Part shown: positions 1 to 64,000 of the stretch, in pieces | Layout of the letters: each line of letters opens with the position of its first letter | Numbering within the stretch: position 1 is the first letter of the stretch | From: an uncultured Acidobacteriota bacterium | Lineage (GTDB): Bacteria > Acidobacteriota > Polarisedimenticolia > J045 | Length of the DNA stretch: 64,000 nt | Assembly: GCA_964420365.1 (NCBI GenBank) | Contig: CAYQTA010000094.1 | Span: 100,514 to 164,513, forward strand | Reading direction: 5' to 3' | Position numbers and translations under genes: made by a program | The notes under the pieces: model-generated | What the model was told of the DNA's origin: nothing | Databases searched by the model: none | What the model saw: the letters and a program-made list of their open reading frames with translations, nothing else

Positions 1-1497
1 CGACGCCGGGCGCGACGGGGCGGGCCGAGGCGACGCGTTCCCCGGGGGCTCCCCGCCCTCCTCGTCGTCGAAGTCGTCGAGGACGATCTCGAACCCCTCG
101 TCTTCCTCGCCGGCGGAAGAACCATCCCCGAGCGCGATCACCTCGCCGGCGGCGGGCGTCGGCGAGGCCGCCGGCCCGGGACGCAGCGCCGCCTCGACCT
201 CCTGCTCCAGCTCGGCGAGCCCGGGGAAGCCGGGCGAAACGGCGGCCACTTCCCGGAGGACGGCCCGCGCCCGGTCCGGCAGTCCGTGGGCCAGGAGGCG
301 ACGCGCCTCGATCAGGCGAGCCTCCAGGTGGGCCGGGTCGGGACCGCCGGGGCGACCGGGCGCGGCGGGGCTCCCGGCCGACGCCTCTCCCGGCGGGCCC
401 GGCGAATTCTCGACCCCCGGCGCTCCCGGTCGAGCCGGGGCCGCATCCTCCGCGCCACCAGGCCCGGCGGCCACGCCGGGCGAGTCCGGCTCGCTCGTCA
501 GGCGCTCGAGGAGTTCCATCGCCTCCGCCGCCCCGGGATCCCGGGTCAGGAGCCCGGAGAGGGAGCCGATCAGCAGGTCCCGCACCTCGTCGCCCCGCTC
601 GAGAAGCCCCCGAGCCCCCGCGAGGATCCCCCGCCGGGCACCCGCCACGTCCCCGAGATCGAGGAGCACTCGCCCCGCCCACAGGCGCGCCCGGGGCGGG
701 AGGCCGTCCCGCGCGAGGAGAGCCTCCACCGGCGCGGTCTCCGTCGGCCGGCCGGCGTGGTGGTCGAGGGAGACGCGGAGGAGCGTGAGTCCCGCGGCCA
801 CCCGTGGGTCGTCTCCGGCAAAAAGGGCCGCGTCCGGGGGCGGTGCCGCCTCCACGAGGGGAGGCAGGAGCGAGGGGAGGGCGTCGAGGGCGGAGAGGCC
901 CTCCCGGTCGGCCTCCAGGGCCTCCCGGAAGGCCACGACGGCCCCCTCCGGGTCGCCGGTCCGGGCGAGGACCTCGGCGAGGCCCGTCCGCGCCCGCGCC
1001 CGGGAGGCCGGGTCACCGGCGGCATCCGCAAGGCGGCACAGGGCGCGCCGCGACTCCACGTCGCGGGGGAAGGCATCGGCCAGGCGCCGCCAGGCCTCCG
1101 CCGCCCGTTCGCCGTCACCGCGCGCCTCCCAGGCCCGTGCGGCCAGGAGGAGGGGCTCCCGGGCGTCGGCGACCAGGCCCTGCTCCAGCGTGCGCTCGCC
1201 GAGGAGACCCAGCAGCTCCGGCTCCGGTTCCCCGAGGCGAATCGCCCGCCGCAGGACGGCGAGGGCACGGGCACGGTATCCACCGTTCCAGTAGTCCTCG
1301 GCGAGACGCCGGAAGACCTCCCGGGCCTCGGCCTCCCTCCCGGTACGGGCGAGGGCGTCCGCCAGGCGCTGCCGGATGGCCAGGTCGTTCGGGGTCCGTT
1401 CCAGGATCCGGGCGTAGATCTCCGCCGCGCGGGCGAGGTCCCCGCGCCTCGCCGCGCCCTCCGCCTCGCGGAGCAGGTCCTGGCGGGTGCTCGCCAC
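1..1497 (-). CDS. TPR-like helical-repeat protein with acidic C-terminal tail (partial; 3' end lies beyond window start)
   Basis: Not in the ORF track, because there is no in-window stop. I translated the minus strand manually. The frame is open without a stop from 1497 down to 1 (499 codons), reading ...AVASTRQDLLREAEGAARRGDLARAAEIYARILERTPNDLAIRQRLADALARTGREAEAREVFRRLAEDYWNGG...EEDEGFEIVLDDFDDEEGGEPPGN... A GTG at 1497 sits 4 nt after the rplS stop. The antisense plus-strand ORF 286..1524 is Arg/Pro-rich junk. Confidence 0.5.
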   Translation of the reverse strand, partial: MASTRQDLLREAEGAARRGDLARAAEIYARILERTPNDLAIRQRLADALARTGREAEAREVFRRLAEDYWNGGYRARALAVLRRAIRLGEPEPELLGLLGERTLEQGLVADAREPLLLAARAWEARGDGERAAEAWRRLADAFPRDVESRRALCRLADAAGDPASRARARTGLAEVLARTGDPEGAVVAFREALEADREGLSALDALPSLLPPLVEAAPPPDAALFAGDDPRVAAGLTLLRVSLDHHAGRPTETAPVEALLARDGLPPRARLWAGRVLLDLGDVAGARRGILAGARGLLERGDEVRDLLIGSLSGLLTRDPGAAEAMELLERLTSEPDSPGVAAGPGGAEDAAPARPGAPGVENSPGPPGEASAGSPAAPGRPGGPDPAHLEARLIEARRLLAHGLPDRARAVLREVAAVSPGFPGLAELEQEVEAALRPGPAASPTPAAGEVIALGDGSSAGEEDEGFEIVLDDFDDEEGGEPPGNASPRPAPSRPAS

Positions 1498-1501
1498 CGC
1501 C

Positions 1502-1861
1502 TCAGGCCCGGCGGCGCTCCTTGATCCGGGCCGCCTTGCCGGAGCGCTCCCGGAGGTAGTAGAGCTTCGCCCGGCGGACCCGGCCGTAACGGACCACCTC
1601 GATCTTCGCGATCATCGGCGAGTGCAGCGGGAACACCCGCTCGACGCCGATGCCGCCGGAGATCTTCCGCACGCGGAAGGTGGACCGCGTCGACTGCCTG
1701 CCGTGCTTCCGGCCGAGGACCACCCCCTGGAAGACCTGGATCCGCTCCTTCTCTCCCTCGCGGACCCGCACGTGGACCCGCACGGTGTCGCCGGGACCGA
1801 AGTCCGGGATGTCGGCCTTGAGCTGGGCCTGCTCGATGCTCCGGATGATGTCGTCACTCAT
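1502..1861 (-). CDS. rplS: 50S ribosomal protein L19
   Basis: The 119-aa translation [15 protein letters not shown]...[26 protein letters not shown] is the canonical L19 sequence. The gene closes the rpsP-rimM-trmD-rplS cluster. Confidence 0.95.
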
Positions 1862-2606
1862 CGTCGCTTCCCTCGCGCGGGTCCCGCGGGGCGTCGCCCC
1901 CGCGGGCCCGGATCAGGTCGGGTCTCCGACGCCGGGTCCGCTCCAGCGCGGCTCCCCGGCGCCAGGCCTCGATCTTCGCGTGGTGCCCGGACAGCAGCAC
2001 GTCCGGCACCCGCCACCCGCGGAACTCCGCGGGCCGCGTGTAGTGGGGGTGGTCGAGCAGCGGCTCCTCGAAGGACTCGCGGACCAGCGAGGCGGGCTCC
2101 CCCACCACTCCCGGCACGAGCCGCGCGACGGCGTCGATGACGACCATCGCCGGGATCTCGCCACCGGAGAGAACATAGTCGCCGATGCTGATCTCGTCGT
2201 CCACCGCGTGTTCCCGCACGCGCTCGTCCACTCCCTCGTAGCGGCCGCAGAGGAACACCAGCCGTTCCACCGCGGCGAGTTCCCGGGCGACCCGCTGGTC
2301 GAACCGCCTGCCGGCCGGGTCCAGCAGGATCACCCGCGTCTCCTTCCCGGGGGCCTCGGCCCGGACCGCCTCCACCGCCCGGAAGAGGGGCTCGGGCTTG
2401 AGCACCATCCCGGCCCCGCCCCCGAAGGGCGTGTCGTCCACCACCCGGTGGGGCGGCTCCGCCCAGTCCCGGAGGTTCCGGGCGGTGAGCCGGAGCAGTC
2501 CCCGCTCGAGGGCCCGCCCGACCACGCCGAAGGCGAGGGGCCCCGGGAACATGTCCGGGAAGATCGTGATCACCACGAACTCCCGGAGCGGTGCCTCCCC
2601 GGTCAT
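1854..2606 (-). CDS. trmD: tRNA (guanine37-N1)-methyltransferase
   Basis: Internal Met of ORF 1854..3143, [20 protein letters not shown]...[13 protein letters not shown]...YEGVDERV...[12 protein letters not shown], gives about 250 aa. The ATG at 2606 overlaps the rimM stop as ATGA. The upstream 179 aa of the ORF is Gly/Arg-rich junk. Confidence 0.9.
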
Positions 2607-3184
2607 TCCCCCGCGCTCCCTCGCGGCCGGCGGCGGCGCGGCCGATCCACCGGTACCGCCCGGCCCGGGTCCAGCAACCCGTCCGGCGGGTCGACCACCA
2701 CGCGGCCCGCGGCGGGGTCGATCTCCCGGGTGATCGCCGGGGCCAGGGGAACCAGCACCTCGCCGCCCCGGTCGAGCCGGACGACGAGCAGGTCTCCCCC
2801 GGGAGCCTCGAGGACCCCTTCCACCACGCCGACCCGGTGCCCGTCCGGCAGTTCCACGACGAGGCCCGGCAGGTCGGCCTGGCAGGGATCTCCTCCCGCC
2901 AGGTTCGGCAGCGCGTCGGCGGGCGCCACGAGCACGCCCCCGGCAAGGTCCTCCGCGTCCCCGATCCCGGTCACCCCGTCCAGGGACAGGAGGTCCCGTT
3001 CCCCGAGCCGGCGCCAACCCCGGATCGTCACCTCCCGCCGCGCCCCGTCCGGGAGTTCCAGCACGTAGCGGGCTCCCGGCACCAGGCGCTCCTCCGGCCA
3101 GTCGGTGAACAGCTCCGCGAGCAGCTCCCCCTGCCGCCCCCACGGACGGCGGAGACGGGCGAGGATCACTTCCCGGCCGGGCAC
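2603..3184 (-). CDS. rimM: 16S rRNA processing protein RimM
   Basis: 193 aa with [33 protein letters not shown]..., matching the RimM N-terminal beta-barrel pattern (GxxGxxGEV...TDFPEERF). Position between the KH protein and trmD is conserved synteny. Confidence 0.85.
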
Positions 3185-3196
3185 GTCACCTACCTG

Positions 3197-3448
3197 CTAC
3201 CCCGGGACCTCGACCTCGAAGCGCCGGTGGTGCCGGTGGGCGGAGATCGCGGAGAGGACCCGGAGGGACCGGATCGTCATTCCCTCCTTGCCGATCACCT
3301 GGCCCCGGTCCTCCGGGGCACAGCGGATCTCGAAGCGGGTCGCCCGGCGTCCGTCGACCACCCGGACCTCGACCTGGTCCGGGTGAGCGACCAGGGCCCT
3401 GGCGACCTGGCCGAGAGCCGCCTGCATCCGCGCGTCGTCCCGGTTCAC
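3197..3448 (-). CDS. KH-domain RNA-binding protein (YlqC/UPF0109 family)
   Basis: 83 aa with ...RFEIRCAPEDRGQVIGKEGMTIRSLRVLSAIS, a KH fold (GxxG). It sits between rpsP and rimM as in many bacteria. Its start overlaps the rpsP stop as ATGA. Confidence 0.75.
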   Translation of the reverse strand: MNRDDARMQAALGQVARALVAHPDQVEVRVVDGRRATRFEIRCAPEDRGQVIGKEGMTIRSLRVLSAISAHRHHRRFEVEVPG

Positions 3449-3714
3449 TCGGCGGCCTCCGCGGAGGCTTCCTGCATCGCCTTCACCTTCTTCACCAGGC
3501 TGCGGACCGTGTCCGAGGCGTGGGCGCCCCTGGCGATCCAGCCCTCGTACTTCTCGACGTCGATCCAGAGCGACGGCTTCTTCCGCTCGGACGGGTCGTA
3601 GTACCCGAGGATCTCGACGTTGGGACCCGTCGGGGTGTTCCGCGAGTCGGAGACCACCACCCGGAAGAACGGGTGGTTGCGGGACCCTTCCCGCCGGAGC
3701 CTGATCTTGAGCAC
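3445..3714 (-). CDS. rpsP: 30S ribosomal protein S16
   Basis: C-terminal 89 aa of ORF 3445..5133: VLKIRLRREGSRNHPFFRVVVSDSRNTPTGPNVEILGYYDP... GTG at 3714, preceded by a GGAGAAG/GGAAGG ribosome-binding site. The upstream ORF extension is the junk antisense of ffh. Confidence 0.9.
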   Translation of the reverse strand: MLKIRLRREGSRNHPFFRVVVSDSRNTPTGPNVEILGYYDPSERKKPSLWIDVEKYEGWIARGAHASDTVRSLVKKVKAMQEASAEAAE

Positions 3715-3731
3715 GGTAGCTTCTCCTTCCT

Positions 3732-5060
3732 TCAGCGGCCGAGCAGGCGGCGCAGCCGGTTCTTGCCCGGCGCCCCGCCGAGCTTCTTCATCATCTTCTG
3801 CATGTCGAGGAACTGCTTCAGCAGCCGGTTGACCTCCTGGACCGAGGTCCCCGAACCGCGGGCGATCCGCTTGCGCCGGGAACCGTTGAGGATCCGGTGG
3901 TTCCGGCGCTCCTCGGCGGTCATCGAGTTGATGATCGCCTCCATCCGGGCGACCTGGCGGGTGTCCACCTCGGCGTCCTCCGGGAGCTTCACCCCGGGGA
4001 TCATCCCGAGCACCTGCTCGAGGGGCCCCATCTTGCGCAACTGCCTCAGGGTCGCCCGGAAATCCTCCAGGGTGAACTGGCGGCGTCGGACGGCCTTCTC
4101 GAGGCGTTCCGCCTCCTCCCGGTCGAACGCCTCCTCGGCCTTCTCGATCAGGCCGAGGACGTCCCCCATGCCGAGGATCCGGCCCGCCATCCGCGCCGGG
4201 TCGAACGGCTCGATCGCGTCGACCTTCTCGCCGATGCCGGCGAAACGGACGGGCACGCCGGTGACCGCCGCGACGGAAAGGGCGGCACCGCCCCGCGCGT
4301 CTCCATCCAGCTTCGTCAGGATCACCCCGGTGAGCGGGACCCGTTCGCGGAACGCCCGTGCCGACGTGACGGCGTCCTGCCCGGTCATCGCGTCCGCCAC
4401 GTAGAGGATCTCGACCGGCTCGACCGCGGCGACGAGCTCTTCCAGCTCGGCCATCAGCTCCTCGTCCACGTGGAGCCGGCCCGCGGTGTCGAGGAGGACG
4501 ACGTCGAATCCCTTCTCGCGGGCATGGCGGACGGCCTCCCGGGCCCGCTCGACCGGGGTCCCGCTCCCGTCGTGCTCGTAGGCCGCGATGCCGGCCGTCC
4601 GAGCCACCTGGATCGCCTGGAGGACCGCCGCCGGGCGGGCCAGGTCGACCGGGGCGACCAGCGGGTGCTTCCCCCGGGCCTTGAGCCAGCGGCCGAGCTT
4701 CCCCGCGGTGGTCGTTTTCCCGGACCCCTGCAGACCGACCAGCATGTAGACGGACGGAGGCCGGGAGGCCACGGCCAGCGGGCGGGTCGCCTCGTCTCCA
4801 CCGAGGAGCCGGACCAGCTCGTCCCGGACGATGCGGACGACGGCCTGCCCGGGGGTCAGGCTCTTGAGCACCTCCTCGCCGAGCGCCTTCTCGCGAACGG
4901 TGGCGAGGAAGTTCCGGACGACCTTGAACGACACGTCCGCTTCGAGCAGGGCCAGACGGATCTCCCGGAGGGCCCGGTCCAGGTCCTTCTCGGTGATCCG
5001 CCCCCCCGACCGGAGGCGGTCGAGGACGCCGGTCAGGCGCTCGGTGAGCGAGTCGAACAA
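3732..5060 (-). CDS. ffh: Signal recognition particle protein Ffh
   Basis: 442 aa: MFDSLTERLTGVLDRL..., GLQGSGKTTTAGKL, DTAGRLH, the M-domain (RILGMGDVLGLIEKA...), and a C-terminal basic tail. Confidence 0.95.
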   Translation of the reverse strand: MFDSLTERLTGVLDRLRSGGRITEKDLDRALREIRLALLEADVSFKVVRNFLATVREKALGEEVLKSLTPGQAVVRIVRDELVRLLGGDEATRPLAVASRPPSVYMLVGLQGSGKTTTAGKLGRWLKARGKHPLVAPVDLARPAAVLQAIQVARTAGIAAYEHDGSGTPVERAREAVRHAREKGFDVVLLDTAGRLHVDEELMAELEELVAAVEPVEILYVADAMTGQDAVTSARAFRERVPLTGVILTKLDGDARGGAALSVAAVTGVPVRFAGIGEKVDAIEPFDPARMAGRILGMGDVLGLIEKAEEAFDREEAERLEKAVRRRQFTLEDFRATLRQLRKMGPLEQVLGMIPGVKLPEDAEVDTRQVARMEAIINSMTAEERRNHRILNGSRRKRIARGSGTSVQEVNRLLKQFLDMQKMMKKLGGAPGKNRLRRLLGR

Positions 5061-5160
5061 GAGTCCACCCTCCGCGCCCCGGGCGGGGCGCGCGAAACCC
5101 CCGGCACGATAGCACGATCCACCGTCCCGTCAAGAAGATGCGGGCGGGCGTGGGACCGGC

Positions 5161-6363
5161 TCAGACGTCGCCCAGCAGGTGGCCGAGCTTGAGCTTCTTC
5201 GTTCTCAGGTAGGCGACGTTCTCCTCGTTCGGAGGGATCTCGAGGGGCACCCGCTCGACGATCTCGAGGCCGTACCCCTTGAGAGCGACGAACTTCCGCG
5301 GGTTGTTGGTCAGGAGGCGGATCTTGCGTACCCCGAGCTCGTGGAGGATCTGGGCCCCGATCCCGTAGTCCCGCTGGTCGGCCCGGAACCCGAGGGCGAG
5401 GTTCGCCTCGACGGTGTCCTTCCCCTCGTCCTGGATCTCGTAGGCTCGCAGCTTGTTCGCGAGCCCGATCCCCCGTCCCTCCTGGCGAAGGTAGAGGATC
5501 ACGCCCCGCCCCTCGTCCTGGACCATCCGCATGGCGCGATGGAGCTGGCTCCCGCAGTCGCACCGGCGGGAGGCGAAGACGTCCCCGGTCAGGCACTCCG
5601 AGTGGACCCGGACGAGGACCGGCTCGTCGGGATCGATCTCGCCGACGACCAGCGCCAGGTGGGTCTGGCCGTCGACGTCGTTCTCGAACGCGTGGAGCGT
5701 GAACTCCCCGTAATCGGTGGGAAGCCGGGGGCTCGCCACCCGGCGGACCAGCCGCTCGTGCGCCATCCGGTACCGGATCAGGTCGGCGATCGTGATCATC
5801 TTGAGCCCGTGCTCGGCGCAGAACGCCTCGAGGTCCGGCACCCGGGCCATCGTGCCGTCCTCCTTCATCACCTCGCAGATCACGCCGGCCGGGTAGAGCC
5901 CGGCGAGCCGGGCCAGGTCGACCGCGGCCTCGGTCTGGCCCGCGCGCTGGAGCACGCCCCCGGGGGCCGCCCGCAGCGGGAACATGTGCCCGGGGCGCAG
6001 CAGGTCCTCCGGCCGGGTCGCCGGGTCGATCGCCGCCCGGACCGTCGCCGCACGATCCGCGGCGGAGATGCCGGTCGTCGTCCCGACGCGGGCCTCGATC
6101 GACACGCAGAACGCGGTCTGGAACCGGGTCGTGTTCTCCGGGACCATCAGCGGGATCTTCAGCTCGTCGAGCCGTTCCCCGGTCATCGGCAGGCAGATCA
6201 GCCCGCGCCCGTGCTTCGCCATGAAGTTGATCGCCTCGGGAGTGACCTTCTCCGCGGCGATGGTGAGGTCCCCCTCGTTCTCCCGGTCCTCGTCGTCCAC
6301 GACGACGATCATCCGCCCGGCGCGGATCTCCTCGAGGGCCTCCTCGATGGTGGCGAACGGCAT
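5161..6363 (-). CDS. ribBA: Bifunctional 3,4-dihydroxy-2-butanone-4-phosphate synthase / GTP cyclohydrolase II
   Basis: C-terminal 400 aa of ORF 5161..7974: [33 protein letters not shown]... (DHBP synthase), then ...[23 protein letters not shown]...[20 protein letters not shown] (GTP cyclohydrolase II). ATG at 6363. Confidence 0.9.
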
Positions 6364-6374
6364 CTCCCGCTCCT

Positions 6375-6968
6375 TCAACGCCCCCGCCCCGCGGCGGCGG
6401 CCTTGAGCATCACGTCCCACTCCACGCAGAGCCGATCCCCCGGCCGGCGACGGCCCAGCGTCGTCCGGGCGAGGGTTTCCGGCACCAGGGCGACCTCGAA
6501 CCAGCCCCCTCCGAGGCGGGCCACCGTCAGACTGACCCCGTCGAGGGCGACCGAACCCTTCTCGACGACGAGGGGCCGACCGCCCCGGGGCAGCTCCACC
6601 CGGAGCACCGCCCCGCCACCCGCCACCCGTCGCAGGCCGAGGACGCGCACCTCCTGGTCCACGTGTCCCTGCACCAGGTGGCCGCCCATCCGGTCGCCGG
6701 CCCGGAGGGCCCGCTCGAGGTGGACCTCCCGCCCCGGCCTCCAGCGGCGGCTCCCGCCGGTCCGGGCCAGCGTCTCCGGCGACAGGTCCGCCCGGAACGA
6801 CCCGGGCCGCGTGATCGTCACCGTGAGACAGCAGCCATCGACCGCGATGCTCTCCCCCGGTTCCACGGGTTCCCCGGGCAGGGCGTGGCGCACCTCGAGG
6901 TCCAGGCCGGCCCCGACCCGGCGGGCGGCCACGATCCGGCCGACGTCCTGGACGAGCCCGGTGAACAA
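6375..6968 (-). CDS. ribE: Riboflavin synthase alpha subunit
   Basis: C-terminal 197 aa of ORF 6375..8000: [13 protein letters not shown]...[11 protein letters not shown]...GHLVQGHVD...[12 protein letters not shown] (duplicated lumazine-binding repeats). TTG start at 6968 with a GAGGAGGGG ribosome-binding site 5 nt upstream. No in-frame ATG is nearby. Confidence 0.8.
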
Positions 6969-7009
6969 GGGTGCCCCTCCTCGCGAAGGACCCGGGACCG
7001 GCGGGGCTC

Positions 7010-8131
7010 TCAGGGCCGGGCCGGGCGGGCGACGACGTGGATATCGTCCCCCACCCGCTCGACCTCCGCAATCCGGAACCGGAGCCGTTCCCCGAGGAGG
7101 CGCGGGCCACCGTCCACGGCCGGGCGGGCCTCCCGGTCCCCGAGCATTGCCGGCGCGAGGAACCAGTCGAGCCGGTCGACGAGCCCCGCGTCGTGGAACC
7201 GGGCCGCCGCCCGCCCCCCGCCCTCGAGCAGGGCGGCCAGGACGCCCCGCCCCCCCAGCTCCCGGAGCAGGGCGAGCGGCTCGACCGCGAGGGGATCGTC
7301 CCCCGCGGCCGGGAGGACGACGATCTCCGCCCCGGCTGCCGCCAGCGGACCCGGGTCCCCGGAGGCAAGCCCGTCGCGGGTCGTGCAGACGAGGACGGGG
7401 GAGTCCGGTCCCTCGCGGAAGAGGCGCGCGGTCGGCGGCGTTCGCAGTCGACCGTCGAGAACGACCCGGAGGAACGGAGGCGTCTGCCCCCGTGTCGGGG
7501 GAAGCAGCACCGGGTCGTCCGCGAGCACGGTCTCCGCGCCGACCACGATCGCTCCGCAACGATCCCGCAGCTCCCGGCCCCGGGCCCGTGCCGCCTCCCC
7601 GGTGATCCAGCGGGACCGGCCCTCCCGGTCGGCGATCTTCCCGTCCATGGTGACCGCCGCCTTGTGGAGCAGGAACGCCCGGCCCTCGCTCCGGTGGACC
7701 AGGTAGTCCTCCAGCGTCTCCTCCGCCGCCCGCGCCAGCTCGCCCCGGACGAGCTCCACCCGCACGCCGGCTTCCTCGAGGATCCGGATCCCGGAGCCCC
7801 GGACCCGCGGATCCGGGTCGACCAGCCCGACGACGACCCGGCCGATTCCCCTCTCGACGATCCGCCGGGCGCACGCCGGGGTCCGCCCCTCGTGGCTGCA
7901 CGGTTCCAGGGTGACGAAGAGGGTGGCCCCCCGCGCCAGCTCGCCCGCCTCGTCCAGGGCGATCGCCTCGGCATGGGGTTCCCCCGCCCGCCGGTGCCAC
8001 CCCTCGGCGACGACCTTCCCCTCCCGGACGATCACGGCCCCCACCCGGGGATTGGGGGCGGTGAACCGCCCGCCCCGGGCGGCCAGCTCGAGGGCGCGCC
8101 GGAACGCGCGGGCGTCCGCCTCCCCGGTCAC
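7010..8131 (-). CDS. ribD: Riboflavin biosynthesis protein RibD (deaminase/reductase)
   Basis: 373 aa: [20 protein letters not shown]...[10 protein letters not shown]...HAEAIAL...[16 protein letters not shown] (CMP/dCMP deaminase zinc motif), then a RibD C-terminal reductase domain. The start overlaps the ftsY stop as ATGA. Confidence 0.9.
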
Positions 8132-9069
8132 GCCGCCCCGCCGGCGGGCTCGAGCAGCCCGCGCACGTACTCCCGGGCGTCGAAGTCGAGAAGGTCGTCC
8201 ACCCCCTCCCCCATGCCGACGTAGCGGACCGGGAGACCGAGTTCCCGGCCGATCGCGATCGCGACGCCTCCCCTCGCCGTCCCGTCCAGCTTCGTCAGGA
8301 CGAGCCCGGTCACCGGGGTGACCCGGGCGAACTCCCTGGCCTGGAGGATCGCGTTCCGGCCGGTCGTGCCGTCGAGGACGAGCAGCGTGTCATGGGGGGC
8401 GCCCGGGATCGTCCTGCTGACCGAGCGGGAAATCTTCGCCAGCTCGTCCATCAGCGGTTTCTTGTTGTGAAGCCGGCCCGCGGTATCGACCAGCAGCTCG
8501 TCGGCCCCCGAGGCGGCCGCGGCCTTCGCCGCGTCGAAGGCGACCGCGGCCGGGTCGGCACCGTGCCCGGCGCGGATCACCCGGGCGCCCGCCCGCTCCC
8601 CCCAGACGACGAGCTGCTCCACCGCCGCGGCGCGGAACGTGTCGGCCGCGGCCACGACGACCTTCCTGCCCTCCCGCGCCCACCGCGCGGCCAGCTTGCC
8701 GGTCGTCGTCGTCTTCCCCGAGCCGTTGACACCGACCAGCAGGGTGACCCGCGGGCCGGACTCCGGGCGGGTCTCGGGAAACGGCGGCGGCAGGAGGGCG
8801 AGGAGCTCCTCCTCGAGCATCCGCGCCAGCTCGTCCGGGCCGGAGACCCGTTTCCCGAGGACCTTCTCCTCGAGCCCGTCCCGGAGTTCCATCGCCAGCT
8901 CTGCTCCCAGGTCGGCGAGGACGAGCGCCTCCTCCAGCTCGTCGAGCATCTCGCCATCGACCTCCCGGCCGCCGCTGCCGGCAGGCAGGATCGTCCCGAT
9001 GCGCTCCCGGAGGCTCTCCCGCGTCTTCCTGAGGCCGTTCCGGATCGTGTCACGAAGCCGTCCGAGCAT
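8128..9069 (-). CDS. ftsY: Signal recognition particle receptor FtsY (short form)
   Basis: C-terminal 313 aa of ORF 8128..9927: MLGRLRDTIRNGLRKTRESL...LVGVNGSGKTTTTGKLA...DTAGRLHNKKPLMDEL...TKLDGTARGG. ATG at 9069 overlaps the upstream stop as ATGA. Confidence 0.9.
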   Translation of the reverse strand: MLGRLRDTIRNGLRKTRESLRERIGTILPAGSGGREVDGEMLDELEEALVLADLGAELAMELRDGLEEKVLGKRVSGPDELARMLEEELLALLPPPFPETRPESGPRVTLLVGVNGSGKTTTTGKLAARWAREGRKVVVAAADTFRAAAVEQLVVWGERAGARVIRAGHGADPAAVAFDAAKAAAASGADELLVDTAGRLHNKKPLMDELAKISRSVSRTIPGAPHDTLLVLDGTTGRNAILQAREFARVTPVTGLVLTKLDGTARGGVAIAIGRELGLPVRYVGMGEGVDDLLDFDAREYVRGLLEPAGGAA

Positions 9070-9851
9070 CAGCCGATCACCTCCAGGAGCTCCTTCGCCT
9101 TCTCCGCCCACGTGGACCCGGGCGCGAGCTCGAGGACACGGCGCAGGTGCCCGGCCGCCTCGTCCATCCTTCCCGCGCGGAACAGGGCCGAGCCCCATTC
9201 GTACAGGAAGAGCGGGTCGTCGGGAAACCCCGGGGCGGCCACGCCGTACTCCGCGAGCGCCTCGTCGGCCCGGCCGAGTTCCTCGAGCAGGCGCGCGAGT
9301 TCCCAGTGTCCCCGGTAGTACTGGGGGCGCACCTCCACCGCGCGCCGCAGGTCGGCGAGCGCCAGGTCGGTGCGCCCCATCCGCTTCTCGATCAGCGCCC
9401 GGTTCAGCCAGATCTTTTCCGGGAAGGCATAGGCCCGGTTGGCGAGGGCCCGGGTGAGAACATCGATCGCCTCCCGGGGACGCCCCAGCTTCTCGAGACA
9501 GGTGGCGAGGAGCATGCTCGCGTCGGTGTACCCGGGATTCGCCTCGAGGGCGCGCCGGAACGCCCGGGCCGCGTCCTCCCAGGCCTCCCGGCTCCAGTGG
9601 ACGTAACCCTCGTAGTAGTAGAGCACGGGGAGGATCTTCGCCTCCCGCCCCGCCATCCGGATCGCCTTCCGGATCTCCTCGAGGGCGAGGGGGGCGTTCC
9701 CCTGCTCGAAGTAGGCCTGGGCCAGCTTGTAGTGCTGCAGGGGCCCGTCCTTCGGCGGCGGCGACTCCGCGGGCCCGGGAGTGGCGCACCCGGGCGCCAG
9801 GAGCGCCGCCAGCAGCACCGCCGCGGCCAGGATCGAACCCGGCTTCCGCAT
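9069..9851 (-). CDS. TPR-repeat lipoprotein (BamD/PilF-like architecture; function unassigned)
   Basis: C-terminal 260 aa of ORF 9069..11342: MRKPGSILAAAVLLAALLAPGCAT (signal peptide plus lipobox Cys), followed by several TPR-like helical repeats. ATG at 9851. Confidence 0.7.
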   Translation of the reverse strand: MRKPGSILAAAVLLAALLAPGCATPGPAESPPPKDGPLQHYKLAQAYFEQGNAPLALEEIRKAIRMAGREAKILPVLYYYEGYVHWSREAWEDAARAFRRALEANPGYTDASMLLATCLEKLGRPREAIDVLTRALANRAYAFPEKIWLNRALIEKRMGRTDLALADLRRAVEVRPQYYRGHWELARLLEELGRADEALAEYGVAAPGFPDDPLFLYEWGSALFRAGRMDEAAGHLRRVLELAPGSTWAEKAKELLEVIG

Positions 9852-9904
9852 CGTCGTCTCCTCCGCGTTCCCCGCCCGGGTCGACGCCCCGGCAGGATAG
9901 CCCA

Positions 9905-10690
9905 TCACCGCCCGAACAGCCGCGCAAGGAAACCGCGGCGGCGCGGGTCCGGCGGCCGGGGAGGCGGCGGCTCCACCGGCTCGCCCGTGAGAAACGCCCG
10001 GGGCCAGTCGAGGGTCGCCCGCCGCGCCGCCTCCTCGCCCGCCAGCTCCGCCCACCGGTCCCGCGCCGCCGCCAGCGCCGGTGGTCGGTACTCCGGGTCG
10101 TGGGCGTCCGACCCCAGGACGTGGACGAGACCCCGCCGGACCCATTCCTCCGAGAGCGCCCGGATCGCCTTGCCGAACGTGCCGAGGAGGCTCGAGCTCG
10201 TCATCTGCCCGAGGGCGCCGAGCTCGACCATCCGCTCCCACCGCGACGGATCCTCGAGGAACCAGCGGGTCCGCTCGGGATGGGCGATCACCGGCGTGAT
10301 CCCGGCGAGCTTCAGCTCGAAGATCGTCTCCTCGATCCGCACCGGCCGCGTGCGGTAGGGACACTCGAGGAGCAGCCACCTTCCAGCGTCGCCGTACGTG
10401 AGCAGGCGCCCGTCCCGCACCCGTTCCGGCAGGCGGGGAGCCAGGTGGACCTCCGACCCGGCCGCGATCTCGAGGGGGATTCCCTCGTCCTCGAGCACCC
10501 GGCGGAACTCCGCGATCGCCCCGAGCACCTTCGGGCGCTCGTTCCACCAGTCCCCCTCCCGGACGTGGGGGGTCGCGACCACGGTCGTCACGCCGTCCGC
10601 GGCGGCGATCCGCGCCATCGCGACGGCCGTCTCCCGGTCGGGAGCACCATCGTCGATTCCCGGCAGGATGTGGCAATGGGTGTCGATCAC
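9905..10690 (-). CDS. PHP-domain protein-tyrosine phosphatase (CpsB/YwqE family)
   Basis: C-terminal 261 aa of ORF 9905..11143: VIDTHCHILPGIDDGAPDRETAVAMARIAAADGVTTVVATPH... with the metal-binding His motifs HCH...PH...DAHD...H. GTG at 10690 overlaps the gpsA stop as GTGA. Confidence 0.7.
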   Translation of the reverse strand: MIDTHCHILPGIDDGAPDRETAVAMARIAAADGVTTVVATPHVREGDWWNERPKVLGAIAEFRRVLEDEGIPLEIAAGSEVHLAPRLPERVRDGRLLTYGDAGRWLLLECPYRTRPVRIEETIFELKLAGITPVIAHPERTRWFLEDPSRWERMVELGALGQMTSSSLLGTFGKAIRALSEEWVRRGLVHVLGSDAHDPEYRPPALAAARDRWAELAGEEAARRATLDWPRAFLTGEPVEPPPPRPPDPRRRGFLARLFGR

Positions 10691-11697
10691 GTCGTCCCGT
10701 CCTCGGGCTCGGCCCGGAGCGGCCTCGCCAGCAGGTCGGCGAGGGCCCGCCGCGGGTCCTTGTCCTCGAACAGGATGCCATGAACCTCCACGGCGATCGG
10801 CATCTCGACCCCGTGCTCCCGGGCAAGGCGCACGGCGGCGCGGGTCGTCTCGACCCCCTCGGCAACCTCGCGCATCCCCGCGAGGACATCCGCCAGCCTC
10901 CGGCCACGGCCGAGTTCCTGGCCGACGCGCCGGTTGCGGGACAGGTTGCCGGTGCAGGTGAGCACCAGGTCCCCGAGACCGGCGAGTCCCATGAACGTGT
11001 CCCGGCGGGCGCCCATCGCCGTGCCGAGGCGGGCGATCTCGGCAAGGGCGCGGGTGACCAGGGCCGCCATCGTGTTCGACCCGAAACCGAGACCGGCCGC
11101 CACTCCCGCGGCAATGGCGACGACGTTCTTGAGGGCGCCGCACAACTCGGCGCCGAGGCGATCATCCGACCGGTAGACCCGGAGGCTGCCCCCGGCGAAC
11201 GCCTCCTGGACGCGCCGCGCGACCTCCTCCGGCCCGGCGGCCACGACGGCGGTCGGCTGCCCCTCGGCGAGCTCCCGCGCGAACGACGGGCCGGTGAGGG
11301 CGACGGTTCTTGCCCTGGCGCTCGACCCGAGCGTCTCCGCAACGATCCGGTCGGGGAGCGCCAGCGTGCCGACCTCGATTCCCTTGCACGCGAGGACCAG
11401 GTCGGCTCCGGGTCGGAACGCGGCCGTGCCCGGGCCCTCCAGCACCGCCCGGAGCGCCTGGGTCGGCACCGCGAGGACCACGAGGTCCGCGTTCGCCAGG
11501 GCCTCTTCCGCGTCGGCAGTCACCCGGAGCCCGGCCGGGAACCGGATCCCGGGCAGGTAGGTCGGGTTTTCCCGGCGCGTCTCGAGTTCTTCCGCGAACG
11601 GCGCCCGGCGGGACCACAGCCGGACCTCGTGGCGAGCGGCCAGGTGGACCGCGAGGGCCGTACCCCACGACCCGGCACCCAGGACGGTGGCCCTCAC
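10687..11697 (-). CDS. gpsA: NAD(P)H-dependent glycerol-3-phosphate dehydrogenase
   Basis: C-terminal 336 aa of ORF 10687..12489: VRATVLGAGSWGTALAVHLA...NPTYLPG...KGIE...GPSFAREL...GALKNVVAIAAG. GTG at 11697. Confidence 0.9.
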   Translation of the reverse strand: MRATVLGAGSWGTALAVHLAARHEVRLWSRRAPFAEELETRRENPTYLPGIRFPAGLRVTADAEEALANADLVVLAVPTQALRAVLEGPGTAAFRPGADLVLACKGIEVGTLALPDRIVAETLGSSARARTVALTGPSFARELAEGQPTAVVAAGPEEVARRVQEAFAGGSLRVYRSDDRLGAELCGALKNVVAIAAGVAAGLGFGSNTMAALVTRALAEIARLGTAMGARRDTFMGLAGLGDLVLTCTGNLSRNRRVGQELGRGRRLADVLAGMREVAEGVETTRAAVRLAREHGVEMPIAVEVHGILFEDKDPRRALADLLARPLRAEPEDGTT

Positions 11698-12320
11698 GGG
11701 GCCGTCTCCCGCCGCGCGCCGCCGATCCGGTGTTCCTCTCCCCGGAGAAGGCGACGCAGGTTCTCCCGGTGACGAACCCAGACGATCGCGGCGAGCGCGA
11801 TGGCGCCGCCACCGACGCCCGGGGCGGTCCCGGGCAGCAGCGACCCGGCGATCGCCGCCGCGAGCGACGCCGCCAGGGAGCCGAGCGACACGATCCGGGT
11901 CGGCACCGCGAGCACGAGGAAGACGCCGAGGGCGATCGCCGCCAGGCGCGGATCGGCGGCGAGCAGCACCCCGAGCGTACTGGCCACACCCTTCCCTCCC
12001 CGGAATCCCAGCCAGGGAGTCCAGCAGTGCCCGGCCACGGGAGCGACCAGGGCGGCCGCGTGAACCCAGGCCGGTGCGTCCGCCGGGAGGAGCCAGCGGA
12101 CGGCGAGCCACCATCCCGCGGCGGCCTTTCCCATGTCGAGCAGGAGGGTCAGGACGCCCAGCGCCGGGCCCGCGGTCCGCAGCGTGTTCGTCGCGCCGAT
12201 GTTCCCCGACCCGACCCTTCGCGGGTCGCCCCTCCCGGACAGCAGGGACAGGAGGAGACCGAAGGGAATCGAACCGAGCAGGAACCCGGCGACGAGGGCG
12301 AGCGCGATGCGCGCGGTCAC
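11694..12320 (-). CDS. plsY: Glycerol-3-phosphate acyltransferase PlsY
   Basis: C-terminal 208 aa of ORF 11694..13196: ...LLGSIPFGLLLS...GSGNIGATNTLRTAG...HCWTPWLGFRGGKGVAS. GTG at 12320 overlaps the thpR stop as GTGA. The plsY-gpsA pairing is conserved. Confidence 0.85.
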   Translation of the reverse strand: MTARIALALVAGFLLGSIPFGLLLSLLSGRGDPRRVGSGNIGATNTLRTAGPALGVLTLLLDMGKAAAGWWLAVRWLLPADAPAWVHAAALVAPVAGHCWTPWLGFRGGKGVASTLGVLLAADPRLAAIALGVFLVLAVPTRIVSLGSLAASLAAAIAGSLLPGTAPGVGGGAIALAAIVWVRHRENLRRLLRGEEHRIGGARRETAP

Positions 12321-12892
12321 GGTGCGGATCCTCCTCCGACGGGCGCCCGGGCGAGCGCCTCGTACCGGGCCCCGTCGGGCGCCAGGTGGGAGCGGTACAG
12401 GACGACCTCCTCCACCGGCACCGGCCCGAACTCCGGGACGAAGGGATCCGGGCGTCCGGGCAGGAGTGGGCGCCGGTCCCGCCGCGCACGCGCGAGGGTC
12501 AGGTGGGGCCGGAACGGCCGCCGCTCCCGGGAAAAGCCGAGATCGACGACGGCCTCCTCCACGGCGCGGGCCAGCCCGGCGAGCGGGTCCAGCTCTCCGC
12601 GCAGGCCGGCCCACAGGACGCGGGGCCGGCCGGGACCGGGGAAGACGCCCCACCCCGCCGCCGTCACCGCCAGGGGACGCGCCGCCGCGGCCACCCGTTC
12701 CAGGCTCTCCGCCAGGGAATCCACCAGGCCCGGGTCGGTCTCCCCGAGAAACCGCAGCGTCAGGTGGATCCCCTCGGGGCGAACCGGGCGCCATCCGCGC
12801 CGCCGGGCACCCCATTCCCCGGTCCAGTCGACCATCGCCCGGAGGGTGCCCCCCGGCACCGGAACGGCCACGAAGAGGCGCCAGCCGCTCAA
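12317..12892 (-). CDS. thpR: RNA 2',3'-cyclic phosphodiesterase (2'-5' RNA ligase family, ThpR/LigT)
   Basis: Two H-x-T-x motifs (HLTLRFLGE and HLTLARA) in ORF 12317..12985. The printed first codon at 12985 would overlap cinA by 97 nt. The in-frame TTG at 12892 gives the typical LxRLFVAV N-terminus and a TTGA overlap with the cinA stop. Confidence 0.7.
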   Translation of the reverse strand: MSGWRLFVAVPVPGGTLRAMVDWTGEWGARRRGWRPVRPEGIHLTLRFLGETDPGLVDSLAESLERVAAAARPLAVTAAGWGVFPGPGRPRVLWAGLRGELDPLAGLARAVEEAVVDLGFSRERRPFRPHLTLARARRDRRPLLPGRPDPFVPEFGPVPVEEVVLYRSHLAPDGARYEALARAPVGGGSAP

Positions 12893-14184
12893 CAGCGTTC
12901 CCCCCCCGCCTCGACCACCTCGCCCAGTGGATCGAGCCCGAGCAACAGCCGCCGCACCTGCTCGAGGGCGATGGTCGTCGCCCACGCCCGGATCGCGCCG
13001 CGGTCCCCCGGGAAGACATGGCGGGTGACCCGCTCCTCGCGGCCGTCCGCGACACCGATGTAGACGAGGCCGACCGGCTTCGTGTCGGTGCCGCCACCGG
13101 GGCCGGCGATCCCGGTGGTCGCCACGGAGACCTCGACCCCGAGCCGCTCGCGGGCGCCCCGGGCCATCGCGAGGGCGGTCTCCGGGCTGACGGCACCGCA
13201 GCGATCGAGGAGGGCCTCGGGCACCCCGAGGAAGCGGGTCTTCTCCTCGTTGGCGTACGCGACGACCCCGCCGGCGAAGAACTCGCTGGCCCCCGCGAGA
13301 TCGGTCACCCGCTTGGCGACCAGCCCGCCGGTGCAGGACTCCGCCGCGCCCAGGCGGGCCCCGCGCTCCCGCAACAGGCGACCGAGCACCTCGACCAGCG
13401 TGGTCTCGTCCCGCCCGTAACAGGCATCCCCGAGGGCCGCGGCGACCTTCTCCATGGCGGCCTCGAGGAGATCCCGCGCGTCCGCCTCGTCATCCCCGCG
13501 CGCCGCGAGGGCAACCTCGACCTCGCCCGGAAGGGCGTAGAACCCCGCCCGGAGGCGTGGATCTTCCGGCAGGACCTCCCCGACCCGCCGCGCCACCTCG
13601 AGTTCCGTGAGCCCGGCGGTCCGGAGGGCGCCCGCGAGGAGCACGGAGCTGCCCGCCAGCTCGCGCCGGACCCGCGGGATCACCGACCGCTCGACCATGT
13701 CGCGGAACTCGGCGGGAACGCCGGGCAGACCGAAGAAGAGGGCCCTCCGGTGCCGCAACACGAAGCCGGACGCCGATCCCTTGGGATTCGGCACCGGCTC
13801 GGCACCCTCGGGCAGGAGCGCCATCACCCGCGCCCCCTCCGGCATCTCGAGACCGCGGTCGCGGTAGCGCTTCTCCAGGGCGGCGAGCAGTCCCTCGTGA
13901 ACGACCAGCGGAACACCGAGGGCCTTCGCCACCCCCTGCCGGGTGCGGTCGTCCACGGTCGGCCCCAGGCCTCCCGCGACGACGACCAGGTCGCTCCCCG
14001 AGCCGAGCGCCGCGTCGACCGCGGCGGCGATCCGGTCCTCGTCGTCCTCCACCAGCACGCGGGACGTCAGCTCGACCCCCAGCGGACCGAGCTGGGCCCC
14101 GAGCCAGGGCCCGTTCCGCTCCTCGCGCCGGCCGGATACCAGCTCGCCACCGACCCCGAGGAAGATCGCCTCCGGTCGTCTCAT
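12889..14184 (-). CDS. cinA: Competence/damage-inducible protein CinA (MoCF-binding domain plus NMN deamidase PncC domain)
   Basis: C-terminal 431 aa of ORF 12889..15075: MRRPEAIFLGVGGELVSG...VVAGGLGPTVDDRTR... and a C-terminal CinA domain ...AESCTGGLVAKRVTD...TGIAGPGGG. ATG at 14184 overlaps the pgsA stop (ATGA). The pgsA-cinA pair is conserved. Confidence 0.85.
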   Translation of the reverse strand: MRRPEAIFLGVGGELVSGRREERNGPWLGAQLGPLGVELTSRVLVEDDEDRIAAAVDAALGSGSDLVVVAGGLGPTVDDRTRQGVAKALGVPLVVHEGLLAALEKRYRDRGLEMPEGARVMALLPEGAEPVPNPKGSASGFVLRHRRALFFGLPGVPAEFRDMVERSVIPRVRRELAGSSVLLAGALRTAGLTELEVARRVGEVLPEDPRLRAGFYALPGEVEVALAARGDDEADARDLLEAAMEKVAAALGDACYGRDETTLVEVLGRLLRERGARLGAAESCTGGLVAKRVTDLAGASEFFAGGVVAYANEEKTRFLGVPEALLDRCGAVSPETALAMARGARERLGVEVSVATTGIAGPGGGTDTKPVGLVYIGVADGREERVTRHVFPGDRGAIRAWATTIALEQVRRLLLGLDPLGEVVEAGGERC

Positions 14185-14804
14185 CGTCTTCCTCCCCGCC
14201 CGTCTCCCGCGTCCTCCGCCAGCAGGCCGGGCGCGATCCGGACGGCCTTCCAGACGTAGTGGGCCGCCGACCCGAGGGCGAGCAGCATCGAGACCCAGAG
14301 GGCCGCGACTCCGAGGACACCGTACCGGCCCCACCGGTCCAGGGTCCGCGTCAGGATCAGCAGGACGATGGCCACCACCTGGGACGCCGTCTTGAGCTTC
14401 CCCCAGGGGGACGCCGGCAGGACGATTCCCCGGGTCAGCAGGACGGACCGCAGGCCGGACACGACGAACTCCCTGCCGATGATGATCACGACCATCCAGG
14501 CGGGGGCCAGGCCCATCGCGACCAGGGAGATGAACGCCGCGGAGGTCAGCAGCTTGTCGGCCAGGGGATCGAGGAGCGTGCCGATGACGGTCACCTGGCG
14601 GCGGCGGCGCGCGAGCCAGCCGTCGAGGATGTCGGTCACGGTCGCGAGCAGGAAGATCGCCACCCCGAGAACCTCCCGGAGGGCCGGGGAAGCCGCGCCG
14701 AAGAGGGGCGTGTCGGCCAGGCGCGACGGCGGCGCCAGGAGGACCACGACCAGGATCGGGACCAGGAAGATCCGGAAGATCGTGAGGATGGTCGGCAGGT
14801 TCAT
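14181..14804 (-). CDS. pgsA: CDP-diacylglycerol--glycerol-3-phosphate 3-phosphatidyltransferase
   Basis: C-terminal 207 aa of ORF 14181..15062: MNLPTILTIFRIFLVPILVV...TDILDGWLARRRRQVTVIGTLLDPLADKLL (CDP-alcohol phosphatidyltransferase motif D-G-x2-A-R-x8-G-x3-D-x3-D). Confidence 0.9.
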   Translation of the reverse strand: MNLPTILTIFRIFLVPILVVVLLAPPSRLADTPLFGAASPALREVLGVAIFLLATVTDILDGWLARRRRQVTVIGTLLDPLADKLLTSAAFISLVAMGLAPAWMVVIIIGREFVVSGLRSVLLTRGIVLPASPWGKLKTASQVVAIVLLILTRTLDRWGRYGVLGVAALWVSMLLALGSAAHYVWKAVRIAPGLLAEDAGDGRGGRR

Positions 14805-15011
14805 GAGCGCCCCGGTTCCGCCCCGAAGGCGGTGGGCGGCCCCCCCGGAGCGAGAGGCACCCCGCCGCCGGAAGCCGCAGCAGCCTACCACGGTGCGGGA
14901 AAGCGCAGCAACGAGCGCAGGCTCCCGGGGAACTGCTTGCCCCGGGCGCCGGGTCGGCGTACCCATCCACCGCGGGTCGGCGGGGCCGGCCCCGAAGGGG
15001 AGGTCCGGGAG

Positions 15012-15806
15012 ATGGACGTCCGGCAAGAAGGTGGCGAGCTCGGCACGGGGCCCGGCGGGCACGCCACCCGGTCACGGCCGGGACTGGAGCGCATCGCCTC
15101 CCTCCGGGACGCCCGCAGGGCCCTCGACGCCCTCGATCTCGGCGCCTTCCACGAGGCGGCCCGCCGGCTGCCGGGGGCCCTCGACGGGTCCCTCGGCCGC
15201 GTCGCCCTGGCTCTCGTCCTGTACGACCTGCTCCTCGAGGCGGCGGTCCTGTTCCGCCGCGGTCCGGTCACCAACCGGGAGCGCGAGGCTTGGCTCCTCG
15301 CCCTGGCCGAGGGCGAACGGGGCCCGGGACTCGCGCCGGCGTTCCGTGGCCTCCTGCGGGACGTGCTCCCGTCACCCGGCAGTCCCTGCGTGCGGGTCCA
15401 CCCCCTGGTCGCCCGGGCCCGGGCGTTCATCGACGATCACCACTCCGAGGACGTGTCCCTCGCCCGGGTGGCGGCCCGCCTGGGAACGACGAGGAGCTAC
15501 CTGTCGACGCTGTTCCGCCGGCACTGCGGCATCACCCTGACCGAGTACATCCACCGCGTCCGGGTCCGCCGGGCGATCGGCCTCCTGCGATCGGGCAAGG
15601 ACAGTCTCGCGGAGGTCGCCTTCGCGGTCGGCTACCGCAGCTACCGCCACTTCCACCGCAGTTTCCGGCGGCTCACCGGCCTGGCGCCCAAGGAATGGGT
15701 GCGCCGGGCCCGCTCCGGCCAGCGTCCCCCGGTCCCGTTTCTCCTCCCCGGCGAGCAGCGGCCAGCAGGCGAAAGTCCTGTGGCGGAGCACCCGGTCGAT
15801 CATTAG
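15012..15806 (+). CDS. AraC-family transcriptional regulator
   Basis: C-terminal part of ORF 14259..15806. From the ATG at 15012 it is 264 aa, with a C-terminal double HTH ...FIDDHHSEDVSLARVAARLGTTRSYLSTLFRRHCGITLTEYIHRVRVRRAIGLL...EVAFAVGYRSYRHFHRSFRRLTGLAPKEW. It is divergent from the pgsA operon. Confidence 0.75.
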   Translation: MDVRQEGGELGTGPGGHATRSRPGLERIASLRDARRALDALDLGAFHEAARRLPGALDGSLGRVALALVLYDLLLEAAVLFRRGPVTNREREAWLLALAEGERGPGLAPAFRGLLRDVLPSPGSPCVRVHPLVARARAFIDDHHSEDVSLARVAARLGTTRSYLSTLFRRHCGITLTEYIHRVRVRRAIGLLRSGKDSLAEVAFAVGYRSYRHFHRSFRRLTGLAPKEWVRRARSGQRPPVPFLLPGEQRPAGESPVAEHPVDH

Positions 15807-15871
15807 GCTTGATCCTCGAGAACGTCTCCGTTCCCCCGGGGCCGGCCCGGTCCCCCAGGAGGAAGTGCCCG

Positions 15872-17410
15872 ATGACCTCGAGACTCCGGTCGTTCGTCGT
15901 TCCGCTGCTGCTGGTTTCCCTCGTCGCGCTGCCGGCGTCCGTCACCGCCCTTGCCGGCAACGACGACCTGGACGCGATCGTCACGCGCCTGGGATCGGCG
16001 AGCATGCGGGACCGGATCATGGGGCTCCGGGACATGATGCGGCTCAAGGTCCCGGCGGAGAAGGCGCGGCCGATCCTCGAGAAGATGATCCAGGACCCCA
16101 GCGCCGAGGTCCGGGCCGAGCTGGTCTGGACGATCTACGAGCTCCTCGGTGGAAAGGGAGCGGACCTGCTCGAGAAGCTGTACGCCGACCCGGACCACAA
16201 GGTCCGCGACGGCGCGCTGCGGGCCGCCTGCCGGATGTGGGACGTCCCCGACGCCCGGGACCTCTGCCGGGCCGGGATGGACGACCCCGATCACCGGGCC
16301 CGCATCGAGGTGATCAACACGCTGAAGGAGTTCTTCCCCCACGACCCGGAGGCCGCCGCCCTCTTCCGCAGGGGGCTCCAGGACCCGTCCGAGATGGTCC
16401 AGCGCTCGGCGGTGTTCGGGGCCCAGGCGGCCCGTGACCCCGAGGCGGTACCCCTCCTGGCCAGGGTGCTCCGGGAGTCCAGCGACCTGGCGGCGGTTCC
16501 CGCGGCGGACGAGGCCCTGGCGACGATCGGCACCGACGAGGCCGTCGACGTGCTCGTCTCCGTGCTGCCCCGCCCCAAGGGCGAGCCGGGCAAGCCGGCC
16601 AGGCCGACCGACGCGGTGCGTGCGGCGGCCGCGCGGGCCCTCGCCCGGATCCGCAACCCGAAGGCCCTCCCCGCGCTCCGGAAGGCCCTCGACGACCCGT
16701 CCCTGATCGTTCGGCTCGGCGCGATGGAGGCGATCCTCCAGATGAAGGACCGGAAGGCCGCTCCCCTCGTCTGCCGGCAGCTGGGCGACAAGGAGGAGCG
16801 GATCCGCCGTTTCGCCCTCCGCGTGCTCCACCAGCTGGGCGACACGACGTGCCTCGACAGGATCCGGGACATGATGTTCCACGACCCGGTCCCGACGATC
16901 CGTGCGACCGCCACCGTCACCTACGCGGACCTGGTCGGCGAGAAGGCGATTCCCGACCTGCTCAAGCTCCGCGAGGACCTGGACTGGTCCGTCCGCCTGG
17001 AGGCGGCCGGCAGCCTGGCCGGCCTCGGGAAGCCGGCCGCGAAGGCCCTCGCGGAGTTCCTCGAGGACACGAACGCGGACGTCCGCGCCATGGCGATCAC
17101 GGGGCTGGGCCAGATCGGCGGTCCGGACCAGGTTCCCGCCCTCGCCCGGCTGATCACCGACAAGGGCAAGAAGAACCGCCAGGTCCGCATGGCGGTGGCG
17201 GAGGCCCTCGGTTCGATCGGCGGCGCGGAGGGTGTCCCGGTCCTCGCCGAGCTGGCGGCGGACCCGGACCCGGCCGTTCGCCAGCGGGCGGCAACGTCCC
17301 TCGGTCGGATCGGGGGGGCGGAGGCCCGCAAGACCCTCGAGGTCCTGGCGAAGGACCGGGTCCCCTCGGTGCGGCGCGCCGCCAGGACCGCCCTCGAATC
17401 CATGAAGTAG
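15872..17410 (+). CDS. Secreted HEAT-repeat (PBS-lyase-type) protein
   Basis: From the ATG at 15872 (ribosome-binding site AGGAGGAAG) in ORF 15290..17410: MTSRLRSFVVPLLLVSLVALPASVTALA (signal peptide), then about 12 repeats of the ...DPDxxVRxxAxxALGxIG... type. Confidence 0.75.
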   Translation: MTSRLRSFVVPLLLVSLVALPASVTALAGNDDLDAIVTRLGSASMRDRIMGLRDMMRLKVPAEKARPILEKMIQDPSAEVRAELVWTIYELLGGKGADLLEKLYADPDHKVRDGALRAACRMWDVPDARDLCRAGMDDPDHRARIEVINTLKEFFPHDPEAAALFRRGLQDPSEMVQRSAVFGAQAARDPEAVPLLARVLRESSDLAAVPAADEALATIGTDEAVDVLVSVLPRPKGEPGKPARPTDAVRAAAARALARIRNPKALPALRKALDDPSLIVRLGAMEAILQMKDRKAAPLVCRQLGDKEERIRRFALRVLHQLGDTTCLDRIRDMMFHDPVPTIRATATVTYADLVGEKAIPDLLKLREDLDWSVRLEAAGSLAGLGKPAAKALAEFLEDTNADVRAMAITGLGQIGGPDQVPALARLITDKGKKNRQVRMAVAEALGSIGGAEGVPVLAELAADPDPAVRQRAATSLGRIGGAEARKTLEVLAKDRVPSVRRAARTALESMK

Positions 17411-17430
17411 GGGCGGCCGGCAGGCCGCCC
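17411..17430. terminator. Bidirectional hairpin between the convergent HEAT-repeat gene and the TPR/sulfatase-like gene
   Basis: GGGCGGCC-ggca-GGCCGCCC is a perfect 8-bp GC stem with a 4-nt loop, immediately after the TAG stop at 17408..17410. No strong U-tract follows. Confidence 0.45.
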
Positions 17431-17520
17431 GCGGGTGCCGGGCGCGCGCGGTGCCGTCGTGCGCGTTTGCCGGATGATGCGCGGTGCGACGCGCCGCCCG
17501 GGCCGGCTCCCGGGGGGACC

Positions 17521-19971
17521 CTACTGGACGTAGCCGAGGCCGCGGAGGCGTTCGAGGGTCTCCTCGTCCACCTGCTCCTCCGCGACGCCGAGACGCGATC
17601 TCGTCTTCGCGGCGGCCGCGAGGTGATCCCGGACCAGTTCCCGCATCCGCGCGAGGTCGCGGGGACGGCGGCGGGCCAGGTCGCGTCGCTCCCCCGGGTC
17701 GTCCCGCAGGTCGAACAGCAGTTCCCGCGTCCCGCCCGCGGTCTCCCGGGCCACGTACTTGAGCGAGCCCCGCCAGGCCGCGTGGAGCGGTTCCCCGCCG
17801 AAACCGATCGCCTCCGCGAACACGGGGCGTGAACCGCAGCCCGCCCCCGACCAGCACGGAACGAGGCTCCGCCCGTCACCGAGGCGATCCGCCACCCCGA
17901 CGAGATCGAGCACCGTGGCCGGCACGTCGATGCCGGAAACCGTCTCCTCCACGACCTTTCCCGCGGGAACGCGCCCGGGCCAGGAAACGATCAGCGGAAC
18001 GCGCGTGACCTCCTCGAACAGGGTGTCCCCGTGGTCGAGGAGACCACGCTCGAAGAGCTCCTCCCCGTGGTCCGCGGTGACGACGACGAGGGTCTGCTCC
18101 CGGAGGCCCTGCCGGTCCAGCTCGTCGAGCAGGGAACCGACCAGCGTATCGGCCCAGGCGAGCTGGCCGTCGTAGAGATCCCGGAAGGCCCGGGCATCCG
18201 ACGGCGCCGCCGGGAAGATGCGGGTGTGGAAGCGGTAGTACTCGCTGATCGGTACGAGGGCCTCCGGCCAGGCGAAGCCGACGTGGTCGGCGGCCGCGAA
18301 CCGGAGCCGGAATTCCCGCGGCGCGTGGTACGGCTGGTGCGGGGCGTAGGTGTGCACGAACAGGAACCAGGGCCCGCGCCCCCCGTGACGAGCGAGCTCG
18401 GCGAGGGACGCCGCCGCCGTGCCCGGCAGCGAGTGCCGCCCATCGTAGCGATAGACGTCGAACCCCTGGGAGAAGCCGAACCGGGGCGAGACCCACGCGT
18501 TCTCGGTGACGGCCACCGTCCGGAAGCCATGCTCCCGGAGCACCTCCGCGAGCATGGTCTCCCGGCCGGACCCGCGAACCCTGAGCCGCTGGTCCGGGTG
18601 CAGGTACCCGTGGAACGCCCCGAGGTCGGGCAGCACGCCGTGGGCCGCCGGCGTGTAGCCGCTGAAGAGGGAGTAGTGGGACGGCAGCGTCCAGTTGGAG
18701 GCCGCCTCCGCGCGGGCGAACCGGGCTCCCTCCCGGGCGAGGGCGTCCAGGCGGGGCGTCACCGGGCGCGGGTTCCCGTAGCAGCCGAGCCGGTCGGCCC
18801 GGGCCGTGTCGAGGGACACGAGCAGGACGTTCGGCTTCCTGTCGGCGCTCCGCCTTGCCGGGTCCGGGAGGACCCGCGGTACCGAGAACCCGGCGCCCGC
18901 CGGGGCGGGCCGGCGAAGGAGGCCGGCGAGGAAGCCGGCGGCCCGGACCTCGAACCTCACCGACGTGTCTCCCGTCCCGCCCGGAAGCGTGACCTCGTGG
19001 GGAACGAAGACCCCCCGGGAAGCATCCCCCGCGTGGACGACGTCGAGCACCGTCCTGCCGCCGGCGGTCACGAGGAAGCGCGCCCGGTTCCCGGCCGGAG
19101 CGAGGCAGGCGAACACGAGGGTGCTGCCCGCGGGAACGCGGAGCTCCGCCGGCAGGTCCTCGAGAAGTGGTCGCCACTCGACGCCCGTGTCCCGCTCGAC
19201 GGGAGGCAGCTCTCCCGGGGGCTCCTCGAACGCGCCCTCCCGCCGCAGCCGGGCCTCGTACAGCCGGGCGAACTCCCGCCGGGCCCGCGCGGCAACGTCC
19301 GTTCGCCCGAGGCGCTCCGCGGCGCCGAGCGCCTGGTACCAGCCCTCCAGGTGATCCGGGTTGGCCCGCGTGGCCGCGAGGAACTCCTCGAGAGCATCCC
19401 CCTCCCGGCCCTCGGCGAGCAGAAGCAGCCCCAGGTGATAGTGGGGAGGCGCGTATTCCCGCCCCAGGTCGCGGGCCGTCTCGATCGACCGTTCCAGGTA
19501 CGCCCGTGCCCGGGCCCGGTCCCCGGCAAGCAGGGCCGAGTAGCCCGCCAGGTTCAGCACCCGCGGGTCCGGACCGACGAGCGGCTCGAGAACCGCGAGG
19601 GCCTCCCGGGGCCGGCCGAGGGTTCCGAGCAGCTTCCCGAGGGCGATCGCCACCTCCCGGTCCCGCGGGTGGGTGGCCAGGTGGGCCCGGTACCAGGAAG
19701 CCGCCTTCCCGGGCCGATCGAGCGTCTCGGCGACCCGGCCGGCGAGGAGGACCAGCCGCGCGTCCCCGCTCTCCGCCGCCCCCGCGAGGTCGGCCACCGC
19801 CTCGTCGGAACGGTCCGGGTGCTCGAGCCAGAACGAGGCTCGCTGCTCCCAGGTCGCGTTCCGGGGCGGCATGGCCCGCGGGGCCGTGCCCTTCTCCCCG
19901 CACCCGGTCCAGGCGACGAGCAGCGCGGCCAGGAACAGGACGGCCAGCGCTGGCAACCGACGACGCATCAT
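17521..19971 (-). CDS. Lipoprotein with N-terminal TPR domain fused to a sulfatase-like (alkaline-phosphatase superfamily) domain
   Basis: C-terminal 816 aa of ORF 17521..20256, from MMRRRLPALAVLFLAALLVAWTGC. It has TPR-like repeats, then ...VLLVSLDTARADRLGCYGNPRPVTPRLDALAREGARFARAEAASNWTLPSHYSLFSGYTP...VVTADHGEE (sulfatase fold). The position normally occupied by the formylglycine C-x-P-x-R reads T-L-P-S-H. ATG at 19971 overlaps the prmA stop. Confidence 0.8.
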   Translation of the reverse strand: MMRRRLPALAVLFLAALLVAWTGCGEKGTAPRAMPPRNATWEQRASFWLEHPDRSDEAVADLAGAAESGDARLVLLAGRVAETLDRPGKAASWYRAHLATHPRDREVAIALGKLLGTLGRPREALAVLEPLVGPDPRVLNLAGYSALLAGDRARARAYLERSIETARDLGREYAPPHYHLGLLLLAEGREGDALEEFLAATRANPDHLEGWYQALGAAERLGRTDVAARARREFARLYEARLRREGAFEEPPGELPPVERDTGVEWRPLLEDLPAELRVPAGSTLVFACLAPAGNRARFLVTAGGRTVLDVVHAGDASRGVFVPHEVTLPGGTGDTSVRFEVRAAGFLAGLLRRPAPAGAGFSVPRVLPDPARRSADRKPNVLLVSLDTARADRLGCYGNPRPVTPRLDALAREGARFARAEAASNWTLPSHYSLFSGYTPAAHGVLPDLGAFHGYLHPDQRLRVRGSGRETMLAEVLREHGFRTVAVTENAWVSPRFGFSQGFDVYRYDGRHSLPGTAAASLAELARHGGRGPWFLFVHTYAPHQPYHAPREFRLRFAAADHVGFAWPEALVPISEYYRFHTRIFPAAPSDARAFRDLYDGQLAWADTLVGSLLDELDRQGLREQTLVVVTADHGEELFERGLLDHGDTLFEEVTRVPLIVSWPGRVPAGKVVEETVSGIDVPATVLDLVGVADRLGDGRSLVPCWSGAGCGSRPVFAEAIGFGGEPLHAAWRGSLKYVARETAGGTRELLFDLRDDPGERRDLARRRPRDLARMRELVRDHLAAAAKTRSRLGVAEEQVDEETLERLRGLGYVQ

Positions 19972-20852
19972 GGCCCCTCCTCCGCCCGGGCCAGGAGCAG
20001 GGCGGCCCACTCGCCCTCGCTCCGGGCGGTGACGCGGCGGAATCCCCGGGACGTCCAGGCCTCGGTGACCCGGTCCACGTCCTCCGGGGAAAACCCGGAG
20101 AGGATCGCCCGGGCTCCCGGAACGAGGTGGTTCGCCAGGGGCCCCGCGCCGCGGACCAGGGCCGTGCGGTGAACGTTGGCGAGCAGCAGCTCGAAGCGGG
20201 CACCGGGGCCGAGGACGCCCCAGCTCCCCGCGGCCACCGCGACCCGGGCTCCGCACCGGTTCCGCAGAACGTTCCCGCGGGCCACCTCGAGCACTCCCGG
20301 GTCGTCGTCGAGCGCGAGGACCGCCGCCGCGCCGAGAAGGGCCGCCCCGATGGCCAGGATGCCGGAACCCGTACCGAGATCGAGGACCCGGTCTCCCGGT
20401 TCCAGCACGTCACCGAGAAGCTCGAGGCACATCCGCGTCGTCGCGTGTTCCCCGGTGCCGAAGGCCCGGCCCGGCGGCAGGAGGACCGGGACGCGCGGAT
20501 CCTCCCGGGGCACGTCCCCCGGGTCGCTGACGACGACGAACCTGCCCGCCGGGATCGGGTCCCTCGGACCGAGGGACGCCTCCAGCCAACCGGGGTCGGC
20601 GATCGCCGCGGGCCCCTCCGGGTCCACGGCCCACGACGGGAGGTCCCTCGCGAACCGGGCGGCATCCGCCTGCCGGTCGAACCACGCGGTCACCCGCAGC
20701 CGACCCGGCCCGGCGGGGCGGCCTTCCGTGCCCCGGGCCCCGGCCGCCCAGGCGAGCCCGGCCCAGCCGTCCTCCCGGTCGACCGGGACCACGGCCGCGA
20801 CCCGGAACCAGCGACCGGGCAGGCGCGTCGGGGGATGCCGGTCCCCGGCCAT
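19968..20852 (-). CDS. prmA: Ribosomal protein L11 methyltransferase
   Basis: 294 aa: ...FGTGEHATTRMCLELL...VLDLGTGSGILAIGA (SAM-binding motif). It sits downstream of dnaJ as in many bacteria. Confidence 0.85.
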   Translation of the reverse strand: MAGDRHPPTRLPGRWFRVAAVVPVDREDGWAGLAWAAGARGTEGRPAGPGRLRVTAWFDRQADAARFARDLPSWAVDPEGPAAIADPGWLEASLGPRDPIPAGRFVVVSDPGDVPREDPRVPVLLPPGRAFGTGEHATTRMCLELLGDVLEPGDRVLDLGTGSGILAIGAALLGAAAVLALDDDPGVLEVARGNVLRNRCGARVAVAAGSWGVLGPGARFELLLANVHRTALVRGAGPLANHLVPGARAILSGFSPEDVDRVTEAWTSRGFRRVTARSEGEWAALLLARAEEGP

Positions 20853-20855
20853 GGA

Positions 20856-22064
20856 CTACTCCTCCCCGTCCGGGGAGGCCTCCCCGGTAGCAACCTGGTC
20901 CGGCTCCCCGGCGCCCCCCCCGCGCCCGCGGAAGAACCGGCGCACGCGGTCGAGGATCCCGTCGCCCTCCCGGTGCCGGGCCAGCCGCTCGTGTTCGAGT
21001 TCCCTGAGGCGCTCCCACAGCTCGCGCTCCCGCGCCGGCACCTTTCGTGGCGGCCGGGCCACCAGGTGCACGACGTGGTCTCCCCGGCCCCGCCGCCCCA
21101 GGCGCGGCACGCCCCGTCCCCGGAGCCGGAGCGTGGTCCCGGGCGCCGTCCCGGGGGGCACGTCCACCGTCTCGGTCCCGTGGAGAGTCTCCACGGTGAG
21201 ACGGGCGCCCAGCACGAGGTCGGCGAACCCGACCTCGAGTTCCTGGTGCACGTCCGCCCCCTCCCGCCGGAGAACCGGGTGCTCCCGGACGCGGATGTCG
21301 ATGTAGAGATCCCCCGGGGGACCCCCGGATCTTCCCGGTTCCCCCTCGCCGGCGACCCGCAGGCGCGTGCCGTCGTCGACGCCGGCCGGGACGGCCACCC
21401 GGACGGTACGCTCGACCTCCACGTGACCCCGGCCCCGGCATTCCCGGCACCGCTCCCGGACGACCCGGCCCTCGCCGCCGCAGGCGGGACAGGTGTGGGC
21501 CATCTGCAGGAAGCCGGTCCGAACGATCACCCGGCCCTGTCCCCCGCAGGTCCGGCAGGTGACGATTCCTCCCGGCGCGGCTCCCGAGCCCCCGCACGCC
21601 GGGCACGGCTCCCGGCGCCGGATCGTCACCGAGGTCTCCGTGCCGAAGACCGCCTCCTCGAACTCCACCTCCAGCGTCGTCCGGAGATCGCTCCCCCGCC
21701 GGGGCCGCCCCCGGCCCCGGCGGCGGGACCCGCCCATGCCGGTCCCGAAGAGCTGCTCGAACAGGTCCTCGAGCCCGAACGCTCCCCCGAACGAGCCGAA
21801 GACCTCCTCGAAGATCGACGGGTCGAAGGCCGGGGGACCGTCGAAACCCTCGGCCCCGTACCGGTCGTAGCGGGCCCGCTTCTCCGGGTCGGAGAGGACT
21901 CCGTACGCCTCCGCCAGTTCCTTGAACCGTTCCTCGGCATCCTCGAGGTCCGGGTTGCGGTCCGGGTGCAGCTCGAGCGCGCGGCGCCGGTAGGCCCGCT
22001 TGATCTCCTCCTGGCTCGCGTCGCGGGAGACGCCGAGGATCGCGTAGTAGTCCTTGCCGCTCAC
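20856..22064 (-). CDS. dnaJ: Chaperone DnaJ
   Basis: ORF 20856..22178. J-domain KDYYAILGVSRDASQEEIKRAYRRRALELHPDRN, a Gly/Phe-rich region, and four CxxCxGxG zinc-finger repeats. I chose the GTG at 22064, which gives VSGKDYY... The ATG at 22178 would add 38 non-conserved residues. Confidence 0.9.
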   Translation of the reverse strand: MSGKDYYAILGVSRDASQEEIKRAYRRRALELHPDRNPDLEDAEERFKELAEAYGVLSDPEKRARYDRYGAEGFDGPPAFDPSIFEEVFGSFGGAFGLEDLFEQLFGTGMGGSRRRGRGRPRRGSDLRTTLEVEFEEAVFGTETSVTIRRREPCPACGGSGAAPGGIVTCRTCGGQGRVIVRTGFLQMAHTCPACGGEGRVVRERCRECRGRGHVEVERTVRVAVPAGVDDGTRLRVAGEGEPGRSGGPPGDLYIDIRVREHPVLRREGADVHQELEVGFADLVLGARLTVETLHGTETVDVPPGTAPGTTLRLRGRGVPRLGRRGRGDHVVHLVARPPRKVPARERELWERLRELEHERLARHREGDGILDRVRRFFRGRGGGAGEPDQVATGEASPDGEE

Positions 22065-22122
22065 GGGGCGTGAGTCTAGCCCCTCGGCGGGGCCCCGCCC
22101 ACCGACCGCCGGGGGGCCGCGG

Positions 22123-23940
22123 TCAGAGGGCGGACGGATCGTAGAGGGCCACCTCCGCCAGCTGGCGCGCCACGCCACCCAGGGCCTCGAGGGCCTGGCG
22201 AACCTCCTCGGGATCGCTCCCGGCCAGCGCGGCCCGGCAACGGGCGAAGACCTCCTGGATCTCCTCCTTCTTCTCGGCCGCGAGGAGGTCCCCGAACTCC
22301 TGGAACGTCTTTTCGTTCGTCTCGAGGAGCCCCTCGAGACGGGCCCGGTTCCGGGCGGCGGCGATCCGCTTCCGGTCCTCCTCCGCGTACGCCTCCGCCT
22401 CCGAGATCGCCCGCTCGATCTCCTCCGGCGAGAGCCCGGAGGTCGGCGTGACCACGACCTGCTGCTCGAGACCGGTGGCCCGGTCCCTGGCCGACACGGA
22501 GACGATCCCGTTGCTGTCGATGTCGAACGTCACCTCGATCTGGGGCGTCCCCTTGGGGGCGGGCGGGATCCCGACGAGCTCGAAGCGCGCGAGGCTCTTG
22601 TTCGCCGACGCCAGCTCGCGCTCGCCCTGGAGCACGTGGATCTCGACCTTCGTCTGGTTGTCCGCCGTCGTCGTGAAGACCAGCGTCCGGCGGCAGGGCA
22701 CCGTGGAACCCCGCTCGATCATCTTGATGAACCGGTCGCCCCGGACCTCGACGCCGAGGGAGAGCGGGGTGACGTCCAGCAGGACGATCTCCTTGACGTC
22801 GCCCCGGAGGATTCCCGCCTGGATCGCGGCACCCAGGGCGACGACCTCGTCCGGGTTCACCTGCCGGTTCGGCTCGCGACCGAAGATCCCGGTCACCACC
22901 TGCTGGACCAGCGGGGTGCGGGTCTGGCCCCCGACCAGGAGCACGTCCGCCACCTGGTCGGCCGTGATGCCCGCCATCTCCAGGGCCTCCTCGCACGGCT
23001 TCCGGGTTCGCTCGACCAGGTCGCGGACGAGATCCTCGAAGGTCGCCCGGTCGAGGGTCCGGTTGAAGTGCACCGGCCCCTTCTCCGTCGTGGCGAGGAA
23101 CGGCAGCTGGATCTCGGTGACCTCCTCCCGGGAAAGCTCGATCTTCGCCTTCTCTGCCGCCTCCTTGAGGCGCTGCAGCGCGAGGCGGTCCTGGAGCGGA
23201 TCGAGGCCGGTCTCCTTGCGGAAGATGTCCGCCATCCAGTGGATGATCTTCTGGTCGAAGTCCTCGCCGCCGAGGAACGTGTCCCCGGCGGTCGCCAGGA
23301 CCTCGAAGACCCCCGCCGCGAGGCGCAGGATCGAGATGTCGAACGTGCCGCCACCGAGGTCGTAGATCGCGATGATCTTCTCGCCCTCGTCCTCCGCGAG
23401 CCCGTAGGCCAGCGCGGCGGCGGTGGGCTCGTTGAGAATGCGCAGGACGTTCAGGCCGGCGATCCGGCCGGCGTCCCGCGTCGCCTGCCGCTGGGCATCG
23501 TCGAAGTAGGCCGGCACGGTGATGACCGCGTCCTCGACCTTCTCCCCGAGGTAGTCCTCGGCCAGGTCCCGCAGGTGAGCGAGGATCGCGGCGGAGACCT
23601 CCTGGGGACTCAGCACCTTCCCCCCGGTCTCGACATGGGCGTCGCCGTTGTCCGCCGCCACGATCCGGTACGGAACGTGGCGCGCCGCCTGCTCGACCTC
23701 CGCGTCGGACCGCTTGCGACCGATCAGCCGCTTGATCGCGTAGAAGGTGCCCTCCGGGTTCGTCGCGGCCTGGCGCTTGGCGAGGGAACCGACCAGGCGC
23801 TCCCCCCGCCGCGAGAAGGCGACCATCGAGGGAACGGTGTGGCTCCCCTCCTTGGTGGGGATCACGACCGGCTGGTCCCCCTCCATCACCGCCACCACCG
23901 AGTTGGTCGTTCCCAGGTCGATCCCGATGATCCTGCCCAT
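22123..23940 (-). CDS. dnaK: Chaperone DnaK (Hsp70)
   Basis: 605-aa C-terminal part of ORF 22123..25293: MGRIIGIDLGTTNSVVAV...DLGGGTFDISIL...VLLVGGQTRTPLVQ... ATG at 23940. Confidence 0.97.
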   Translation of the reverse strand: MGRIIGIDLGTTNSVVAVMEGDQPVVIPTKEGSHTVPSMVAFSRRGERLVGSLAKRQAATNPEGTFYAIKRLIGRKRSDAEVEQAARHVPYRIVAADNGDAHVETGGKVLSPQEVSAAILAHLRDLAEDYLGEKVEDAVITVPAYFDDAQRQATRDAGRIAGLNVLRILNEPTAAALAYGLAEDEGEKIIAIYDLGGGTFDISILRLAAGVFEVLATAGDTFLGGEDFDQKIIHWMADIFRKETGLDPLQDRLALQRLKEAAEKAKIELSREEVTEIQLPFLATTEKGPVHFNRTLDRATFEDLVRDLVERTRKPCEEALEMAGITADQVADVLLVGGQTRTPLVQQVVTGIFGREPNRQVNPDEVVALGAAIQAGILRGDVKEIVLLDVTPLSLGVEVRGDRFIKMIERGSTVPCRRTLVFTTTADNQTKVEIHVLQGERELASANKSLARFELVGIPPAPKGTPQIEVTFDIDSNGIVSVSARDRATGLEQQVVVTPTSGLSPEEIERAISEAEAYAEEDRKRIAAARNRARLEGLLETNEKTFQEFGDLLAAEKKEEIQEVFARCRAALAGSDPEEVRQALEALGGVARQLAEVALYDPSAL

Positions 23941-24488
23941 CAGCCTCGCTCCTCGTCGTCCCGGTCGGCCCTTTCCGGCTCGACGGAGACCCGCACCAGC
24001 GCGGGCCGCACCAGGTCTCCCGCCAGCAGGTAGCCCACCCGCAGCACCTCGAGGACGGTCCCGGGAGGTACCCGGTCGGTCGGCGTGGTCTCCGCCGCCT
24101 CGTGGATCCGCGGATCGAAGGGGAGCCCGTCGCCCTCGATCCGCTCGAGGTCGTGGGGCCGGAAGACGTTCCACAGGGACCGCAGGGCGAGACGGACCGC
24201 CTCTTCCATCTGGTCCCGGTCCGGGCGCTGCCGCACGCACTGTTCCAGGGCGTCCAGGGCCGGCAGGATCTCCCGCAGGGCCTGGCGGATTCCCTCCTTG
24301 CGTCCCGCCTGCCGGTGCCGGTGGAGAACCGGTTCGGGCCGCGGTGCCGCCGGGGCCGGCGCGGCATCGGCGAGGTCGATCTCGACGGAGTCCTCCTCCC
24401 CGCCGGGATCCACCGGGCCGGTGTCCCCCACGGGAATGATCTCCAGGATCTCGAGCTCGCCACCCTCGTCCGGCGGGCGCTTCGCCAT
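23940..24488 (-). CDS. grpE: Nucleotide exchange factor GrpE
   Basis: ORF 23940..24524, from internal MAKRPPDEGGELEILE... with a GrpE C-terminal domain ...ERIEGDGLPFDPRIHEA...VLEVLRVGYLLAGDLVRPALVRV. Its stop overlaps the dnaK ATG. Confidence 0.85.
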   Translation of the reverse strand: MAKRPPDEGGELEILEIIPVGDTGPVDPGGEEDSVEIDLADAAPAPAAPRPEPVLHRHRQAGRKEGIRQALREILPALDALEQCVRQRPDRDQMEEAVRLALRSLWNVFRPHDLERIEGDGLPFDPRIHEAAETTPTDRVPPGTVLEVLRVGYLLAGDLVRPALVRVSVEPERADRDDEERG

Positions 24489-24641
24489 GGAACCTCCTCG
24501 TCGTCGTCCCCCGCCCGCGGGCACGCCACGGGCAGGGAGGCGGCACCTCCCCCGTGGTCAAGGTATAGGTCCCGCTCCCCCGGCGTGCACGGTCCCCCCG
24601 CGGGCCCGGGCGGACCACGCCGAACCGGGACGGAACCCGCT

Positions 24642-25743
24642 TCAGGAGGAGGGTCGGCCCCGGGAGAGGAGCCAGGCCTTCATGAACGGGGTCAGGTCGC
24701 CGTCGAGTACCCGGTCGACGTCCCCCATGTCGAGGCCCGTGCGGTGGTCCTTGACCATCCGGTAGGGAGCGAGGACGTAGGAGCGGATCTGGCTGCCGAA
24801 GTCGATCTGCTTCTTCTCGCCCGCCTCCTTGCGCCGCTGCTCCTCCCGCTCCCGGAGGGCGCGCTCGTAGAGACGGGCGCGCAGGATCCGGAACGCCTTT
24901 TCCCGGTTCCGGTGCTGGCTGCGCTCGTCCTGGCAGGAAACGACGATCCCGCTGGGCAGGTGGGTGATCCGAACGGCGGAGTCGGTGACGTTCACGTGCT
25001 GCCCGCCGGCCCCGGAGCTGCGGAAGGTGTCGATCCGAAGGTCCTTGTCGTCGATCTCGATCTCGATCGTGTCGTCGACCTCGGGGATCACGTCCACCGA
25101 GGCGAAGGCGGTGTGGCGCCGCGCCGCGGCGTCGAACGGGCTGATCCGGACCAGCCGGTGGACTCCGCGTTCCGCCTTCAGCCAGCCGTAGGCATCGGGG
25201 CCGATCACGCGCACCGTCGCGCTCTTGATCCCGGCTCCCTCCCCCTCGAGCCGGTCGACGAGCTCGGTCCGGTAACCCTGTCGCTCCGCCCACCGGAGGT
25301 ACATCCGGAGCAGCATCTCGGCCCAGTCCTGGGCATCGACCCCCCCGGCCCCGGGGTGAATGCTGAGGATGGCGTTCCGGTGGTCGTCGTCCCCGGACAG
25401 CATCATCGAGACCTCGACGTCGGCGATCGCCCGGTCGAGGTCCTCGAGGGCCTCGGCGAACTCCTCGTCGACCGTCTCGCCCTCCCGGTCCAGCTCCAGG
25501 AGGGTTCGGGCATCGTCGAGCAGCCCGAGGAGGCGCTTCGCCCGGTCGCGCCGGGCGACGGCCTCGGCCCTCTCCCGGTTCAGCTCGGCCGCCCGGTCCG
25601 GGTCGTCCCAGACCGAACCGTCCGCCATCTGCTTGTCGATCTCGGCGATTCGCCGCTCCAGGTCGGCCGTGTCAAAGGTACCCCCTGAGCGGGTTCGCCC
25701 GCTCTTCGAGGCCCTGCCAGCGCTCGAGGAGATCGTCACGCAT
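24642..25743 (-). CDS. prfB: Peptide chain release factor 2, with programmed +1 ribosomal frameshift (join 25743..25675 and 25673..24642)
   Basis: Frame 1 (ORF 25672..25854, from internal ATG at 25743) reads MRDDLLERWQGLEERANPLRGYL*. Frame +1 (ORF 24642..27557) continues DTADLERRIAEIDKQ...RISPFD (SPF motif)...SGAGGQHVN (GGQ). The shift site AGGGGG TAC CTT TGA C is the canonical RF2 autoregulatory site. Confidence 0.9.
25671..25686 (-). promoter_or_regulatory. prfB: prfB +1 frameshift cassette (internal SD-like AGGGGG, then slippery CTT, then TGA C)
   Basis: Minus-strand sequence AGGGGG-TAC-CTT-TGA-C is read directly from 25686 down to 25671. It is identical in logic and nearly identical in sequence to the E. 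coli prfB site. Confidence 0.85.
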
Positions 25744-27283
25744 CTTCGGTGCCGTCCTTGTCGGTTCCGGGAAGGGGCGCCAAGCCGGCCCGCCACCGCG
25801 GACCACGCCCCGGGATGGCGGCGAGGAGGAGCGCCACCGCGGCGAGTGTAACACAGGCGAACTCGAGGGCCCGGGCGACGAGCCCTCCGACGGGTAGCCC
25901 GCCGCCGGCCCGGACCCGCGCGACCAGGATGCCGCGCGCGCCGATCCCGAGCCGGCCGAGCACCCGGCCCCGCCCGTCGACCAGGAGGGAGATCCCGCTG
26001 TTCGCCGCCCGGAGGAGCGGCCGACCGGTCTCCGCCGCCCGCAACCTCGCGTGGGCCGCGTGCTGGAGGGGCCCGGACGAGTCCCCGAACCAGGTGTCGT
26101 TGGTCAGGTTGACCAGGATGCCCGCCCCCGCGCGGGCGAGCCCCAGGGAAAGCCCGGGAAAGACCAGCTCGTAGCAGACCAGCGGACCGAGCGGCCCCGA
26201 CCGGGACGGCAGGAGCACCTGGTCCTTCCCCGGAACGAAGTCCCCGGCCTCGGCGGCGATCGCCGGGACGTCGCCGAGCAGCGGCCGGAGCGGCAGGTAC
26301 TCGCCGAACGGCACGAGGCGGCGCTTCGGCGCGATGCCCGCGACCCCGGTGTCGGCGCGAACCAGGACCGCGCTGTTGTAGCGGCCGCCCCCCGGCGCGC
26401 CGGTCACGCTTCCGAGGACGAGATCGATCCCCAGGTCCCGGGCGAGAGCCTCGATCCGGGCCCGGAACCCCGGGGCCTCGTCGATCCGCCACGGAACCGC
26501 CGATTCGGGCCAGGCGACGAGCGCGGCCCCTCGATCCGCGGCCTCCCGCGCGAGGGCCTCGTAGACCACGAGGCGGGCGAGGGCGCCCCGTCCCTCCGGG
26601 ACACTCCCCTGGACGACCGCGACCGTCACTTCCCTTCCGCGGGGACCGGGCAGGAGGGTACCCGCCAGGCCCACCAGCAGGGTCGCCGCCCCGAGCGCGA
26701 CGACGGGACCGTGCCGCGGCCGGGCCCCGGCAACCCGCGCGGCGAGGAGGGCGGCCCACGCGATCCCGAGGAACCCGAGCCCCGCCCCCCCGACCAGCCG
26801 GGCGACGGCGATCCCCCCCGGGACCGAGGCCAGCGCGACGCCGGCGGAGCCCCAGGGAAACGGGAACGGAAACGCCTCCCGGGTCCACTCGAGGGCGATC
26901 CAGAGGGGAGGGCCGGCGAGGAGCGCCCGGACCGGTGACCAGCGACGCGCGAGGCGCGCCAGGACCCAGGCGAGGCACCCGGTCCCGATCCCTTCCAGGG
27001 CCCCCGAGAGCAGGACCGCCGCGAGGACCGCCGAACCCGGGAGCGGGGTATGAACGAGAAGCACGAAACCGAACCACCGGAGCAGCAGGCCGTAGAAGAT
27101 CGCCCCGGCAAGCCATCCCTCGCCGAACGCCCGCCGTGGCGCGGCCGTCACCGCCAGGACGAGAAGCAGGGCGGCGCCCGGCACGGTGAGCAGTCCCCAG
27201 CCGGGGCGGGGGTGCGCGAGGGCGAGAAGGACGCCGGCCAGGGAGGCGAGAACCACCCGGGCCGGGCCCGGGAGGCGGCTCAT
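25736..27283 (-). CDS. lnt: Apolipoprotein N-acyltransferase
   Basis: 515 aa with N-terminal multi-pass membrane segments and a C-terminal CN-hydrolase domain (...VAWPESAVPW...ALVCYELVFP...). Its 3' end overlaps the prfB ATG by 8 nt, and its start overlaps the SPOR gene stop (ATGA). Confidence 0.85.
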   Translation of the reverse strand: MSRLPGPARVVLASLAGVLLALAHPRPGWGLLTVPGAALLLVLAVTAAPRRAFGEGWLAGAIFYGLLLRWFGFVLLVHTPLPGSAVLAAVLLSGALEGIGTGCLAWVLARLARRWSPVRALLAGPPLWIALEWTREAFPFPFPWGSAGVALASVPGGIAVARLVGGAGLGFLGIAWAALLAARVAGARPRHGPVVALGAATLLVGLAGTLLPGPRGREVTVAVVQGSVPEGRGALARLVVYEALAREAADRGAALVAWPESAVPWRIDEAPGFRARIEALARDLGIDLVLGSVTGAPGGGRYNSAVLVRADTGVAGIAPKRRLVPFGEYLPLRPLLGDVPAIAAEAGDFVPGKDQVLLPSRSGPLGPLVCYELVFPGLSLGLARAGAGILVNLTNDTWFGDSSGPLQHAAHARLRAAETGRPLLRAANSGISLLVDGRGRVLGRLGIGARGILVARVRAGGGLPVGGLVARALEFACVTLAAVALLLAAIPGRGPRWRAGLAPLPGTDKDGTEDA

Positions 27284-27786
27284 CGCCCCCGGCCGCGGAC
27301 GCGGACCGGCCGACCGAGCAACCGGGCAAGCTTCCTCGCGGCCGCCTCGGCCGCGGCCCGGTCGGAGAACGGGCCCCCCACGACCCGGTATCCTCCCCCG
27401 GGAGCCCCCGCCACCAGCGCCGGCACCCCGGCCCCCCGGGCGCGACGGACCACGGCCTCGGCATCTCCCCGGCCCTTCCAGGTACCCAGGTCGAGCTCGA
27501 AGCCGCCCCGGAGGGTCGGCTCGGGAACCGCCTGCAACCGGGGATCGCGCACCGCACCGCCGGCGCCCACCTCGTCGAAGAGGTTCCGCTCCGCGGAGAG
27601 ATCCTCCTCGTCCTCGGACGCCGCCGGGGCGGACCCGCCGGCGGGACCCCGCACGGCCGCCGCCTCGCCCGTGGGCGCGGTGACCCGACCGGCCCAGAAC
27701 CCGGCGAGGAACAGGAGCACGAGCCCCGCGGCGACGAGGGCGAGGCGGGGAGCGTCCAGGTCGATCTCCACCGGGCGGCGGCTCAC
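27280..27786 (-). CDS. SPOR-domain membrane protein
   Basis: C-terminal 168 aa of ORF 27280..28686, starting at GTG 27786: one transmembrane helix (LALVAAGLVLLFLAGFWAG) and a C-terminal SPOR-like ...GYRVVGGPFSDRAAAEAAARKLARLLGRPV. It overlaps the GGDEF gene stop as GTGA. Confidence 0.65.
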   Translation of the reverse strand: MSRRPVEIDLDAPRLALVAAGLVLLFLAGFWAGRVTAPTGEAAAVRGPAGGSAPAASEDEEDLSAERNLFDEVGAGGAVRDPRLQAVPEPTLRGGFELDLGTWKGRGDAEAVVRRARGAGVPALVAGAPGGGYRVVGGPFSDRAAAEAAARKLARLLGRPVRVRGRGR

Positions 27787-28802
27787 GGAGCGGCCTCCTC
27801 GTCTCCTCCCTCCGCCTCGGCGATCGCGTTCTTCCCCCGGTCCTTCACCTGCCGCAGGGCCGCGTCCGCCGCCTCGATGACGTCCCGGGGGCTCCGACCA
27901 TGGTCGGGCCAGGTGGCGACCCCGGCCGAGATCGTCAGGGGGACCCGCGCGCCGGTCGGCAGGGAAAACGGCCGCTCGGCGATCGCCCGGCGGATCCGCT
28001 CCGCCACCTCCCGGGCCCCCTGTCGCCCGGTCCCCGGCAGGAGGACGACGAACTCGTCCCCGCCGTAGCGGAACAGGCGGTCGATGCTCCGGATCGAGCG
28101 ACCGATGCGAACCGAGGCCTCGTAGAGAACCCGGGAACCCGAGGCGTGCCCGTGGTGGGTGTTGACGTCCTTCAGGTTGTCCATGTCGACGAAGATCACG
28201 GAGAACCGGCCCCCGAACCGGCGGGCCCGCGCAACCTCGTCGTCGAGGCTCTGGTCCAGGTAGCGGCGGTTGTAGCAGTCGGCGGTGTCGTCCCGGATGA
28301 CCAGTTCCCGCAGGGAAGCGACGGCACGAAGGTTGTCGAAGACCGGTTCCAGGAAGCGCGCGTATTCCGCGGCCCGCGAGAGCGCCCCGGGGGCGAACGT
28401 CTCCCCCTTTCCCCGGAGCAGCAGCAGCAGGCCGACCGCCCCGGCCCCGGAGCGGAGGGGAACCAGCAGCGCCTCGCCCAGCGCCGGCAACCTGTGGTCC
28501 TCGCCGGTGGGGAGCAGGGACCCGGCCTCGCGCAGGACCGTCGCCCCGCCGGGAGAGAACTGGCGCATCAACCCCGGGTCGAGCACGCCCAGTACCGCCG
28601 CCAGCTCCTCGGCTCCTTCCTCGCCCCGGGCCGCCATGCAGAGGAGCTCGTCTCCGGACGACGAGGCCTGGTAGCCGAGGGCCCACCGCCCGCCGAGGAG
28701 CCGAAGCCCCCCGTCCGCGACCGCGGAAAAGCAGCCCGGGGGATCGAGCCGCCGGTGCGCCGCGAGCACCGCCAGCAACAGCTCCCGGTCCGGTCCGGCC
28801 AT
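27783..28802 (-). CDS. Diguanylate cyclase (GAF-like N-terminal domain plus GGDEF)
   Basis: 339 aa: ...VIFVDMDNLKDVNTHHGHASGSRVL...RSIDRLFRYGGDEFVVLLPG... The GGDEF motif is intact, and an RxxD I-site sits 5 residues upstream. Confidence 0.85.
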   Translation of the reverse strand: MAGPDRELLLAVLAAHRRLDPPGCFSAVADGGLRLLGGRWALGYQASSSGDELLCMAARGEEGAEELAAVLGVLDPGLMRQFSPGGATVLREAGSLLPTGEDHRLPALGEALLVPLRSGAGAVGLLLLLRGKGETFAPGALSRAAEYARFLEPVFDNLRAVASLRELVIRDDTADCYNRRYLDQSLDDEVARARRFGGRFSVIFVDMDNLKDVNTHHGHASGSRVLYEASVRIGRSIRSIDRLFRYGGDEFVVLLPGTGRQGAREVAERIRRAIAERPFSLPTGARVPLTISAGVATWPDHGRSPRDVIEAADAALRQVKDRGKNAIAEAEGGDEEAAP

Positions 28803-28803
28803 G

Positions 28804-29601
28804 TCAGGCCGCCCCGCCGTCCCCGCCGCTCGCCCGGGAGACCGCCGCCCCGTCCCGGGGCAGCAGCAGGCGGAACAGCTCGATCGGAACCGGGAAGACG
28901 ATCGTCGAGTTCTGTTCCGCGGCGATCTCCGTCAGGGTCTGGAGGTACCGCAGCTGCACGGTCAGCGGGTTCTGCGCCATCATCTGCGCGGCCTCGAAGA
29001 GCTGGCTCGCCGCCTTGTACTCGCCGTCGGCATGGATGATCTTCGCCCGCTTCTCGCGCTCCGCCTCCGCCTGGCGAGCCATCGCCCGGCGCATCTCCTC
29101 CGGCAGGTCGACGTGCTTGACCTCGACGGCCGTCACCTTGATTCCCCACGGGTCGGTGTGCTTGTCCAGGATCGACTGCAGCTTGTGGTTGAGCTGCTCC
29201 CGCTCGGAGAGCAGCTGGTCGAGCTCCACCTCGCCGAGAACGGACCGAAGGGTCGTCTGGGACAACTGGCTGGTCGCGTAGTGGTAGTTCTCCACCTCGA
29301 CGATCGCCTTCCTCGGGTCGAAGACCCGGTAGTAGACGACGGCGTTCACCTTGACCGAGACGTTGTCCCGGGTGATCACGTCCTGGGGTGGCACGTCGTG
29401 GGCGACCACCCGCAGGTCGACCCGTACCAGCCGGTCGATGAACGGCACGATCAGCACGAGCCCCGGGCCGTACTCCTTCTCGACGAGCTTCCCCAGGCGG
29501 AAGACGACCCCCCGCTCGTACTCCTGGATGACGCGCACCGCCTGGCTGAGCAGGAAGAGCGCCACGACGACGACGATCCCTATCCCGAGCATCCCTGGCA
29601 T
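28804..29601 (-). CDS. SPFH/band-7 (stomatin-like) membrane protein
   Basis: ORF 28804..29670, from internal [18 protein letters not shown]...[16 protein letters not shown]...VDLRV...[17 protein letters not shown] (stomatin/QmcA-type). Confidence 0.85.
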
Positions 29602-29647
29602 CTCCTCGTTCCGATCCCGGCCGACGACGAAGGCCCCCGCCCCCGGA

Positions 29648-30994
29648 TCAGCCGGTTTCCTCCTCGGCAACGGGCTCGACCAGCAGTCGCAGCCCGTCCT
29701 TCACCTCGCGCACCCGCACCCGGGTGCCGGCGGGCACCGGGCGGGTCGCCCGGGCCTTCCAGTACTCCCCGTGGACGAGAACCGTCCCCTCCGGATCGAG
29801 GGACGTGGTCGCCTCTCCCGCGAGCCCCACCATCCCGTCCCTCCCGGTGGTCGCCCGCCGGAGCTGGGTCCGCAGGACCAGCCACATCACCGGGAGGATC
29901 ACGCCCGCGAGGAAGAGGCCGACCGGCACCAGCACCTGCCACGGCACGGCCAGTCCCGGGACATCCCGGGGAAAGAGCAGCCACAGGCCGACCAGGAGGG
30001 AAGCGATCCCCCCGATCGTCAGCATCCCGTACGAGACCACCTTGATCTCCAGGACCAGCATCACCACCCCCAGGGCCAGCAGCGCCGCGCCGAGCCAGTC
30101 GACAGGCAGGAGGCGCATTCCGTACAGGGCGACCAGCAGGCAGGCCGCGCCGACCAGCCCGGGGAGCACCAGGCCGGGGTGGGTGAACTCGATGTAGAGG
30201 GCGAGCACCCCGATCGACAGCAGGAGCGACAGCAGCACCGGGTGGAGCAGGACGTTCTCGAACGACTCCTGCCAGCGCAGGCGGAACGTCTCGACCCGGG
30301 GGTCGCCGAGGTGGAGGGTCGTCCGGGTGCCGTCCGGCCGGACGATCTCGCGACCGTCGAGCCAGTCCAGCAGCTCCTCCCGGCTCCCCGCGATCACGTC
30401 GACGAGCCCGGCGTCCCGCGCTTCCTCGGCGCTCCAGGAGCGGGACTCCCGGACGGCCTGCTCGGCCAGCTCCGCGGGCCGCCCCCGCGCCCGGGCAGCG
30501 GACCGGAGGAGGGCCGCCAGGTCCTCCGCCGCCTTCTCGAGGGCGATGTCCCCTTCCCTGTTCTCGCCTCCCGCCGTGATCGGGTGCGCGGCCCCCGTCC
30601 GGGTGACCGGGGCCATCGCGGCCACGTCGGCGGCCAGGAGAAGGAAGAACCCGGCGGAGGCCGCGTGGGCCCCCCGGGGCGCCACCCAGGCGACGACGGG
30701 GACGGGCGAGTTCAGGATGTCCCGGACCATGTCCTCCGCGGCATCGACCAGGCCTCCGGGAGTGTCCAGCTCGAGCAGGAACACCGCCGCCCCGCGCTCG
30801 TCCGCCTCCGCGAGGGCCCGGTGGAGGATCTTTGCCGAGACCCCGTGAATCATCCCGTCCAGGCGGTGGACGAGGACGAGGGGACGGTCCGCCTCCCCGG
30901 CTCCCGCCGAGCCGACGACGGGGAGGAACAGCAGGACCACCGCGGCCGCGATCGCGGGCAGGATCCGAGCCCGTGCCGATTCCCGGGTTCGCAT
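29648..30994 (-). CDS. NfeD-family membrane-bound ClpP-class serine protease (stomatin operon partner)
   Basis: C-terminal 448 aa of ORF 29648..31735, from [25 protein letters not shown]. It has a ClpP-like domain (...[11 protein letters not shown]...[13 protein letters not shown]...), transmembrane segments, and a C-terminal OB-fold (...[14 protein letters not shown]). It lies directly upstream of the SPFH gene. Confidence 0.8.
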
Positions 30995-31053
30995 GGTTTC
31001 ATTGTAGCCTGCCCGGTACCCCCTCCCGGGCCGAAACCGGCGCTCGTCCGCGA

Positions 31054-31566
31054 TTATTCGCCCCCCGCGGAGGGACCGAACCGCTCGACGAGCCGGGCCA
31101 GGGCCGCCCGGGGGACCAGCCCGGAGACGTCCCCCCCCAGGCGCACGATTTCCCGCACGAGCCGGGACGAGATGAACGAGACGTCTTCCCCCGGCGTCAG
31201 GAAGACCGTCTCGATCCCCGGCGCCAGGCGACGGTTCATCATCGCCATCTGCAGCTCGAACTCGAAGTCGCTGACCGCCCGGAGTCCCCGCAGGATGATC
31301 CTCGCCCCCTCCCGGCGCGCGACGTCGACGAGAAGCCCCTCGAACGAAATCACCCGGACCCCTCCGATCCCCTCGTCGGCGAGCGCGGCCTCGAACATCG
31401 CGCGCCGCTCCTCCGGGGAAAAGAGCGGGTTCTTGGTCGTGTTCCGCAGGACGGCGACGACCAGCCCCCCGTCGAAGATCCGCACCGCCCGCCGGACCAG
31501 GTCGAGGTGTCCGAGGGTGACCGGGTCGAACGAACCCGGGTAGATCGCCCTGGCGCACTCGCTCAT
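31054..31566 (-). CDS. coaD: Phosphopantetheine adenylyltransferase
   Basis: C-terminal 170 aa of ORF 31054..32217: MSECARAIYPGSFDPVTLGHLDLVRRA... (the T/H-x-G-H nucleotidyltransferase motif). ATG at 31566 overlaps the recN stop. Confidence 0.9.
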   Translation of the reverse strand: MSECARAIYPGSFDPVTLGHLDLVRRAVRIFDGGLVVAVLRNTTKNPLFSPEERRAMFEAALADEGIGGVRVISFEGLLVDVARREGARIILRGLRAVSDFEFELQMAMMNRRLAPGIETVFLTPGEDVSFISSRLVREIVRLGGDVSGLVPRAALARLVERFGPSAGGE

Positions 31567-33287
31567 CGCGCGCTCCCTTCCTCCCCGGGCAGTCCCCGCA
31601 CCTCGCCCCGGAGCATCGCCTCCGCGTGGCGGCGCGCCGTGTCGGTGACGACGCTTCCCCCGAGCATCCGGGCCAGCTCCCGGGCCCGCTCGTCCTCGTC
31701 CTCGAGCACGCGGACGACCGCCACTGTCCGCCCACCCTTCGTCTTCTTCGTCACGTGAACGTGCCGCCCGGGACGCGCGGCGACCTGGGGCAGGTGGGTG
31801 ATCACGATCACCTGGTGCCGCTCGGCCACCCGCGAGAGGAACTCGCCGAGCCGCACCGCCGCCTCGCCACCGAGGCCCTGGTCGACCTCGTCGAAGACCA
31901 GCGTCCGCGGGGGCAGCCCCCCCTCGAGCGCGATGTCGAGGGCGAGCATCACGCGGCTGATCTCTCCGCCGGAGGCCACCTTCCTGAGGGGCCGTGCCGG
32001 CTCCCCCGGGTTGGCCTGGAGCAGCAGCTCGACGTCGTCGAGCCCATGCTCGGCGGCAACGGTACCGAGGAGCCCGTCCGGGTCCCGGGACTCGATCCGC
32101 ACCTCGATCCGGGCCTCGGGCATGGCCAGCGCCGCGAGAAGCTCGCTGACCCGCGCCGCCAGCCGATCGGCGGCCTGCCGACGGGCGGCGGAGAGGCGCT
32201 CCGCCGCGTCCTTCCACCGCTCCGCCAGTTCCTCCCGTTCCGCGCGCAGGCCGGCCGCCTCCTCCGCCCGGCCCTCCAGGACGGTGATCTCCTCCCGCAT
32301 CTTCTCCGCGTCGGCGACGATGTCCTCGAGGGGCGCCCCGTCGAACCGGCGCCGCAGGCGCTCGAGCGCGACCAGCCGGTCCTCGATCTCGGCGAGCCGG
32401 CCCGGGTCGGGCGCGATCTCGTCGACGCCGGACCGCAGGTCCGCCGCGATCTCCTGGATCTGCGCCCGGACGTCATCGAGCCGGTCGGCGATGTCCTCGT
32501 ACAGGGGATCGTGGACGGCCTGGGCCCGCATCCGCCGCGCTGCGGCGTGGACCCGGTCGAGGGCGGCGTCCTCCCCCTCGTAGACCAGGTCGAGGGCCGA
32601 CCGGATCGCCTCCATGATCTCCTCGGCGTGCCGCAGGCGCTCCCGCTCCTGGCGCAGCTCCTCCTCCTCGCCCGGGCGGGGCCGGACCTTCTCCAGCTCG
32701 GCGAGGCGCCAGCGCAGGGTTTCCAGCCGGTCGCGCCGGGCCCGTTCCCGCTCCGCGAGGTCCCGGGTGAGCTGGTCGATCTCGTGGATGCGGGCCGCCA
32801 GCCGCCGCACCTCGGCGAGCAGCTCGCCGTGTTCGCCGAACCGGTCCAGGACCGCCCGGTGGAACGCCGGGTCGAACAGGGTCTGGGGCTCGTGCTGCCC
32901 GTGGAGCTCGACCAGCCCGGCCAGCAGGTCCCGCAGGAGCGTGACCGTCACCGACTGGCCGCCGAGGAACGCCCGGGTCCGGCCGTCCGCCCCGATCTCC
33001 CTCCGGACGAGCAGCTCGTGGCCGTCCGTGTCGTAGCCGGCCCGCCGGACCGCCTCCTCCACGTCCGGCCGCCGGGACAGGTCGAACAGGGCCTCCACCC
33101 GGGCCCGGCTCTCCCCGCGCCGCACGAGGGAGGCATCCCCCCGCCCGCCGATCACCAGGCCGATGGCACCGACGAGCAGCGACTTGCCGGCCCCCGTCTC
33201 CCCCGTGACCAGGTTGAGGCCGGGATCCAGCTCGAGGAACACGTCACGCGCCAGGACGAGGTTCTCGATCCGCAGGTGCCGCAGCAT
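31563..33287 (-). CDS. recN: DNA repair protein RecN
   Basis: 574 aa: MLRHLRIENLVLARDVFLELDPGLNLVTGETGAGKSLLVGAIGL (Walker A), a long coiled coil, then ...LVFDEVDQGLGG (Walker B/D-loop). Confidence 0.9.
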   Translation of the reverse strand: MLRHLRIENLVLARDVFLELDPGLNLVTGETGAGKSLLVGAIGLVIGGRGDASLVRRGESRARVEALFDLSRRPDVEEAVRRAGYDTDGHELLVRREIGADGRTRAFLGGQSVTVTLLRDLLAGLVELHGQHEPQTLFDPAFHRAVLDRFGEHGELLAEVRRLAARIHEIDQLTRDLAERERARRDRLETLRWRLAELEKVRPRPGEEEELRQERERLRHAEEIMEAIRSALDLVYEGEDAALDRVHAAARRMRAQAVHDPLYEDIADRLDDVRAQIQEIAADLRSGVDEIAPDPGRLAEIEDRLVALERLRRRFDGAPLEDIVADAEKMREEITVLEGRAEEAAGLRAEREELAERWKDAAERLSAARRQAADRLAARVSELLAALAMPEARIEVRIESRDPDGLLGTVAAEHGLDDVELLLQANPGEPARPLRKVASGGEISRVMLALDIALEGGLPPRTLVFDEVDQGLGGEAAVRLGEFLSRVAERHQVIVITHLPQVAARPGRHVHVTKKTKGGRTVAVVRVLEDEDERARELARMLGGSVVTDTARRHAEAMLRGEVRGLPGEEGSAR

Positions 33288-33382
33288 CGTTGCCGACTCC
33301 GCATCCTCCGCCGGGGGACACCGTCCCCCGCAAGGGTGTCACCGTTCGCCGCCGGGGGTCAAACGGGCCGCGCCGGGACGGC

Positions 33383-34372
33383 TCAGCCGAAGCTCTGGAG
33401 CACGCGGATGTAGTTCGCCCGCTCGAACGCCTCCGGGTCCGGGCAGTTCCGCTGGCTCATCGTGCCGACCACCTCCTCGACCGATCCGTAGCCGTGCTCC
33501 TCGAGGAACCGGGCCAGTTCCTCGCGGACCCGTCGCAGGTGCGGGATGCCGTACCGCAGGAGCGCGCTGCACAGGTGGACGACCCGGGCGCCGGCCATCA
33601 GCGCCTTGACGGCGTCCCGCCCGGAGAGAACCCCCCCGGTCAGGGACAGGTCTGCCCCGACCCGCCCGTGGAGAATGGCGACCCACCGGAGGGGCAGGCG
33701 CAGGTCCCAGGCGTCGGAGAGCTGCAGCTCCGGCACGACCTCCAGGTTCTCGGGATCGATGTCCGGCTGGTAGAAACGGTTGAACAGGGCGAGCCCGCGC
33801 GCGCCGGCCCGGGCCAGCCGGCGCGCCATCTCGCCCGGGTTCGTGAAGTACGGGTGCATCTTCACCGCCACCGGGATGTCGATGGCGGCCGACACCTCGG
33901 AGACGACCTCGACGTAGCGGGCCTCGATCTCCCGGCAGGAGGTTTCCAGGTCGGTGGGCAGCCAGTAGACGTTCAGCTCGATGGCGTCGGCCCCGGCCTC
34001 GGCGATTCGCCCCGCCCAGTCGGTCCACGCGCCCGGGTCACGGGCGTTCAGGCTGGCGACCACCGGGATCGAGAGCGCGTCCTTCGCGGCGCGGACGAAG
34101 TCGACGTACTCCCCGGGTCCCCGGGCGTACTCGCCCGGCCGCGGGAAGTAGTCCACCGCCTCGGCGTAGCTCTCCGCGCCGAACTCCAGGTAGTGATCCA
34201 GCTCCCGCGCTTCGTGCTCGATCTGCTCCTCGAACAGCGAGTAGAGCACGACCGCCCCCGCCCCGGCATCCTCCAGCCTGCGGAGCGAATCGACGTCGCG
34301 GGTCAGCGGGGAAGCGGACGGTACCAGGGGGTTCTCGAGGGACAGGCCCATCCAGGTCGTCGCGAGGTCCAT
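33383..34372 (-). CDS. Dihydroorotate dehydrogenase-like TIM-barrel flavoprotein (PyrD-like family, exact function unassigned)
   Basis: 329 aa: MDLATTWMGLSLENPLVPSASPL...ELNVYWLP...VKMHPYF...LTGGVLSGRDAVKALMAGA..., a class-1 DHOD-like fold. It is not the canonical pyrD context. Confidence 0.7.
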   Translation of the reverse strand: MDLATTWMGLSLENPLVPSASPLTRDVDSLRRLEDAGAGAVVLYSLFEEQIEHEARELDHYLEFGAESYAEAVDYFPRPGEYARGPGEYVDFVRAAKDALSIPVVASLNARDPGAWTDWAGRIAEAGADAIELNVYWLPTDLETSCREIEARYVEVVSEVSAAIDIPVAVKMHPYFTNPGEMARRLARAGARGLALFNRFYQPDIDPENLEVVPELQLSDAWDLRLPLRWVAILHGRVGADLSLTGGVLSGRDAVKALMAGARVVHLCSALLRYGIPHLRRVREELARFLEEHGYGSVEEVVGTMSQRNCPDPEAFERANYIRVLQSFG

Positions 34373-34453
34373 GGCATCCTCCGGGGCCCGGCGGCCCGGG
34401 CCGGCTTCCCCGCCGCGCCGGTCCCCGCGAGGCGGGGACCGGCACCCCGGGGA

Positions 34454-37400
34454 TCAGTCCGCGGCCGGCGCCTCGATCTCGCGCGCCGCCAGGTGGCTGT
34501 AGAGCGCCCACCGCCGGCGGGCATCCTCCTCGGCCTGCCGCAGCAGGGTGCGGGCGCGCTCCGGGTCGGACTTCATCAGCATCCGGAAACGGGTCTCCGC
34601 CTGGAAGTACTCCTCCATCGGGATCGCGGGCGCGCCGGAGTCCAGCTTGAGCGGGTTCTTCCCCTCCGCGAGCAGGGCGGGGTTGTAGCGGTAGAGGATC
34701 CAGTGGCCCGACTTGACCGCCAGCTTCTGGTTGTCCGTCTGCTTCCCCATGTCGATCCCGTGGGCGATGCAGGGGGAGTAGGCGATGATCAGCGACGGCC
34801 CCGGCCAGGCCTCCGCCTCGACGAACGCCCGGACGGTCTGCGCGTCGTTGGCCCCCATCGCCACCTGGGCGACGTAGACGTCCCCGTAGCTCATCGCCAT
34901 CATGCCGAGGTCCTTCTTCGGGCGCGGGCGGCCGGCGGCGGCGAACTTGGCGACCGCCCCGAGCGGCGTCGCCTTGGACATCTGGCCGCCCGTGTTCGAG
35001 TAGACCTCGGTGTCGAGGACGAGCAGGTTCACGTCCCGCCCCTGGGCGATCACGTGGTCGAGCCCGCCGTAGCCGATGTCGTAGGCCCAGCCGTCACCGC
35101 CGACGATCCAGACGCTGTGCCGCACCAGGGCGTCGGCGACGCTGTCCAGCCACCTCGCCGCGGGCCTGTCGATGGAACCCAGCTTCTGCCGCAGGGCGGC
35201 GATCCGCTCCCGCTGGGCCGCGATCCCCGCCTCGGTGGACTGGTCCGCATCGAGGATCCCGCGGACCAGCTCGTCGCCCAGCTCGGCCGCGAGCTGCACC
35301 AGGAGCTCGGCGGCGAACTCGCGCTGCTTGTCCAGGGTGAGGCGGAACCCGAGACCGAACTCCGCGTTGTCCTCGAAGAGCGAGTTCGACCAGGCAGGCC
35401 CCCTGCCCTCGTGGTTGAACGTCCAGGGAGTGGTCGGCAGGTTGCCCCCGTAGATCGACGAGCACCCGGTGGCGTTCGCGATCACCGCCCGGTCCCCGAA
35501 GAGCTGGCTGAGCAGCTTGACGTACGGGGTCTCGCCGCACCCGGCACAGGCGCCGGAGTACTCGAACAGGGGCTGCAGGAACTGGGACCCCTTGACCGTG
35601 CTCACCTTGACCGCGCTGCGGTCGACCTCGGGAAGCGAAAGGAAGAAATCGTAGTTGGCGATCTCCCGCTCCCGGATCGGGATCTGGGGCTCCATGTTGA
35701 TCGCCTTCCGCTTCGGGTCCTTGCGGTTCTTCGCCGGGCAGTAGTGCACGCACAGGGAACAGCCGGTGCAGTCCTCCGGGGCCACCTGGATCGTGTACTT
35801 CATCCCGGCGAACTCCTTCCCGCGGTAGTCGGTGGAGAGGAACGAGCCGGGGGCCTTCTCCAGGTGCGCCGGGTCGTAGACCTTCTGCCGGATCGCGGCG
35901 TGCGGGCAGATGATCACGCACTTGCCGCACTGGATGCAGACCTCGGGATCCCACACCGGGATCTCGAGGGCGATGTTCCGCTTCTCGTACTTCGTGGTCC
36001 CGGAGGGGAACGTGCCGTCCACCGGCATTGCCGAGACCGGCAGTTCGTCTCCCTTCATCTGGAGGATCCTGGCCGTCACCTTCTGCACGAACTCGGGCGC
36101 GTCGGCGGGCACCGGCGGCAGCAGCTCCTTCGTCGACGTCACCCGCCCGGGAACCCGGACCTCGTGCAGGTTGTCGAGCGCGGCGTCGACCGCGCGGAAG
36201 TTCTGCTCGACGACGTCCTGTCCCTTGCGGCCGTAGGTCTTCTCGATCGCGTCCTTGATCCTGGCGATCGCCTCCTCCCGCGGGAGCACCCCGGAGATCG
36301 CGAAGAAGCAGGTCTGCATGATCGTGTTGATCCGGCCGCCCATGCCCGCCTCGCGGGCCACCCTGTAGGCGTCGATCACGTAGAACTTCAGCCCCTTCTC
36401 GAGGATCCGCTCCTGGTGGACGCGGGGAAGCCGGTCCCAGACCTCGTCCGGGCCGAACGGGCTGTTCAGCAGGAAGACCGCCCCGTCCTTCGCCTTCTCC
36501 AGCACGTCGAACTTCTCGACGAACACCCACTGGTGAACGCCGACGAAGTCCGCCTGGTCGAGCAGGTACGTCGACCGGATCGGCTTCTTCCCGAAGCGAA
36601 GGTGGGAGACGGTCATCGCCCCGGCCTTCTTCGAGTCGTAGACGAAGTAACCCTGGGCCCAGTTGTCGGTCTCCTCGCCGATGATCTTGATCGTGTTCTT
36701 GTTCGCCCCGACCGTTCCGTCCGAGCCGAGGCCGTAGAAGAGCGCCTGGACCATCCCCTCGGCCGGAAGCTTGAAGTCGGCGTCCACCGGAAGGCTGGAG
36801 CCCGTGACATCGTCGACGATGCCGACGGTGAAGTGGTTCTTCGGGGCATCGGCGGCCAGGTTGTCCAGGACCGCCTTCACCATCGCCGGGTTGAACTCCT
36901 TGCTCGAGAGCCCGTACCGGCCACCGACGACGACCGGCGGGTCGAACGGCAGCGTACCCGCCGCCCGGGCCTCGGCGATGGTCGTCACGACGTCCTCGTA
37001 GAGCGGCTCGCCGGCCGCTCCCGGCTCCTTGGTGCGATCGAGGACCGCGATCGCCCGGACCGTCTTCGGCAGCGCGGCGAGGAACGCCTCGGCCGCGAAC
37101 GGCCGGTAGAGACGGACCTTGATCACGCCCACCTTCTCGCCACGGGAGGCCAGGTACTCGACGGTCTCGTGGGCGGCCTCGGCCCCGGACCCCATCAGCA
37201 CGACGACCCGCTCCGCGTCCGGCGCCCCGAAGTAGTCGAAGAGGTTGTAGCGGCGGCCGGCCACCTCGTGGAACCGATCCATCGCCTGCTGCACGAACCG
37301 CGGACAGGCCGCGTAGAACGGGTTCACCGTCTCCCGCGCCTGGAAGAACACGTCCGGGTTCTGCGCGGTCCCCCGGATGAACGGGTGCTCCGGCGAGAGG

Positions 37401-38020
37401 CCGCGCTGCCGGTGGGCGATCACCAGGTCGTCGTCGATCATCGCCCGGAGCTGGTCGTCGTCCAGGCGCTCGATCTTCATCACCTCGTGGGACGTTCGAA
37501 AGCCGTCAAAGAAGTGCAGGAACGGCACGCGCGACGCCAGGGACGCGGCCTGGGCGATCACCGCCATGTCGTGCACTTCCTGGACGGAGCCCGAGGCGAT
37601 CATCCCGAACCCGGTGGAGCGGGCCGCCATCACGTCGGAGTGGTCCCAGAAGATCGACAGCGCGTGGGTGGCCACCGTGCGCGCGGCGATGTGGAAGACC
37701 GTCGGCGTCAGCTCCCCGGCGATCTTGAACATGTTCGGAATCATCAGGAGGAGGCCCTGGGAGGCGGTGAAGGTGGTCGTCAGGGCTCCCTTCTGGAGTG
37801 CCCCGTGGACGGCCCCGGCGGCTCCTCCCTCGGACTGCATCTCGATCACGTGGGGCACCGTTCCCCAGATGTTGCGCTGCCCGCGCGCCGACCAGGCGTC
37901 CGCGTGCTCCCCCATCGGGGAGGACGGGGTGATCGGGTAGATCGCGATGACCTCGTTGATGCGGTGCGCCGTCGAGGCGGCGGCCTCGTTCCCGTCGATG
38001 GTGATCATGGTTCGGGCCAT
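34454..38020 (-). CDS. Pyruvate:ferredoxin (flavodoxin) oxidoreductase, single-chain NifJ/PorA type
   Basis: ORF 34454..38143, from internal MARTMITIDGNEAAASTAHRINEVIAIYPITPSSPMGE... About 1188 aa with two 4Fe-4S ferredoxin motifs (CIQCGKCVIICPHAA and CTGCSLCVHYCPAKN) and a TPP domain (GGDGWAYDIGYGGLDHV). Confidence 0.9.
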   Translation of the reverse strand: MARTMITIDGNEAAASTAHRINEVIAIYPITPSSPMGEHADAWSARGQRNIWGTVPHVIEMQSEGGAAGAVHGALQKGALTTTFTASQGLLLMIPNMFKIAGELTPTVFHIAARTVATHALSIFWDHSDVMAARSTGFGMIASGSVQEVHDMAVIAQAASLASRVPFLHFFDGFRTSHEVMKIERLDDDQLRAMIDDDLVIAHRQRGLSPEHPFIRGTAQNPDVFFQARETVNPFYAACPRFVQQAMDRFHEVAGRRYNLFDYFGAPDAERVVVLMGSGAEAAHETVEYLASRGEKVGVIKVRLYRPFAAEAFLAALPKTVRAIAVLDRTKEPGAAGEPLYEDVVTTIAEARAAGTLPFDPPVVVGGRYGLSSKEFNPAMVKAVLDNLAADAPKNHFTVGIVDDVTGSSLPVDADFKLPAEGMVQALFYGLGSDGTVGANKNTIKIIGEETDNWAQGYFVYDSKKAGAMTVSHLRFGKKPIRSTYLLDQADFVGVHQWVFVEKFDVLEKAKDGAVFLLNSPFGPDEVWDRLPRVHQERILEKGLKFYVIDAYRVAREAGMGGRINTIMQTCFFAISGVLPREEAIARIKDAIEKTYGRKGQDVVEQNFRAVDAALDNLHEVRVPGRVTSTKELLPPVPADAPEFVQKVTARILQMKGDELPVSAMPVDGTFPSGTTKYEKRNIALEIPVWDPEVCIQCGKCVIICPHAAIRQKVYDPAHLEKAPGSFLSTDYRGKEFAGMKYTIQVAPEDCTGCSLCVHYCPAKNRKDPKRKAINMEPQIPIREREIANYDFFLSLPEVDRSAVKVSTVKGSQFLQPLFEYSGACAGCGETPYVKLLSQLFGDRAVIANATGCSSIYGGNLPTTPWTFNHEGRGPAWSNSLFEDNAEFGLGFRLTLDKQREFAAELLVQLAAELGDELVRGILDADQSTEAGIAAQRERIAALRQKLGSIDRPAARWLDSVADALVRHSVWIVGGDGWAYDIGYGGLDHVIAQGRDVNLLVLDTEVYSNTGGQMSKATPLGAVAKFAAAGRPRPKKDLGMMAMSYGDVYVAQVAMGANDAQTVRAFVEAEAWPGPSLIIAYSPCIAHGIDMGKQTDNQKLAVKSGHWILYRYNPALLAEGKNPLKLDSGAPAIPMEEYFQAETRFRMLMKSDPERARTLLRQAEEDARRRWALYSHLAAREIEAPAAD

Positions 38021-38180
38021 TCGGGGTCCTCCCAAGCTCCCCTCTGCGGGGTTCCCTGGAGCGCGAGTACGCGGGTCCGGAACGGTCGGGTGGGGCAGGC
38101 GGATGCCGGGCGGCATGGTACTCCCGCCCCCCGCCCCTTTCAAACGGGGCCCGCCGTACGCATTAGCACGCCCTTACACG

Positions 38181-38501
38181 TTAGTCATCGCCAGTTTTCC
38201 CGGCATCCCCCCGCACGGCGCGGACCTCCGCGTCTTCCCGTTCCTCCAGGCGCCGCAGCTCGCGGACGTACTCCTCCTCGATCTTCCGCGCCTCCTCCGC
38301 GTCGCCCCGGAGCCACGCCTTCTCGACGTTCTGCCGGTGAAGGATCTCCATCTCGGCCCGTTTCGCCCGGTACCGCCGACGGATCTCCGCGATCCGCTCC
38401 TTCTGCTGCTCGGTCAGGGGAGCCCCGTTCCCCTCCCCGTCCCGGGCCCGCAGCTTCTCGAGGGCGATCTCCCACGCCGACTTCAGCTCGTCGTCCGCCA
38501 T
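38181..38501 (-). CDS. Small highly charged helical protein (hypothetical)
   Basis: ORF 38181..38684, from internal MADDELKSAWEIALEKLRARDGEG...EQQKERIAEIRRRYRAKRAEMEIL... (106 aa, Lys/Glu/Arg-rich). No family recognised. It lies upstream of PFOR and divergent from tolQ. Confidence 0.4.
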   Translation of the reverse strand: MADDELKSAWEIALEKLRARDGEGNGAPLTEQQKERIAEIRRRYRAKRAEMEILHRQNVEKAWLRGDAEEARKIEEEYVRELRRLEEREDAEVRAVRGDAGKTGDD

Positions 38502-38701
38502 CGCCAGCACCTCCTCCGGACGGTGGGCCCGCCCGGGCCCGCCCGGGCGCCCCCGATTCTCGGGAACCGCCCGTCCCCCCGCAAGCGCACCCCGGGCTGC
38601 CGGCGCCGCCCGGCGACCCCGCCGGAAACCCGCGCCAACCTTGCCGCTTTCCGCCGGCGCGTGGTACGGTCGCCCCGTTCGCATCCTGCCGAGGTGATCC
38701 C

Positions 38702-39418
38702 GTGACGCACGCCCTCGTTCCGCTCGCGGCCGGAGGGACCGATGTCCTGCGCCTCGTCCTCGAGGCCGGCCCCGTCGCCAAGCTGGTCCTGCTGCTGCTG
38801 CTCGTGGCCTCCGTGATCTCCTGGGGGATCATCGTTGAGCGCGCCCGTTTCTTCCGGGCGGCGGCCCGGGAAACCCGGGCGTTCCTTGCCCGCTTCCACG
38901 GGGGCGCCCGCCTCGCCGAGCTGCGGGACCTGGCCGAGCGGTGGCACCGCTCCCCGGTGGTTTCCCTCTTCAAGGCGGCATTCCACGAGGTCAGCCAGCT
39001 GTCCCTCGAGGCGGGCGGCGCCGGCGTCGGCCGGGCCCTCGACGAGGACGCGATCGCGGACGTTCAGCGGATGATGGAGCGAACGGCGGCCGCGAACACC
39101 CGGGACCTCGAACGCTCCCTCACCTTCCTCGCGACGACGGCCAGCACGGCCCCCTTCATCGGGCTGTTCGGAACGGTCTGGGGAATCATGGGAGCCTTTC
39201 ACCGGATCGGGATGACCGGCGCCGCCTCCCTCGAGACGTACGCCCCGGGGATCGCCGAGGCGCTGATCGCGACGGCGGCCGGGCTTTTCGCCGCCATCCC
39301 GGCGGCCGTCGCCTACAACTCCTTCCTCCGGCAGGTCCGGATCATGGGGATCGAGATGGAGGAGTTCCAGTACGATTTCGTCCACCTGCTCCAGAAGCGG
39401 CGGCGGAGGGTCGGCTGA
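38702..39418 (+). CDS. tolQ: Tol-Pal system protein TolQ (MotA/TolQ/ExbB proton channel)
   Basis: C-terminal 238 aa of the 2042-aa ORF 33290..39418. GTG at 38702 with ribosome-binding site GAGGTG: ...[20 protein letters not shown]...[25 protein letters not shown]... Confidence 0.85.
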
Positions 39419-39420
39419 CG

Positions 39421-39849
39421 ATGGCACCGGGCCGCCGGGACGCGGGGCGCGGCGCCCTCGCCGAGATCAACGTCACGCCCCTCGTCGACGTCATGCTCGT
39501 CCTGCTGATCATCTTCATGGTGTCGGCCCCGATGCTGACCCGCGGGATCGACGTGAACCTGCCCCGTGCCGCGTCCTCCGCGGTCATCGAGGAGGACCGG
39601 GTGACGGTCACGGTACGCCGGGACGGGCAGTTTCTCGTCGAAGGACACCCCGTCGTCGACACGCTGCTGGCCGACGAGGTCCGGAAGGCGGGCGGGGGAC
39701 GTCCGGACGTGGCCGTCTACCTGGAGGGGGACGCGGACGTCGCCTACGGCCGCGTCCTCGCCGCGATGGACACCCTGCGGCAGGCCGGGATCGAGCGGGT
39801 CGCCCTGGTGACGGAGCCGCTCCCGGAACCCCCGGGGGGAGGGCACTGA
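39421..39849 (+). CDS. tolR: Tol-Pal system protein TolR (ExbD/TolR family)
   Basis: C-terminal part of ORF 38941..39849, from ATG 39421: [48 protein letters not shown]... (142 aa). Confidence 0.85.
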
Positions 39850-39852
39850 CCC

Positions 39853-40647
39853 GTGGCCCGGCCCGTCGTCCGGGTGCGCCTCCACCTCCCCGCCCGCGAG
39901 GAGTTCCTCGCGTTCCTGGTCTCCCTCGCCGGTCACGCCCTCCTGCTGGCGGCGATCCTCGGCCTCGGCGCGGGCCGGGCCCCGGCAGGTCCGCCGCGGA
40001 AGGTGCTCCGCGTGCGCCTCGCGGCGGCGCCGCGGGCCGCGCGGCCGACCGCCCGTCCTCCCCGCGCGACCGACCGTCGCGCGGAGGCGGCCCGCCCGAG
40101 GCGGCCCGCCCGGAAGGAGAAGCGTCGCAGCCGGCGCGCCCGGGCGGGTGCCCCGCCCAGGGTCGAGACCCGGCCGGAGACCGGGGCGACCGCCCGGCCG
40201 AAGGAACTGCCCCGGGAGAAGCCCGCACCGGCCGAGCCTTCCCCGCCCGCCGGGCCGGACGCGGAGGCGGAAGCGAAGGCGAAGACCGCCGCCGGTCTCC
40301 CCGAGGGACCGATCGCCGGGGGGGTTGCCGGCCTCGAGACCGACGAACCGCTGACCGCCGACTGGTACGTGGGGCTGGTCGTCGCCCGGCTCCAGGAAGC
40401 CTGGCGCGACCGCCCGGTCCTCCCCGTCGGGTCGCCCGCGCGCCGGGTGGTCGTCGCCTTCACGATCCTGCGGGATGGTCGGGTCACCGACGTCCGGGTC
40501 GAGATCCCGTCCGGCTACACTCCCCTGGACACCTCGGCCGTCCGGGCGGTCGCGTCCCTCGGACGGCTGCCCCCCCTGCCCCGTTCGTACGGAAAGGAGC
40601 GACTCGGTGCGCGCTTCGTGTTCGAACTCCTCCCCCCCGGTCCGTGA
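39853..40647 (+). CDS. tolA: TolA-like energy transducer (Pro/Ala/Arg-rich linker plus TonB_C-like domain)
   Basis: 264 aa: an N-terminal transmembrane helix (FLVSLAGHALLLAAIL), a low-complexity basic linker, and a C-terminal ...YVGLVVARLQEAWR...RVVVAFTILRDGRVTDVRVEIPSG... GTG start at 39853. Confidence 0.65.
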   Translation: MARPVVRVRLHLPAREEFLAFLVSLAGHALLLAAILGLGAGRAPAGPPRKVLRVRLAAAPRAARPTARPPRATDRRAEAARPRRPARKEKRRSRRARAGAPPRVETRPETGATARPKELPREKPAPAEPSPPAGPDAEAEAKAKTAAGLPEGPIAGGVAGLETDEPLTADWYVGLVVARLQEAWRDRPVLPVGSPARRVVVAFTILRDGRVTDVRVEIPSGYTPLDTSAVRAVASLGRLPPLPRSYGKERLGARFVFELLPPGP

Positions 40648-41944
40648 CCGGCGCCCGCCGGGGCTCGTGGTCCTCCTGCTCCTGCTGCTGGCAGCGACTC
40701 CGGCGGCGGCGGTGGAACCGGGCGAGCTGACCGGCGTGATTTCCGCCCGGGCGAGCGCCCGGGTGTCCCTCGCCGTCCCCCCGACGGTTGCCCTGGGAGA
40801 CGCCCCGCTGGCCGCGGCCGGCGAGGCCGGGGAGGTCCTCCGGGCCGACCTGGACTTCTCCGGCTGGTTCGGGCTGCTCGACCCCCGCGGAGAAGGCCGG
40901 ATCCCGCCGGACCGGCTCGCCGACCCGGCCGCGTGGAAGGAAGTCGGCGCGGCCTACCTGCTGACCAGCACCCTGGACGTCGCCGGGGACCGGGCCCGGC
41001 TGGGGGTCCGGCTCCTCGAGACGGGGGGCGGAAGCCTCCTCCTCGGCAAGACCTGGGGTGGACGGTACCCGGCCGACCTGCGCCGGCTCGCCCACGCGGC
41101 CGCCGACGCGGTGACCGAGGCCCTCACCGGCCGGCCCGGCATCGCCCGCACCCGCATCGCCTTCGTCGCCCGGGTCGGGGAGGCCAAGGAGATCTACCTC
41201 ATGGACTACGACGGCGCCCGGGTGCGACGCCTGACCAGCACGGGAGCGATCAACCTCTCCCCGGCGTGGTCCCCCGACGGCCGGCGCCTCGCGTTTCTCT
41301 CGTTCCTCGGCCGGCGGCCATCGATCTACATCCTCGACGAGAAGAGCCGCGTCGTGACCCTCCACCCGCGCGGAGGCGACCTGAACTCGGCCCCCGACTT
41401 CTCCCCGGACGGCCGGACGCTCGCCTTCTCCTCCGACCGGGACGGCAACGTCGAGATCTACCTCTACGACCTCGAGACCGGACGGGAGACGCGCCTCACG
41501 CGGAACCCGGCCATCGACGCCAACCCGTCCTGGTCCCCCTCGGGGCGGGAGATCGCCTTCACCTCGGACCGGACCGGTTCGCCCCAGGTGTTCATCATGT
41601 CGGCCGACGGCACCCACGTCCGCCGCCTCACCTGGGAGGGGCGCTACAACGAGTCGGCGGCCTGGTCGCCCGACGGCGGACGGATCGCCTTTGTCAGCCG
41701 CGTCGCCGGGCGCTTCGAGATCGTCATTCACGACCTGGCCACCGGGAAGGAGACGATCATCACGTCCGGCCCGGGCAACAAGGAGAATCCCCGCTGGGCC
41801 CCGGACGGACGCCACCTGGTCTACGCCTGCGATGCGTCGGGAACCTGGGACATCTACACGATCCGCGACGACGGGACCGACGTCCGGCGCCTGACCCGCG
41901 GCCTCGCCGCCCAGACGCCCGACTGGTCGCCCCTGCGTCGCTGA
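40607..41944 (+). CDS. tolB: Tol-Pal system beta-propeller protein TolB
   Basis: ORF 40475..41944. The GTG at 40607 has the ribosome-binding site GGAAAGGAG 7 nt upstream and gives the signal peptide MRASCSNSSPPVRDRRPPGLVVLLLLLLAATPAAAVEP. Repeated PAWSPDGRRLAF/PDFSPDGRTLAF/PSWSPSGREIAF/AAWSPDGGRIAF/PRWAPDGRHLVY blades follow. It overlaps the tolA 3' end by 41 nt. Confidence 0.8.
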   Translation: MRASCSNSSPPVRDRRPPGLVVLLLLLLAATPAAAVEPGELTGVISARASARVSLAVPPTVALGDAPLAAAGEAGEVLRADLDFSGWFGLLDPRGEGRIPPDRLADPAAWKEVGAAYLLTSTLDVAGDRARLGVRLLETGGGSLLLGKTWGGRYPADLRRLAHAAADAVTEALTGRPGIARTRIAFVARVGEAKEIYLMDYDGARVRRLTSTGAINLSPAWSPDGRRLAFLSFLGRRPSIYILDEKSRVVTLHPRGGDLNSAPDFSPDGRTLAFSSDRDGNVEIYLYDLETGRETRLTRNPAIDANPSWSPSGREIAFTSDRTGSPQVFIMSADGTHVRRLTWEGRYNESAAWSPDGGRIAFVSRVAGRFEIVIHDLATGKETIITSGPGNKENPRWAPDGRHLVYACDASGTWDIYTIRDDGTDVRRLTRGLAAQTPDWSPLRR

Positions 41945-42010
41945 GCGCCCGCGGCGCGCCGTGCGGGTAGAATGACCACGCCCCGCGAACAGAACCCCCG
42001 GAGGAAACCG

Positions 42011-42646
42011 ATGCCTGACCTTCGTCTCGACCGGATCCCGTTCCTGCTCCTCGCTGCCCTGTTCCTGGCCGGCTGCGCGTCCCGGCCGGCGATCGTCGAG
42101 ACGACGATCCCGGCGGCCGAACCTTCCGCCGGCGTCGAGGAAGGCACCGCTCCGACCGGCGGGACACCGGCGAGCGCCGCCCGGGAAGGGGAAGAAAGGG
42201 AGCGCCTCGCCGCGGAGGGTTTCGAGGAGGCCCCCCTGGCGGCCGAGGACCTGCGAGACGAGGAGGCCCGGCTCGCCACGCTGGACGAGAACTCCCTGCG
42301 CCGGATCCTCCGGCCGATCTACTTCGCCTTCGATTCCTCGGCCCTCTCCGAGACGGCGCTGCGCACCCTGGAGCGGAACGCCGCCTGGCTGCGCCAGCAC
42401 CCGGACTGGAAGGTCCGCGTGGAAGGACACTGCGACGAGCGCGGGACCTCCGAGTACAACCTGGCGCTCGGAGCCCGGCGGGCCCGGCGGGTCAAGGAAC
42501 ACCTCGTCCGCCTCGGCATCTCGCCGGAGAGGATCGAGACGATCTCGTACGGCGAGGAACGGCCGGTGGACCCGGGCCACGACGAGGCGGCCTGGTCGAA
42601 GAACCGCCGCGCGGAATTCGTGCTGATCCGCCCGGCCGGGCGCTGA
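42011..42646 (+). CDS. pal: Peptidoglycan-associated lipoprotein Pal (OmpA-family)
   Basis: ORF 41972..42646, from ATG 42011 (ribosome-binding site GGAGGAAACC): [24 protein letters not shown] (lipobox), then ...[11 protein letters not shown]...[22 protein letters not shown] (OmpA_C). Confidence 0.85.
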
Positions 42647-42660
42647 GGAGGACCCGGACG

Positions 42661-43557
42661 ATGCGTGCCCCCACCGCGGGAACCCTCTGCCTCGCCGCCT
42701 CCCTCGGGCTCTTCGCCGCCGGCTGCGCCACGACGATGCCGGGCGCCGCGCCCGCCGCCGACTCCGCGGAGATCCGGGACCAGCTGTTCAAGCTACAGAA
42801 GGACTCGGCCCGGATCCTCGCGCGCGTGGAGACCCTGGCGGAGGAGTCTTCCGGGGACCGCTCCAACCCCGCCTGTGCCGAGGCCGCCACGAAGGTCGAC
42901 GACCTGGCAACCGAGATTCGCGCCCTCGAGGAGCAGGTGCTCGCCACCCAGCGGCGGCTGGACGAGCTGTTCAGCGAGGTCCGGGCCCTGCGCCGGACCG
43001 CTCCCGCCGGCTGGGCCGCGGCCCCCCCCGCCGCGACTCCCGGGGGAACGGCCGGCGGGGCGGCGGGGGCCAGTCCTTCCGCCACCGGGGAGGTGCCCGG
43101 GGAGACCGCCGCGGGCGGCAGCGGGGAGACCGCCGCGCGGGCGGGCACGACCGGCCCGGAAACCCCGGAGGAGAGCCCGGTGGACGTGTTCAACCGGGCC
43201 TACGCGGACTTCTCCCAGGGCCACTACGAGCTGGCCCTGGCCGGTTTCCAGCGGGTGCTGCAGCTCGACCCGAACGGTCCCCTCTCCGACGACGCCCAGT
43301 ACTGGATCGGAGAAACGTACTACGCGATGCAGAAGTACCCCGAGGCGGCCGCGGCATTCGATCACCTGATCTCGGCCTGGCCCCGCTCGGACCACCTGCG
43401 GGCGGCCCACCTGAAGAAAGGGCTCGCGCTGTTCGAGGGGCGGCGGACGACCGAGGGGGCGATCGAGCTCCAGGAGCTGATCGAGACCTGGCCCGGCTCC
43501 GACGAGGCACGGATCGCCGAGGACTACCTGAAGCGCAAGGGCATCCTCCAGGACTGA
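42661..43557 (+). CDS. cpoB: Tol-Pal system protein CpoB/YbgF (coiled coil plus TPR)
   Basis: 298 aa: a signal or lipoprotein-like N-terminus (LFAAGCAT), a coiled coil (...IRALEEQVLATQRRLDEL...), an Ala/Gly linker, and a C-terminal TPR (FNRAYADFSQGHYELALAGF...AQYWIGETYYAM...). Confidence 0.75.
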   Translation: MRAPTAGTLCLAASLGLFAAGCATTMPGAAPAADSAEIRDQLFKLQKDSARILARVETLAEESSGDRSNPACAEAATKVDDLATEIRALEEQVLATQRRLDELFSEVRALRRTAPAGWAAAPPAATPGGTAGGAAGASPSATGEVPGETAAGGSGETAARAGTTGPETPEESPVDVFNRAYADFSQGHYELALAGFQRVLQLDPNGPLSDDAQYWIGETYYAMQKYPEAAAAFDHLISAWPRSDHLRAAHLKKGLALFEGRRTTEGAIELQELIETWPGSDEARIAEDYLKRKGILQD

Positions 43558-43652
43558 GCCCCCGGGCGCCCGGGTGCGCCGGCTGCCCGGATCGTGGCAG
43601 AATCCCGGGTCGCCCCGGCCGGGGGAGACCCGGCCGTCCCTGGAGGGGAACG

Positions 43653-46600
43653 ATGCCCTACGCCCGACCGCGCGGCGAACACCGCTTCGCCGAGACCGAG
43701 CGCCGCATCCTCGAGTTCTGGAAGGAGAAGGACGTCTTCCGCCGCTCCCTCGCCCTGCGGGAAGGCGGTCCCCGGTTCGTCTTCTACGAGGGTCCGCCGA
43801 CCGCCAACGGCCTGCCGCACAACGGCCACGTCCTGACCCGGGTGATCAAGGACCTGTTTCCCCGCTTCCGGGCGATGCGCGGGTACGACGTGCCGCGGAA
43901 GGCCGGCTGGGACACCCATGGCCTCCCGGTGGAGGTCGAGGTCGAGAAGGAGCTCGGCATCCACGGCAAGGACGAGATCGAGCGGTACGGCGTCGAGCCG
44001 TTCACGAAGCGGTGCATCGAGTCGGTCTTCCGCTACACCGAGGAGTGGGAGCGGTTGACCGAGCGGATCGGGTTCTGGATCGACCTCTCCGCCGCCTACG
44101 TCACGTTCCATCGTTCCTACGTCGAGTCGGTCTGGTGGGCGCTCTCGGAACTGCACCGGAAGGGTCTCCTCTACCGGGGTCACAAGGTCGTCTGGTGGTG
44201 GCCCCAGGGGGGCACGGCTCTCTCCTCCGCCGAGGTCGGGCTCGGCTACCGGGAGGTCGACGATCCGGAGGTGATCGTCCGCTTCCGCAGCCGCTCCCGC
44301 CCGGGGGTCAGCTACCTCGCATGGACGACCACCCCCTGGACCCTGCCGAGCAACGTCGCCCTCGCGGTCCGACCCGACATGGACTACGTGCTGGCCGAGG
44401 TGGACGACGGCTCGGGCGGGAGGGAGCGGGTCATCGTCGCCGCCTCCCTGGCCGAGCAGGTGCTCGCCGGGAAGGAATGGCGCGAGCTCGAGCGGTTCCC
44501 CGGGCGGGCCCTCGTCGGAGAGGCGTACGAGCCCCTCTTCCGCTACGCGGAGCCCGCGGGGGGAAAGGCGTACGAGATCCTGGCCGCCGACTTCGTCGGG
44601 GCCGACCAGGGAACCGGGATCGTCCACGTGGCGCCCGCCTTCGGCGAGGACGATTTCCGTGTCGCCCGCGAGAACGGGTTCGGCTTCCTCCAGCTCCTGC
44701 AGGAGGACGGGACCTTCCCGCCCGAGGTCACCGACTTCGCCGGCCGCTACTGCAAGGAGGCGGACCGGGACATCGTCCGGCTCCTCCGGGCACGGGGAGC
44801 GGTCTTCCGCGAGGGAACGTACCGGCACGACTACCCGTTCTGCTGGCGGGCCAAGGACGACCCGCTGATCCAGTTCGCCCGGCCCGCCTGGTTCATCCGG
44901 ACGACCGCGCTGATCGACCGGGCGATCGAGAACAACCGGGCCGTCAACTGGCTGCCGGAGAACATCCGCGAGGGCCGCTTCGGCGACTTCCTGCGGAACA
45001 ACGTCGACTGGGCCCTGTCCCGGGAACGCTACTGGGGCACCCCCCTGCCGATCTGGACCTGCTCCGGGTGCGGACGCGAGGTCGCCCTCGACCGGCTGGA
45101 GGCCGCCCTCGAGCGGAACCCGGAGGCCCTCGCGCACTGGAAGGAAGCCGTCCGGGAGGATCCCTCCCTCAGCGAACACCTGGTGGTCCACAAGCCGTGG
45201 GTCGACCGGGTCACCTTCCCCTGTCCCGGGTGCGGCGGCGAGATGCGGCGGGTCCCCGAGGTGATCGACTGCTGGTTCGACTCCGGCTGCATGCCGTTCG
45301 CCCAGTTCGGGTTTCCCCACCGCGGCCGGGAGGAGTTCCTTCGCTCGTTCCCGGCGGACTTCATCTCGGAAGCGATCGACCAGACCAGGGGCTGGTTCTA
45401 CTCCCTGCTGATGATCTCCACGCTGGTCTTCGACGAGGAGACCCAGCGCCGCTACGGCTTCGACCCACCCCGGCCCTACCCGCATCCCTACCGGACCTGC
45501 ATCGTCCTCGGCCACGTGTGCGACCCGGAGGGCAAGAAGGAATCGAAGAGCTCCGGCAACTACACGCCGCCCGACCTCGTGCTCGAGGGTTCGTTCCGCC
45601 TGGTGGTCGCTCCGCCCGAACGGCTCCCCGATCCCCCGCCGGGCGACGCCATCGTCCTCCTCCCCGCCCAGGTGAAAACCCTTTCCCTGCCGGCCGACGC
45701 GCGGGTCCGTCTCCGGAACCCGGCCTCCCCCGACCGGGTGACCGAGGCCCGCATCATCCCGGGCCCCGCCGGCAAGGAGGCCGTCGTCCTGGGGGACGAG
45801 GTCCGGGCGGCCCTCGGGATCGTGCCCGGCCAGCCGGTGGTCCTCGAGGTCCTCGACGATCCCCCGGGGGCGGACGCCTTCCGGTGGTTCTTCTACGCCT
45901 CCGGGCCACCCTGGAACAACACGCGCAATTCCCTGCGGGCGATCCGCGAGCGGCAGAACGAGTTCCTCGTCCGGTGGGCGAACGTCCTTCACTTCTTCCT
46001 CATCTACGCGTCGATCGACGGGTTCGACCCGGCCCGGGGCAACCCCCTCCGGGGCGGCGGGCTGCCCCCGTTCGACGCGGGAGAGGGGTACCGGCCGGCG
46101 GGGGAACGCTCGCGGATGGACCGCTGGATCCTATCCGAGACCGCCCTGCTCCAGCGCGAGGTGACCGGTCACCTGGAGGCCTACCGGGTTTTCGAGGCCG
46201 CCCGGGCCCTCGAGCGGTTCGTCGACGGCCTCTCCAACTGGTACGTCCGGCGCTCCCGTGCCCGCTTCTGGGCGGCGGGAATGGAGCAGGACAAGCGGGA
46301 CGCCTTCTGGACCCTCTGGGAGGTCCTGGTCCGCCTCGCCCAGGTGGCGGCGCCCTTCGTCCCCTTCTTCGCCGAGCACTGCTGGCAGACCCTCGTCCTC
46401 GGCGCCTGGCCGGGAGCGGACCCGGACAGCGTCCACCTCGCCGACTGGCCCGAGCTGCCCGGGTCGTGGATCGACCGCGAGCTTTCCCGCGCGATGGCCC
46501 TCGCCCGGGAAGCGGTCTCCCTCGGGTTGTCCGCCCGGGCGTCCGCCCGGATCCGCGTCCGGCAACCCCTGCGCGGCGCCCGGGTCTTCGTCGCGCGCGA

Positions 46601-47228
46601 GGAGGACCGGGATGCCCTCGCCGCGCTCGCCGAGGTGGTCGCCGAGGAGCTGAACGTCCGGCAGGTCGAGGTGGGCGGCGACGCGGAGCGGTTCGTCACC
46701 TGGAAGGTCACGCCCAACTTCCGCGCGATCGGTCCGCGCTACGGGAAACTGGTCCCCGGGATCAAGAAGACCCTCCTCTCCGCCGATGGTGCCGCCCTGC
46801 GCCGGCAACTCGACGAGCACGGCCGGATCCGGCTCGAGGTCGCGGGGGAGCAGGTCGAGCTCGGGCCGGACGAGGTCCAGGTGGTCCTCCAGCCCCGCGA
46901 GGGATTCGCGGCGGCCGGGTCGCCACGGGTCGTCGTGGTCCTGGACACCGAGCTCGACGAGGAGCTGGTCCGGGAAGGGCTGGCCCGGGAGCTGATCAAC
47001 CGGATCCAGTCGTTCCGCAAGGACCTCGACCTCGACTACGTCGACAGGATCCGCGTCCGGGTCACGGGCGACGACGAGATCGCGGCGGTCGTCGCGGCCC
47101 ACGGGGACCTGGTCGCCCGGGAAACCCTCGCGGTCGAGCTGGCGCCGGGGGAACCCGAGCCCGGGATGGAGACCCGCGAGGTCGACCTGGCCGGCCACGC
47201 CGCCCGGATCGGGCTCGCGCGGGCCTGA
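43653..47228 (+). CDS. ileS: Isoleucyl-tRNA synthetase (type-2 / eukaryote-like form) with an extra ~90-aa segment after the KMSKS-like motif
   Basis: 1191 aa: ...FYEGPPTANGLPHNGHV (HIGH region)...WTTTPWTLPSN...CPGCGG...WFDSG...GKKESKSSGNY (KMSKS-like)...GADAFRWFFY... Confidence 0.95.
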   Translation: MPYARPRGEHRFAETERRILEFWKEKDVFRRSLALREGGPRFVFYEGPPTANGLPHNGHVLTRVIKDLFPRFRAMRGYDVPRKAGWDTHGLPVEVEVEKELGIHGKDEIERYGVEPFTKRCIESVFRYTEEWERLTERIGFWIDLSAAYVTFHRSYVESVWWALSELHRKGLLYRGHKVVWWWPQGGTALSSAEVGLGYREVDDPEVIVRFRSRSRPGVSYLAWTTTPWTLPSNVALAVRPDMDYVLAEVDDGSGGRERVIVAASLAEQVLAGKEWRELERFPGRALVGEAYEPLFRYAEPAGGKAYEILAADFVGADQGTGIVHVAPAFGEDDFRVARENGFGFLQLLQEDGTFPPEVTDFAGRYCKEADRDIVRLLRARGAVFREGTYRHDYPFCWRAKDDPLIQFARPAWFIRTTALIDRAIENNRAVNWLPENIREGRFGDFLRNNVDWALSRERYWGTPLPIWTCSGCGREVALDRLEAALERNPEALAHWKEAVREDPSLSEHLVVHKPWVDRVTFPCPGCGGEMRRVPEVIDCWFDSGCMPFAQFGFPHRGREEFLRSFPADFISEAIDQTRGWFYSLLMISTLVFDEETQRRYGFDPPRPYPHPYRTCIVLGHVCDPEGKKESKSSGNYTPPDLVLEGSFRLVVAPPERLPDPPPGDAIVLLPAQVKTLSLPADARVRLRNPASPDRVTEARIIPGPAGKEAVVLGDEVRAALGIVPGQPVVLEVLDDPPGADAFRWFFYASGPPWNNTRNSLRAIRERQNEFLVRWANVLHFFLIYASIDGFDPARGNPLRGGGLPPFDAGEGYRPAGERSRMDRWILSETALLQREVTGHLEAYRVFEAARALERFVDGLSNWYVRRSRARFWAAGMEQDKRDAFWTLWEVLVRLAQVAAPFVPFFAEHCWQTLVLGAWPGADPDSVHLADWPELPGSWIDRELSRAMALAREAVSLGLSARASARIRVRQPLRGARVFVAREEDRDALAALAEVVAEELNVRQVEVGGDAERFVTWKVTPNFRAIGPRYGKLVPGIKKTLLSADGAALRRQLDEHGRIRLEVAGEQVELGPDEVQVVLQPREGFAAAGSPRVVVVLDTELDEELVREGLARELINRIQSFRKDLDLDYVDRIRVRVTGDDEIAAVVAAHGDLVARETLAVELAPGEPEPGMETREVDLAGHAARIGLARA

Positions 47229-47232
47229 GGCG

Positions 47233-47592
47233 ATGACCCGCGAAGATCCCGGGGGGCTCGCCCAGGTGGGCAGGGGTGCGACCGTGCACGGCCGCCTCGC
47301 CGGAAAGGGAGCCCTTCTCGTCCACGGCACGCTCCGGGGAGAGGTCGACCTGGACGGCGAGCTGGTCGTCGCCGCGGACGGCCGCATCGAGGAGGGGCGG
47401 GTACGGGCCGGCCGGCTGCGGGTCGAAGGCAGCGCCCACGGGGCGTTTCGCGTCCTCGGCCCCCTCGAGATCGTCGCCGGGGGAGCGGTCCGCGGCGAGG
47501 TGGAGGCGGCGCGGCTCGACGCTTCCCCGGACGGGCTCCTGGACGCCGAGCTCAGGATCGGCTTCCCCCGGCCCGGCCCGGGGTCGTCCTGA
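47233..47592 (+). CDS. Bactofilin-family cytoskeletal protein
   Basis: 119 aa: GATVHGRLAGKGALLVHGTLRGEVDLDGELVVAADGRIEEGRVRAGRLRVEGSAHGAFRVLGPLEIVAGGAVRGEV, a repeated G-x-V/L-x-G beta-helix pattern typical of DUF583/bactofilin. ATG is 5 nt after the ileS stop. Confidence 0.7.
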   Translation: MTREDPGGLAQVGRGATVHGRLAGKGALLVHGTLRGEVDLDGELVVAADGRIEEGRVRAGRLRVEGSAHGAFRVLGPLEIVAGGAVRGEVEAARLDASPDGLLDAELRIGFPRPGPGSS

Positions 47593-47701
47593 TCGTTCCC
47601 CGCGGCCCCCGTTTCCCTCAAGAACGTTCGCCTCCGTCCGATAGGTCCGGTGAACGCGCGGGAGTCGACCGGCTCCCGCGGGACCCCGGGCGGAGGTTCG
47701 G

Positions 47702-49096
<1,395 letters not shown>

Positions 49097-49230
49097 TCCC
49101 TCCCGCGCCCGCCCCCCCGCGCATTCCCCCGAGACGCCCCGCGAAGGAGCGTCCCGGGAAGCCGGGCGGAAGGCCGGGGGCCTCCCCGTCGCCCGGGGGA
49201 AGCCGGGAGGCGGGGTGCCGGAACGAGAAC

Positions 49231-49254
49231 GGGGCGCCTCCGCGGAGGCGCCCC
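49231..49254. terminator. Bidirectional palindromic hairpin between the convergent response-regulator gene and rpsT
   Basis: GGGGCGCCTCCG|CGGAGGCGCCCC is a perfect 24-nt palindrome in the 182-nt convergent gap. It is flanked by a T-containing stretch (GTTCTCGTTCC) on the rpsT side. Confidence 0.45.
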
Positions 49255-49278
49255 GGGGCATCGGTTCACCCGGCCGCG

Positions 49279-49557
49279 TCAGGATGCCTTCTCCGCGGCC
49301 AGCCTGTTGAGGGCCTGCTGCAGGCGGGACTTGTAGCGGGAGGCGGTGTTGTCGTGGATGACACCGGCCCGGGCGGTGCGGTCGATCAGCCCCAGGACCC
49401 CCGGGAGCATCTCCCGGGCACGCTCGAGGTCCCCCTCGCCGAGGGTGGCGCGGAACTTCTTGATGAAGGTGCGCATCCGCTTGCGCCAAAACCGGTTACG
49501 GAGCCGGCGCACGGCGTCCCGGCGGGCCTTCTTCGCGGCAGACTTGTGATTCGCCAT
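49279..49557 (-). CDS. rpsT: 30S ribosomal protein S20
   Basis: C-terminal 92 aa of ORF 49279..50325: MANHKSAAKKARRDAVRRLRNRFWRKRMRTFIKKF... Confidence 0.9.
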   Translation of the reverse strand: MANHKSAAKKARRDAVRRLRNRFWRKRMRTFIKKFRATLGEGDLERAREMLPGVLGLIDRTARAGVIHDNTASRYKSRLQQALNRLAAEKAS

Positions 49558-49698
49558 CGGGTCGTACCTCTCTCGCCATGGGTCCCGCGCGGGGCGGGGC
49601 CAGCGGGTCCGGGGGATTCTGCGGCACGCCCCACCCCTTGTCAAATCCTCCGCCGGGAACCCGGCGGGCGTGCGGCGGGCCGAGCGGGCGGGGTATCC

Positions 49699-50271
49699 TC
49701 CCCCACCATGGAACTTCCCCGCGGACCGAGACGACGGGACCTCGCCCTCGCCGGCGGGTGGCTCCTGCTCGACCAGGCGACCAAGTTCGTGGCCGAGCGG
49801 GCCTTCGCCGAGCCGGTGACGGTGGTCCCCCACTGCCTGCGCTTCGCCCTCAGCCACAACCGGGGGGCGCTCTTCGGGTTCCTCGCCGCGGCGCCCGACC
49901 CGTGGCGGGGAATGCTCCTCACCGTGCTGCCGGTGCTGGCGATCGCCGGGATCGCCTGGCTCCTCCTTCGCGCGCCGCTCCACGAGCGCTACGGCCGGAT
50001 CGGCCTCGCCCTGATCCTCGGCGGGGCGGCGGGCAACGTGATCGATCGGCTCCTCCACGGGCACGTGATCGACTTCATCGACGTCTACGCCGGCTGGGAG
50101 GCAATCGGACGTCCCCTCGTGCGCCTCCTCGGAACGAACCGCTGGCCCACCTTCAACGTCGCCGACATCGGGCTCACCTGCGGCGCGGCCCTGCTCTTCT
50201 TCGAGGTCTTTCTCCGCCGGTCCCCCCGGGACGGCGGGGACGAGGGAGACGGTGTTTCCGTACCTCGTTGA
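49699..50271 (+). CDS. lspA: Lipoprotein signal peptidase (signal peptidase II)
   Basis: C-terminal part of ORF 48736..50271, from ATG 49699: ...LLLDQATKFVAER...ALSHNRGALFGF...GNVIDRLLHGHVIDFIDV...FNVADIGLTCGAALL (LspA conserved Asn/Asp motifs). Confidence 0.85.
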   Translation, partial: SPTMELPRGPRRRDLALAGGWLLLDQATKFVAERAFAEPVTVVPHCLRFALSHNRGALFGFLAAAPDPWRGMLLTVLPVLAIAGIAWLLLRAPLHERYGRIGLALILGGAAGNVIDRLLHGHVIDFIDVYAGWEAIGRPLVRLLGTNRWPTFNVADIGLTCGAALLFFEVFLRRSPRDGGDEGDGVSVPR

Positions 50272-51097
50272 CCTGGGCAGGTGGACGCTCCCCCTCGTCG
50301 GGGAGGTCCACGTGGCGATCCCCACCTACGGCGTCCTGGTCGCCCTCGCGATCCTCGTCGCCTGGACCTGGTACCTGCGGAACGCCCGGGCGGAAGGGAT
50401 CGACCCGGACGCCGCGGCCGGCGTGGCCTTCTGGGGACTGCTCGCGGGAATCCTCGGGGGGAAGCTGGGCCTCGTCCTCGTCGAGCTGCCGCGCTTCGTG
50501 GCCCGTCCCCGGGACCTCCTGAGCCTGGAGCTCCTCCAGTCCGCGGGCGTCGTGTGGATCGCCCTCCTCGCCGGACTCGTCGGCTTCCTCCTGGCCGCCC
50601 GGGTTCGTCGGCTTCCCGCCCGGGAGCTGGTCGACGCGGCGGCGGTTCCCCTGCCGGTCGCCCAGGCGATCGGACGTCTCGGCTGCCTGGCCGCCGGCTG
50701 CTGCTTCGGCGGGCGCTGCGACCTGCCGTGGGGCGTCGTGTACCGGTCGGCCATCGCCCACGAGCGCACCGGTGTCCCCCTCGGGGTCCCCCTCCACCCG
50801 GCCCCCCTGTACGAGGCGCTCGGGAACCTGCTCCTGGTGCTCCCGCTCCTCCTGCTGGTACGGGCCCGGCGGCGGGCCCCCGGCGAGGTCTTCCTCGCCT
50901 GGGCGACCGGGTACGGGATCCTGCGCTTCCTCGTGGAGTTCACCCGGGGGGACCGGGTGCGCGGCCTGTGGCTCGGGGGAACCCTCTCGACGAGCCAGCT
51001 GATCTCCCTCGCCGTCGTCCCGGTGGCGGCCGGCACCTGGATCGCGCTCCGGCGCGGGGCCGGCGGCGCCGGCAGCCGGCAGGGGGATGCGCCGTGA
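50252..51097 (+). CDS. lgt: Prolipoprotein diacylglyceryl transferase
   Basis: 281 aa, multi-pass membrane protein with ...YGVLVALAILVAW...GRLGCLAAGCCFGGRCDLPWGVVY... (Lgt signature G-x-x-N-C-C-x-G). GTG start overlaps the lspA 3' end by 20 nt. Confidence 0.85.
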   Translation: MFPYLVDLGRWTLPLVGEVHVAIPTYGVLVALAILVAWTWYLRNARAEGIDPDAAAGVAFWGLLAGILGGKLGLVLVELPRFVARPRDLLSLELLQSAGVVWIALLAGLVGFLLAARVRRLPARELVDAAAVPLPVAQAIGRLGCLAAGCCFGGRCDLPWGVVYRSAIAHERTGVPLGVPLHPAPLYEALGNLLLVLPLLLLVRARRRAPGEVFLAWATGYGILRFLVEFTRGDRVRGLWLGGTLSTSQLISLAVVPVAAGTWIALRRGAGGAGSRQGDAP

Positions 51098-52119
51098 TCG
51101 CGCGGGACGACGGGGCGGCGGGAAAGGAGGCGGGCGGCACCCGCCACCGCCACCCGGTGCCCCCGGAGGCGGCGGGAGAGCGCCTCGACCGCTTCCTCGC
51201 GGCCCTCCATCCCGACCGGTCCCGCTCCCGGATCCAGGCCCTGGTCCGCGAGGGTCTCGCCACCGTCGACGGGCGCCCCGCGCGCCCGGGAGAGCGGCTT
51301 CGGGGCGGCGAGCTGGTCGAGATCGTCCTGCCACCCGAGCCGCCGGAAGACCGGATCGAGCCCGAACCGCTCCCCCTGGAGGTCCTCCACGAGGACGAGC
51401 ACCTGGCGGTCCTGGTCAAGCCCGCGGGCGTGGTCGTCCATCCGGGAGCGGGGGTGCGGGAGGGCACCCTGGCGGCGGCGATCCTCCACCGGTGGCCGGA
51501 GACCGCGGGGGTGGGGGGGCCCGGGCGCCCCGGGATCGTCCACCGTCTCGACCGGGGAACCTCGGGCGTGATCCTGGTCGCCCGCACGGCCGAGGCCCAC
51601 CGGGCCCTCCAGGAACAGTTCCGGGAACGGACGGTGGAGAAGCGGTACGCGGGAATCTGCTGGGGCCGTCCCCGGGAACCGTCCGGGCGGATCGAGCTGC
51701 CGGTGGGGCGGGATCCCCGGTCCCGCGTGAAGATGACGACCCGCGCCCGGGGCGGCCGCCCGGCGATCACCCTCTGGCGGGTCCTCGAGGAGGTTCCCGG
51801 CTTCGCCCTCGTCGAGGCCCGGATCCTGACCGGACGGACCCACCAGGTCCGCGTCCACCTGGCGGCGATCGGCCATCCCCTCGCCGGGGACGACGTCTAC
51901 GGGGGTCGCCGGGAACGGAGCGTCGCCGATCCCGTCCGCCGCGGGGCGCTCCGCGCCCTCGCGCGACCGGCGCTCCATGCCCTCGAGATCGCCTTCGATC
52001 ACCCGGCGAGCGGTCGACGGATGCGGTTCCGGGCCCCCTGGCCGCCGGACCTGCGGGACCTGTGGACGGTTCTCGGGGGGAGGCTGGTGCCGGGCGGGCC
52101 CGCGGAGGGCCAGCCGTGA
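51094..52119 (+). CDS. RluA/RluD-family 23S rRNA pseudouridine synthase (S4 domain plus catalytic domain)
   Basis: C-terminal part of ORF 50281..52119, from GTG 51094 (GTGA overlap with the lgt stop): ...RLDRFLAAL...SRSRIQALVREG (S4)...HRLDRGTSGVILVAKT (catalytic Asp motif)...TGRTHQVRVHLAAIGHPL. Confidence 0.85.
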   Translation: MIARDDGAAGKEAGGTRHRHPVPPEAAGERLDRFLAALHPDRSRSRIQALVREGLATVDGRPARPGERLRGGELVEIVLPPEPPEDRIEPEPLPLEVLHEDEHLAVLVKPAGVVVHPGAGVREGTLAAAILHRWPETAGVGGPGRPGIVHRLDRGTSGVILVARTAEAHRALQEQFRERTVEKRYAGICWGRPREPSGRIELPVGRDPRSRVKMTTRARGGRPAITLWRVLEEVPGFALVEARILTGRTHQVRVHLAAIGHPLAGDDVYGGRRERSVADPVRRGALRALARPALHALEIAFDHPASGRRMRFRAPWPPDLRDLWTVLGGRLVPGGPAEGQP

Positions 52120-53024
52120 GCCGCCGCCGTCCCGCGGACCACCTGCCCGCTCCGCGGCCGCCGGACGCCGGCCGCCGGCCGCCGCGGATCGCGCTGGCCG
52201 GCCTCGGCCGGGCGGGCTCGGCCCTCGCGGTGGCCCTGGCCCGGGACGCCGGCTGGAAGGTGGTGGCCTGGGACCGGAGACCGGCCCGGGTGGCGAGCCT
52301 CGTCCGGCGGGTCCCGGTGGAGCGGGCCCCCGGCCCCGCCGACCTGCTGCGGGCCGCCCCGTGGCTCCTGCTCGCGGTGCGGGACGAGGCCCTGGCCGAG
52401 TTCGCCGGGCGGTTGGCCGAGCTCGCCGGAACCGGCAGGCCCCCCCGGGTCGTGCTCCACGTGGCGGGCTCCCTCCCCTCGACCGTCCTTTCTCCCCTGC
52501 GCCGCGGGACGCGACCCGCCCTGGGCGTCTTCCACCCCGTGGTCTCCCTCGCGGGTCCCTCCTCCGCCGGCGCTCTCCCCGGGGCCTTCGCGACCGTCTC
52601 CGGCGACCCCGCCGCGGTCCGCGTGGCCCGCCGGATCGCCCGCGCGCTCGGGATGCGGGTCCTCCCGGTGGACGACGCGCGCCGGCCCCTCCTCCACGCG
52701 GGGGCCGTGATGGCGGCCGGGGACCTGGTGGCCCTCCTGTCGGGAGCGGAACGGCTGCTCGGCGAGGCGGGAATCCCGCCCCACCGGGCCCGGCGCCTGC
52801 TGGTGACCCTCGCCCGGAGCGCCCTCGACAACCTCGCGACCCGCGGGCCACGGGGCGCCCTGACCGGCCCGGCCGCCCGGAACGACCGCGAGACGATCCG
52901 CCGCCACCTCGAGGCGATCGCGGCAGCGCGGGACCTGGACCCCCGCATCGGCGATCTTCACCGGCTGCTCCTCGAGCTCTCCCGGGACCTCCTGGACGCG
53001 CCACCCGCGCCCCGGCGGCACTGA
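52116..53024 (+). CDS. Rossmann-fold NAD(P)-binding protein (DUF2520 / ProC-like oxidoreductase family)
   Basis: C-terminal part of ORF 51087..53024, from GTG 52116 (GTGA overlap with the rluD-family stop): ...RIALAGLGRAGSALAVALARDAGWKVVAW (GxGxxG)...TGPAARNDRETIRRHL... Confidence 0.55.
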   Translation: MSRRRPADHLPAPRPPDAGRRPPRIALAGLGRAGSALAVALARDAGWKVVAWDRRPARVASLVRRVPVERAPGPADLLRAAPWLLLAVRDEALAEFAGRLAELAGTGRPPRVVLHVAGSLPSTVLSPLRRGTRPALGVFHPVVSLAGPSSAGALPGAFATVSGDPAAVRVARRIARALGMRVLPVDDARRPLLHAGAVMAAGDLVALLSGAERLLGEAGIPPHRARRLLVTLARSALDNLATRGPRGALTGPAARNDRETIRRHLEAIAAARDLDPRIGDLHRLLLELSRDLLDAPPAPRRH

Positions 53025-53099
53025 CCCCCCTTCCTTGCCGCGGCGGGGACCTCCCCGTACCCTCGACGGCGGATCGAACCCTTCCGGAGGCCGTACCCG

Positions 53100-53705
53100 A
53101 TGCGCCGTCTCGTGCCCGTCTTCCTGCTCGCACTCGCCTGCACCATGCCCGCCCTCGCCCAGATGCCCGGGACGATCCCCCGGGACGCGCGGCGACCCAG
53201 CCTTCCCACCGTGACGACGGCGGGTCGCTTCGAGGGGACCTGGTTCCGGGTCGAGCCTCGGCACCGGATCGCGCTGCAGGTGCGCCGGGACCGGAAGGAC
53301 GGGCGGTGGCAGGTGCGCCTCTTCTGGGATACCCGCGACGGGTTCGCCATCGACACCAACTGGGAAGAGGTCCACGAGTTCACCTACAAGGGTTACCCCG
53401 GCGTGATCGAGCTGCGCGTGGACCAGGAGCGCTCGACTCCCGAACGGCTCTTCCTCCACTTCCGGCGGGAGCAGGACGGGGCGCGGAAGTCCCACCTGCT
53501 GCAGGAAGGCGACGTGGAGCTGCGGCGCGGTGGGCGCACCGGCCGCAGCCTCGTCTGGACGATCGACGACTTTCACCAGCGGGTGACGGTCGGCGAGCCG
53601 ATCGGACCCTACGAGGAGACGACCCGGGACGAACACCTCTTCCAGTGGTGGATCTTCCAGAAGGAATCGGAGCGCCTCGTCCCGTGGGACGAGATCCACT
53701 GGTGA
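53100..53705 (+). CDS. Secreted Trp-rich hypothetical protein
   Basis: 201 aa: MRRLVPVFLLALACTMPALAQ (signal peptide), then GRFEGTWFRV...RWQVRLFWDTRDGFAIDTNWEEVHEFTYKGYPGVIELRV...LFQWWIFQKESERLVPWDEIHW. No family recognised. Confidence 0.55.
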   Translation: MRRLVPVFLLALACTMPALAQMPGTIPRDARRPSLPTVTTAGRFEGTWFRVEPRHRIALQVRRDRKDGRWQVRLFWDTRDGFAIDTNWEEVHEFTYKGYPGVIELRVDQERSTPERLFLHFRREQDGARKSHLLQEGDVELRRGGRTGRSLVWTIDDFHQRVTVGEPIGPYEETTRDEHLFQWWIFQKESERLVPWDEIHW

Positions 53706-53723
53706 TCGCCGGCAACCCGGGAA

Positions 53724-55496
53724 TCAGAAGGGGAAGAAAACGGGGACCAGGGCGAGCACGACACCGAAGCAGAGGAACGTCAGGGGCGCTCCCAGCGCGA
53801 GGAAGTCACGGAAACGGTAGCGGCCGGTCGACATCACGAGGAGACAGGCCGGCTCGAGGGGCGTCATGAACGCCAGGGACGCGGCCACCGCCACCGTGAC
53901 GGCGAAGGGACGGGGATTCGCTCCCGCCAGGGCCGCGGTGTCCAGGGCGACCGGCAGCACGAGGAGCGCCGCCGCCGCGTTCGACATCGGCTGGGTGAGC
54001 AGCACCGTGAGCCAGTAGATCGCGGCGAGGGACGCGAGGGCATGGTGGTCCCCGGCCCCGCCGGCAAGACGGAGCACGGAGTGGGCCAGCCACGACGCGG
54101 CGCCGGAGACGTCGAGGGCCTGCGAGACGCCGATCATCGCCCCGATCAGCACGATCAGCTTCAGGTTCAGGGCCCGGTACGCCTCCTCGAGGGGGATGCA
54201 GCCGAGGGCCACGACGAGGACCGCCCCGAGCAGGAAGGCGACGGACACCGGCAGGATCCCGAGGGCGGCCACCAGGAGGGCCAGCCCGAAGACCAGGATC
54301 GAGAACCGCTCCTTGCGGGGCTCGTAGCGGGGCAGGAACCGGTCGCCCACCAGCAGGTAGAGGGGATCCCCCGCGAGGCGACGGATCCGTTCCGGGGCCC
54401 CCTGCAGCAGGAGGACGTCTCCGACCCGGAGACGGATGTCCCCGATCTTCTCGATCACCGGGCCGCCGCGACGCCACAGGGCGACGACGTCGAGGCCGTA
54501 GCGGCCCCGCAGGTCCACCTCCCGCAGGGTCCGCCCGATCAGGGGCGAGTTGTAGGAGACCGTGGCCTCGACCAGGGTGAGCCCCGCCTGGCCGGGTTCG
54601 ATCCTCTTGCGCGTCGTCTTCCGGCGGAGACCGGCCGCGGAGACCGCACGGTTCACCGCCCGGGCATCCCCCTCGGCGACGACGATGTCTCCCTCCCGGA
54701 GCGGGGTGTCCAGGATCCCCTCGACCAGGCGCACCGCCCCGCGGATCAGGCCGAGGGGATGCAGCCGGGCGCGACGCCCCAGGTCGAGCTCCCGGAGGGT
54801 CCGGCCGATCGCGGGGGAGGCGGGGGGCACCTCCAGCTCCGTCATGAAGAAGCGCCGGTCCCCTCCCCCCGCGTCCTCCTGGCCGACGCGACCGGGCAGC
54901 CACCGGGAGAAGACGACGAGGTACAGCGCGCCGAGGATCGCCAGGGGAACGCCGACCGGCGTCAGCTCGAAGAGACCGAGGGGAGGCTGACCGTGCTCGA
55001 CCAGGGCCCCGGCCACGGCCACGTTCGTCGAGGTCCCGGTCAGGGTGCAGACGCCGCCGAGCAGGCTCGCGAAGGCGACCGGCATCAGCAGGCGGGCCGG
55101 CGGAAGACGGCGGATCCGGGCGAGGCTCTCCGCCACCGGCAGGAACATCGCCGTCGCCGCCACGTTGTTGATGAACGCGGAGACCAGGGTCACCGTCCCG
55201 AGGAGCAGCGGAACCACCCGCTCGTGCCCGCCCCGCGACAGCCGCTCGAGGCGGGCGACGATCCGTTCCCCCGCCCCGTTGCGCACCAGGCTGGCGGAAA
55301 GGATCAGCACGCTGCCGATCATCACGAGGGCGGGGCTGCCGAAGCCGTGGAACGCCTGGGCGGGATCGAGGACCCCGCCCACGACCAGCGCCAGCAGGGC
55401 GAGCAGGCCCACCAGCTCCACGGCGAGTGCCTCCGTCCAGAAGAGGACGAAGGCGACGGCGACGACCAGGAGGACGAAGGTGGCCTCGACGTTCAC
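53724..55496 (-). CDS. SLC13/DASS-family anion transporter with two central TrkA-C (RCK_C) domains
   Basis: 590 aa with N- and C-terminal multi-helix permease halves flanking two ...GRTLRELDLGRRARLHPLGLIRG... / ...GRTLREVDLRGRYGLDVVALWRRG... TrkA-C repeats. Confidence 0.8.
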   Translation of the reverse strand: MNVEATFVLLVVAVAFVLFWTEALAVELVGLLALLALVVGGVLDPAQAFHGFGSPALVMIGSVLILSASLVRNGAGERIVARLERLSRGGHERVVPLLLGTVTLVSAFINNVAATAMFLPVAESLARIRRLPPARLLMPVAFASLLGGVCTLTGTSTNVAVAGALVEHGQPPLGLFELTPVGVPLAILGALYLVVFSRWLPGRVGQEDAGGGDRRFFMTELEVPPASPAIGRTLRELDLGRRARLHPLGLIRGAVRLVEGILDTPLREGDIVVAEGDARAVNRAVSAAGLRRKTTRKRIEPGQAGLTLVEATVSYNSPLIGRTLREVDLRGRYGLDVVALWRRGGPVIEKIGDIRLRVGDVLLLQGAPERIRRLAGDPLYLLVGDRFLPRYEPRKERFSILVFGLALLVAALGILPVSVAFLLGAVLVVALGCIPLEEAYRALNLKLIVLIGAMIGVSQALDVSGAASWLAHSVLRLAGGAGDHHALASLAAIYWLTVLLTQPMSNAAAALLVLPVALDTAALAGANPRPFAVTVAVAASLAFMTPLEPACLLVMSTGRYRFRDFLALGAPLTFLCFGVVLALVPVFFPF

Positions 55497-55509
55497 GGGA
55501 AACCGGCCC

Positions 55510-56769
55510 TCAATCGAGCAGCTCCCCCTTCGGAATCACGACGAGCCCTCCGGGGGTGACGAAGAAGCGCTTCCGGTCCGCCTCCGGGTCGACACCGATC
55601 TCGTAGCCCTCCGGGATCCGGACCCCCTTGTCGACGATCGCCCGGCGGACCACGGCATGCCGCCCCACGTCGACACCGTCCATCAGGATGCTGTCCTCCA
55701 CCCGGGACCAGGAGTTCACCCGGCAGCCGGGACCGAGGATCGAGCGTTCCACCCGTCCCCCGCTCACGATGGCGCCCGGCGACACGAGGGAGTCCAGGGC
55801 CTCGCCGATTCGACCCTTCTCGCCCCCGGCGAAGACGAACTTGGCCGGGGGCGCCTGGATCGGGGCGGAACGGACGGGCCACTCCCGGTCGTAGAGGTTG
55901 AACTCCGGGCTCACCGACACCAGGTCCATGTTGGCGTCGTAGTAGGCGTCCAGGGTCCCGATGTCCCGCCAGTAGGGCCTCCGGTCCGTCCCCGCCCCGT
56001 GGAACCGGTGGGCGATCACGCGCCGCCCCTCGGCAACGAGGGCGGGAAAGACGTCGTGTCCGAAGTCGTGGCTCGACGATTCCCGGCGGGCATCCCGGCT
56101 CACCGCCGCGACCAGGGTCTCCGTGTCGAACACGTAGACCCCCATGTTGGCCAGGACCTCGGGACCCCGCGGATCGAGATCCTTCGGCTTCTCGCGGAAT
56201 CCCGTCACGCGCCCCTCGGTGTCGGTCTCCACGACGCCGAACCGGGAGGCCTCGGCCGCGGGCACGGGGATGACGGCCATCGTCGCCTCGGCGCCGCGCT
56301 CGATGTGCTCCGCCAGCATCTCCCGGTAGTCCATCCGGTAGACGTGATCGCCGGACAGGATCACGACGTGGCTGGGCTTCTCGTCGCTGAGGATGTAGAC
56401 GTTCTGCCAGACCGCGTCGGCGGTTCCGAGGTACCACGTGGTCCCGACCCGGAGCTGCGGAGGGATCGTCCAGACGTACTCTCCCAGCTCGGCCGAAAAC
56501 AGGTTCCATCCCTGCTTGACGTGGAGCTGCAGCGAGGCGGACTTGTACTGGGTCAGCAGGTAGATGCGGCGGAGCCCGCTGTTGACGCAGTTCGACAGCG
56601 TGAAGTCGATGATCCGGTAGGTCCCACCGAACGGGACGGCCGGCTTCGACCGGTCGCGGGTGAGCGGGTAGAGCCGCTCACCCTTCCCCCCGGCCAGGAC
56701 GAAGGTGATCACCCGGCGCAGTACGTCCGGGTGCACGGTCTTCCTCTCGCGCCGCGGCGACGTGGCCAT
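55510..56769 (-). CDS. glgC: Glucose-1-phosphate adenylyltransferase
   Basis: 419 aa: ...ITFVLAGGKGERLYPLTRDRSKPAVPFGGTYRIIDFTLSNCVNSG...YLGTADAV... and a C-terminal left-handed beta-helix. Confidence 0.9.
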   Translation of the reverse strand: MATSPRRERKTVHPDVLRRVITFVLAGGKGERLYPLTRDRSKPAVPFGGTYRIIDFTLSNCVNSGLRRIYLLTQYKSASLQLHVKQGWNLFSAELGEYVWTIPPQLRVGTTWYLGTADAVWQNVYILSDEKPSHVVILSGDHVYRMDYREMLAEHIERGAEATMAVIPVPAAEASRFGVVETDTEGRVTGFREKPKDLDPRGPEVLANMGVYVFDTETLVAAVSRDARRESSSHDFGHDVFPALVAEGRRVIAHRFHGAGTDRRPYWRDIGTLDAYYDANMDLVSVSPEFNLYDREWPVRSAPIQAPPAKFVFAGGEKGRIGEALDSLVSPGAIVSGGRVERSILGPGCRVNSWSRVEDSILMDGVDVGRHAVVRRAIVDKGVRIPEGYEIGVDPEADRKRFFVTPGGLVVIPKGELLD

Positions 56770-56791
56770 CGGTCGTTCCTCCAGGAAGGCG

Positions 56792-57172
56792 TCAGATCTC
56801 CGGCGGGCCCAGGTGCTCCCGCTCCTCGAGCAGCCGGCGGATCGTCCGCTTGAGTTCCGTGGTGTCCGGGCCCTTCGTCACGTAGGCGTCCGCGGCCCAC
56901 GAGGTGAAGTCGTCCCGGTAGGAGTCGTAGGCGGTGTGCAGGATGATCGGGATCCGGCGATCGCGGTCGAGGATTCGCGCCATCGCCTCGAGCCCGTTCA
57001 TCCCCGGCATCCGGATGTCGAGCACGACCAGGTCCGGCGCGCTCCGCTCGAACGCGCGGATGCCCTCCTCGGCCGTCGCGGCCTCGAGCACCTCGTGGCC
57101 CTCCTCCTCCAGCTCCTTCCGGTACAGGAGCCGGAGGTTCGCCTCGTCGTCCACGATCAGGATACGGGCCAT
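56792..57172 (-). CDS. Single-domain response regulator (CheY-like receiver)
   Basis: 126 aa: MARILIVDDEANLRLLY...DLVVLDIRMPGMNGLE...HTAYDSY...YVTKG. No output domain. Confidence 0.8.
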   Translation of the reverse strand: MARILIVDDEANLRLLYRKELEEEGHEVLEAATAEEGIRAFERSAPDLVVLDIRMPGMNGLEAMARILDRDRRIPIILHTAYDSYRDDFTSWAADAYVTKGPDTTELKRTIRRLLEEREHLGPPEI

Positions 57173-57175
57173 CTG

Positions 57176-59323
57176 TCAGTCCTCCTTCATCCTCCCGGCC
57201 TCCGCCAGGGGGAGGACCACGCGGAAGCGGGACCCCTCGCCGGGACGTCCGCCCGCGGTCAGGGACCCGCCGCACTGGGCGACCAGCCGGCGGGCAAGGG
57301 GCAGGCCGAGGCCCGTCCCTCCCGCCTTCGTGGTGTAGAACGGCTCGAAGACCTTCTCGATGTCCTCGGGCGACAGCCCGGGGCCGTTGTCCTCGACGAC
57401 GATGTGGACGGTGTCCCGGAAGCGGCGCGCCTCGACGGCCACCCGCCCTCCTTCGCCGACGGCATCGAACGCGTTCCGCAGCAGGTTGTCCAGGACCTCC
57501 ATCAGGATCTCCCGACCGCCCCGCACCGCCGGCAGTCCCTCCTCGACCTCCGCCACCAGCTCGATCCCCTGCTCCGAGGCCAGCTCGCGGTACCGGGCGA
57601 CGGCGTCGGCGACGAGGCCGGCGACGTCGACCGCCTCCTCCGCCGGCGAGCGCGCGACCCGGACCTCCTGGCGGATCCGCTCGAGGATCATCTCCATGCG
57701 GGACGCCTCCTCGACGATGATCGCCACGTCCTCGTGCCGCGGGTCGTCCCCGGGGATCGCCCGGGCGAGCCGCCGGGCGAACCCGCCGAGGATCGACAGC
57801 GGATTGCGGATCTGGTGGACGATCTCGGCGGCCAGCTCGCCGATCGCCGAGAGCCGCTCTTCCTCGAGCAGTTTCCGCTGGAGGTGGCGGGTCCGCTCGT
57901 GGGCGACCCGCAGGTCCTCGAGCCGCTGCGCCAGCTCGTCGTGGAGGCGCGAGCGCTGGATCGCACCGGCCGCGCTGGCGGCAAGGAGCCCCAGGAGCCC
58001 GGGCAGGTCCTCCTCGCGGTCCGGGCCGGGGGGAAGCGTCCCGCACAGGACGCCGAGCCCTTCCGACTGGCCGCGCAGCCCGACGAGCCAGGCGGGCTCG
58101 GGCCCGAGGAACCCCGCCAGCCGCGGCTCGACGACGTCCGCCGCCCCGCCGGCGGCGAACGGCCGCGGGTTTCCCTCCGCGAGGGCCCGCACGAGCGGAT
58201 GGTCCCTCCGGTCGAGGGGCACGACGACCCGCCGGACCATCGTCTCGAGGACGCGGTCCTCGGGGAACGGCTGCTGGAAGGCGAGGGCCTCGATCCGGTC
58301 ACCCAGGTCCTCGAGGGAGTGCGCCCCCTCGATACCGGGCCGGCGCCGCGCCATCCGCCCCCGCAGGACCCCCCGGTGGGGATCGACGAGGAACAGGGCG
58401 GCCGACGAGAGCCCGAGACCGGCCGGATGAACCATCGCGGCCAGCACGACACCGAGCACCTGGTCGAGCCGCGCCGTGCGGGCCAGCACGCGGCTGACCT
58501 CCTGGAGCAGGCCGAGCTGGGCGATCTTGCGGGAGAGCGCCTCCCGGTAGGCCCGCTCCCGCGTGATCTCGACCAGGATCGCCACCGCCGCCGCCAGCTT
58601 TCCGTCGGGGCCCGGCACCGAGGCGAGGGAGAACTGGAAGACCCGGCGCGAAGGACCCTCGCCGAAAACGGCCTCGATGCCCTCGATCGTCGGGCGCCGC
58701 TCGAGAAGGCGGGCCAGGTCGGTCCCCCGCGCGGGCAGCACGTCCGGCGGCAGCAGGTCCTCGAGGCGCCGGCCACGCAGCGCCAGCTCCCGTTCTTCCA
58801 GGGTGTCGCCCGCGGGCGTCACCAGCAGGGTGACCGCGGGCGGGTTCGCGGCGACGACCCGCATCTCCGCGTCGAGCAGGACGACCCCGGCCGGGACGTG
58901 GCGCAGGCCGGCGGACAGGACGCGCTCGCGAAACACCTGGTCGGGGAAGGCCCGGTCCGGTCCCCCGGTGTCGAGGATCATCTCCAGGACCTGCCGCCCG
59001 GGGAGCGGGGCCTGGAAGAGGAGCAGGCGGGGCCCGAGGGCGCCGGGCCGGGTCTCCGGTACCCAGGTGCAGTGGGCACGCCGCTCCGCGAGCACCCGCT
59101 CCAGGCGGCAGCCGCTGCAATCGAGCTTCCTCCGGAGCAACCGCCCCCGGCACGTGGAACCGATCAGCTCGGCGCCCCGGGAAGCCAGGAGGGAACGACT
59201 CGCCCAGGCGACCCGGCGGGAGGCGTCGATCACCGCCAGCTGCACGCCGGCCGCGTCGAGGGCGGCAAGGAGCGCCGAGGGGTCCGGCACGGTCTCGCGG
59301 GCGGCTTCCTTCCCCTTCGGCAT
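57176..59323 (-). CDS. Cytoplasmic sensor histidine kinase (Cys-rich N-terminus, PAS/GAF-type sensory region, HisKA, HATPase_c)
   Basis: ORF 57176..59467, from internal MPKGKEAARE (ATG 59323). N-terminal C-x10-C-x2-C-x12-C cluster. ...ERLSAIGELAAEIVHQIRNPLSIL (H-box)...DNGPGLSPEDIEKVFEPFYTTKAGGTGLGL (G1/G2 boxes). No transmembrane helices seen. Confidence 0.8.
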   Translation of the reverse strand: MPKGKEAARETVPDPSALLAALDAAGVQLAVIDASRRVAWASRSLLASRGAELIGSTCRGRLLRRKLDCSGCRLERVLAERRAHCTWVPETRPGALGPRLLLFQAPLPGRQVLEMILDTGGPDRAFPDQVFRERVLSAGLRHVPAGVVLLDAEMRVVAANPPAVTLLVTPAGDTLEERELALRGRRLEDLLPPDVLPARGTDLARLLERRPTIEGIEAVFGEGPSRRVFQFSLASVPGPDGKLAAAVAILVEITRERAYREALSRKIAQLGLLQEVSRVLARTARLDQVLGVVLAAMVHPAGLGLSSAALFLVDPHRGVLRGRMARRRPGIEGAHSLEDLGDRIEALAFQQPFPEDRVLETMVRRVVVPLDRRDHPLVRALAEGNPRPFAAGGAADVVEPRLAGFLGPEPAWLVGLRGQSEGLGVLCGTLPPGPDREEDLPGLLGLLAASAAGAIQRSRLHDELAQRLEDLRVAHERTRHLQRKLLEEERLSAIGELAAEIVHQIRNPLSILGGFARRLARAIPGDDPRHEDVAIIVEEASRMEMILERIRQEVRVARSPAEEAVDVAGLVADAVARYRELASEQGIELVAEVEEGLPAVRGGREILMEVLDNLLRNAFDAVGEGGRVAVEARRFRDTVHIVVEDNGPGLSPEDIEKVFEPFYTTKAGGTGLGLPLARRLVAQCGGSLTAGGRPGEGSRFRVVLPLAEAGRMKED

Positions 59324-59465
59324 CGATTCCCCTCGGCAGGGCCCGGAAATGTCCGGTGGCCGCCTCCAGTATAGCCCCGGGGCCGGTGGGCCGGTTTCGC
59401 GCTTCGGGATAGACTCCTCGTCCCCCGAGGACCCGCTTCTCGCGCGGGGAAGAAGGAGACGACCC

Positions 59466-61097
59466 ATGCCGAACGGTGTCTACCGCGTACCCGAGCCCAA
59501 GAACGAGCCGGTGCTGACCTACGCCCCCGGCACGCCGGAGCGGGCGACCGTCAAGGAAGAACTCGCGCGCCTGCTCGACGAACCGATGGAGATCCCCTGC
59601 GTGATCGGCGGCAGGGAGATCCGCACGGGAAAGATCGCCCTCCAGCGCCTTCCCCACGACCACCGGCACGTGATCGCCCGGGTCCACATGGCGGGGCCCC
59701 GCGAGGTGCGGATGGCGGTGCGGGCGGCACGGGAGGCCTGGGAGAGCTGGTCGCGGACGCCGTGGGAGGTGCGCGCCGCGATCTTCCTCAAGGCGGCCGA
59801 GCTCCTCGCCGGTCCGTACCGGGCCCTCGCCAACGCGGCGACCATGCTGGGGCAGAGCAAGACGATCCACCAGGCGGAGATCGACGCGGCCTGCGAGCTG
59901 ATCGACTTCTGGCGGTTCAATCCCTGGTACATGCAGAAGATCTACGAGGACCAGCCCTGGTCTTCCGCCGGCACCTGGAACGTGGTGGAGTACCGACCCC
60001 TCGAGGGGTTCGTCTTCGCGATCACCCCGTTCAACTTCACCTCCATCGGGGGCAACCTGCCGACGTCGCCGGCGATGATGGGGAACACCGTCATCTGGAA
60101 GCCCGCGTCCACGTCGGTCGCCTCCAACTGGGTGATCTTCAACGTGCTCCGCGAGGCGGGACTGCCGGCCGGCGTGATCAACTTCCTCCCGGGCCCGGGC
60201 TCGGCGATCGGGCCGGTGGTCCTGACCGACCCGAACCTGGCCGGGGTCCACTTCACCGGCTCGACGTCGACGTTCCAGAACATCTGGCAGACGATCGGGA
60301 CCAACATCCGGTCGTACCGCACCTATCCCCGGCTGGTCGGCGAGACCGGCGGCAAGGACTTCGTCTTCGTCCACCCGTCCGCCGACGTGGACGAGGTCGT
60401 GACCGCCCTGGTCCGCGGCGCGTTCGAGTACCAGGGGCAGAAGTGCTCGGCCGCCTCCCGGGCCTACGTGCCCCGGTCCCTGTGGCCACGGATCCGCCGG
60501 GCGCTGGTGGCCGAGGTGAAGAACATCCGGATGGGCGACGTGACCGACTTCCGCAACTTCATGGGAGCGGTGATCGACCGGGCCTCCTTCGAGAAGATCA
60601 CGGGCGCGATCGCCACGGCGAAGCGGTCGAAGAAGGCGAAGATCATCGTCGGTGGTGGCCACGACCGGAAGAAGGGCTGGTTCATCGAGCCGACGGTGGT
60701 CGAGGTCGAGGACCCGAAGCACCGCCTGATGCAGGAGGAGTGGTTCGGCCCGCTGCTGAGCATCTGGGTCTACCCGGACCGTGACCTGGACCGGGCGGTC
60801 GAGCTGTGCAACGAGACCAGCCCGTACGGGCTGACCGGCGCGGTCTTCGCCCGCGACCGCAGGGCGATCCAGGCGATCTCCCAGGCGCTCCGCCACGCCG
60901 CCGGCAACTTCTACGTCAACGACAAGCCGACGGGCGCGGTGGTCGGCCAGCAGCCGTTCGGTGGTTCCCGGGCCTCGGGAACGAACGACAAGGCTGGCTC
61001 GGCGATGAACCTGCTGCGCTGGACCTCGGCGCGGGCGATCAAGGAGACCTTCGTGCCGCCGAGGGACTGGCGGTACCCCTTCATGGACGAGGAGTGA
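59466..61097 (+). CDS. pruA: 1-pyrroline-5-carboxylate (L-glutamate gamma-semialdehyde) dehydrogenase
   Basis: C-terminal part of ORF 58563..61097, from ATG 59466: MPNGVYRVPEPKNEPVLTYAPGTPER... with aldehyde dehydrogenase catalytic motifs ...VGETGGKDFVFV...EYQGQKCSAASRAYV. Confidence 0.85.
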   Translation: MPNGVYRVPEPKNEPVLTYAPGTPERATVKEELARLLDEPMEIPCVIGGREIRTGKIALQRLPHDHRHVIARVHMAGPREVRMAVRAAREAWESWSRTPWEVRAAIFLKAAELLAGPYRALANAATMLGQSKTIHQAEIDAACELIDFWRFNPWYMQKIYEDQPWSSAGTWNVVEYRPLEGFVFAITPFNFTSIGGNLPTSPAMMGNTVIWKPASTSVASNWVIFNVLREAGLPAGVINFLPGPGSAIGPVVLTDPNLAGVHFTGSTSTFQNIWQTIGTNIRSYRTYPRLVGETGGKDFVFVHPSADVDEVVTALVRGAFEYQGQKCSAASRAYVPRSLWPRIRRALVAEVKNIRMGDVTDFRNFMGAVIDRASFEKITGAIATAKRSKKAKIIVGGGHDRKKGWFIEPTVVEVEDPKHRLMQEEWFGPLLSIWVYPDRDLDRAVELCNETSPYGLTGAVFARDRRAIQAISQALRHAAGNFYVNDKPTGAVVGQQPFGGSRASGTNDKAGSAMNLLRWTSARAIKETFVPPRDWRYPFMDEE

Positions 61098-61121
61098 CGT
61101 CACCACCCCGCGCCACCGTGA

Positions 61122-61149
61122 CCCGGGCCCCGGCACGCCGGGGCCCGGG
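61122..61149 (+). terminator. Hairpin downstream of pruA
   Basis: CCCGGGCCCCGG-cacg-CCGGGGCCCGGG palindrome 24 nt after the TGA stop, followed by TGCCTTCGCC. Confidence 0.4.
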
Positions 61150-61230
61150 TGCCTTCGCCGCCCTTGCCCGGGCCGCCCGGCGGGTCGACAATCCCCTCCC
61201 CCACCTCGCGCATGCCCCCGGGAGGGACCG

Positions 61231-62436
61231 ATGCCCGCCGAGCCGTTCCCGCCGCTCCGCACCGCCCGCCGCATCGAGGGAGTGACCTACGCCGTCCGCG
61301 ACGTGGTCCTGCTGGCCCGGCAGGCGGCCGCCGCCGGCAAGGACCTGATCTACCTGAACATCGGGGATCCCTGCCAGTTCGACTTCCGGACCCCCGAGCC
61401 GGTTGTCGAGGCGATCGTCCGCGCCCTGCGGGACGGGAAGACGTCGTACAGCCCGTCCGAGGGGATCCCGGAGGCGCTGGAGTCGATCCGCCGGGACGCG
61501 GAGGAACGCAAGGGGATCCGGGGGATCTGCGACGTCTTCGTCGGGCACGGGGCGTCGGAGCCGATCGAGACGGTCCTCACCGCCCTCCTCGAGCCGGGTG
61601 AAGGGGTCCTCCTCCCCAGGCCCGGGTATCCCCTCTACCAGGCGGTCGCGGCGAAGCTCGGCGCCCGGGCGATCCCGTACGACCTGGACGAGGAAAACGG
61701 CTGGCAGCCCGACCCGGCGGACATCGAGCGCCGGATCGACGACGGGACCCGGGCGATCGTCCTGATCAACCCGAACAACCCGACCGGCTCGATCGCGTCC
61801 CGGGAAACCCTCGAGAAGGTCCTGGAAATCGCGGCGCGCCATCGCCTCCTCGTCCTGTCGGACGAGATCTACGACCGGATGATCCTCGATGACGTCGAAC
61901 ACGTGGCCACCGCCAGCCTCAGGGACGACATCCCGATCGCGACGTTCGGCGGGCTCTCCAAGGTCTGGCTCGGGCCCGGCCTGCGGATCGGCTGGTGCAT
62001 CCTGTCCGGCCCGGCCGCGGCCCTCGCGCCCCTCCGGGAGGCGGTCGGGCGCCTGATCCGGGCGCGCCTGTGCGCCAGCCACCCGGTCCAGTGGGCGATC
62101 CCGGCGGCCCTCGACGGGGCCAACGAGCACGTTCGCGAGGTCAACGCCCGCCTGCGCCGCCGCCGCGACCTGACGGTGGAGCGGGTGCGGGAGATCCGGG
62201 GGTGGTCGATCGTACCGCCGCGGGGCGCCTTCTACGCCTTTCCCCGGGTCGATCTCGGGCGGGACGACCTCGAGCTGGTCCGTGGGCTGATTCTCGAGGA
62301 GGGCGTCGTCACCGTCCACGGCGGCGGCTTCGGCCAGAAGGAAGGCACCCACCACGTGCGCATCGTCTTCCTCCCGCCGGAAGACGTGCTCGCCGAGGCG
62401 TACGACCGGATCGCCCGCTACTGCTCCCGAGCCTGA
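61231..62436 (+). CDS. PLP-dependent class I/II aminotransferase (AlaA/AspC-like)
   Basis: 401 aa: ...DLIYLNIGDPCQFDF...LLPRPGYPLY...INPNNPTGS...FGGLSKVWLGPGLRIGW... (the SK in SKVW is the PLP lysine). Confidence 0.85.
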   Translation: MPAEPFPPLRTARRIEGVTYAVRDVVLLARQAAAAGKDLIYLNIGDPCQFDFRTPEPVVEAIVRALRDGKTSYSPSEGIPEALESIRRDAEERKGIRGICDVFVGHGASEPIETVLTALLEPGEGVLLPRPGYPLYQAVAAKLGARAIPYDLDEENGWQPDPADIERRIDDGTRAIVLINPNNPTGSIASRETLEKVLEIAARHRLLVLSDEIYDRMILDDVEHVATASLRDDIPIATFGGLSKVWLGPGLRIGWCILSGPAAALAPLREAVGRLIRARLCASHPVQWAIPAALDGANEHVREVNARLRRRRDLTVERVREIRGWSIVPPRGAFYAFPRVDLGRDDLELVRGLILEEGVVTVHGGGFGQKEGTHHVRIVFLPPEDVLAEAYDRIARYCSRA

Positions 62437-63743
62437 GCCGGCCGGGCGGCCCCGGCCCCGGCGGGCCGCTCGCCCCCCCGCCGCGGCACGCGGCGGCGGC
62501 CGCCGGGAAGGCCCGCCCCGAGCAGCCGGCGGTACAGCGCCGCCAGTTCCGCGGCTCGGGCACCGGGGTCGAACGTCGTCGCGACGAACGCCCGGCGGAC
62601 CGCCGGGTTCCCCGGGATGGCTCCCGGGTCCGCGGCCGCCGCCGCCAGGGCCCGGCTCCAGGCCTCTTCGTCCCCGGAAGGCAGCAGCCACCCCCGGGCC
62701 GGGGCCGGGACGGTTCGCCAGCGGCCCGGGCCCTCCGTCTCCCAGGAGGCGGCCAGCAGGTCGGGAACGCCCCCGACGGCGGAGGCGAGGACGGGCAGGC
62801 CGGCCCCGAGCGCCTCGAGGATGCTGACCGGCGTCCCTTCGCTCCGGGAAGGCAGCACGAGCAGGTCCGCCCGGCACAGCTCGGGAAGCGGGTCCCGGAC
62901 CGGGCCGGCAAAGCTCCACAGGCCGGAAATCTTCGCCTCGGCGAGAAGGTGGTCCAGCTCGGCCCGGACGCGCTCTTCCACCGGCCCGACGACCCGGACG
63001 GCCAGCCCCGGCTCCCCCCGCCTCCGCCGCGCCTCGGCCAGTGCGTGCGCCCGGGCGAGGAGGTCGAGCCCCTTGACGGGAACCCCCCGCCCGAGGAAGA
63101 CCGCGACCCGGCGCCCGTGCCGCCGCACGGGGTCGCCCGCGGCCGTCCCGCCCGGGGGAACGGGAACCGGCAGGGGAACCACCGCCGGGGGGGTGGTCAG
63201 CCCGAGACGCCGCTCCAGGTCGTCGGCGACCCGGGGAGAGACCGCCAGCAGCCGGTCGGTCACCCGGACCAGGCCCCGCTCGATCCGGGTCCAGAGCGGG
63301 GCGAGGCGGCCTCCCGCTTCCCGGGAGAGCGAGTGACCGTGAAAGGTGTGGACCACCCGGGGGACCGGCCGTGCCAGCCGGGCAGCAGCTCGACCGAGAA
63401 CCCCGGCTTTCGCGGTATGGGTGTGAACGATCGCGGGCACGAGGCGCCGGATGGCCCGGGCGAGGGAGAGAAACGCCCGCAGGTCCCGGAGGGGGGACGG
63501 CTCCCGGCAGAGGGAGGAAACGATCCACGCCGGCGCGCCCCCGGTGGGCGGGGGCCATGGAACCTCCCCCGGCGCCGGCCGCCCGGAAACCAGCACCGGG
63601 GCGAACCCCTCCCGGGAGAGGCCGTCGAGCCAGGCGAGGAGCGGCCGGGTCGGGCCCCCCACGACCAGCCGGGTGACGACGTGGAGGACCGGGAAACGTC
63701 CTCCCCCCCTTCCGTTCCCCGCGCCGGCCGGCTCGCGTTCCAT
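62418..63743 (-). CDS. Family-4 (GT-B) glycosyltransferase
   Basis: ORF 62418..63821, from internal MEREPAGAG... (ATG 63743): ...FPVLHVVTRLVVGGPTRPL...HTHTAKAGVLG...EGTPVSILEALGAGLPVLAS (EX7E motif region). It is convergent with the aminotransferase and overlaps its 3' end by 19 nt. Confidence 0.7.
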   Translation of the reverse strand: MEREPAGAGNGRGGGRFPVLHVVTRLVVGGPTRPLLAWLDGLSREGFAPVLVSGRPAPGEVPWPPPTGGAPAWIVSSLCREPSPLRDLRAFLSLARAIRRLVPAIVHTHTAKAGVLGRAAARLARPVPRVVHTFHGHSLSREAGGRLAPLWTRIERGLVRVTDRLLAVSPRVADDLERRLGLTTPPAVVPLPVPVPPGGTAAGDPVRRHGRRVAVFLGRGVPVKGLDLLARAHALAEARRRRGEPGLAVRVVGPVEERVRAELDHLLAEAKISGLWSFAGPVRDPLPELCRADLLVLPSRSEGTPVSILEALGAGLPVLASAVGGVPDLLAASWETEGPGRWRTVPAPARGWLLPSGDEEAWSRALAAAAADPGAIPGNPAVRRAFVATTFDPGARAAELAALYRRLLGAGLPGGRRRVPRRGGERPAGAGAARPAQAREQ

Positions 63744-64000
63744 GCCGGCCAATCTGGCAGAGGCCGGCCGGGCTGGCAAGGGGCCGTCCCGGGGCGAACC
63801 AACGCGCACACCCGTGGACATTTTCGGCCCGGGTGGTGTAGACTGCGCCCGTGTTCGCCCCCCCGGGAACGGCGCCCGGGGGCGGGGTTGCGCCCGGGGG
63901 CGGGGGACCTAGATTCTCTTGCGTGAACGGTCCCGGACGGTCCGGGGTCGTTGCGGCTCGTCCGGAACGGGGGAGCCGGAGGGGAGAGAGGCTGGTGCGG

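Follow-up and report, generated by a model that had tools for sequence, protein, structure and literature searches.

A lipoprotein gene at the end of a chaperone operon

The gene at 17521-19971 encodes an 816-aa predicted lipoprotein built from TPR, beta-sandwich, and Thr-type sulfatase-fold catalytic modules, and it closes a grpE-dnaK-dnaJ-prmA unit on the minus strand of the 64-kb stretch of DNA that we analyzed (hereafter, the window). The features of the locus are as follows.

24561..24569, minus strand: CCTATACCT, a -10-like element in the prfB-grpE spacer; the only exact CCTATAMMT match in 64 kb
23940..24488, minus strand: grpE, first gene of the unit (PF01025)
22126..23940, minus strand: dnaK (HSP70, E=8.9e-233); its start codon and the grpE stop share 1 nt (TGATG)
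20856..22064, minus strand: dnaJ, with a GTG start, 3 nt upstream of prmA (Pfam DnaJ, DnaJ_C, and CXXCXGXG zinc-finger domain)
19968..20852, minus strand: prmA, ribosomal protein L11 methyltransferase (PF06325, E=1.8e-43); 4-nt overlap with the lipoprotein gene
19974..19983, minus strand (read 19983-19974): Shine-Dalgarno-like GGAGGAGGGG inside the prmA 3' end (sequence)
17521..19971, minus strand: the whole lipoprotein gene including its stop codon (ORF and translation, GC3 frame, Pfam, AF2 model)
17411..17520, no strand: 110-nt spacer to a convergent gene, presumed end of the transcription unit (GC3 frame plot)
15872-17410, plus strand: convergent HEAT-repeat gene (Pfam HEAT_2, E=1.6e-67)

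Successive genes from grpE to the lipoprotein gene are spaced by -1, 61, 3, and -4 nt. At the last junction the lipoprotein start codon (ATG, 19971-19969) overlaps the prmA stop (TGA, 19970-19968) as ATGA, a second ATG follows, and GGAGGAGGGG is a putative ribosome-binding site; judged from these letters, the lipoprotein gene is translationally coupled to prmA. The reading frame is backed by GC3 frame analysis. A longer protein from a GTG at 20256 (911-aa ORF) was ruled out because the upstream stretch is prmA coding sequence, the GC3 phase shifts near 19970, and all orthologues begin at the signal peptide. The N terminus, MMRRRLPALAVLFLAALLVAWTGC, combines a basic n-region and a hydrophobic core with a predicted lipobox, A-W-T-G-C24, whose Cys24 is its last residue. 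All 28 aligned homologues with coverage there have this Cys, and a signal peptide plus Cys was found at every orthologous locus, which together mark the product as a predicted lipoprotein. Orthologue lipoboxes are mostly canonical (L-[AS]-[GA]-C); the Trp at -3 in the protein described here is atypical. The ORF, the sequence, and the conserved Cys24 bear out the initial annotation: the gene encodes an 816-aa lipoprotein, and its ATG and the prmA stop overlap. A search of the 64-kb window for a second copy of the gene returned only weak TPR similarity at 9153-9572.

Conservation of the prmA junction and transcriptional signals

The order dnaK-dnaJ-prmA-lipoprotein gene recurs in 15 GTDB species representatives (Acidobacteriota) and in three further assemblies or metagenome contigs. 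Across the orthologous loci, at 46-85% protein identity, the distance from the prmA stop to the gene start ranges from -11 to +46 nt and is mostly -4, and genes further downstream vary. Insertions of up to 6 kb separate the lipoprotein gene from the next conserved gene; none falls between prmA and the lipoprotein gene. Paralogues in the same genomes are located elsewhere, unlinked. The terminal position in grpE-dnaK-dnaJ-prmA that had initially been proposed is thus supported by the ATGA overlap, the spacings, and a junction kept in 15 species-representative genomes; a separate promoter or terminator between prmA and the gene would have counted against it, and there is no intergenic DNA to hold either. 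The Bacillus subtilis heat-shock operon, hrcA-grpE-dnaK-dnaJ-prmA(yqeT)-yqeU-yqeV, has the same grpE-dnaK-dnaJ-prmA order and tight spacing, but there prmA is followed by rsmE/mtaB rather than by the gene of an exported lipoprotein enzyme. Of the coupling described as unusual at the outset, the lipoprotein gene is indeed an unusual addition, whereas prmA after dnaJ was already known in Bacillus.

CCTATACCT is a candidate operon promoter, and CTTG-N17-18-CCTATAAAT is found at the equivalent place in orthologous loci. A consensus scan of 17000-26000 returned no sigma-70 promoters, and a search of the same interval for intrinsic terminators gave three terminator-like sites against 1.8 expected; both are uninformative at 74% GC. 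The RNA fold of the 3' spacer (17411-17520) does not exceed shuffled sequence in stability (z=-0.6), and therefore no terminator was called. Most orthologous loci have hrcA as their first gene. Unlike the B. subtilis operon, the grpE-led unit has no hrcA in the window and no detectable CIRCE operator: the inverted repeat TTAGCACTC-N9-GAGTGCTAA, which upstream of the unit would indicate HrcA/CIRCE control, has no match in the window with up to three mismatches and none with up to four at any orthologous locus, the sole match among 89 sequences being at an unrelated locus (L059). We infer co-transcription with the chaperones and heat induction, and heat-shock co-regulation of the lipoprotein gene is assumed.

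The operon position could also be devoid of functional meaning, the gene simply being part of a stably syntenic block, with a promoter of its own inside prmA as the main driver of its expression. The surrounding 15-20 kb are syntenic across the lineage (lnt-prfB-hrcA-grpE-dnaK-dnaJ-prmA-gene ... HEAT, pgsA-like, cinA), so inheritance, and not selection, could account for part of the linkage; two homologue clades function without it; and an internal promoter is conceivable, as a consensus scan at this GC content detects nothing anywhere. We nevertheless regard this explanation as unlikely, given a junction that stays tight and free of insertions at all loci and a sole conserved promoter-like element upstream of grpE/hrcA. 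Expression as part of the chaperone operon is the reading carried forward below.

Domain architecture

AF2 gives confident models (pLDDT 89.9 and 94; the model of the 816-aa lipoprotein has pLDDT 89.9 and pTM 0.88), which outline the following modules.

19900..19971, minus strand: signal peptide and lipobox, aa 1-24, Cys24 (sequence, homologue alignment)
19240..19851, minus strand: TPR-like helical solenoid of 12 helices, aa 41-244 (AF2 secondary structure, Pfam)
18856..19209, minus strand: jelly-roll beta-sandwich, aa 255-372, without a Pfam match (AF2 models)
17677..18840, minus strand: alkaline-phosphatase-superfamily catalytic domain with a sulfatase (PF00884) fold, aa 378-765
17524..17664, minus strand: C-terminal helix and tail, aa 770-816, with the motif L809-x-x-L812-G813-Y814

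Pfam TPR_8, TPR_14, TPR_16, and TPR_2 match at aa 72-207. The roughly 350 aa of TPR first assigned to this protein therefore shrink to about 200 aa (helices 41-244), and aa ~255-372 form a separate beta-sandwich of ~100 aa that resembles carbohydrate-binding modules. The TPR is N-terminal in the 816-aa lipoprotein; a C-terminal TPR occurs in 79 of 264 relatives. A multi-helix membrane domain was sought in the AF2 model and is absent, the signal-peptide helix (aa 8-23) being the only one before the soluble TPR domain. Within the C-terminal tail, G-Y is present in all 242 relatives covering it and Leu at 812 in 229 of those; aa 811-816 have low pLDDT, and the L-x-x-L-G-Y tail is probably flexible.

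Active-site residues

Four motifs of the catalytic domain carry the predicted active site.

18796..18810, minus strand: putative first metal-ligand motif, D388-T389-A-R391-A (DTxRA; alignment to 7stt 'aDDlg')
18676..18690, minus strand: predicted nucleophile motif, T428-L-P-S-H432 (alignments to 6ust, 7stt, and ASA)
18337..18354, minus strand: H540-T-Y-A-P-H545 (alignment to choline sulfatase)
18031..18072, minus strand: D634-H635-G-E637-x9-H647, predicted second metal-ligand pair plus His (BetC and EptA alignments)

In alignments with solved sulfatases, T428-L-P-S-H432 takes the place of the C-x-P-x-R formylglycine motif (e.g., 'vCSPSR' in 6ust). The initial annotation was thus right that the formylglycine Cys is missing, with Thr428 in its place and His432 in that of the Arg. 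It would have been undone by a Cys/Ser formylglycine motif elsewhere in the domain; the sole other [CS]x[PA]xR match, S663-W-P-G-R, was rejected as such a site, as it lies in the C-terminal subdomain outside the active-site helix and its Ser is kept in only 7 of 32 sequences.

In common with S1 sulfatases, the lipoprotein has the first metal Asp, the D-H pair of metal ligands, a conserved His (H545, equivalent to BetC His201 and ASA His229), and an identical D-H-G-[DE]-x9 spacing to the Lys/His position. The sulfatase calcium site consists of three Asp plus Asn/Gln/His; D388, D634, and H635 are present, and T389 stands where sulfatases have the second Asp (alignment to 7stt). Of the sulfate-binding ASA set (Arg73, Lys123, His125, His229, and Lys302), only the His229 equivalent is kept, the others being replaced by H432, E490, A492, and H647. 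An ungapped extension of the ASA alignment puts E490 and A492 at ASA K123 and H125, and H647 aligns with the Lys of BetC 'GLWFK', the sulfate-binding Lys of sulfatases. Features beyond those of S1 sulfatases are His540, which is specific to the Thr clade, the TPR and beta-sandwich modules, and the lipoprotein anchor. Because T428 replaces the formylglycine Cys and five other conserved positions are changed (H432, T389, E490, A492, and H647), we consider it very unlikely that the protein is a sulfatase.

The remaining likenesses are to phosphoryl-transfer enzymes. The NPP nucleophile motif is T-F-P-N-H-Y-S, which the T-L-P-S-H-Y-S context of the lipoprotein resembles. The N-terminal 65 residues of the domain (aa 382-446) match the N terminus of the NPP profile PF01663, and Xanthomonas NPP 2gsn was matched at 7.7e-7; beyond that stretch the domain is sulfatase-like, C-terminal subdomain included. 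The candidate ligands D388/T428/D634/H635 and H540/H545/H647 appear in the sequence order of the NPP binuclear zinc site, whose composition has been described (PMC11677397). Predicted site A comprises two Asp, one His, and Thr, as in NPP, and the putative second site has three His where NPP has Asp plus two His.

EptA/MCR-1 and, more distantly, LtaS and OpgB share the Thr nucleophile, the acidic residue/Thr/Asp-His metal ligands, and DHGE-x9-His, with the spacing of MCR-1 D465-H466-G-E468-x9-H478; the Thr and Asp-His-Gly-Glu-x9-His pattern of EptA/MCR/CptA is accordingly found in the sequence. Hhalign to E. coli K-12 EptA covered the C-terminal half only, where DHGE and the His were matched residue for residue (prob 92%, E=5.5e-7); T428 is equated with the EptA Thr on the basis of the sulfatase and NPP alignments. 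As first ligand the lipoprotein has Asp, where EptA/MCR-1 have Glu. The T-x-N-x-E nucleophile motif of the LtaS/OpgB type (PMC5066984) is replaced by T-L-P-S-H, and the membrane domain and HMM score of that type are likewise missing. Taken at the sequence level, the conserved set D388, T428, H540, H545, D634-H635-G-E637, and H647 matches the phosphoryl-transfer sites of NPP and EptA/MCR-1.

A Thr-type clade on a sulfatase scaffold

D388, T428, H540, H545, D634, H635, and H647 are all invariant in 32 close homologues. Among 264 relatives, D388 and T428 are each found in 262, H545 in 260, the D634-H635-G-E637-x9-H647 residues in 262-264, H540 in 248, T389 in 235, and H432 in 194. D388, T428, H545, D634, H635, and H647 are thus each kept in 260-264 sequences, and the predicted active-site core is shared by ~260 of the relatives, from many phyla. 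No solved sulfatase resembles the 816-aa lipoprotein as closely as do up to ~22,000 sequence clusters at 50% identity. Literature searches on the motif TLPSH/TLPAH, TPR-sulfatase fusions, and Thr-type enzymes found no published study of this clade. Clustering of neighbors at 88 loci yielded no recurrent gene partner that would hint at a substrate among the 54 distant loci, recurrent neighbors being confined to the close acidobacterial family. Relatives are publicly annotated as 'arylsulfatase A-like' or 'choline-sulfatase'.

PF00884, a broad fold family that also contains LtaS/EptA-type Thr enzymes, covers aa 380-693 over its entire profile (positions 1-301 of 301; E=1e-46; 160.1 bits against a cut-off of 25), a whole-domain score above the gathering threshold. 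The top PDB phmmer match is 7stt (5.6e-28) and the top Foldseek match choline sulfatase 6g5z (6.4e-22); BetC and other S1 sulfatases (6g5z, 6fny, 7stt, and 6ust; ASA 1auk) have the same two-subdomain fold and give the best sequence and structure matches. Phosphonate monoester hydrolases (PMHs; SulfAtlas S1_0; 2vqr, 2w8s, and 4uph), which transfer phosphoryl instead of sulfuryl groups on a sulfatase scaffold, rank among the best matches by fold. Scores for the NCBIfam choline sulfatase (TIGR03417, 136.7 bits vs 433.45), arylsulfatase (NF010322, 131.1 vs 481), and PMH PehA (NF045661, S1_0, 83.7 vs 900; the nucleophile here is Thr, not Cys) models are all below cut-off. The phosphoethanolamine transferases score lower (MCR-12, 30.9 vs 1200; EptA, 23.1 vs 561; CptA, 20.2 vs 404), as do LtaS (16.7 vs 970) and LapC/YejM (a weak match, 25 vs 825). 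NPP PF01663 reaches 48.9 bits against a cut-off of 23, but its best stretch spans profile positions 1-62 of 342; a full-length match is lacking, and PF00884 is a far better fit to the domain as a whole.

S1 sulfatases and PMHs are much nearer to the catalytic domain, in whole-domain sequence as well as in fold, than EptA, LtaS, and OpgB are, and the domain's likeness to EptA and NPP is limited to active-site residues. The protein had initially been taken as a Thr-type transferase-like or PMH-like enzyme rather than a sulfatase, with a comparison of PF00884 and EptA/LtaS models suggested as a check. That view holds for the active-site residues, which are EptA/NPP-like, and not for the whole domain, for which the comparison reads 137 bits for choline sulfatase, 23-31 for EptA/MCR, and 17 for LtaS. 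The multi-helix membrane domain that phosphoethanolamine and phosphoglycerol transferases possess is absent from the 816-aa lipoprotein. PMHs offer no Thr precedent either: they use formylglycine (PMC5066984) and keep basic residues in place of the second metal, where the lipoprotein has Thr and a His cluster. [quoted passage not shown]

Proposed function and alternatives

We lean toward a periplasmic, lipid-anchored metallo-phosphoesterase or phosphotransferase with a Thr nucleophile, predicted to be co-expressed with the chaperones. In such an enzyme, the TPR solenoid would probably bind partners, the jelly-roll would serve as a carbohydrate-binding-module-like unit, and the catalytic domain, on its sulfatase/PMH scaffold, would carry out metal-dependent phosphoryl transfer. 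The most likely reaction would be cleavage or transfer of a phosphodiester substituent via a covalent phospho-Thr428 intermediate. D388, T428, D634, and H635 would make up metal site A, with the NPP composition 'two Asp, one His, nucleophile', and H540, H545, and H647 either a further metal site or a His cluster that binds phosphate. The three His follow the sequence order of the AP/NPP second zinc site and of MCR-1 His395/His478, which bind phospho-Thr285 or the second zinc (PMC5216409); sequence order and homology suggest that they cluster around T428. As the last cistron of grpE-dnaK-dnaJ-prmA, the lipoprotein would be made whenever the chaperone operon is expressed. Its substrate may be a phosphorylated envelope glycan or lipid head group, and we hypothesize that the lipoprotein modifies the envelope.

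A broader scenario, which we offer as speculation with a modest chance of proving correct, is that a widespread uncharacterized sulfatase-fold class has exchanged formylglycine and the sulfate-binding Lys/Arg for Thr and a His-rich, NPP-like two-metal center, and that in one acidobacterial lineage its TPR/glycan-binding-like lipoprotein in the DnaK operon lets stress trigger the removal or transfer of envelope phosphoesters. If true, proteotoxic or heat stress would directly trigger an enzymatic change of cell-envelope phosphoester decorations, and the conserved, coupled position behind dnaK-dnaJ-prmA would hard-wire, in an unusual way, an exported envelope enzyme to a cytoplasmic chaperone response. 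The operon placement points to heat shock as the condition for a substrate search.

The enzyme might be strictly a phosphotransferase and not a hydrolase, moving phosphoethanolamine or phosphoglycerol from a membrane phospholipid via Thr428 to an envelope glycan or protein, as EptA, OpgB, and LtaS do, with the lipid anchor in place of a transmembrane domain to hold it at the membrane. The Thr nucleophile with DHGE-x9-H, as in EptA/MCR-1, fits this proposal, the acidic residues E490, E638, E641, and E654, invariant in the close family, could bind an amine head group, and the anchor and CBM-like module would suit a membrane-proximal enzyme on glycan. We give it about one chance in several, since E490 is found in just 53 of the 264 members of the wider clade, the whole fold is nearest to soluble hydrolases, and the EptA, CptA, LtaS, and MCR models give 16-31 bits against cut-offs of 404-1200. 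Moreover, to our knowledge, every characterized transferase of the EptA/OpgB/LtaS type has a multi-helix membrane domain, and the AF2 model shows a signal-peptide helix only.

YejM/PbgA/LapC has been argued to be a non-catalytic, regulatory alkaline-phosphatase-fold protein, and the lipoprotein could similarly be non-catalytic, its TPR and beta-sandwich forming a periplasmic scaffold or sensor. The weak LapC/YejM match (25 bits) and TPR fusions at either end of the domain, which suggest that protein-protein interaction is central, are compatible with such a role. It is nonetheless improbable: the score is far under the 825 cut-off, and near-total conservation of the predicted catalytic residues across distant phyla is the pattern of an active enzyme. 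A metal-dependent phosphoryl-transfer enzyme remains our preferred reading.

A genuine sulfatase with an unconventional nucleophile, despite top sequence and fold matches to S1 sulfatases and the public labels of relatives, is scarcely credible, as Thr is not convertible to formylglycine (PMC5066984), the sulfate-binding Arg, both Lys, and one of two His are replaced, and the NCBIfam sulfatase scores are far under their cut-offs (137 vs 433 and 131 vs 481). By the same residue pattern, the database labels 'arylsulfatase-like' and 'choline-sulfatase' carried by thousands of such proteins are almost certainly wrong.

A lipoprotein gene at the end of the grpE-dnaK-dnaJ-prmA genes

The G+C content of the window is approximately 74%, and the longest open reading frame on the minus strand at this position extends from 17521 to 20256. 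GC3 phase analysis places the opening of the coding frame at approximately 19970, the end of the prmA frame. The start codon overlaps the prmA stop codon and is followed directly by a second ATG. The predicted product of 816 amino acids begins with MMRRRLPALAVLFLAALLVAWTGC, a signal peptide closing with the lipobox cysteine Cys24. Given this overlap, the lipoprotein product and the same-strand upstream genes, the initial annotation was correct in placing the gene at the end of the grpE-dnaK-dnaJ-prmA series with an ATGA junction.

Features of the lipoprotein gene and its neighbors
24561-24569, minus strand: promoter-like CCTATACCT, its sole occurrence in the 64-kb window
23940-24488, minus strand: grpE, 1-nt overlap with dnaK downstream
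22126-23940, minus strand: dnaK, 61 nt to dnaJ
20856-22064, minus strand: dnaJ, 3 nt to prmA
19968-20852, minus strand: prmA, 4-nt overlap with the lipoprotein gene
19983-19974, minus strand: GGAGGAGGGG, read from the sequence ahead of the lipoprotein gene start
19971-19969, minus strand: lipoprotein gene start ATG, overlapping the prmA stop TGA (19970-19968)
15872-17410, plus strand: convergent HEAT-repeat gene that ends the unit (512 aa; HEAT_2, E=1.6e-67)

Further upstream of grpE are prfB and lnt, and relatives keep the order lnt-prfB-(hrcA)-grpE-dnaK-dnaJ-prmA-lipoprotein gene. The lnt gene (apolipoprotein N-acyltransferase; 25736-27283, minus strand) shares its strand with the lipoprotein gene and precedes it by five genes; this nearness may be coincidence. 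Called prfB products among relatives (loci L001, L003, L005 and L008) range from 311 to 366 aa, a spread that might stem from the programmed +1 frameshift of RF2 or from start-site calls. The 61-nt dnaK-dnaJ spacer contains a 14-nt G+C palindrome, GGCGGGGCCCCGCC (22086-22099, minus strand), without a T-tract; folded into a stem-loop, it might affect read-through into dnaJ, prmA and the lipoprotein gene. Elsewhere in the window, 9153-9572 (minus strand) has weak TPR-like similarity to the N-terminal domain of the lipoprotein (32% over 145 aa), which suggests another TPR protein nearby.

Conservation of the operon link

Examination of related genomes, which the initial annotation had proposed as a check, showed that the junction is retained: dnaK-dnaJ-prmA leads straight into the orthologue in 15 genomes that represent GTDB species, as it does in three more assemblies or metagenome contigs. 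Loci spanning 46-85% protein identity have their first start codon before the signal peptide at -11 to +46 nt from the prmA stop, and at -4 nt in most. Insertions between prmA and the lipoprotein gene were never seen in orthologous loci. On its downstream side, the lipoprotein gene is separated from the next conserved gene by as much as about 6 kb of differing genes (encoding an aminotransferase, M49 and M3 peptidases or an outer-membrane protein); the HEAT-repeat protein gene is a conserved downstream neighbor in 17 loci, 24 nt to 6 kb away. Four of these genomes carry a second-clade paralogue located elsewhere, and the Mor1 homologue is unlinked. The placement of prmA after dnaJ is already known from Bacillus, whereas the exported enzyme is a novel addition. 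This extension of the dnaK operon is conserved but lineage-restricted.

In most orthologous loci (L005, L006, L012, L014, L016, L018, L019 and L028) the element CTTG(C/A)-N17-18-CCTATAAAT is found between prfB and hrcA/grpE, and we take it to resemble the RpoH-type promoters of alpha-proteobacteria (CTTG-N17-CCTATNT). Only the CCTATACC half is retained in the window and its closest relative, and no such promoter-like element occurs inside prmA. Although hrcA comes first in the operon at most orthologous loci, no CIRCE operator was detected there; a search of the window and 88 loci, allowing up to 3-4 mismatches, found none in the window or any orthologous locus, and the single 4-mismatch match was in an unrelated locus (L059). 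In the window and in L001, no hrcA stands between prfB and grpE. Because the genes overlap by 4 nt, the junction is conserved and the promoter-like element is found only upstream, co-transcription and translational coupling would be the most economical reading. Membership of the lipoprotein gene in the dnaK transcription unit is likely, and we assume from operon content that the gene is induced by heat.

A sulfatase scaffold carrying a predicted threonine-centered site

An AlphaFold2 model built from 32 homologues was confident (pLDDT 89.9, pTM 0.88). It comprises a signal helix (aa 8-23), twelve TPR-type helices (aa 41-244; Pfam TPR matches at aa 72-207), a beta-sandwich (strands at aa 275-368), a catalytic alpha/beta domain (aa 378-765) and, at the C-terminus, a long helix with a tail (aa 770-816). 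TPR repeats occupy about 200 aa, rather than the roughly 350 aa initially proposed.

The catalytic domain matches PF00884 across the full profile (Pfam, E=1e-46). By sequence, the nearest solved proteins are S1 sulfatases (7stt, 5.6e-28; choline sulfatase, ~1e-23); by fold, choline sulfatase (6.4e-22) is followed by other S1 sulfatases and phosphonate monoester hydrolases (PMHs), with no LtaS or EptA structure among the top 50 matches. NCBIfam models gave 137 bits for choline sulfatase and 131 for arylsulfatase, against 23-31 for MCR/EptA and 17 for LtaS; all these scores are far under the curated cut-offs. These comparisons place the predicted domain, by descent, in the sulfatase/PMH branch, not among membrane-bound transferases. 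Of the resemblances initially proposed, the one to phosphoethanolamine and phosphoglycerol transferases more than to true sulfatases does not hold for the domain as a whole, but it does for part of the active site: D634-H635-G-E637-x9-H647 aligned with Escherichia coli EptA in a profile comparison (probability 92%, E=5.5e-7) and has the same spacing as D465-H466-G-E468-x9-H478 of MCR-1.

Sulfatase alignments bore out the replacements noted initially, with T428 in place of the formylglycine cysteine and H432 in place of the motif arginine. In addition, T389 replaces the second metal-binding aspartate, an ungapped extension of the arylsulfatase A (ASA) alignment pairs Lys123 with E490 and His125 with A492, and the lysine of "GLWFK" in choline sulfatase (BetC) corresponds to H647; BetC His201 is retained as H545. 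No second conserved C/S-x-P-x-R motif was found anywhere in the protein. Formylglycine cannot be obtained from threonine, and PF00884 members with threonine are not counted as sulfatases (PMC5066984). The active site is not that of a sulfatase.

An exhaustive search recovered 22,383 of 1.84 billion cluster representatives at E <= 1e-30, a set that scores better than any solved sulfatase would on the same scale. Residue counts were made over 264 relatives, drawn from the best 150 of the 22,383 and 120 earlier matches.

Conservation of candidate active-site residues
D388: 262/264
T428: 262/264
H432: 194/264
H540: 248/264
H545: 260/264
D634: 262/264
H635: 264/264
E637: 246/264
H647: 263/264

E490 is restricted to the close family. 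Over its first 65 residues, which take in the nucleophile segment, the catalytic domain aligns with the beginning of PF01663, the profile of nucleotide pyrophosphatases/phosphodiesterases (NPPs), and a Xanthomonas NPP was matched at 7.7e-7. [quoted passage not shown] In alkaline phosphatase (AP) and NPP, ligands of the second zinc site occur past the central strand, followed by one past the Asp-His pair. H540, H545 and H647 have this same order, from which we infer either a second metal site or a cluster of histidines that binds phosphate. The sulfatase calcium site, in contrast to the NPP zinc site, consists of three aspartates and Asn/Gln (PMC11677397). In MCR-1, Zn1 is bound by Glu246, Thr285, Asp465 and His466, and His395 and His478 touch phospho-Thr285 or a second zinc (PMC5216409). 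On sequence grounds, the protein is very probably not a sulfatase and would instead have a threonine-based phosphoryl-transfer site.

Proposed mechanism

We regard the lipoprotein as a probable metallo-enzyme of the periplasm, tethered by its lipid anchor, and as a new variant in the alkaline phosphatase superfamily. In the mechanism that we propose, metal A would activate Thr428 for attack on a phosphoester, with a diester the likeliest, and the histidine cluster or second metal would stabilize both the leaving group and the phosphoryl group being transferred. The phospho-threonine intermediate could be resolved by water or by an acceptor; among catalytic readings we moderately favor the former, a hydrolase, over a transferase. 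The TPR module and the CBM-like beta-sandwich may choose a partner or polymeric substrate in the envelope, and expression would track the chaperone operon. An envelope glycan or lipid as the substrate is a tentative suggestion. From the interpretation first offered, the finding itself, the threonine site and the operon-end position stand; the TPR length and, for the domain as a whole, the closer resemblance to phosphoethanolamine and phosphoglycerol transferases do not.

Distribution and additional features of the clade

Close full-length homologues (46-85% identity) were found only in Acidobacteriota MAGs. Distant relatives share 30-45% identity over the catalytic domain and come from Thermoanaerobaculia, Planctomycetota, Myxococcota, other deltaproteobacterial lineages, Binatia, Gemmatimonadota and others, and in many of them the TPR domain is C-terminal instead. 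The literature searched yielded no publications on the threonine-type clade, and no NCBIfam model covers it.

A C-terminal L-x-x-L-G-Y sequence (aa 809-814; 17530-17547, minus strand) equals the catalytic residues in conservation across the whole clade, with G-Y in all 242 of the 242 covering sequences, yet the monomer model places it with low confidence. C-terminal arms serve in oligomerization or active-site completion in choline sulfatase and PMH oligomers, and that of choline sulfatase docks into the active site of an adjacent subunit; by analogy, this tail may have either role. Alternatively, it might be a ligand of the TPR domain. L-x-x-L-G-Y is followed by a TPR domain longer than 100 aa in 79 of the 264 relatives.

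One metagenomic relative, P0072, has the DTLRAD and DHGE-x9-H sequences of the clade but S-T-P-S-R at the nucleophile position. This motif resembles the serine type of formylglycine site and may represent a transitional form between threonine-type and sulfatase-type sites.

Follow-up and report, generated by a model that had tools for sequence, protein, structure and literature searches.

Class I synthetases need the KMSKS loop to open and close for amino-acid activation and transfer, and the ileS gene analysed here raises the question of whether a folded domain can sit directly beside this loop and, if so, what it would do there. The gene comes from a stretch of 64,000 nucleotides of an uncultured Acidobacteriota bacterium (contig CAYQTA010000094.1; hereafter the window). 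A first-pass annotation had given its IleS a length of 1191 residues, about 90 of which appeared to be extra, in frame and placed after a KMSKS-like motif reading KESKS.

The ileS gene and the boundaries of the inserted segment

Both the length and the motif were confirmed. ileS occupies positions 43653..47228 of the + strand, an open reading frame encoding 1191 aa, and direct reading of aa 629-633 (45537..45551, +) gives K-E-S-K-S. The protein matched the Pfam models tRNA-synt_1 (E=2.9e-107) and Anticodon_1, with DUF5915 at the C-terminus (E=5.8e-47). Its closest solved match in a phmmer search of PDB chains was the IleRS2 chain 8c8v_A (E=1e-274, 917 bits); T. thermophilus 1ile gave E=1e-221, and the IleRS1 1ffy scored far lower (E=1e-85, 291 bits). 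Judged by its sequence, the window enzyme is an IleRS2, with the type-2 C-terminal organisation and without the zinc-binding domain of IleRS1. The CP1 editing domain is present, as residues 197-395 match the T. thermophilus IleRS editing domain 1wk8 (E=2.3e-38). The class I catalytic domain (HUP/Rossmann) carries both the H-x-G-H and the KMSKS-type motif, intact as HNGH and KESKS. The first of these (aa 56-59; 43818..43829, +) is kept in all 117 relatives scored, and H56, N57, G58 and H59 are invariant in an alignment of 85 sequences. In the window, ileS has tol-pal-like genes on one side and lspA on the other, and the lspA synteny agrees with a putative housekeeping role. The nearest solved host enzyme, Priestia megaterium IleRS2 (PDB 8C8V), has the same type and domain order, but it carries KMSKS where the window enzyme has KESKS and lacks an extra loop of ~15 aa that precedes the KMSKS strand in the window IleS.

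The inserted segment (aa 647-738; 45591..45866, +) was delimited from the translation, the alignment gap and a structural model. As had been proposed, it is in frame and close to 90 residues long: the translation gives 92 residues (SFRLVV...LEVLDDPP) and zero stops. The phmmer match to 8c8v_A splits around it, with query residues 13-643 aligning to chain residues 11-605 and query residues 739-1166 to chain residues 609-1008, which leaves ~95 query residues at the insertion site against 3 in 8C8V. The Pfam tRNA-synt_1 model likewise bridges a gap at this site. Directly after the segment, G-A-D-A-F-R-W (45867..45887, +) starts a helix and its counterpart in 8c8v is GADALRW at residue 609; this GADA-RW helix normally begins no more than ~14 residues after the KMSKS hairpin.

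The first-pass annotation had named two ways in which the segment could prove trivial, namely as an ordinary stretch of the IleRS2 connective region or as an assembly duplication, and neither applies. Every solved IleRS of either type aligned straight across the site in the phmmer search of PDB chains, the extra domain being absent from all of them. In addition, no significant direct repeats were found in the DNA of ileS, and hundreds of assemblies made independently, among them complete genomes such as NC_021658.1 and CP070706.1, have the same insertion. Segment GC (0.75) lies inside the range of the gene (0.66-0.76), which rules out a compositional anomaly implying recent transfer. An intein was also rejected. 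The annotation had found neither intein terminus; this holds for the C-terminal end, where the segment closes with ...LDDPP in place of His-Asn and the +1 residue is Gly, but not for the N-terminal end, as Ser (S647), a possible intein first residue, does begin the segment. There was no intein or HINT match in Pfam, the predicted fold is a double-psi beta-barrel and not HINT, and 92 aa is shorter than any known mini-intein.

Predicted fold of the insert and its relatives

The segment had been described as a small beta-rich module, and structure prediction supported this by returning an autonomous six-stranded barrel. DSSP on the insert model placed strands at insert residues 3-8, 22-25 and 40-45 around a helix at 27-32, followed by strands at 48-59, 66-69 and 84-89 around a helix at 71-77. 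In protein numbering, the strands span 647-652, 666-669, 684-689, 692-703, 710-713 and 728-732, and the helices 671-677 and 715-721; the full-length model shows the same elements. The six strands are thus arranged as two beta-beta-alpha-beta halves in a pseudo-twofold barrel, and the insert model superposes significantly on bona fide double-psi beta-barrel domains. On this modelling, aa 647-738 almost certainly form a six-stranded double-psi beta-barrel of the Cdc48-N / VAT-N type. The two halves resemble each other in structure but not in sequence: a local alignment between them scored 27, equal to the shuffle mean (27.2), giving no sign of internal duplication. Read by residue for pLDDT and secondary structure, the full-length model reached 87-96 over the barrel, both linkers and an upstream loop extension, and was lower in the KESKS loop (81-86). 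The linkers on either side have no more than 4 residues and are modelled at high confidence, suggesting that the barrel is rigidly held beside the mobile catalytic loop.

The nearest fold neighbours of the insert are adaptor-binding N-domains of AAA+ ATPases, with an identity of only 17-23%. A Pfam search with the isolated segment, which the annotation had recommended, was of limited help: nothing scored over threshold, and the top match was MazE_antitoxin (MazE/AbrB) at E=0.04. CDC48_N (PF02359; gathering threshold 35.1 bits) was not matched by the window insert at E<=1, which points to remote homology or a shared fold and not to membership of the Pfam family. Barrel families were recognised only by scanning 41 homologous inserts, which hit the cradle-loop barrel families Molydop_binding (16), CDC48_N (12, best match E=9e-5) and MazE (11). 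A word-indexed homology search with the insert alone returned no match, as the domain is too divergent for a word index, and it took the full-length protein to recover its relatives.

The Nn subdomain of Cdc48/p97/VCP and of archaeal VAT (CDC48_N) shares the barrel fold, but it is N-terminal to AAA+ modules, whereas the IleRS barrel is nested inside a synthetase and there is no AAA+ ATPase in the protein. Nor is the insert a complete Cdc48/VAT-type N-domain: the barrel uses all 92 residues, the flanks are IleRS, and the beta-clam (Nc) is missing. Outside IleRS, an exhaustive search of 1.84 billion representatives with a profile gave as nearest sequence relatives CDC48_N-type barrels arranged in tandem at the C-terminal end of GCS2-like ligases (for example P0121, P0122 and P0133; for P0121, whole-protein E=2.6e-27 over 5 repeats). 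The hosts of these tandem barrels are unrelated enzymes in a Tubulin_2 / GCS2 / transglutaminase / VWA cluster. In the GCS2-like ligases the barrels are appended in arrays of 2-5, in contrast to the single, nested barrel of IleRS.

Distribution of the barrel and of the KESKS motif

The annotation had considered that the insertion could be lineage-specific. The barrel is indeed confined to one IleRS2 clade, yet it is far from private to the window genome, as at least 552 species-representative genomes encode this type of IleRS, hundreds of them from soil and water bacteria. Carriers include Acidobacteriota, Myxococcota (among them cultured Sorangium, and also Myxococcus/Corallococcus proteins) and metagenome-assembled genomes labelled Planctomycetota or Gemmatimonadota. 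All inserts are alignable, with lengths of 87-129 aa across lineages. In the 120 closest homologues, GAD follows the K of K-x-S-K-S at a distance of 19 residues in barrel-less enzymes (35 of the 119 near-full-length sequences) and of 102-144 residues in 82 scored sequences, with 110 in the window IleS; 3 further homologues have the insert and a variant GAD motif.

One sister clade that also carries KESKS lacks the barrel, which indicates that the barrel is dispensable for the basic reaction. These sister enzymes have a linker of 2-4 residues at the site (for example ...PPDLIL-DS-DGADAM...). In a tree rooted with 8C8V, monophyly of the barrel-less enzymes was recovered in 100/100 bootstraps and that of the barrel-bearing ones in only 35/100, a result compatible both with a single gain and with a gain followed by one loss. 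As the barrel-less state is restricted to this single clade, at most one loss would have occurred over a very long history. We firmly conclude that the barrel is an ancient nested domain, inserted in an otherwise complete IleRS2 into the surface loop that joins the KMSKS hairpin to the GADA(F)RW helix, which leads to the anticodon-binding region.

The KESKS motif follows a different pattern. It is present in 120/120 of the closest relatives, with or without the barrel, and K629, E630, S631, K632 and S633 are invariant in the 85 aligned sequences. In the sequences compared, the replacement of Met by Glu as the second residue of KMSKS marks the whole clade, and a tie between KESKS and the insertion was rejected, as the barrel-less sisters also have KESKS. 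Closer to the barrel in distribution is a conserved loop extension of ~11-12 aa (ETQRRYGFDPPR; aa ~596-607; 45438..45473, +), identified by alignment between the DQTRGWFY helix and the KESKS strand. The span from DQTRGWF to KESKS measures 57-59 aa in 81/84 sequences with the barrel and 47 aa in most of those without it. The extension conserves the pattern FDEETQxxxGLxxxR (T in 52/57, Q in 56/57, G in 53/57 and R in 54/57), and the full-length model gives it a pLDDT of 93-95 with a short helix at 595-600. The fifth position of GADA(F)RW also varies with the barrel: it is Phe where the barrel is present and mostly Met where it is absent. However, the co-occurrence of the barrel with the extension and with this Phe is phylogenetically confounded, reflecting one or two events only, and one subclade has the barrel without the extension, so that their coupling is not obligatory.

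Possible roles and significance of the barrel

The barrel-bearing IleRS is a known enzyme in a new form. On balance, the most likely explanation is that this ancient insertion acts as a non-catalytic tuner of aminoacylation. Conservation within the barrel is limited to hydrophobic residues of the core, a pair of LG turns, a single basic residue and the Pro-Pro junction, from which we infer that it is non-catalytic. How it would act can be proposed more tentatively, by analogy with other synthetases: it may tune the dynamics of the KMSKS loop, the docking of tRNA, or both. The barrel would be a rigid module beside the mobile KMSKS hairpin and, together with the 11-aa extension of the neighbouring strand-entry loop, would build an additional sub-structure at the hairpin base. 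This sub-structure would influence how the loop opens and closes, how the tRNA acceptor arm docks, or both, so that the net effect would be a lineage-specific kinetic modulation of aminoacylation, like that exerted by the leucine-specific domain of bacterial LeuRS. The latter modulates aminoacylation and editing and supplies no catalytic residues. It too is a lineage-specific compact insert in the second half of the class Ia fold that adjoins the KMSKS loop, but it lies on the N-terminal side of this loop, whereas the IleRS barrel lies on the C-terminal side, and it has another fold, so no homology is implied. A second parallel is the INS subdomain of IleRS2, an optional insertion of ~80 aa (against ~90 aa for the barrel) that is likewise gained or lost by lineage, contacts the tRNA D-loop and tunes the aminoacylation rate (bioRxiv 10.64898/2026.02.03.703510). 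INS is located in ARD2, in the C-terminal anticodon-recognition region; the barrel, in the catalytic domain after the KMSKS hairpin, occupies a different site (aa 647-738), and we rejected the idea that the two are the same element.

It is unlikely, if still the best placed of the alternatives, that the barrel is instead an adaptor that docks a protein or peptide partner to IleRS, for regulation, complex formation or moonlighting, without contacting tRNA or the catalytic loop. Its fold neighbours among AAA+ ATPases bind adaptors, and CDC48_N-type relatives recur on several different enzymes of one gene cluster (GCS2-like ligase, transglutaminase-core and VWA), as a shared targeting module would. 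Furthermore, the barrel has a neutral to acidic net charge (group means of -1.6 to -4.8, with +2 in one sequence pair), and its surface is only 22-31% identical between lineages, compared with 58% for the core. Such a surface argues against a conserved RNA-binding face and suits co-evolving protein partners better than RNA. However, Cdc48-type N-domains bind mainly in the cleft between barrel and beta-clam, the latter having no counterpart in the 92 aa, we found no conserved surface patch on the barrel, and no conserved partner gene is evident beside ileS in the window.

Slightly less probable is a near-neutral passenger, captured once in a permissive surface loop and kept because its removal would be structurally costly. 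The viability of the barrel-less sister clade, the variable insert length, conservation confined to fold-maintaining positions and non-synonymous evolution ~1.5-2 times faster than in the core all fit this view. On the other hand, codon comparisons place the barrel under purifying selection, with a dN/dS of 0.21-0.56 that stayed below 1 in 9/9 pairs. It has also been kept undisrupted across several phyla with one loss at most, and the co-occurring loop extension is better conserved than the barrel itself.

We regard as doubtful a more specific form of regulation, in which the barrel would serve as an allosteric handle and binding of a partner, whether protein, peptide or inner tRNA corner, would gate closure of the KMSKS loop. 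It is very improbable that the barrel and KESKS reshape the HIGH/KMSKS cleft, the site of mupirocin-like IleRS inhibitors, and thereby add resistance in soil bacteria. Although carriers are largely soil and sediment lineages and the barrel is joined to the C-terminal end of the KMSKS-type loop, the insertion site lies outside the cleft, at the hairpin's far end, and the HIGH motif of the window enzyme is the canonical H-x-G-H and not the hyper-resistance form [A/G]XHH; moreover, IleRS2 is already mupirocin-tolerant without a barrel (PMC10485003). Finally, the boundaries, composition and distribution described above leave practically no room for an artefact or another kind of element, be it an intein, a mobile-element remnant, an assembly duplication or the normal IleRS2 connective region.

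A literature search, with most subscription journals outside it, retrieved no description of this IleRS insertion; it covered double-psi and other cradle-loop barrels in synthetases, the KESKS motif, myxobacterial IleRS and additional IleRS domains. A recent survey of 96,219 IleRS sequences distinguishes HUP, CP1, CP2, ED, ARD1-3, ZBD and INS, and nothing after KMSKS (bioRxiv 10.64898/2026.02.03.703510). As the double-psi barrel is listed as a synthetase domain neither in this 2026 survey nor in the shared-superfamily table of AARS Online, the finding would add both a fold and a new nested-domain site to the synthetase repertoire. A rigid folded domain at the end of the KMSKS loop is also an unusual natural experiment on loop dynamics, in a clade that has, in addition, exchanged the Met of KMSKS for Glu. 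It is experimentally tractable, because the barrel occurs in the cultured and genetically accessible Myxococcus and Sorangium, and the barrel-less sister enzymes show how a deletion construct could naturally be designed. Were the barrel to do no more than tune kinetics, it would extend the list of lineage-specific insertions in synthetases neatly but modestly. Should it prove to be an allosteric handle, the charging of isoleucine would be coupled to a cellular signal in Acidobacteriota, Myxococcota and phyla related to them. In that case it would also be the first example of an adaptor domain of the Cdc48-N type acquired by an aminoacyl-tRNA synthetase, and bacteria would have an equivalent of the regulatory domains added to synthetases in eukaryotes.

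The insertion in IleS and its fold

The ileS gene (43653-47228, + strand; ORF calling and Pfam) encodes 1191 residues with the Pfam content of a class I synthetase, Anticodon_1 and the C-terminal DUF5915 of the IleRS2 type. A long ORF running antiparallel to it (43524..45992) is a shadow ORF such as very GC-rich DNA commonly produces. When IleS was compared with all PDB chains using phmmer, the top match was Priestia megaterium IleRS2 (8c8v, E=1e-274), which aligned in two blocks (query 13-643 with chain 11-605, and query 739-1166 with chain 609-1008), leaving about 95 IleS residues opposite three in the solved structure. The distance between the KMSKS motif and the GADA helix, as estimated in the first-pass annotation, was thus essentially right. 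Since the alignment broke at the same place against every other solved IleRS, whether type 1 or type 2, the segment is not a normal IleRS2 connective region, and the insertion is real. Translation of 45591-45866 (aa 647-738) gave exactly the 92 residues originally quoted, in frame and stop-free. A repeat search of the gene found no significant DNA repeats and the GC content of the segment (0.75) lies inside the range of ileS itself, so neither a duplication in the assembly nor a patch of foreign composition accounts for the segment. An intein was also ruled out: the segment does not finish with His-Asn, it is followed by Gly, 92 residues are too few and the fold is not HINT. The earlier statement that intein termini are absent holds for the C-terminal boundary, but not for the N-terminal one, as the segment does begin with Ser.

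All inserts from relatives can be aligned with one another, the near-invariant features being two Leu-Gly turns that close short helices. A Pfam scan of 41 inserts returned cradle-loop barrel families throughout, with every score below threshold: Molydop_binding (16 inserts, best E=5e-5), CDC48_N (12, best E=9e-5), MazE/AbrB (11) and DUF1905 (8). AlphaFold2 run on the insert alignment gave a confident model (pLDDT 92.3, pTM 0.82) with the order b1-b2-a1-b3 / b4-b5-a2-b6. What had been described as a small beta-rich module is a double-psi beta-barrel of the Cdc48-N/VAT-N type. The N-domains of AAA+ proteins combine the barrel with a beta-clam subdomain, whereas the IleS insert consists of the barrel only. 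By Pfam's rule the insert of the window is not a CDC48_N member, as it falls below that threshold, and the relationship is one of fold and remote homology.

The closest relatives outside IleRS carry an N-terminal GCS2-like ligase domain followed by two to five tandem CDC48_N-type barrels (loci L081-L083; for example P0121 at L081:6001-8778). These loci share a conserved cluster encoding Tubulin_2, GCS2, GATase_4, CDC48_N plus transglutaminase-core, CDC48_N plus VWA, a response regulator and a sigma-54 activator. CDC48_N-type barrels are thus found in one cluster on the GCS2-like ligase, the transglutaminase-core protein and the VWA protein, and the cluster has the look of a system for peptide modification or conflict, so far uncharacterised, with the barrel as a shared module.

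Upstream of ileS lie genes for a Pal-like OmpA-family lipoprotein (41972-42646) and a TPR (CpoB-like) protein (42661-43557). Classically, ileS stands together with lspA in a housekeeping arrangement; here the pair is broken by a sigma-54-dependent, NtrC-like response regulator (47702-49096) that precedes lspA (~49708-50271). IleS has intact catalytic motifs and an intact editing domain, and everything points to a working enzyme, probably the primary IleRS.

Distribution among relatives and evolutionary constraint

The insert alone gave no matches in a word-indexed database, and close relatives were recovered once full-length IleS was the query. Among the best 120, the distance from KESKS to GADA-RW was 102-144 residues in 82 scored sequences, three more insert-bearing sequences had a variant GAD motif, and the distance was 19 residues in barrel-less relatives, which are ~1070 aa long (35 of the 119 near-full-length sequences). 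Inserts measure ~95 aa in Acidobacteriota MAGs (67-74% overall identity to the IleS of the window), ~115 aa in cultured Myxococcus, Corallococcus and Pyxidicoccus, ~117 aa in Sorangium, ~114 aa in Planctomycetes MAGs and 87-93 aa in a further group. The reading of KESKS (aa 629-633) in place of KMSKS was confirmed, but the motif has no tie to the insertion: all of the closest 120 relatives have it, barrel-less ones included, which marks it as a signature of the whole clade. We found no mention of a KESKS synthetase motif in the literature searched, which included few subscription journals.

In a survey of one genome per GTDB species with the patterns PGADAFRW and Dx[EDT]G[KR]KESKS, at least 552 species representatives encoded a relative. 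All of the best 80 spanned the insert, among them complete Sorangium chromosomes and MAGs labelled Planctomycetota and Gemmatimonadota. An exhaustive profile search over 1.84 billion cluster representatives found KESKS and/or GADAFRW in every IleRS-type match with the domain; judged by these motifs, the barrel is confined among IleRS to this one IleRS2 clade, which bears out the suggestion that it could be lineage-specific. Seven MAG loci (L014, L019, L040, L042, L061, L062, L073) from records titled Klebsiella pneumoniae, Bifidobacterium breve or 'uncultured Enterobacterales' encode barrel-bearing KESKS enzymes otherwise typical of Myxococcota-like lineages, and their labels or bins are probably in error.

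In a tree of the core with the insert masked, barrel-less sequences formed a single clade and barrel-bearing ones two large groups. Rooting on 8C8V supported barrel-less monophyly in 100/100 bootstraps and barrel-bearing monophyly in 35/100. Both one ancient gain, and one gain followed by one loss, are possible; repeated gains are not needed. Barrel identity is 51-61% within Acidobacteriota (70-75% outside the barrel) and 22-31% between groups (58% outside it). In nine pairs of the window with acidobacterial loci, dN/dS was 0.21-0.56 for the barrel and 0.13-0.32 for the remainder, values that are approximate because dS is near saturation. Their direction is clear and argues for purifying selection on the barrel, more relaxed than on the core. 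Conserved across 41 non-redundant inserts are the hydrophobic positions lining the barrel, the two LG turns, the Pro-Pro junction and a single basic residue immediately ahead of strand 5 (K708 in the window; basic in 98%). The net charge is neutral to acidic, and neither a catalytic-looking constellation nor a conserved basic face was found in these inserts.

Attachment of the barrel and the neighbouring loop extension

The first barrel strand begins two residues past ...PPDLVLEG and four residues (DDPP) separate the last strand from GADAFRW, so both linkers are very short. In the full-length AlphaFold2 model (85-sequence alignment, pLDDT 88.7, pTM 0.80), ten-residue blocks across aa 641-740 scored 87-96, and those of the KESKS loop (621-640) were slightly lower (81-86). 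These values predict a domain fixed rigidly to the mobile KMSKS hairpin at its C-terminal foot. The pLDDT fell below 50 solely at aa 179-198 and 397-409, the two hinge strands between catalytic core and editing domain, as would fit an editing domain that is mobile. Two Cys-x-x-Cys pairs (aa ~467-531, 45051-45245, + strand; CSGCG at ~aa 470 and CPGCGG at ~aa 524) gave weak zinc-finger Pfam matches; as they align with the corresponding pairs of 8c8v, they are the zinc-binding knuckles that the connective peptide usually has, and no novelty.

The alignment of relatives and the model also revealed a loop extension of ~11 residues (aa ~596-607, 45438-45473, + strand) that follows the DQTRGWFY helix and precedes the strand entering KESKS. 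The DQTRGWF..KESKS segment spans 57-59 aa in 81 of 84 barrel-bearing enzymes and 47 aa in most barrel-less ones. The motif of the extension, FDEETQxxxGLxxxR, is more conserved than the barrel, and the extension was modelled at pLDDT 93-95, a short helix included. One subclade (P0092, P0110, P0116) has the barrel and lacks the extension. The variable residue of GADA-x-RW is Phe in barrel-bearing enzymes and mostly Met in barrel-less ones. Co-occurrence suggests that extension and barrel may pack against each other; the correlations of extension and Phe with the barrel reflect very few evolutionary events and are phylogenetically confounded.

Possible roles and novelty of the domain

Together, the models and alignments establish a folded, rigidly tethered, selectively maintained and probably non-catalytic barrel at the base of the KMSKS hairpin, co-occurring with a conserved neighbouring loop extension. 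Activation and transfer require the KMSKS loop to open and close. For this reason we tentatively favour, as the most economical reading and one that is possible rather than probable, that barrel and extension form one platform, which would tune the dynamics of the loop and/or the way in which the acceptor arm docks at the enzyme's stem-contact side. Such a platform would parallel the leucine-specific domain of bacterial LeuRS, which adjoins the KMSKS loop. A role as a protein- or peptide-adaptor is unlikely, but the acidic, variable surface of the barrel and the recurrence of its nearest outside relatives on several proteins of one gene cluster speak for it. Next in order, and improbable as well, is a near-neutral passenger. 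A shield against inhibitors is a long shot.

The position of the barrel is unrelated to that of INS, the known optional IleRS2 insertion, which lies in the C-terminal region (ARD2). A recent survey of 96,219 IleRS sequences gives no domain at the post-KMSKS site, and the double-psi barrel is absent from the AARS Online table of shared synthetase domain superfamilies. Literature searches on double-psi or cradle-loop barrels in synthetases, myxobacterial IleRS and additional IleRS domains, in literature that included few subscription journals, returned nothing relevant. Public databases already hold these proteins, annotated plainly as isoleucine--tRNA ligase. Since synthetases are well known to carry lineage-specific insertions, the finding is not categorically new. 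The enzyme itself is well known, and the domain nested in it is apparently undescribed and has a fold new to synthetases. In structure it is a clean novelty that lends itself to experiment, at a site where the mechanism is sensitive; some carriers are in culture, and barrel-less sisters serve as natural deletion controls.
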